DNA of 32,000 nucleotides from Candidatus Thorarchaeota archaeon (GTDB lineage Archaea > Asgardarchaeota > Heimdallarchaeia > Hodarchaeales > Hodarchaeaceae): assembly GCA_048882505.1 (NCBI GenBank), contig JBHLRO010000001.1:420001-452000 (forward strand), in the 5' to 3' direction. The stretch's first letter is position 1; every line of letters starts with the position of its first letter. A model generated the notes under the pieces. It did no database searches, was not told where the DNA came from, and worked only from the letters and a program-made list of their open reading frames with translations. Below are positions 1-32,000 of this stretch, one piece after another. Position numbers and translations under genes: made by a program.

Positions 1-2087
1 ACAATAGGCTTATTGGAACAAATACAGTTGCGGGCAAACTCGAACCTTTTCAGATCATGAGTTACTTCATCTTTGTTTTCGATGCCATATTAACTATTCC
101 CGTTGCGATTCTCTCTATATATTTACTCTCCTTTGGCCTAGACATCTCATTACAAGAAAGACGTTACCAAGTGGGCGTCTTAAAAACTCAAGGAGCCTCT
201 CCAAGACAGATAAAGCGTAAGGTGATTATGGAAGCGTTAATCTTGGCTTTTTCTGGCTTGATTATTGGATATATGATTGCTGTTTTTGGAGCATGGATTA
301 TTGGAACCGCTTCTGGGTTTATGAGATGGAGTGAGAATGCTTTTGACGAACTGGCATCTTTTACGCGGTTATTGACGAATATTGATGCGATTGCATTTTA
401 CTTGGTTGGAGGATTCGTTGTTCTCATCTTGCTTCTGATGATCAATGGCAAATCGAACAAGTTCATTGAAATGGAAGTAATTGAAACCGTACGACAAGTT
501 GAAGATTCAAAACGTGAGGGATTCTTAAGGCGTAACAATCTCGACATAATTTTTTTTGTTACAGGTCTTCTTGTACTAATACTTGTTATACTTCAAAATG
601 TTCGTGTCAGCTTGGATCTAGGCCCCGTAGGTCCCTTGCTAGCCTTAATAGGCCCTGTATTATTTTGGATCGGGGGTTCTGCAGTGGTTTCACGTCTAGT
701 GGTGTGGATCCCCACGAAGACTGATCCAATAATTAAACGTATTGGTTTTCTAAAGGATGTTTCCCTGTTGGTAAAAGGGAATGTCTTTAGGAAATCGGGT
801 GACATACCTCGTTTAGCTTTAATCATTTCCTTAACAGTTTCGTTTGCTATGCTAGCGGCTATTCAAGGTACAACTGGAGAAATTCACAAAGAAAGACTTA
901 TTACATATGATATCGGTGCAGATATCGCTGTTACAACGAATATTAATTTTTCTACACAGACAATAACCAAATTATTAGCGACCTCCTCGGATATTGAAGG
1001 GGCCATGGCCATATCATCCACTGCTGGTCTTCTCCGGAATGATCCTATTTTAATCCATAGCGTGGATTCGGATGCGTTTGATACGGTTGGCATATGGCAA
1101 AGCGATGCGCTTCTACCTGGTACGAGTCCGACTACGCTGATGGAAAAACTCTCAGAAAATCCAGAAGGCTGCTTAATAGGCTCAAATGCTCTTATTGAAA
1201 AGGATGTACAGGTGGGTCAAACCATATCGTTGGAACTACTTAGTTACGGAAGGAATGACACTCTGATTTCATTTGGTTTTAATCCCCGTAATGTTACAAT
1301 CGTAGGGACGTTTCATCACGCGCCTGCAGGGATCGGACCCGGAGATATAATTATCAATCATGAATTGCTTAATGACCTAATGGACTTTTCCGTATTCGTT
1401 ACTTTGGTTAGCAGCTTTCCTGGGCTTCGGAATCAATTGCCTCCTTTCATCAATAATGTATTTGACTCGTACACAGCCAATCCAAAGGAACTCTTGGCAA
1501 CAGATTACTTGCTAAAGTTAAAACCTAATTCTGATGCTGACCAGATTAAAACCCTTCTGCTCCAGCATGATTGGGTGATTTCAGTGAACACACTTGTTGG
1601 GGAAATTCGTAAGTCGCAGGAATTACAGCAAATGGATTTTGGTATTCCAGGACTCCTCACAGCTGATTTCATAATTTCATTAATTGCTGCAACTCTCGCG
1701 ACTTTTATCTTCATGTCGATCCTCATGGAACAGAGGAAAAAGGAATTTGCGATATTACAGAGCTATGGAGCCTCCCGACGACAAATTTACAAGGTCGTAT
1801 TTAGTGAAACAATCGTAATGCTCCTAACATCAGTGATTTGGGGATTACTGATCGGCCTCGGGCTAGCCATTTTATTCAATGCATTTTTCGAGTTCATTGA
1901 CATCTTTGTAACGCCTTTAAGTGCTTTGTTTGGAGGAGGAACTGGTCTTTCTCGTTTATTAGTATTTGATTGGCCTTCTCTAGTGGTAACCATGCTAGTC
2001 ACTTTTTTTGCGATGATATTAGCCACTTTTCTTAGTGTTCGCGGAGCAATGACATCGAAGATCTCAGTCGTTGTGAGAGAGTTATGA
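1..2087 (+). CDS. ABC transporter permease, FtsX/MacB family (5' truncated by window edge)
   Basis: Two FtsX-like motifs (QERRYQVGVLKTQGAS; EQRKKEFAILQSYGAS) with TM clusters around a large extracytoplasmic domain. The frame is open from position 3 to the ATG at 57, so the real start is upstream of the window. Confidence 0.9.
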   Translation, partial: NRLIGTNTVAGKLEPFQIMSYFIFVFDAILTIPVAILSIYLLSFGLDISLQERRYQVGVLKTQGASPRQIKRKVIMEALILAFSGLIIGYMIAVFGAWIIGTASGFMRWSENAFDELASFTRLLTNIDAIAFYLVGGFVVLILLLMINGKSNKFIEMEVIETVRQVEDSKREGFLRRNNLDIIFFVTGLLVLILVILQNVRVSLDLGPVGPLLALIGPVLFWIGGSAVVSRLVVWIPTKTDPIIKRIGFLKDVSLLVKGNVFRKSGDIPRLALIISLTVSFAMLAAIQGTTGEIHKERLITYDIGADIAVTTNINFSTQTITKLLATSSDIEGAMAISSTAGLLRNDPILIHSVDSDAFDTVGIWQSDALLPGTSPTTLMEKLSENPEGCLIGSNALIEKDVQVGQTISLELLSYGRNDTLISFGFNPRNVTIVGTFHHAPAGIGPGDIIINHELLNDLMDFSVFVTLVSSFPGLRNQLPPFINNVFDSYTANPKELLATDYLLKLKPNSDADQIKTLLLQHDWVISVNTLVGEIRKSQELQQMDFGIPGLLTADFIISLIAATLATFIFMSILMEQRKKEFAILQSYGASRRQIYKVVFSETIVMLLTSVIWGLLIGLGLAILFNAFFEFIDIFVTPLSALFGGGTGLSRLLVFDWPSLVVTMLVTFFAMILATFLSVRGAMTSKISVVVREL

Positions 2088-2088
2088 G

Positions 2089-3114
2089 GTGCCTGTCGTG
2101 AGTACAGAGATCGATCAAAAGGGCCAAAAAAATATCTTATCAGAGGCAATGCTACGGTGCAAGAGTATTTACCATATCTACCGTGGAAGGGCTGAAAGAG
2201 CGTCAGTTGTGGCCCTGAAAGGTGTTAGCTTCGATATACAAGAAGGGGAATTTGTCTCTATTGTGGGCCCTAGCGGATCTGGAAAATCATCACTATTAGA
2301 AATTGTAGGGGGTTTAATGCGACCAACAGCGGGAACAGTGTATTTTGATGGCCTAGATATTACACATACGCCCGAAGAAGATTTAGTGAACTATCGACGG
2401 GAGAAGATCGGTTTTGTGTTTCAAGAGGGTAACCTTCTGCCAGATTTAAGTGCAATCGATAACATCATACAAAGTTTGGCGGTCAACGGGGTTGAGTATG
2501 GATTCCGTAAAAAGAGGGCGATTGAGCTATTGGATTTAATGGGTGTTTCCCACCGAAAAAATCAATTGGCAACTCGTTTATCGGGTGGGGAACGTCAACG
2601 CGTAGCTATTGCTCGAGCAATGGCAAATCAGCCGCGATTAATTATTGCAGATGAGCCAACAGGGAATGTCGACTTTGCAACGAGCGTCAGATTATTAGAA
2701 CTGTTCAAAGAGCTTAATCGAGAGACGGGCATGGCGTTTATGGTCGCTACTCATAGTACATTTGTCGCAAAGTATGCAGATAGGAGCTTGGAACTTCGAG
2801 ACGGACTTTTGCTTGGTCAACATGCAGAAGGCGTAGATCTAATGAAACTAGATATGTCACGGATGGTTGTAATGGACAGTGACCATCGTATTAGTTTACC
2901 AGAGAATGTAGTGAATCAGTTAAACGACTTCAGCTCACTATGGGACGTCAAAGTTATTGATGGGTCGAGGATACTACTAAGCCCACTTGAATCCCTTGCA
3001 GAGAAAGACATCCAAGTTACAGTTGAACCTGCTGATCAAAAGGAGTGTCCTGTTTGTGGTATTTTCAATCCCATTAATGCTTTGTTTTGTTCATCTTGCG
3101 GGACGAAATTTTGA
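2089..3114 (+). CDS. ABC transporter ATP-binding protein (LolD/MacB-like) with C-terminal AbrB-like segment and double zinc ribbon
   Basis: Walker A GPSGSGKS, Q-loop FVFQ, signature LSGGE, Walker B IIADEPTGN, H-loop ATH. The tail contains DSDHRISLP and CPVCG-x9-FCSSCG. Confidence 0.9.
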   Translation: MPVVSTEIDQKGQKNILSEAMLRCKSIYHIYRGRAERASVVALKGVSFDIQEGEFVSIVGPSGSGKSSLLEIVGGLMRPTAGTVYFDGLDITHTPEEDLVNYRREKIGFVFQEGNLLPDLSAIDNIIQSLAVNGVEYGFRKKRAIELLDLMGVSHRKNQLATRLSGGERQRVAIARAMANQPRLIIADEPTGNVDFATSVRLLELFKELNRETGMAFMVATHSTFVAKYADRSLELRDGLLLGQHAEGVDLMKLDMSRMVVMDSDHRISLPENVVNQLNDFSSLWDVKVIDGSRILLSPLESLAEKDIQVTVEPADQKECPVCGIFNPINALFCSSCGTKF

Positions 3115-3771
3115 GTTGACAAGATTTTTTATTCCTTTTAGTATGTAAAACCGCTTATTTTGAAAAATTATTTTACTAGGAATAAACCCAGAATCTACAA
3201 GCAAAATTTTACCCCTTCCAACAGGAATAGGGTGGGGTACCCAAGGTAAAGGAGTTTTTCTACCGTATTCAAAAACAACGACACTTCCACCTGGTCTTGT
3301 CTGGCTGTATGCATTTTTAAGAGCGATCAACGGATTTTGTTGATAATGAAGTGAGAATCCAAACAAGATTCCGTCAACAGGATCAATTGTGTATCTATCG
3401 TGGTTAAAATCACTCAAAAGAGGGATGATATTGGCATTATTAGGTAAAGATTTTCTTAAATGGGTGATTCTCGATAAGTTCTGATCGACCGCTATAACTT
3501 TATTGACTAGAGTCGACATTGGAAATGTAAAAGTTCCCGTACCGCAACCGGCATCCACCCAAATTGCTTCAGATTTGAGGTGAAGCATTTTCAATTGATC
3601 CATTACTCGGTCATATTTCCAAGAATGATGAAAAGCCACGGTCTTACACAATCCCCCTGCCTTAAAATTATATTTTAAATTCTGCTTATGCTTGATACGC
3701 TTGCTCTCCTGATGCAACATATGAAAATCATATAATTCTACTGTATAAAACGTCTTTTGAATGATTTGCAA
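3091..3771 (-). CDS. Class I SAM-dependent methyltransferase
   Basis: Motif I VDAGCGTG, VIAVD, and GGSVVVFEY. The start is uncertain; the ATG at 3603 is an alternative. Confidence 0.8.
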   Translation of the reverse strand: MQIIQKTFYTVELYDFHMLHQESKRIKHKQNLKYNFKAGGLCKTVAFHHSWKYDRVMDQLKMLHLKSEAIWVDAGCGTGTFTFPMSTLVNKVIAVDQNLSRITHLRKSLPNNANIIPLLSDFNHDRYTIDPVDGILFGFSLHYQQNPLIALKNAYSQTRPGGSVVVFEYGRKTPLPWVPHPIPVGRGKILLVDSGFIPSKIIFQNKRFYILKGIKNLVNSKFRPAR

Positions 3772-3818
3772 AGGGAAAAATCCTTCATAAATCCAGTTTA
3801 TTTATAGAGATTAGAGAA

Positions 3819-4109
3819 ATGGCGTTGAACGTCAGATTTCAGGTTCCGTCGTGCAGGAATTACTATTTGGAAATGTCTCAAACTTCAGTTGGTTATCAAT
3901 TTGAGCTGTTTAGATCTGGCCACAGGATCAAGTCATTTCAGGTTACGGAAGCAGATTTCACGAGGGAAAACCTTCGAAAGACGGCAGCCAATAGTGGCAT
4001 CGAATTTTATGCTCTCTCTGGGCCTTATGATATGGCAGATGAGATCCTTCGGCAATGGAAAAAGCATTTTCAGAAAAAAGGTTTCCTACAACGACTGTTG
4101 CGAAAATGA
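3819..4109 (+). CDS. Small hypothetical protein with C-terminal amphipathic basic helix
   Basis: 96-aa ORF filling the intergenic gap, with an AT-rich TTTATTTATA element just upstream. Ends in KKGFLQRLLRK. Confidence 0.6.
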   Translation: MALNVRFQVPSCRNYYLEMSQTSVGYQFELFRSGHRIKSFQVTEADFTRENLRKTAANSGIEFYALSGPYDMADEILRQWKKHFQKKGFLQRLLRK

Positions 4110-4393
4110 AGATGATAAAAGCTGGGCATATTGTGGTTGTACTGATTTACCCAAAACCCGGTGGTTTAGACCATATTTTCGATTTAATCCCTTGCTTATC
4201 AAACCAATTCCAGCTTACTAGATGCAGACAGAAGCTTTGAGTTTTTCAGATTTTTTTGGCGTGGCATAAGAAAACGGAAGACAGAAGAAAAATAGGCCTA
4301 ACATAAAATCGTCTCTGGACATAATTTGGATTTAAAAGACAGGATTTACAACTGATTTGATTTGTTAAAAGTTAATAAGTGAGAGTACAAATA

Positions 4394-5401
4394 ATGCGAA
4401 TAGTGGTAATTGGCATTGGAGCTATAGGTGGGCCGCTTGCAGCCCATATTGCAGAAAACGGGGTGGACGCTATTGTTGTTACAAAATATCCCGCTCTGGC
4501 TAAAACAATACAAGATAGGGGACTGAAACTTCAAGAAGAGGGAAAATTTCGATTTGTTCAGATGAAAGCTGTCCCATTGATCACAGATCTCGATGGAACC
4601 TTTGATATCGTCTTTTTTGCCATGAAAGCGTTTGACGTTGTTCCAGCGGCGCAAGCCATACTTCCTTACCTGGATGAAAATAGCGTGGTTGTTACTCTTC
4701 AAAATGGTATCGTTGAAGATGAAGTAGCGGCAATAGTCGGAAGAAACCGAGTGATAGGAGGAGTTGTTTTTTGGGCCTCAACGATGTTAGACTCTGGAGT
4801 AATCGAAAGGCGATCCCGTGGTAAATTTTTTATCGGATTACTTGATGAGAGGGGAAACCAGCAACGCCTAGATGACGCTGCAACTCTTCTAAATTATTGC
4901 TCACCTGTCGAGATAACCGAGAACATTTATGAAATACTATATAGCAAATTGACCTTCAATGCCTGGACAAACGGATTACAAGCGATTTGCGGGCTTCCCT
5001 ACGCTGATTTGTACGCTTCCCCACGGACACGACTGATCGCAATGCGGATTGGTTCTGAGGCTGTGAATGTTGCTGATCGTTTAGGTTATGAACTCGTTAA
5101 ACTTGGAACGATCGATTTGCCCAGATTAATCTTTTCTGATTCAGCAAAACGAATGAAGGAAAACCATGATTTTCTTAAATCTCTGGGGGAATATTTTAGT
5201 GGCTTTAAGTCGTCTAGTCTCCAGACGTTAGAACGAGGGGGTAAATCTGAACTTGATTATTTCAACGGATTCATCGCCCTTAAAGGGAAGGAACTCGGAA
5301 TTAAGACCCCTATTAACACTATGATTAATGAGATTGCCCAGGAAATTGAGAGTGGAACCCGTAAGATAAGTCCAGAGAATCTGCTCGAGCTTCCCATCTA
5401 A
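4394..5401 (+). CDS. panE: 2-dehydropantoate 2-reductase (ketopantoate reductase, PanE/ApbA family)
   Basis: N-terminal Rossmann motif MRIVVIGIGAIGG, MKAFD, LQNG, YSKL..N, SSLQ..E.G.KSELDYFNG. The ATG at 4394 is preferred over the GTG at 4379. Confidence 0.9.
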   Translation: MRIVVIGIGAIGGPLAAHIAENGVDAIVVTKYPALAKTIQDRGLKLQEEGKFRFVQMKAVPLITDLDGTFDIVFFAMKAFDVVPAAQAILPYLDENSVVVTLQNGIVEDEVAAIVGRNRVIGGVVFWASTMLDSGVIERRSRGKFFIGLLDERGNQQRLDDAATLLNYCSPVEITENIYEILYSKLTFNAWTNGLQAICGLPYADLYASPRTRLIAMRIGSEAVNVADRLGYELVKLGTIDLPRLIFSDSAKRMKENHDFLKSLGEYFSGFKSSSLQTLERGGKSELDYFNGFIALKGKELGIKTPINTMINEIAQEIESGTRKISPENLLELPI

Positions 5402-5548
5402 GAATGCGAATCAAATCCCCATAACATTTCCATAAGATGGTTCCGAATATCTATACCTACATAGATAGGATAAAATAAATATTACAGTCACGGGTGTCAA
5501 AATATCAAAAAGGAGCTCCATTTGGGCATTGATAAATAAGCAGCAGTG

Positions 5549-5572
5549 ATTTTCCCAATAAGATGGGAAAAT
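5549..5572 (-). terminator. 3' hairpin of micro-peptide cassette copy 1
   Basis: ATTTTCCCA-6nt-TGGGAAAAT inverted repeat about 36 nt downstream of the stop at 5609. A homologous hairpin follows copy 2. The terminator role is inferred. Confidence 0.45.
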
Positions 5573-5608
5573 ACTACGCTTTACTACGAACTCGAAAAAT
5601 CCTGTTGG

Positions 5609-5752
5609 CTAATTGTTTTCTTCATCCCAATCCTCGTCGTCCCAGTCTTCGTCATCCCAGTCTTCATCGTCCCAATCCTCTTCTTCTGCTTCCTCTTCTT
5701 CTTCATAGACTGGTCTTTTGGAAGTTGGTTTCCTTTTCGGTCCCGATTTCAC
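5609..5752 (-). CDS. 47-aa basic-head/acidic-tail microprotein, MKSGPKRKPTSKRPVYEEEEEAEEE(DWDDE)3DWDEENN
   Basis: GTG start with AGGTGA 5 nt upstream. The repeats vary at synonymous positions, and a paralog lies 708 bp away. Confidence 0.75.
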   Translation of the reverse strand: MKSGPKRKPTSKRPVYEEEEEAEEEDWDDEDWDDEDWDDEDWDEENN

Positions 5753-5808
5753 ATTAATCACCTATTTCAAACTTGAGATCGTGCCAACCTGAATCTGGTT
5801 AGATTAAT

Positions 5809-5874
5809 TCATTTTTTCTTTGTTGTTTTAGCTTGTGGTTTTTTTGCCTTTGATTTCTTTCCTTTTTTGGACAT
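5809..5874 (-). CDS. 21-aa Lys-rich microprotein MSKKGKKSKAKKPQAKTTKKK
   Basis: ATG with AGGTGA 5 nt upstream. A paralog of identical length lies 708 bp away and shares the AKTxKKK end. Confidence 0.7.
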   Translation of the reverse strand: MSKKGKKSKAKKPQAKTTKKK

Positions 5875-5903
5875 GTATCTCACCTAATTGTATGTGTTCA
5901 TTC

Positions 5904-5923
5904 TGGCCATCTTTTTCAGGCCA
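5904..5923. promoter_or_regulatory. Palindrome TGGCC-N10-GGCCA in leader of cassette copy 1
   Basis: Sits 21 nt downstream of the TATA box and 18 nt before the SD. Matched by TGACC-N10-GGTCA in copy 2. Confidence 0.55.
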
Positions 5924-5944
5924 TATGGTGCCTACTTTAGAGCC

Positions 5945-5952
5945 TATTTAAA
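5945..5952 (-). promoter_or_regulatory. Archaeal TATA box (TTTAAATA), cassette copy 1
   Basis: Identical octamer at the equivalent position in both copies (about 71-72 nt from the ATG), while the flanks have diverged. Confidence 0.6.
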
Positions 5953-6287
5953 TGTTACCACCGCTTTACTGCTGGTGCGGATACGTGCGGTTTCAAACCG
6001 ACGAATAAATTCTGATATATATTCTAAATGACATATAAATCCGTTAAATGGAGTTTTAGAAAAAAAGAAAATGGTTCTTATCTGTTCAAATTGGTGCTCA
6101 AAAGTGCGAAAAGCCCTAGAACTTGCGATAAACTACCATGCTGGGCTCTAGGAGTGTTTCTATGTATACAGCTGGTCAGTTTTTTCATGATTTTGCATGA
6201 GTTGAAATAAAAGTTCGAATAAAGAAAGCCTGTTTTGGCTGCGAAAAATTAAAAGAAAATATAAATCAGAATGAATAGGTGGGGTTT

Positions 6288-6314
6288 GATTTTCCCTAGA
6301 TTACAGGGAAAATC
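6288..6314 (-). terminator. 3' hairpin of micro-peptide cassette copy 2
   Basis: Perfect 10-bp inverted repeat GATTTTCCCT-7nt-AGGGAAAATC about 35 nt downstream of the stop at 6350. The terminator role is inferred. Confidence 0.5.
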
Positions 6315-6349
6315 GCTCCTCAACTAAGAAAGATATCAGCTAGGTTAGA

Positions 6350-6460
6350 TTACTCGTCTTCGTCATCCCAATCTTCGTCGTCCCAGTTCTCTTCTTCTTC
6401 TTCTTCTTCTTCATAGACTGGTTTTTTGGGAGATTGGTTTTTCTTTGGTTTTCTGTTCAT
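6350..6460 (-). CDS. 36-aa basic-head/acidic-tail microprotein MNRKPKKNQSPKKPVYEEEEEEEENWDDEDWDDEDE
   Basis: ATG with GGTGA 5 nt upstream. Paralog of 5609..5752, sharing PVY-E(n)-(D/N)WDDE. Confidence 0.75.
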   Translation of the reverse strand: MNRKPKKNQSPKKPVYEEEEEEEENWDDEDWDDEDE

Positions 6461-6516
6461 AAATCTCACCTTTTCTAAATAATTAAGCTTATAGATTTAA
6501 ATTTCGACTAACCTAG

Positions 6517-6582
6517 TTACTTTTTCTTTGCTGTTTTAGCTCGAGGTTTTCTAGTTTTTGGTTTTTTTTCTTTATTTTCCAT
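6517..6582 (-). CDS. 21-aa Lys-rich microprotein MENKEKKPKTRKPRAKTAKKK
   Basis: ATG with AGGTGA 5 nt upstream. Paralog of 5809..5874, with the same 56-nt gap to the downstream acidic peptide gene. Confidence 0.7.
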   Translation of the reverse strand: MENKEKKPKTRKPRAKTAKKK

Positions 6583-6610
6583 TAATTTCACCTAACGATG
6601 TTATTGATTA

Positions 6611-6632
6611 TTGACCGATATTTTTTGGTCAA
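6611..6632. promoter_or_regulatory. Palindrome TTGACC-N10-GGTCAA in leader of cassette copy 2
   Basis: Same position and spacer as copy 1, with a compensatory G-C to A-T change. Confidence 0.55.
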
Positions 6633-6653
6633 GGTAAAACGCTATTAACAGGG

Positions 6654-6661
6654 TATTTAAA
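6654..6661 (-). promoter_or_regulatory. Archaeal TATA box (TTTAAATA), cassette copy 2
   Basis: Positionally conserved between the two cassettes. Confidence 0.6.
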
Positions 6662-6901
6662 CCTGATGGTATTTAACGAATAGTGCATGAAGGTGCTAAG
6701 TTTATTCAGGCATTAAATACCCAATCTGGTAATATTTGTCTATTAATACTGTTAGAGCACTTTTTAGAAAAATCAAGAAGGTTCTAACTAGTTCGAATTC
6801 GTGCGAAGGGGTGCATTCAGTCTTTGGATCGATGCTACGTGTAAAATCCTAGGCATACAGATAGAGAAATCTGCGATGGATTAGGATTAGATAACTTATG
6901 T

Positions 6902-8134
6902 CTAATAGCGATCTAAAAGCAGATTAGGCACGAAATTCCCTACCTTCTGGTCAAATTCGTATAATTGAATCATTGCAACCGAGGACAGTTTCATTCCTAG
7001 AAAAACGATGAACCCTACAGGTGCCCAAATGAATAAATGAATCTTTAAATACGGAATTCTGGACTTTAGTCTAGTGAGATATTTGTAAATTGCCTCAATT
7101 TTCCTTAGTGCATCATCTTGATCTAAAATGCTGTTTTCACGTGGCTCTGGCCTGACTGAAAAGTGAACTGTGAATTTTGTATCCATCAGATCCTTTTGAA
7201 GATACTTTTCAACATACCTGATTATAGGCTCGCTTACACTGATTAGAATGTTGATTTCACTTTCATTTTTGGGTTTTTTGTACCTTGTGGAAAGATTCCA
7301 GTGGACAGAGGCACGTATACTTTCTTCTATATCCTTATATTTCCAATATTGGCCATTTTGTTGAACGTATAGCTCTAAACCTTCAAAATAGTTTACTGAG
7401 TGCCCTAAAATAAATGCAAGAGAAGCATGAGGTTTACACTCTCTCAATAAAAGATTTGTATTGAAATGGGAATTATAAATGGTTTCAATGGTTGTAAGAA
7501 TTTCATCCTCGATGGCTAACCATTGGTCCCTTGTCGGAAGTCCCTCTTTAAAAAGCCCAGAATAATCCAAACAATAATCTACATTATTTCTGTCCTTGGG
7601 AGCAGATTTGCTATATAATGCCAAAGAATAGTCATATGAGGGTTCAAGAGAATGATTCTTTGAAATTAACCGCTCCATTATGCTTATTAGATTCTTGTTG
7701 GAGGAAAAAAGCAGTCTCGTGTCTTTACCCAATTTAATTTTGTATATCAGACTGCTAGAATCATTATTCAAACGGCTTGTGAGCTTCTTCCACACATCGA
7801 TGGTTAGTTCGACGTTGCATTCTTTCAAAATAGCATCAATTTCATCCTTAGTTAATTCATCAAAATCCGGTCTTGCTAAGAACAAAAGAAGTATAAGATT
7901 ATGATAGTGTTTTAATGCTACCCCTGGAGCTTTTATATCAGAGAATGCGTTGAATAGCTCTTCTGGATATTGTTTTAGACGCAGTGGGATCTTCTTGTCA
8001 AGAATCATATTGAAGTTTCTTTCGAAGTGATTCTTGTGGCCTTGAAACGCAAGTATTAATGACGAGTATTCTTTGGTGAGCCTTTTAATCGTTTTGGAAC
8101 TCACATACGAAACCCCTATAACCGATAACAGCAT
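6902..8134 (-). CDS. SAVED-domain protein (SMODS-associated cyclic-oligonucleotide sensor) with uncharacterised N-terminal region
   Basis: The C-terminal part carries two SAVED-like half motifs, KPHASLAFILGH and IHLFIWAPVGFIVFLGMKL...IQLYEF, plus ILISVS. The extreme N-terminus is hydrophobic. Confidence 0.75.
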   Translation of the reverse strand: MLLSVIGVSYVSSKTIKRLTKEYSSLILAFQGHKNHFERNFNMILDKKIPLRLKQYPEELFNAFSDIKAPGVALKHYHNLILLLFLARPDFDELTKDEIDAILKECNVELTIDVWKKLTSRLNNDSSSLIYKIKLGKDTRLLFSSNKNLISIMERLISKNHSLEPSYDYSLALYSKSAPKDRNNVDYCLDYSGLFKEGLPTRDQWLAIEDEILTTIETIYNSHFNTNLLLRECKPHASLAFILGHSVNYFEGLELYVQQNGQYWKYKDIEESIRASVHWNLSTRYKKPKNESEINILISVSEPIIRYVEKYLQKDLMDTKFTVHFSVRPEPRENSILDQDDALRKIEAIYKYLTRLKSRIPYLKIHLFIWAPVGFIVFLGMKLSSVAMIQLYEFDQKVGNFVPNLLLDRY

Positions 8135-8344
8135 CGTAAAAAAGCAGAATGGTTTTTTCAGAATGGATTTTTATTCATTGTTTATGTTTTCGAGAACAAC
8201 AGGTCGAATGAAACCCGAAAACATTTTTTAATATGCTTAATTTAATTATATATAAGTTTGTGCCTAATAAGGCTGGTCAAAATCATTGATCCAGTATGAG
8301 GCCGCTTTGTCATTCGATATAAGAGACAACGTTCGCCCTTTTTA

Positions 8345-8992
8345 TTGTTTGAGGACATAAGGTTAATGAATCAGCCACCTGAAACCATAGTCTTTACAAA
8401 ATTTAATATTCTTACTGATTTCGGCGGCTATTTCACTCTCAATATCCCGATCTTTTGCCAAAAGTGTGGGAAATGCTGTAAGGAGACCTCCTTTCCTGAT
8501 CCAGACAATCTTGAGCATTATCTACAAATATGTAGATCACAGGTAACATCTGTGAAATGCACAAACATGGCGATTTCAAATATAGATTACCTGTCCAAAA
8601 TGCAGATACCGCCCTGTGTTTTTCTAAAGGATAACTCGTGCCTTATTTACAATGATAGACCTGATTACTGCAAAGAATGGTTCCCTAGAAGATCCAATAG
8701 GTGTAAGGCATTAGATCTTCATACGAAAATGTGTGTGAAAATACTTAAAGGACGAAGATACCAGGTAGGCATTCGAGAGGTAATTTGTGTCGGAGAGGGT
8801 GGCCTTTCAACGATCTATCCTCACGTTTTAAGCCTGGACCATATTTCAAAAGAGGTATTACCAGGCTATCAATCAGGGTCATATGAAGAACTTGCTAGAT
8901 TATGGAAGATATTCCTCACATTTGAAACAACCGACTCTGAAGAACAAATCTTTCTTGCGCTTAATCCAAGCATTAAAAGCGTCATTAACTGA
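8345..8992 (+). CDS. YkgJ family cysteine-cluster (CxxCxxCC) putative Zn/Fe-S protein
   Basis: FCQKCGKCC ... CVFLKDNSCLIYNDRPDYCKEW. The start is either the TTG at 8345 or the next in-frame ATG. Confidence 0.8.
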   Translation: MFEDIRLMNQPPETIVFTKFNILTDFGGYFTLNIPIFCQKCGKCCKETSFPDPDNLEHYLQICRSQVTSVKCTNMAISNIDYLSKMQIPPCVFLKDNSCLIYNDRPDYCKEWFPRRSNRCKALDLHTKMCVKILKGRRYQVGIREVICVGEGGLSTIYPHVLSLDHISKEVLPGYQSGSYEELARLWKIFLTFETTDSEEQIFLALNPSIKSVIN

Positions 8993-9020
8993 TTCTCCAA
9001 GGTTTGAATGGAAATATATT

Positions 9021-9398
9021 TCAGTAAACAAAATTAAATTTCATCAGTATCTCTGAAGTATCTTCATAGATTCGCCATTCAACTATGCGACCTTCCTGGA
9101 CTCGTGCAGCCCAGAATGCATGATGTTTTTCTCCTCCCTTTCTCTAGATTGCATAACCTGGAACTAAAACCAAATTTTCCTTTTATTCGATTCTGGGGAA
9201 GTAATTACGATAATCAGCGAATTCTGTAAAGAATAGTTTCCTTCTTTTCACCATCTCCTCTTTGGGGGTGGTAATTTCGTTTTTACGATCGATAAACCTG
9301 TGATCTCCCGTCATTGGGTTTACCAATCCGTCAATGTCCTGATTGTTAATATATTCATTAAATAAGAGCACGATTAGTTTTGGATTCCTCTTGTTCAT
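9021..9398 (-). pseudogene. NTF2/SnoaL-like protein interrupted by two in-frame stops
   Basis: The frame reads MNKRNPKLIVLLFNEYINNQDIDGL...RIE*KENLVLVPGYAI*RKGGEKHHAFWAARVQEGRIVEWRIYEDT...*, with TAA at 9183-9185 and TAG at 9144-9146. Confidence 0.7.
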
Positions 9399-9795
9399 CT
9401 TTTTTACGCTTCCATGAGTTACTATAGGGTAACCTCCCAATATTCTGGCATTTTACTCCCTGATTGGTTCATTTCCGTCCTTTAAATTCGTCCAGTAATT
9501 GCCTGTATTGTAACTCTAATAGCAAACGCCCCTTTACATCAGAAATATTATGTAGATTGATATTTTCCAAACCTATGATCTCGATCATGCCGTCAAGATC
9601 AATCTAACGACCATCATGGTGCACGTACTCAGGCTAGCGGATTTAGTATTGGCAGATTAAAACGATTTAAACCCGAAATAGCGGAAAACCTCGTTAGAGA
9701 TCAACCGTTAGATTTCACGAGAAACCTGCAAAGTTAACTCCCGATCCAGAAATACCATCTAGGTTTGGATTCCAAAAAAAGATAAAGGGGCAGCT

Positions 9796-10698
9796 TCAAT
9801 CAAGTTTTTTCTCTAAACGATAACTTTGTTCCGTTTGAATGAAGCCCCATTCTTTTCCGGATGGTAAACGCGGAGAGTCAGGAAAGAAGGTCGTTTCAAA
9901 TCTCTTTTTACCTCGTTTAAAGGCTCTGTTCTCAAGCTCCATAAAGAGGAGCCGTTCAATCTCCTGGTGATCGCCGCTAACAGCTACGCCGCCGAAATAA
10001 GCCTTGTCATTATTCTCATCATTAGGCAAAAACATTGCATAAAAACCGACCGCTTTTCCATCTTTTTCAGCAACAACCATTGATTCGGGATCGTAATCAC
10101 TTGAATTCATAAACTGCTCATAATCTGAACCTACAAAAGGTGATTTCATTTTAGGATCATTCCGAGAAACCTCTTCTAGTACAGTAAGATCTTCCTTCCT
10201 TAGCTCTCGAAAAGTGTACCCTTCGGGAATTTCGAATTCATTAAATTCCATATCTTTATGATGAACCAGAAATTCGACCATTGTCTGAAAATCTTTGGAT
10301 TTGAAGTAGTTAAGTTGTTCAGGATATCGTGGAGATCCGAATACTCTAAGAATCGAAGTCCCTTCATCCCGGCATTTGGTCTCCATTGCTTCATAAAGTT
10401 GATCTCGGACACTGGATGGTGTACCCTCTGTTAACCACGGATAACCTACACCTCGTAAATTCAGTTCTTTATCCTTCCCAGATAAACCAGCATATCCTAC
10501 CATGCGATCGCCATCATAAGCGTAAAACATACGACTTTGGTCAAAGGTCTCTCTCTGGAATCTTCTAACGGTATCTTCAACCTTTGCAGGTTCAAATTCG
10601 GGTAATCCTGAAGTTGCATCATTGAATATCTTAGTTTGCCCTTCAGCTAATTCTTCTAATCGATCAGGATCAAATCCTTTAATTTCAATCGGTGACAT
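9796..10698 (-). CDS. Tandem GNAT N-acetyltransferase
   Basis: Two GNAT-like repeats (MFYAYDGDRMVGYAGL; MVVAEKDGKAVGFYAM...GGVAVSGDHQ). The ATG at 10698 has a GAGG SD. Confidence 0.75.
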   Translation of the reverse strand: MSPIEIKGFDPDRLEELAEGQTKIFNDATSGLPEFEPAKVEDTVRRFQRETFDQSRMFYAYDGDRMVGYAGLSGKDKELNLRGVGYPWLTEGTPSSVRDQLYEAMETKCRDEGTSILRVFGSPRYPEQLNYFKSKDFQTMVEFLVHHKDMEFNEFEIPEGYTFRELRKEDLTVLEEVSRNDPKMKSPFVGSDYEQFMNSSDYDPESMVVAEKDGKAVGFYAMFLPNDENNDKAYFGGVAVSGDHQEIERLLFMELENRAFKRGKKRFETTFFPDSPRLPSGKEWGFIQTEQSYRLEKKLD

Positions 10699-10795
10699 CG
10701 ACTTTCCTCTTGTTTTTGAAATCCATCTGTAACTAGGATTAAAACAAAAGCGATCCGATTCTGGCAATCATCGCTATCATTCGTGAACCATTAGA

Positions 10796-12076
10796 TTACT
10801 CGGGCTCTTTTTTCATTTTCACAACCATCTGAAAATTCTGAGCCAAAGAATCGTAGAAATCGATTAAAGTTTCAAGGTCATCAGCCATGAGGGATCCCCC
10901 GCGTCCAATTTCCCCAATTCGACGGAGCATAAGTCGATCGGCTTCACCTAAGCCAATCGCGTACAGAACCGCCTCAGGCAATTGAGTTACGCGATCTCGG
11001 ACAACAGGGATAGGATTCACCCCCAAGCCATTTCCTTTGTTGGGATTCCCATCAGTCAGCACAATTATCATTGTCGGATTCTTCTTATTGATCGCCGGAT
11101 TAATTCCGAATTCTTCGATGCTTTGGTATGCTTGGTCTAAGGCTCCTGATAAAAACGTCAATCCAGTACTTTCCTCAGTTTTTTGAACTACGTGGTTAAT
11201 GATACTCTCTATTCCTGCTTTCTTCGTTTCTCCGACACACGAAATTACGGGAGAGTCTCCCAAAACATATTTTTCAACCTCACCAGAGAAAGTAAGAAGC
11301 TGAACCTGCTCTCCCCAGCCCTTGGCGATTTTTAAAGACATAAACAACATTATTGCCATAGCAGCCGCATCAACACGACTTACATTTTTTCCATCCTCAA
11401 ACTTATTCATAAAGGCAATCAGATCTTTAGATTCCTCCAATCCTTTACGTAGTCCTTCCAACGCGCCACTGATGTTTTTAACCTTCATGTCTTTCTTCTG
11501 CATACTTCCAGACACGTCAAGTACAAGGACTGCGTTAAAACTCATTTCTGTATACGGTTGAATGTTGATTTCAATTTCTCTTCCAGTTGGATCCACAATC
11601 CCAATATCGCCTTCTGCAATTGGGGGAGCGGCGCCCATAAACCTAACAGTTATACTCCCAATAGGACAATCCTCCCAAGCTATTTGCAAACCACCAAAAA
11701 CGGGACGATTACGTAGAATATTGGATAATTGTTCAAATTCAGTAGCGATCCAGAGAAGGACCTCCTCTACCTCTTGGCCAGCCAATGGTTCGATGCCTAG
11801 CTGTATAGATTTGATGCCTGCGGCCATTGGAGCTTTTTCTACTTCAACCGAGTCTCCATCGGAAATGTTCGCTGAGCTTAGGACACTGTCATCAACCGCG
11901 ATGGTACCTAATTCAACCTCATCACTCGAAAGAATCTGTGCAGCACCCCAGTCCTCCCATTCTGATGTAAGTTTCACATAATCAAATTCCTCTATTCCAA
12001 CATTTGAAATGTCTTGGGGATGCATGTATGCTCGGCCCTCAATATTACCCACATTAACTACGTTAAGTTTAACCAT
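10796..12076 (-). CDS. CDC48/p97 N-domain-like (double-psi barrel) + von Willebrand factor A fusion protein
   Basis: The N-terminus GRAYMHPQDISNVGIEEFDYVKL...GTIAVDDSVLSSANISDGDSVEVEK resembles CDC48_N. vWA MIDAS motifs VLVLDVSGSM, TFLSGAL and IIVLTDG. GGTGA SD. Confidence 0.75.
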   Translation of the reverse strand: MVKLNVVNVGNIEGRAYMHPQDISNVGIEEFDYVKLTSEWEDWGAAQILSSDEVELGTIAVDDSVLSSANISDGDSVEVEKAPMAAGIKSIQLGIEPLAGQEVEEVLLWIATEFEQLSNILRNRPVFGGLQIAWEDCPIGSITVRFMGAAPPIAEGDIGIVDPTGREIEINIQPYTEMSFNAVLVLDVSGSMQKKDMKVKNISGALEGLRKGLEESKDLIAFMNKFEDGKNVSRVDAAAMAIMLFMSLKIAKGWGEQVQLLTFSGEVEKYVLGDSPVISCVGETKKAGIESIINHVVQKTEESTGLTFLSGALDQAYQSIEEFGINPAINKKNPTMIIVLTDGNPNKGNGLGVNPIPVVRDRVTQLPEAVLYAIGLGEADRLMLRRIGEIGRGGSLMADDLETLIDFYDSLAQNFQMVVKMKKEPE

Positions 12077-12189
12077 TCAAATCACCGCTTTTCAATAGAA
12101 TACTAATTTTATCGCTTTGGTTTTTCGATTTTTAAGATATTAGTTACATTTCCTTGTTATCAGATTTGAAAAGACTCGACTTTGGATCC

Positions 12190-15129
12190 TTATATCCATC
12201 TTTTTCTCTTTGATTTCATCCCATGCACCCCTATTGGTTCTGATATAAGCTCAAAAGGAATCAGGCCGTACTGGTTTCGTATTTCAGAAAAAAAGTACAA
12301 ATAACCACACTTTCTAGGAGTTTTAAACTTAATATTTGGGACTCTGAATTCATCTCCTCTATCAATTCTATTGAGCTTAAAATCAGCGAGTTTCTTTGTT
12401 TGCCCAGTTGGAAAAGAATCGACATAAATGGTTACTGTTGCCGGTGGCATTGAACGAAGGAAATGAAAGACAAAATCGATTTCATAAGAGGTTTTTGGAA
12501 CCACACCTTTGTTTAGGCCATTTTTGGCGGAAGGATCAACGACATAATCCCAATCAACAATAACTTCATCTAGGATAGGTACTCTAATTGTTTTATAGGC
12601 CCTTGCTTTCTTAAACCGACCTATTTTGACGCGAGAAACAACGAAAAACGTCGAATGCTGAAAATTCACCAGTAAGTTTACGCTTGTCGCGAGTTCCAAT
12701 TCTTCATTCGGCTCCAAGGCAAATTTTGAAGAATAAATCGGGAAAGGATCTGATAACGTCTGAGATACAAGCATTATGCTAAACTCCCCCTTCTCAGATC
12801 GTGAAGAATTGTTTACCGCTTTATAGACACACTCTGCGGTACCATAGTTCCCGGTAAGATAGAACTCTTTTGTCTCTACTGGAATTTCATCCTTTCTATT
12901 GATTTTAAATCTTAGTTCTTTTGAAAGGAGGGATTCATTGGTTGAGGTAACAGCTGAAACTGAAATGTCAATATCACCCATTAGATCGCCTAGATTTACA
13001 ACACAAGGAATGTGGACAGATCCACGTTTTTCCAGGCGACCAATGTCAATTAGGGTTTGGAATGACGTCTGAACCACAGATTCTCCCTTTTTTGCCTTGA
13101 AAGAAAAGATCACTGGGTTATTACGGAATTTATACATAACTTCTTTGATGTCTCCGAATCCCAAAGTAAAATAGCCAAAAACTTCATTCCCAGAAATCTG
13201 GGGGGGGAAACTCAGCGAGATGTTTCTCGGCTTGGGAATAAACAATTTGCGTTCTTTTTCCAGATGCTTCTTGAAAAACTCCCTCCTTTTCTTTTCAACA
13301 GTAGAACGTCTTGTACGCATTGCACTAGCAATTCTAGATTCAATTTTTTGATATTTTGGCTCAACAGATATCGAGGGTGAGAGGATTTGAAGATCATCTA
13401 TGTCGTCAAAGGCAGAAAATATTACTTCTTTCTCGGGGATAACCTCTGCTTTCTCTTTATCTATAACAGCAGGAATTGGTGGCTCGGGTGTTATTTCTGG
13501 CACTACTGGAGTGATCTTTGGGGTTCCTAGAGTAGTAGCGATCGGAGAAGGGGGTGAGATAGGTCTGGGTTTTTTTCTTTCTACGGGCTTTTCTGCAGGT
13601 TTTCTTTTCGGAGAACCTTTTTTTCTTGTTCCTTTATCAGGTTTCGTTCTACTTAATTGACGGCTCGTTAAATCATTTTTTAGCGATTTTTGAAGGGCAG
13701 ATCTTGGTTTCGAAACCCCGTCTTTCATTTGACCTTCCTTGGGTTCTAGGCGCGAAAAATCTTCATAAGGAGTTAGAGGATAGGTATTTGCAGGTTTATA
13801 ATACAAATCTGGGAGAAATGAAACTTTTCCTCCTTCCCTTTCATATAGATAAAGAAGGTACTCAGCTATTGTGATTGGAGGAGCGAATTCTTTTGAACCC
13901 AAGGCTGGGATTAACAAGGGCGCAGTATATGCTGGCCCAAAAGCTTGAAGTTCATCCTTTACGTACATTAACAATGAAACGAACGAATGAATAAGTTTCG
14001 ATGCTTTCTTCCCGTTCAGCATATCCCAATTATAATATTGAGCAAACTCCGGATCCAGTTTAGGGTCTCCATTAAACTGAGCTAGCAGCCCAAACTGGAC
14101 CGCCTTGCGACGACAATCGTATAGAACAGGGGAGGAGACAGCTGGTATAATTTGGGATTGCTCTGTCAGACTTACTGCTTTTTTTGCGATAGCTTGAATA
14201 AGTAATACAATTGCCAATCGATTTTCGGGCCATGGTTGAGCGTCAAAGAAACGTAGCTCTATGGTTGAGTAATCTGTAAACGGAAACAGATCGACCATTC
14301 TATCATCTGGTGGAGATTTTTTGACCATCCGAGAAAAATCGTCTCTAGACGCGTTGACATCCAAAACTGGGAGATAGTTTGGAATATTTGGTCCCATTTG
14401 ACCAGAGTTCTTCAGTAATCTATAGGAGTGAGTACACCTTCCTATAATTTGTTTCCGTTCCATTCTACCATTTGAGTTTCGAATTAACACCTTTCCGCCT
14501 ATTGTTTGGTTAAGAAATGGAGACGATGCACTTATCGCAATCATATGAGGAATAAAATTCCTTAACAGATTGTATACTGGAATAAGGAGATGTTTTGGTA
14601 TACCGATATGATGATGTTCTCCGCAAGTAAGTCCTGAGCGAACACGTTTTTCCGTAGGATTCAAGCCAATGGGGAGTAATGCAACATCTGGGGTATTTTT
14701 AAGTCCGTAAAGAGCCGCCGAATATAAAGTTTCAACCCACCACTCCATTTCCTCCAAGTATTGACAAGGAGGAGTCACCAATTCAAGCAACCAAGTTATT
14801 TGGCCAATATTTGGGTCAGGTCCGAAAACGTTGATTGGGATATTCTTCTTATCAACCCTATAGTTTATAAAGACGAATTTTAACCTTCTTTCTCGTTTCA
14901 GCTCCTCCCTCACCTCCACTTTAACTATCCTCTTTGCAATTTCCTTAGGGGTTTTTTTATCCTTGGATATTCTTTTCAGGTATTCAGCAGCTCCCTCAAA
15001 CATCTTCTCCCATGCCTGTATTAGATTCTCCCCCACCAAAACCTCTCCATCAGCTTTTCGAGACACTAGATGATTCTCTATCTCAATTCCATGAGTGAAA
15101 TAGAGTCTAGTTGAGAGAGTTGTTGTCAT
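12190..15129 (-). CDS. Glutamate-cysteine ligase family 2 (GCS2/YbdK-like) carboxylate-amine ligase with Lys/Pro-rich linker and large beta-rich C-terminal extension
   Basis: Motifs FTHGIEIENHLV, LELVTPP, CGEHHHIG, IAISASSPF and TIELRFFDAQ follow GCS2-family order in roughly the first 320 aa. About 500 extra C-terminal residues follow the catalytic region. Confidence 0.8.
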   Translation of the reverse strand: MTTTLSTRLYFTHGIEIENHLVSRKADGEVLVGENLIQAWEKMFEGAAEYLKRISKDKKTPKEIAKRIVKVEVREELKRERRLKFVFINYRVDKKNIPINVFGPDPNIGQITWLLELVTPPCQYLEEMEWWVETLYSAALYGLKNTPDVALLPIGLNPTEKRVRSGLTCGEHHHIGIPKHLLIPVYNLLRNFIPHMIAISASSPFLNQTIGGKVLIRNSNGRMERKQIIGRCTHSYRLLKNSGQMGPNIPNYLPVLDVNASRDDFSRMVKKSPPDDRMVDLFPFTDYSTIELRFFDAQPWPENRLAIVLLIQAIAKKAVSLTEQSQIIPAVSSPVLYDCRRKAVQFGLLAQFNGDPKLDPEFAQYYNWDMLNGKKASKLIHSFVSLLMYVKDELQAFGPAYTAPLLIPALGSKEFAPPITIAEYLLYLYEREGGKVSFLPDLYYKPANTYPLTPYEDFSRLEPKEGQMKDGVSKPRSALQKSLKNDLTSRQLSRTKPDKGTRKKGSPKRKPAEKPVERKKPRPISPPSPIATTLGTPKITPVVPEITPEPPIPAVIDKEKAEVIPEKEVIFSAFDDIDDLQILSPSISVEPKYQKIESRIASAMRTRRSTVEKKRREFFKKHLEKERKLFIPKPRNISLSFPPQISGNEVFGYFTLGFGDIKEVMYKFRNNPVIFSFKAKKGESVVQTSFQTLIDIGRLEKRGSVHIPCVVNLGDLMGDIDISVSAVTSTNESLLSKELRFKINRKDEIPVETKEFYLTGNYGTAECVYKAVNNSSRSEKGEFSIMLVSQTLSDPFPIYSSKFALEPNEELELATSVNLLVNFQHSTFFVVSRVKIGRFKKARAYKTIRVPILDEVIVDWDYVVDPSAKNGLNKGVVPKTSYEIDFVFHFLRSMPPATVTIYVDSFPTGQTKKLADFKLNRIDRGDEFRVPNIKFKTPRKCGYLYFFSEIRNQYGLIPFELISEPIGVHGMKSKRKRWI

Positions 15130-16574
15130 TGTTCATCAATAAAAAATTTGGATAAACTAGCATCAGTAAATGAATCATAACGAGAGCGCCTTCGAGCCTT
15201 GATAACCTCATTTCGACAAATAAAGTCCTGCAATTGTGGGTTCTCAAAATGGCGTGCTTTGTTCGCTTCGAAAGTTGTTGCGTTTTTGATAGCTGAAAAT
15301 ATAACATTTTGCTCATGCCTTCGTTTCAGAATTTTGAACGATTTTTTCATCCCCGACCTTCCAATTGTAACTATTTGTACAAAACCAGGCAATTCATCAG
15401 GAAATCCCATTTCTATTGTGGCATAACAATTATCTTTTGACATGTGTTTGTTCAAAACGGAGTATATGGAAGAAAAATCAGAGGTTAACCTGGGATTCCT
15501 ATCTAAATTTGATTTCGGAGAAGAGATTTTTTTATAGGACGCTGAGGGAATGATTCGCAGTGCATTCCCGCCAAGAATTAGGGCAGCAGCATTCAATAGA
15601 TCAATGGTTGTTTTATTCTCTTGAAAAAGCTGACTGAATTTCTTAGAGAGGAGAAAAGTAATAAAATCGGCAGCCTGGAGTACACTGAAGTAATTATGAT
15701 CACTTCCAAAGACAATCTTGGAATACCAATTTTCTATTTGCATAACATTACGAAAAAAGATTTCAACGTCTTTTCCTCGCATTCCAGATGTCTCCACCAA
15801 CATTTCCTGGTTATTAAGACATTCAAAGACTTCAGGGGAGCTATAATCAAAAGCTGAATGTCCCAATACCACATATATCGGATATTCAACCTCTTTTCGA
15901 GCGATATCAGATACATATGTTATATCTTGAGCTACTTTCTTATTAGGGACGTCGAAAATGGTCGGTATCCCTAGGTCGCCAGCAGCCTTCAGTATTTCTT
16001 TGGTCTCGGCACTCGTTATTTCCTCAATCCAGCCTTGTGACATAGGATGTAGCTTTAAACCCCGCATTCCTTGTCTAATTGATTCTCTTACCTCGTTTTC
16101 GGATCCCTTATCTCTCGGATCTACCCTACAAAATGGAATGAACCGAAAAGAATAATCCATGGAAAAAATTTGGGAACGTACATATCTGTTACTCTTTATA
16201 AATTTCGGCTCAGTAGATTTATGGAATATGTCATTGAATGGAAACGAAACGACATGATCTACCAGCCAGCCGCGTGTCTTTCCCTTTTTGATATCCAATA
16301 GATCCTTGACGAATGGATAAAGAGGCTTTGCACATTCGGTTTCGGGGGGTAACGTTATATAATAGGCGTCTGGGTCCTGCTCTATTCTTTTATGAATCTC
16401 AAACTGGAGTTTGGAATAGAGGGCAAGAATGTCCTTGGGATTGTTAACCCTTTGAGAGGTTCCAGATGTTGTCTGAATTCGCACTTTCCCTATATGAGTG
16501 TGAAAATCTACCAAAGGGAGAAAATTTTTCTTATCGTCTTCATCCAAAACAACTAACACGAATAACACTCTCAT
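15126..16574 (-). CDS. Metal-dependent amidohydrolase (TIM-barrel, Amidohydro_2-like) with C-terminal extension
   Basis: VDFHTHIG, GLKLHP, VLGHSA, VETS, IVFGSDH, GGNALRI. ATGA overlaps at both ends. Confidence 0.85.
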   Translation of the reverse strand: MRVLFVLVVLDEDDKKNFLPLVDFHTHIGKVRIQTTSGTSQRVNNPKDILALYSKLQFEIHKRIEQDPDAYYITLPPETECAKPLYPFVKDLLDIKKGKTRGWLVDHVVSFPFNDIFHKSTEPKFIKSNRYVRSQIFSMDYSFRFIPFCRVDPRDKGSENEVRESIRQGMRGLKLHPMSQGWIEEITSAETKEILKAAGDLGIPTIFDVPNKKVAQDITYVSDIARKEVEYPIYVVLGHSAFDYSSPEVFECLNNQEMLVETSGMRGKDVEIFFRNVMQIENWYSKIVFGSDHNYFSVLQAADFITFLLSKKFSQLFQENKTTIDLLNAAALILGGNALRIIPSASYKKISSPKSNLDRNPRLTSDFSSIYSVLNKHMSKDNCYATIEMGFPDELPGFVQIVTIGRSGMKKSFKILKRRHEQNVIFSAIKNATTFEANKARHFENPQLQDFICRNEVIKARRRSRYDSFTDASLSKFFIDEQ

Positions 16575-17482
16575 GGAAGAGTATAGAGAGTCTTGAAGAA
16601 TTTTTTTGCTTGTTCAACAAGACTGAGCCAAGGATTTTTCTCTATATCAATCCGAGAAGATAAAATCGATGGTAAAACTGATCTCTCAACAGATAAACGA
16701 CGAATAATGAATGCAAGAATTGGTAGGATATAAATCCCTAACAACGATATCCTATAATAACTTAATTTTCCGTAGGTTTCTTCAATAATATAGGGGCTTA
16801 ATTTATTGAGAGAACCTCCCACAGATTTTCCCTCAAAACGTGCAGCTAGCGCTCTCTTCGAGAATCCAGTCCCCAAACTTAAATAATCCCAAATTAAATC
16901 CTCATAGATTTTGAAAGCGAGGCTCTTTCCACTAAATGTCTTTGGGGTTTCAAAAATCAATTGCCTTGTCCGAATTTTCTGAGGATCCCTTCCAGTTAGC
17001 AGATCTGATAACACTTTATTAAGGATCTTTTCGTTAGATATCATTGTATCGACCAAGAATCGAATAGCCGATTCTTCATTGGTTATATTATCTGGCATTG
17101 ACATCTTTTCTTGAAATCTTCCTCGATCCCATTCGACTTGAAGCGGGTCAGGGGTAACAAAAGAGACTAATATGTACAAAAGTGCTAATTCACCAAGAGG
17201 GCTTATCGTGTGAAATGAAACTTTGGTGGAGCTGATTATCTGCTCTCGTTCTCTTTCTAGAATCTCCACATTAACCATCGAAGTGATATATCCCCTGACT
17301 CTGGCGGTCGTAATCCCCTGTGGGCGGCCTAGAAGCGCTGTATAAATTTCCGTGATCCCCTTAATTGTATTCTGGTCGGCACGCTGACCCAGGTAGATCG
17401 CAAGTAGACATAATGCTCGATCATAATGTTCAATAACCTGGAGAGTACCGAATAATCGCTCAAATGGATCTTCCTCTGACAT
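16571..17482 (-). CDS. Hypothetical protein, probably two winged-helix-like domains
   Basis: Two segments ending in wing-like patterns (FHTISPLGELAL; YYRISLLGIYIL). GGAGGTG SD; ATGA-coupled to the amidohydrolase. Confidence 0.55.
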   Translation of the reverse strand: MSEEDPFERLFGTLQVIEHYDRALCLLAIYLGQRADQNTIKGITEIYTALLGRPQGITTARVRGYITSMVNVEILEREREQIISSTKVSFHTISPLGELALLYILVSFVTPDPLQVEWDRGRFQEKMSMPDNITNEESAIRFLVDTMISNEKILNKVLSDLLTGRDPQKIRTRQLIFETPKTFSGKSLAFKIYEDLIWDYLSLGTGFSKRALAARFEGKSVGGSLNKLSPYIIEETYGKLSYYRISLLGIYILPILAFIIRRLSVERSVLPSILSSRIDIEKNPWLSLVEQAKKFFKTLYTLP

Positions 17483-17503
17483 TTATCTCCACCTCCTCTC
17501 GGA

Positions 17504-26427: not shown

Positions 26428-27099
26428 ATGTTGCCAAAAAGTGAATTTTCTAGTATAAAAGTAAATGGCTTGGCAAGGACTTCTATCAAATCAGGACTAG
26501 GTGTTCTTGTCATCCTATCCTTTATAGGAAGTTTTTTTATTCTAACCTCCTCAGGCGTGGAAGGTACCACTGTCGGTCGGATCATCGCACCCCTGTTTAT
26601 CTTTTCGGAAGCGCCCCTTCTATTTAATTTTGCTTATTTCATTATTCTAAGACTGGGATTGTTATCAAATACCAAGAATCCAGTGATTGGAAAAATCTCG
26701 AGTTTTTATACCTTGTACCACCCTCTGGGATTACTTTTCCATGGCATAACTTACGCTATCGTTGTGGGGATTGCGCTTACTCACATGCTGCTAGTCATCC
26801 AATATGCGGCGTACTGCGTCGTTATTATGGGGGTACTTGGTCTATTATGGCTATTCGAATATTTATTTTGGATTAACGGTTGGCCGCTGTATCCTGAGGA
26901 CAAGCCGCGCTTAATGACGTTGTATTGGATGCATTGGTTCATTTTATTCGGTACATTAATAGGCATCACATTTCACGCAAAAATTGCTAGTCTTTTCTGG
27001 ATGATATCAATCCCCTTCCTGTATCTGATTTTGATGACTGTGATATTACAGGATGTACGAAAAATAAGAAATCAAAAACGCAAAACGATGTTAAACTAA
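26428..27099 (+). CDS. Hypothetical integral membrane protein (about 6 TM)
   Basis: Multiple hydrophobic segments, several His residues in or near TM segments, basic C-terminal tail. Confidence 0.7.
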   Translation: MLPKSEFSSIKVNGLARTSIKSGLGVLVILSFIGSFFILTSSGVEGTTVGRIIAPLFIFSEAPLLFNFAYFIILRLGLLSNTKNPVIGKISSFYTLYHPLGLLFHGITYAIVVGIALTHMLLVIQYAAYCVVIMGVLGLLWLFEYLFWINGWPLYPEDKPRLMTLYWMHWFILFGTLIGITFHAKIASLFWMISIPFLYLILMTVILQDVRKIRNQKRKTMLN

Positions 27100-27137
27100 T
27101 GAAAAAGAATCGAAACTAAGTGATGAGGTGAATTAAT

Positions 27138-27668
27138 ATGACTCGTGCCCTGGTGTTATACCATTCCCTGTTTGGGAACACAAAAGACATTGCCCACAGC
27201 CTAGCACGTGGGATTCAAGAAACTGGAATTGAAACAGATTGTATGAGAACAGATGAGATCGATATAAACAAGATTTCTGAATATGACTTCCTGGCAATAG
27301 GCGGCCCGACACATAATATCGGCCTTTCAAAATCCATGAAGGCGTTTTTACACCAATTAAGACCCGTTAACCTCCGAGGAATGAAGGGGTTTAGTTTTGA
27401 TACTAGAAAACCCTCTCGACTGAATAAGAAAAGATGGTTGATCCTAGAAAATAGCGCTGCGAAAAGAATTGAGGCAGGAATGAAACGGATGAAGATAAAG
27501 ATAATTAAACCGCGTGAATCAGCTATTGTTTTAGGAAGAGAAGGCCCGCTCGAATCCAAAATGAATGCCAGATTCCAGAATATCGGTCAAAACATTGGAG
27601 GGATCTTGAACCGCCAAATAAGAACGAAACATTCCACTTTATTCAGTAAAAGTGTTGAAACGCCTTGA
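27138..27668 (+). CDS. Flavodoxin family protein
   Basis: YHSLFGNTKDIA, AIGGPT, GFSFDT. GAGGTGA SD. Confidence 0.88.
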   Translation: MTRALVLYHSLFGNTKDIAHSLARGIQETGIETDCMRTDEIDINKISEYDFLAIGGPTHNIGLSKSMKAFLHQLRPVNLRGMKGFSFDTRKPSRLNKKRWLILENSAAKRIEAGMKRMKIKIIKPRESAIVLGREGPLESKMNARFQNIGQNIGGILNRQIRTKHSTLFSKSVETP

Positions 27669-28525
27669 ATGATCAACAGATCTTAACCCTTATATGCAGT
27701 GGGCTTGCTATCCATCAATCTCTGGGCCGAAAAAAACCAACTATCTTTATTATGCCCTATCCACATGCTTCGGCCGCAATCCCTGTAATTAAATCGGATT
27801 TAGGTCTGATCCTCAGGCAGCTTGGGCATGAGGTTATTTCATTTGATCCTCCTGGTATATTTCAATCTTCGAGAGAACCCAGACTTGCAATGGAGGAAAT
27901 GGTGAGCTGCGCACGCGAAACAATTGAATTTCTAAATTTAACAGATGAGGAAATCCTATTGGTGGGACATTCAATGGGAGGCTTCTGTTCCTTGGCCTAT
28001 ATGCAAGAATATCCCGAATCTGTTACAAAAGTGGTATTAGTTGGAACTTTAGCTAGTTTTTCGGCGATTCGCAGACATTCAGGACTTCCTTGGTGGTTAA
28101 GCAAGTTTGATGGCAATTTTTGGCGGATTTTGTATTACGGAATTCGACTGATGTTCTTCAGAGGCAATCTGGCAGTTCAGAAGAAATTAAACAACTTGTA
28201 CGAAGAAGCAAGTTGGTATAAGAAGGAAAATGTGGTTCTCGAGACGATTGATGGGAAAGATAATCAGAAATCACCATCACCTAGAGCGAATTGGCCTCGA
28301 ATCGCTAGAAAGTATGATTTTTCTACATTTCTGCCCCGTACAACGCAGCCTGCTCTGATTCTGGTAGGGCGACACGATCCTCAAACCCCAGCTGGTTGCA
28401 GCGAGGAAATTCATGAGCTTATTCCTAACTCTCGCTTGGTTATATTTGAGAACAGCGGGCATTTTCCATTCAGCGAGGAACCAGAATTATTCTCTGAAGA
28501 AGTGGCCACCTTTCTAAAAAAGTAA
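27665..28525 (+). CDS. Alpha/beta-fold hydrolase (proline-iminopeptidase-like)
   Basis: GHSMGG, LVGRHDPQTP, SGHFPF. TTGA overlap with flavodoxin. Confidence 0.85.
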   Translation: MNDQQILTLICSGLAIHQSLGRKKPTIFIMPYPHASAAIPVIKSDLGLILRQLGHEVISFDPPGIFQSSREPRLAMEEMVSCARETIEFLNLTDEEILLVGHSMGGFCSLAYMQEYPESVTKVVLVGTLASFSAIRRHSGLPWWLSKFDGNFWRILYYGIRLMFFRGNLAVQKKLNNLYEEASWYKKENVVLETIDGKDNQKSPSPRANWPRIARKYDFSTFLPRTTQPALILVGRHDPQTPAGCSEEIHELIPNSRLVIFENSGHFPFSEEPELFSEEVATFLKK

Positions 28526-28593
28526 TCCGAATTGTCTCTCAACTCGTATTATTGGGGGAGATATTCTTTCTATTCATCTGTTTTTCCATGTTC

Positions 28594-29034
28594 TCAATTG
28601 TCAAAGTATCCTTGATCCCATGTTCGTGTGGGATCATTATTTCTAAGGTCAATTCCGAAATCTACAGCCCCTTTCAGGGCCATCAGCACTGATCCCCATC
28701 CGGCGATCACTTCTGTCCTGTCTACATTGGGAACCCCTTTATCTTTGACCTCCAAATCAGTTCCTCGTTGTCCATCTGATTTCACCATGAAAGAAACTTC
28801 GGATCCGCCAATATAGACGAGAGAAAAAAAAGTAGGTGCCTCTACTGCAAGAATCTTACCCTGCCATACAAAACCATTAGGAAAAGTGAATGTAATTGTA
28901 TCGGTTTCTTCATCGGTTTTCGCCCAAAACTTCTTTCTGCCATCATCTGTTGTAAGGAAGCTAAAAACTTCTTGAGGAGGCGAACTCAAATGAATTTTCC
29001 ATCGAATTATTTCAGGATCATTTTGAAATGGCAT
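28594..29034 (-). CDS. SRPBCC/AHSA1-like (START-fold) protein
   Basis: IHLSSPPQEVFSFLTT...W, and C-terminal helix GWGSVLMALK. The ATG at 29034 is preferred over the TTG at 29061. Confidence 0.8.
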   Translation of the reverse strand: MPFQNDPEIIRWKIHLSSPPQEVFSFLTTDDGRKKFWAKTDEETDTITFTFPNGFVWQGKILAVEAPTFFSLVYIGGSEVSFMVKSDGQRGTDLEVKDKGVPNVDRTEVIAGWGSVLMALKGAVDFGIDLRNNDPTRTWDQGYFDN

Positions 29035-29057
29035 GTTTCTAAACCACCAGATTCTAA

Positions 29058-30227
29058 TCAAAAAACATTGGCAATTCGTTCCAGGGCTTCCTCTAAAATA
29101 GATCTGGGACAGGCTATATTGATTCGCAGGAATCCTTCTCCGCCTGTTCCAAATATATCACCAGAGTCGAGTGCTACCTTGGCTTCTGTTAGCAGTTTAT
29201 CCTGTAATTCTTTAGGATTTAATCCAATTAATCTGAAATCAAGCCACACAAGGTAGGTTCCCTCTGGTTCAATTACGGACACCTTTGGAAGTTTGTTTGT
29301 CACAAAGGATTTCAGAATGGATAAATTTCGATTGATCACGCTGATCACAGAGTTCAACCACTCTTCTCCGGTCTCATATGCTACTTGTAATGCGATTGAT
29401 CCGAAAGAATTCGGTATAAAAAGGAACAATTTTTCCATTTGGATTTTGAAGTCCTCACGTAGCCGATCATTTGGAATTAGAATATTAGAATTTTGTAGCC
29501 CAGCCAGATTAAATGTCTTACTCCCTGAGGTACAGGTGATAGAGTTTTGGGCAAATTTTTCTGAAATACTGGCAAAAGGTGTATGCTGATGCCCTGGCAA
29601 TATTAAATCACACCAAATTTCATCTGCAATGACAAGAAGATTGTTTTCAAGACAGATGTCCCCTAATCTGTACAATTCATCTTTCGACCAAACTCTTCCA
29701 ACGGGATTGTGGGGGCTACATAAAATGAATAGTTTTGATCGAGGATCCTTAGCTTTTTCTTCAAGATCCTCAAAATCCATTTGATAACGAGATCCACTCA
29801 TCTTAAGCTGATTTGAGACAATCTGGCGGCCATTGTGTTCGATCAAATGCATAAAGGGATGATACACGGGGTGTTGAATAATGACATGGTCTCCTGGTTG
29901 AGTAAACCGTTGAACCATGTAGGTAACTGCAGGAACAACGCCTGGCGAAAACACGATCCATTTCTTGTTAATGCTCCAGCCATGCCGCCTCCTAAACCAA
30001 TTGATTACTGAATCGGAGTATTCTGAGCCTGGGAATGTATATCCAAAAATTCCATGACGAGCTCTATTTTCAAGAGCATCAATCACTGTTTGTGGAGTTC
30101 GAAAATCCATATCCGCCACCCAGAGTGGTAAGAGATCTTCATGTCCGAAATGCTCTTTTAAAAAAGCAGGGTCCCATTTTACTGAGCCTGTTCCCGATCG
30201 ATCAATGATTTCATCAAAGGAAGACAC
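29058..30227 (-). CDS. patB: PLP-dependent MalY/PatB family C-S lyase (cystathionine beta-lyase-like)
   Basis: LPLWVADMDF, LCSPHNPVGRVW, ADEIW, SGSKTFNLAGL, EGTYLVWLD, RINIACP. GGTGA SD before the GTG. Confidence 0.92.
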   Translation of the reverse strand: MSSFDEIIDRSGTGSVKWDPAFLKEHFGHEDLLPLWVADMDFRTPQTVIDALENRARHGIFGYTFPGSEYSDSVINWFRRRHGWSINKKWIVFSPGVVPAVTYMVQRFTQPGDHVIIQHPVYHPFMHLIEHNGRQIVSNQLKMSGSRYQMDFEDLEEKAKDPRSKLFILCSPHNPVGRVWSKDELYRLGDICLENNLLVIADEIWCDLILPGHQHTPFASISEKFAQNSITCTSGSKTFNLAGLQNSNILIPNDRLREDFKIQMEKLFLFIPNSFGSIALQVAYETGEEWLNSVISVINRNLSILKSFVTNKLPKVSVIEPEGTYLVWLDFRLIGLNPKELQDKLLTEAKVALDSGDIFGTGGEGFLRINIACPRSILEEALERIANVF

Positions 30228-30386
30228 AATATGTCACCAGGTTAATCATTTCAGATATCTACCAATGTCTCAGAGTCTTCTTGAATAAGCATTGTTTATA
30301 CCGAGATGATAGGGTTTATCAATCCACAATTTGCCTAAAATTATCAGAACTAATCTTCACAATTTCTGTTTAAAGGTGCTCTGATC

Positions 30387-30848
30387 ATGGTTGATTTTAG
30401 AAGTCTTCCAGATCCCATTTGGCGTGTATTAAAGCTCCCAGAACGATTATTCAGACTAGGATTTGGCCCCAAATTCGTCCTTCTTTTGACAACGATTGGC
30501 CGAAAATCGGGACGACGCTATGTGACTCCCCTACAGTATGAAGAACAGAATGATGTTCTTTATGTTGCTTCGGCGCGAGGTAGAAAAGCAGACTGGTATC
30601 GGAACATCAAGGCCAATCCGAATGTTGCAGTTCAAATTAAATCAAATTGTTTTCGGGGAATTGCGCACCAGATAGAACATCCTAAGCAAATCACAAAGTT
30701 TTTGGAACTTAGGATCAAAAACCATCCTAGAATGATGGGAGTAATGCTTCAGGCCGAGGGCCTATCGAAATCTCCATCTCTCGTCGAATTAGAAACTCTG
30801 GCAAGAAAGATTACTCTTGTAGGAATCACAAGACACATCGTGGCTTAG
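30387..30848 (+). CDS. Deazaflavin (F420H2)-dependent nitroreductase/quinone reductase family (Ddn-like)
   Basis: LLLTTIGRKSGRRYVTPL, VASARGRKADWYRNIKANPNV. Confidence 0.88.
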   Translation: MVDFRSLPDPIWRVLKLPERLFRLGFGPKFVLLLTTIGRKSGRRYVTPLQYEEQNDVLYVASARGRKADWYRNIKANPNVAVQIKSNCFRGIAHQIEHPKQITKFLELRIKNHPRMMGVMLQAEGLSKSPSLVELETLARKITLVGITRHIVA

Positions 30849-30939
30849 AAATGGTCGTACAATCCCGCCCTTACAATAAAGACAGAGAATTCTCTAGAAT
30901 CATGGAATTTCTGGCAGACTTATTTGATAAAACCAAGTC

Positions 30940-32000
30940 CTATGAAAATTGGTTTCCAGATCTATATATATCCTGAGATCTAACATCAGATACTCTTCGA
31001 TATGAAATAAAAGCAGCTAATATTGCAAAAAGCGAAAATACAAAATAAGTTTGTCCTAAACTAACGTAATAACTCGAAACGTTTATTATTTCGCCAGTAT
31101 CGTTGATGGCATTGTTCATAATGAGAAACAAGCCGAAAAATGCAGAACTCAAAGTTGTACCAAGAGCGAATCCAATGTTACGAGAAAGCCCAATAAGCCC
31201 TGAAACAACGCTAACATCGGTCGTCGGTGCCATATTCATCACTGAGGTCCCGTTTGAAACTGTAAACGTGGTTAAAGATCCAGCTGAAAGTGCCACAAGT
31301 GGTACCAGAATAATCAAAATCTCCAAAAGGTTTATTGGAAAAACATTAAGTAAAATTGCAAGACACATCACAAAAAAACTCAAGAAGATTGCTCCAATTG
31401 TAGTGGATCGTCTAGCTTCAACTTTTTCTGCAAAGAATCCGGCAAACGGGCCCATAATCGCCATTGCGAGGGGAGGAACAACCATTAGGATACCTGCTTC
31501 AGACTGTGTAAAATCCAGAACATCTTGATAGTAGAACGGCAATAGGAAGATGACAGTATAATACACCATGTAACACAGGAAAGAAGAAGTTACTCCAGTT
31601 AGAATGGTTCTATCCCGTAGAATATCAACAGAAACCATCGGAGTTGGATGGTTACTCTCTATATAAATGAAAATTGATCCAAATACCGCTGAGATCAAAA
31701 TGAAAACACTTCCTACTAGATCACCATTAAATATCGTCAGGATGCCTTGAACCATTGCAAATACTGCTATCAAAAATGTTATCATTCCTATATAATCCAG
31801 TTTGGAACGTTTTTCAGTCGTTTCGGGTATGAAGAATTGGACAAGGAGGATCCCGATAATCCCAATCGGGGCGTTTATCAAGAAGATACTTGGCCACCCT
31901 ACATACTGGGTGAGTACTCCTCCTAACATGGGTCCTGTTGAAAGTGCAAATGCTACAACCACAGAATTGATCCCGATGGCTCGGCCTCTAATTGAGGGTT
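30940..32000 (-). CDS. MFS transporter, DHA2-like (5' part beyond window)
   Basis: RGRAIGINS..., GPMLGGVLTQYVGWPSIFLINAPIG, multiple TMs. The frame is open to the window end. Confidence 0.9.
   Translation of the reverse strand, partial: PSIRGRAIGINSVVVAFALSTGPMLGGVLTQYVGWPSIFLINAPIGIIGILLVQFFIPETTEKRSKLDYIGMITFLIAVFAMVQGILTIFNGDLVGSVFILISAVFGSIFIYIESNHPTPMVSVDILRDRTILTGVTSSFLCYMVYYTVIFLLPFYYQDVLDFTQSEAGILMVVPPLAMAIMGPFAGFFAEKVEARRSTTIGAIFLSFFVMCLAILLNVFPINLLEILIILVPLVALSAGSLTTFTVSNGTSVMNMAPTTDVSVVSGLIGLSRNIGFALGTTLSSAFFGLFLIMNNAINDTGEIINVSSYYVSLGQTYFVFSLFAILAAFISYRRVSDVRSQDIYRSGNQFS

Follow-up and report, generated by a model that had tools for sequence, protein, structure and literature searches.

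A tandem pair of micro-operons in the genome of Candidatus Thorarchaeota archaeon may form the dedicated output of a Csa3-like transcription switch that responds to a nucleotide signal, the output being a pair of small peptides, one polycationic and the other polyanionic. We give this reading a slightly better than even chance of being correct. The module would consist of three parts: a regulator that carries a SAVED domain and a probable winged helix (wHTH-SAVED), a dedicated promoter with two arrays of repeats, and a bicistronic micro-operon that is probably switched on by the adjoining regulator gene. The locus lies within a stretch of DNA of 32,000 nucleotides (the window). The original prediction for this region recognized the bicistronic peptide unit, and this part stands, but it missed both the adjoining wHTH-SAVED gene and the phased repeat arrays. 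Because of these two elements the locus is recast as the output of a switch and not as a free-standing housekeeping peptide pair.

The two units, A and B, lie on the minus strand 708 nt apart, and each consists of a TATA box, a 5′ palindrome, two micro-ORFs led by GGTGA and a 3′ hairpin. The Lys-rich ORF comes first and is followed by an ORF with a basic head and an acidic tail; all elements that the original prediction had listed are present on this strand in both units. Unit A has its TATA box TTTAAATA at 6653–6660, a position that aligns in all copies (the copy G011b reads CTTAAATA). A 5′ stem-loop TTGACC-N10-GGTCAA is located at the inferred transcription start (6611–6632; −6.2 kcal/mol, z −4.2), and its stem covaries across loci. 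Downstream are the Lys-rich ORF of 21 codons (6517–6582 including the stop, 6520–6582 without it; charge +9; GGTGA 5 nt before the ATG), a 56-nt gap that contains the second GGTGA, and the bipolar acidic ORF of 36 codons with its own GGTGA (6350–6460 including the stop, 6353–6460 without it; net charge −11), which is made up of a basic head, PVY, a Glu run and two W-acidic repeats. The unit ends in a 3′ stem-loop with the core ATTTTCCC / GGGAAAAT (6281–6321; −15.2 kcal/mol, z −4.2). Unit B repeats this order with the TATA box TTTAAATA at 5945–5952, a 5′ stem-loop TGGCC-N10-GGCCA showing a compensatory change relative to unit A (5904–5923; −8.0 kcal/mol, z −2.6), a Lys-rich ORF of 21 codons (5809–5874 including the stop, 5812–5874 without it; net charge +11), a bipolar acidic ORF of 47 codons counted from a GTG (5609–5752 including the stop, 5612–5752 without it; net charge −18), and a 3′ stem-loop with the core ATTTTCCC / GGGAAAAT (5540–5579; −18.0 kcal/mol, z −7.5). 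The bipolar ORF of unit B contains four DWDDE-type repeats, and its GTG start lies 5 nt after GGTGA, which is the spacing of the ATG in its homologues. Both coding blocks repeat at 708 nt start-to-start. The tandem duplication was thus proposed correctly, but its extent is larger than described, since the duplicated segment is the whole unit of ~700 nt, with about 240 nt ahead of the TATA box as part of it. We regard the duplication as old.

The pair of Lys-rich and acidic ORFs occurs in 11 further copies in nine other Asgard genomes or MAG contigs. Matching architecture is found in the genomes G016, G007, G011 (two copies) and G019, the metagenome contig L030 and the MAG contigs L034 and L031, and G015 carries the micro-operon in a divergent form. 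Since the architecture recurs in other genomes, the duplicated micro-operon is not a product of chance. Lengths and functional elements had been claimed to be kept while the spacers diverged, and this is seen across the copies; the inter-ORF spacer itself is freely variable in length, with 91–191 nt from the first to the second Shine-Dalgarno element across loci. Folding recovers the 5′ stem at each of 10 loci and the 3′ stem at each of 8, and the compensatory changes in the stems include TTGGCT/AGCCAA and GATTGTC/GACAATC, plus one G-U pair. Two hairpins flanking such a short mRNA would be expected to stabilize it.

Based on their sequences, the micro-ORFs look like real genes that are conserved, under selection, translated and arranged as bicistrons. 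Variable sites at codon positions 1, 2 and 3 number 8, 9 and 13 in the Lys-rich ORF and 7, 7 and 17 in the acidic head. The original prediction had proposed dN/dS across homologues as a check on selection, and the outcome favors it: pairwise values are mostly 0.1–0.5, together with this enrichment of variation at third positions. GGTGA starts at −10 in four of the four ORFs, which is the genome-wide Shine-Dalgarno peak, and internal indels of the acidic ORF are whole codons only among the aligned copies. Across the family, the polycationic peptide has 20–21 residues and a net charge of +8 to +12, and the acidic peptide has 31–47 residues and a net charge of −10 to −19. Gene calls of the MAGs omit the micro-ORFs, and therefore their description as unannotated holds; similarly, none of the eight micro-operon peptide sequences that were looked up in a collection of 15 billion proteins was present. 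The claim that they belong to no described family is also borne out. Pfam gave no significant match to the peptides (best E 0.46–2.4, well under the curated cut-offs) and NCBIfam no match, neither database matched them to a toxin or antitoxin of a described family, and a search of 5.8 billion proteins with the acidic profile gave no family match, the one entry returned having 64 residues and apparently reading through the stop codon. Rfam yielded no match above noise over positions 5300–7000, and a literature search on small, Lys-rich and acidic proteins of Asgard archaea found nothing relevant.

Upstream of the TATA box, each micro-operon promoter carries two arrays of phased G(C/A)AC direct repeats. 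The distal array of unit A, GCAC-N6-GCAC-N6-GAAC-N6-GAAC (6781–6814, minus strand), has four half-sites with a 10-nt period that are conserved in all aligned loci, and the proximal box GCAC-N6-GCAC (6683–6696, minus strand) follows the distal box at 118 nt and precedes TTAAAT by 36 nt. In unit B, a motif search locates the same distal array at 6074–6107 and the proximal box GCAC-N6-GCAC at 5975–5988, both on the minus strand, with spacings of 119 nt to the distal box and 37 nt to TTAAAT. In nine loci the distal and proximal boxes are 118–119 nt apart; in L031 the distance is 109 nt and so shorter by about one helical turn. The distance from the proximal box to the TATA box is 36–37 nt in 10 of 10 loci. 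In the 4.3-Mb genome GCAC-N6-GCAC occurs 16 times, four of them at this locus, and the pattern box-N20-24-TTAAAT matches only the eight micro-operon promoters in five genomes. The phased G(C/A)AC arrays are candidate sites for the regulator, and within the five genomes searched they are confined to the promoters of the micro-operons. The possibility that the SAVED gene regulates itself through these boxes was rejected, as no G(C/A)AC-N6-G(C/A)AC is found within 400 nt upstream of the gene in seven of eight loci.

The wHTH-SAVED gene (6902–8134, minus strand; 410 codons) lies directly upstream of the micro-operon. The true start of the protein may be the GTG at codon 11. Residues ~165–410 match the Pfam SAVED domain PF18145 with a score of 76 bits (cut-off 26.2; E 4.1e-21), and PADLOC models of SAVED effectors also match the protein, in a run that covered SAVED proteins only. 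An AF2 model built on an alignment of 103 sequences reached a pLDDT of 90.7, compared with 39 for an alignment of four sequences. The SAVED part of this model has the double CARF-like fold and superposes on Cap4 (7yib) with Z 24.6 and an rmsd of 3.0 over 237 residues, and on CalpL, Cap5 and TIR-SAVED with Z 17.8–21.6; the residues W205, G244, Q259, W264, H366, Y392 and E393, near-invariant throughout the family, are all present. Residues ~54–159 are a probable winged helix DNA-binding domain according to the model. DSSP assigns helices at 74–86, 96–105 and 112–119 and strands at 130–135 and 138–143, so that residues 74–143 are modelled as three helices followed by a β-hairpin. When the model was searched whole, its N-terminal part gave middling scores against winged-helix domains of ORC (Z 6.3, 5.9 and 5.5), chain E of the Wadjet JetABC entry 9qe0 (Z 6.1) and the ArsR-type repressor PagR (Z 5.8 over 86 of 86 residues). 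The sequence WKK(L/I)T of the putative recognition helix stays unchanged down to 38% identity. Foldseek against PDB, AFDB clusters and the Atlas returned SAVED-dominated matches only, a protein-atlas feature search with residues 1–160 gave no usable match, and the best phmmer hits in PDB (E ~0.7) were two chains deposited as cyclic nucleotide-binding proteins. The predicted complex of wHTH-SAVED with the acidic peptide scored 0.02, which speaks neither for nor against binding. A search of viral contigs detected no relative of the SAVED gene, and the literature searched describes CARF-HTH regulators and contains no SAVED-wHTH (HTH-SAVED) fusion.

Regulator and operon travel together. The SAVED gene stands directly upstream of the micro-operon in G007, G011, G019, L030, L034 and L031, it is the only neighbour common to our locus and G007, G011 and G019, and the arrangement is kept at SAVED identities of 71%, 59% and 40%. 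The wHTH-SAVED protein and the acidic peptide are found in the same five of 400 Asgard genomes; these genomes are related, and the co-occurrence counts thus overstate independence. Unit B and the G011a copy have no adjoining SAVED gene, and so their regulation would have to act in trans. A distant relative (24% identity) has three GTTC repeats and a TATA box ahead of an NYN RNase gene.

In the mechanism that we propose, the wHTH-SAVED protein together with a nucleotide second messenger would oligomerize and occupy the direct repeats, a model drawn from the solved SAVED effectors, which oligomerize head-to-tail. Occupancy of the proximal box, which precedes the TATA box by about 20 nt, an activator-type position, would then turn the micro-operon on. 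The peptides would be the output and most likely act as an electrostatic pair, the polycation binding nucleic acid while the acidic peptide serves as its buffer or chaperone; their opposite charges, as read from the sequences, fit such a pairing. Some observations count against the switch. No match to the CD-NTase model PF18144, to the Cas10 models TIGR02577, TIGR02578 and PF22335 or to the DAC cyclase model PF02457 was found in the organism's own genome, which is 94.5% complete, and no cyclase was identified among nine ORFs scanned in the first 12 kb of the window. In addition, a 45-kDa protomer on half-sites spaced by 10 bp is sterically demanding, and G015, which is 70% complete, has a micro-operon with no wHTH-SAVED detected. 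We would assign only a small chance to a new kind of second-messenger immune or stress output in which SAVED polymerizes on the repeats, the mini-mRNA is stabilized and the disordered peptides coacervate or compact nucleic acids; the archaeal lineage nearest to the eukaryotes would then possess a polyelectrolyte effector that is coupled to transcription.

Other readings of the locus have to be weighed against the switch. The micro-operon may be an independent small-protein system of chromatin-, RNA- or ribosome-associated disordered peptides, in which case SAVED would be a neighbour by descent and another transcription factor would read the boxes. Such independence would suit the divergent operon of G015 and the copies that stand alone (unit B and G011a), as well as the fact that the carriers among the Asgard genomes searched all belong to one genus. 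However, it seems unlikely, given that SAVED is the only shared neighbour in G007, G011 and G019, that the pairing holds at 40% SAVED identity and that the promoter pattern is unique to the micro-operons in five genomes; regulator and operon are also equally patchy, and a distribution of five in 400 genomes is not what a housekeeping role would lead one to expect. A toxin-antidote or abortive-infection cassette is another rather doubtful candidate. Here the Lys-rich peptide would be toxic through binding of nucleic acid or membranes, the acidic peptide would neutralize it, and induction by SAVED would tip the balance during infection. Net charges that are opposite and comparable in size agree with this idea, as do the typical role of SAVED proteins as defence sensors, the patchy, accessory distribution and the NYN RNase that occupies the same position in the distant relative. 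On the other hand, no known toxin or antitoxin family matches, the window has no obvious defence-island context, no cyclase was found in the genome, and the long retention of two toxin copies would be unusual, though possible.

The acidic Trp-repeat peptide could also be a DNA mimic, acting back on the winged helix or titrating away some other DNA-binding protein, and the operon would then regulate the switch and not act as its effector. Known DNA-mimic proteins are similarly acidic, and the very high negative charge with spaced aromatic residues would be in keeping with this role; we consider it very unlikely, as it leaves the co-encoded Lys-rich peptide and the basic head unexplained. There is hardly any probability left for the view that the ORFs are untranslated and that the unit works as a structured non-coding RNA or solely as regulatory DNA. 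The low-complexity, A-rich sequence and the conserved hairpins at both ends would be expected of such an element, but variation is enriched at third codon positions with dN/dS below 1, Shine-Dalgarno spacing is optimal at all ORFs, the acidic ORF changes length by whole codons whereas the inter-ORF spacer varies freely (91–191 nt), and no Rfam family matches.

If the switch reading is true, a SAVED sensor fused to a DNA-binding domain and served by a precisely spaced dedicated operator would make a new switch that is both compact and open to testing. The module is short and thus easy to reconstitute: the regulator takes up about 1.2 kb, operator and promoter together about 250 nt, and the operon about 400 nt. 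Two micro-proteins of no described family that were missed by gene callers also point to hidden small-protein biology in Asgard genomes. CARF and SAVED signalling drives nucleases, TIR domains, proteases and pores, and through Csa3 and Calp also transcription. A polyelectrolyte output, if real, would be unlike the nuclease, NADase, protease and pore effectors known for CARF/SAVED.

The closest known counterpart is Csa3, a transcription factor of the CARF-wHTH type that belongs to CRISPR loci and has cyclic tetra-adenylate as its ligand (PMC8699464, PMC8844856). Both join a Rossmann-like cyclic-oligonucleotide sensor to a winged helix, a probable one in our protein, and are predicted to couple a messenger to transcription of neighbouring genes. 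Unlike Csa3, the sensor here is SAVED, a fused double CARF-like unit, rather than CARF (CARF proteins match only half of it, Z 5.7–7.0), the domains come in the opposite order, the probable winged helix being N-terminal, phased direct repeats are the candidate sites, searches of this genome turned up no Cas10 gene, and the proposed target is a micro-protein operon and not cas or repair genes. In the CalpL-CalpT-CalpS system, a SAVED-Lon protease releases a sigma factor (PMC11417357, PMC12751052). Calp leads from a cyclic-oligoadenylate signal through a SAVED sensor to transcription, as our module may, and its fold matches ours (9eyi, Z 21.6; 7qda, Z 19.8), but there is no protease, anti-sigma or sigma factor here and the DNA-binding domain would be fused to the sensor. 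Residues ~165–410 find their best matches, by structure as well as by profile, in the nuclease-SAVED effectors Cap4 and Cap5 of CBASS; where these have an N-terminal nuclease, our protein has a helical domain along with a probable winged helix, and, unlike in CBASS, the SAVED gene lies outside a CBASS operon in a genome in which no CD-NTase was found.

On the side of the peptides, eukaryotic W-acidic docking motifs, such as those of kinesin-light-chain ligands and the acidic region of Arp2/3 activators, also place Trp within Asp/Glu runs; here this is repeated one to four times, and the likeness is a short low-complexity resemblance, not relatedness. Histone H1 with prothymosin-alpha, and nucleoplasmin-type pairs, combine a Lys/Pro-rich polycation with a disordered polyanion rich in Glu and Asp. 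Our peptides, which may pair in a similar way, carry comparable opposite charges and differ in having no sequence homology to these proteins, in their length of 20–47 residues, and in an acidic partner with its own basic head and regularly spaced Trp. Should the two prove to work as a polycation/polyanion pair, they would offer a minimal case from nature of those disordered, charge-driven complexes for which eukaryotic chromatin is the best-known source.

Reading of the minus strand between 5300 and 6900 of the window bears out the architecture given by the original prediction, in which two similar units follow one another. In each unit TTTAAATA is followed by the palindrome TGRCC-N10-GGYCA and by a Lys-rich ORF of 21 codons with GGTGA placed 5 nt ahead. 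A second ORF, also with its own GGTGA 5 nt ahead, encodes a basic head, the residues PVY, a Glu run and (D/N)WDDE repeats; a ATTTTCCC/GGGAAAAT hairpin comes next. The coding blocks of the two units (A and B) repeat at a spacing of 708 nt. The tandem duplication stands as claimed, except that alignment of the units shows a larger repeat, a whole segment of ~700 nt that takes in ~240 nt ahead of the TATA box. Units A and B are only ~56% identical overall, yet they are sisters in the tree (support 0.97) and the same two units are present in the close relative G016; we thus read them from these comparisons as an old tandem duplication in which neither copy is degraded.

The micro-operon is real, and its small ORFs are very probably genuine genes. 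Variable sites at the first, second and third codon positions number 8/9/13 in the Lys-rich ORF (eight aligned copies) and 7/7/17 in the head of the acidic ORF (seven copies). The dN/dS comparison suggested by the original prediction agrees, with pairwise values mostly of 0.1–0.5 that come from small numbers and non-independent pairs. Length changes in the acidic ORF are whole codons, largely 15-nt units of the W-acidic repeat, and the length of the inter-ORF spacer is unconstrained (91–191 nt from the first to the second SD across loci). Among long ORFs of the source genome, the favoured position of GGTGA relative to the start codon is -10, and it lies exactly at -10 ahead of all four micro-ORFs. 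Computed net charges of the Lys-rich peptides are +8 to +12; those of the bipolar acidic peptides, which carry 1–4 Trp, are -10 to -19. None of the peptides has a match in Pfam or NCBIfam, as anticipated. We take the pair to resemble polyelectrolyte pairs of the H1/prothymosin type, and the acidic peptide presumably resembles the W-acidic motifs of eukaryotes.

The micro-operon is a new family of narrow distribution. Gene calls of the MAGs skip the micro-ORFs, so that they were rightly called unannotated, and none of eight micro-operon peptide sequences is present in a collection of 15 billion proteins; the sole database match of the acidic profile is a 64-residue entry, apparently read through a stop codon. 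Within the class the same profile finds matches in five of 83 genomes, and within the phylum in five of 400, all of one genus: the source genome G000 (a 4.3-Mb Asgard MAG, 94.5% complete), G016, G007, G011 (two copies) and G019. The micro-operon also occurs on a contig from a JGI metagenome (L030) and on two MAG contigs from NCBI (L034 and L031). The version in the genome G015 (L007:1000-1600) is weaker and divergent, and two Lys-rich ORFs precede its acidic ORF. In G011 the two copies are ~8 kb apart on opposite strands (L021, G011:C10:185000-204900). They are not sisters in the tree, where copy G011a clusters with G007 and L030, and the second copy thus looks separately acquired or old rather than recently duplicated.

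The interpretation in the original prediction is supported in part: it was right to see conserved, coding-looking bicistronic micro-ORFs of no known family, but its list of elements lacked the putative operator arrays, which emerged from alignment of seven units. A distal array consists of three or four G(C/A)AC half-sites with a 10-nt period, reading GCAC-N6-GCAC-N6-GAAC-N6-GAAC in both window units, and a proximal box reads GCAC-N6-GCAC. The distance between them is 118–119 nt in nine loci and 109 nt, about one helical turn shorter, in L031; from the proximal box to TTAAAT it is 36–37 nt in all ten loci, and from the TATA box to the first SD 67–71 nt in nine loci and 77 nt in L031. The operator spacings are constant while the sequence between the elements has diverged. 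Base composition predicts ~56 instances of GCAC-N6-GCAC in the 4.3-Mb genome; 16 are present, four of them at this locus. A search of five genomes (~24 Mb) for the box followed by N20-24 and TTAAAT matches the eight micro-operon promoters and nothing else.

In archaeal promoters the TATA box is centred near -26, and transcription is therefore expected to start at or beside the 5′ palindrome. As RNA, the palindrome folds into a stem-loop in 10/10 loci (z -2.6 to -5.4) and its stem covaries (TTGACC/GGTCAA, TGGCC/GGCCA, TTGGCT/AGCCAA, GATTGTC/GACAATC, with one G-U pair in L030), a pattern that speaks for a hairpin in the RNA rather than for a sequence-specific operator. At the 3′ end, the hairpin folds in 8/8 loci (z -4.2 to -7.5), with a conserved TTTTCCC/GGGAAAA core and a covarying outer stem, for example GGTGA/TCACC versus GGAGG/CCTCC; L031 has a T9 run in its place. 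Hairpins at both ends suggest a short mRNA that would be stabilised. The outer stem of the 3′ hairpin consists, in several species, of an SD-like AGGTGA paired with ATCACCTC (L004:1654-1692, L005:1411-1467, L030:4844-4893), a 3′ arm that we take to resemble the 3′ end of archaeal 16S rRNA and that is a possible competitor of the two real SD sites on this mRNA; both window units are without this outer stem.

Immediately upstream, and in the same orientation, lies a gene (6902-8134) that encodes a SAVED domain and is the only neighbour of the micro-operon common to G007, G011 and G019 (protein identity 67–71%). The adjacency is kept at SAVED identities of 71% (L030), 59% (L034) and 40% (L031), and among 400 Asgard genomes the protein was found in the same five as the acidic peptide, together with a sixth, G017, where the gene is truncated by the contig end. 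In an AF2 model (103-sequence alignment, pLDDT 90.7), residues ~165-410 superpose on Cap4, CalpL, Cap5 and TIR-SAVED (Z 17.8–24.6). Residues ~54-159 are modelled as helices 74-86, 96-105 and 112-119 and then a beta-hairpin (130-143); they match ORC winged-helix domains, Wadjet JetABC (9qe0, chain E) and the ArsR-type repressor PagR at Z 5.5–6.3, and because these values are middling we grade the winged helix as probable. WKK(L/I)T, the putative recognition helix, does not vary down to 38% identity. The annotated ATG lies 10 codons upstream of the homologues' start (8105-8134), and the true start may be the GTG at codon 11, which aligns with their Met-Ser-Ser-Lys.

Archaeal activators usually bind a site that ends ~20 nt upstream of the TATA box, and solved SAVED effectors form head-to-tail oligomers on ligand binding; CalpL, SAVED-CHAT and 3TM-SAVED filaments appear among the titles of the structure matches. 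From the activator-type position of the proximal box and this oligomerisation we infer that the ligand-bound wHTH-SAVED protein would cooperatively occupy the direct repeats of the promoter. A SAVED-winged-helix switch with a dedicated micro-operon promoter is the mechanism that we lean towards, with the balance tipped modestly in its favour. In seven of eight loci the SAVED gene itself has no G(C/A)AC boxes upstream. Against the switch, searches of the source genome turned up neither a CD-NTase nor a Cas10 or DAC cyclase, and a single SAVED gene; in G015 (70% complete) wHTH-SAVED was not detected though the divergent micro-operon is present.

Relatives with other cargo were also observed. In L032 (GCA_048886485.1, 1850-2260) a SAVED relative of 39% identity is followed by GAAC/GCAC repeats with a 10-nt period, a TATA box, one basic ORF of 40 residues without family match, and a hairpin, with no acidic ORF. 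In L035 (JGI metagenome 3300033153, 1800-2700) a distant relative of 24% identity, its N-terminal part weakly collinear with wHTH-SAVED (hhalign E 1e-3, probability 22%), precedes an AGTTCG...CGAACT palindrome, three GTTC repeats (11-nt period), a TATA box and an NYN/Zc3h12a-type RNase gene, and may be a switch of the same kind whose effector is an enzyme. On this thin evidence, both loci would fit a sensor-regulator that drives whichever effector lies downstream. In L031 (GCA_054390355.1, 1454-1684 and 5761-6402) the module lies between a histone-fold gene upstream of SAVED and a HEPN RiboL-PSP gene a few genes downstream. A co-oriented cluster a few kb from the module in the window (9796-18124), including a GNAT and a CDC48_N-vWA gene, is not kept beside it in the other genomes compared.

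Neither the terms HTH-SAVED and SAVED-wHTH nor such a fusion appear in the literature searched. In function, the nearest known system is Csa3, a transcription factor of the CARF-wHTH type to which cyclic tetra-adenylate binds (PMC8699464, PMC8844856). The wHTH-SAVED protein is not a member of the Csa3 family: its sensor is a SAVED domain, its domains come in the opposite order, and no link to CRISPR was found. Next closest is the Calp system, in which a SAVED-Lon protease triggers a transcriptional response (PMC11417357, PMC12751052).
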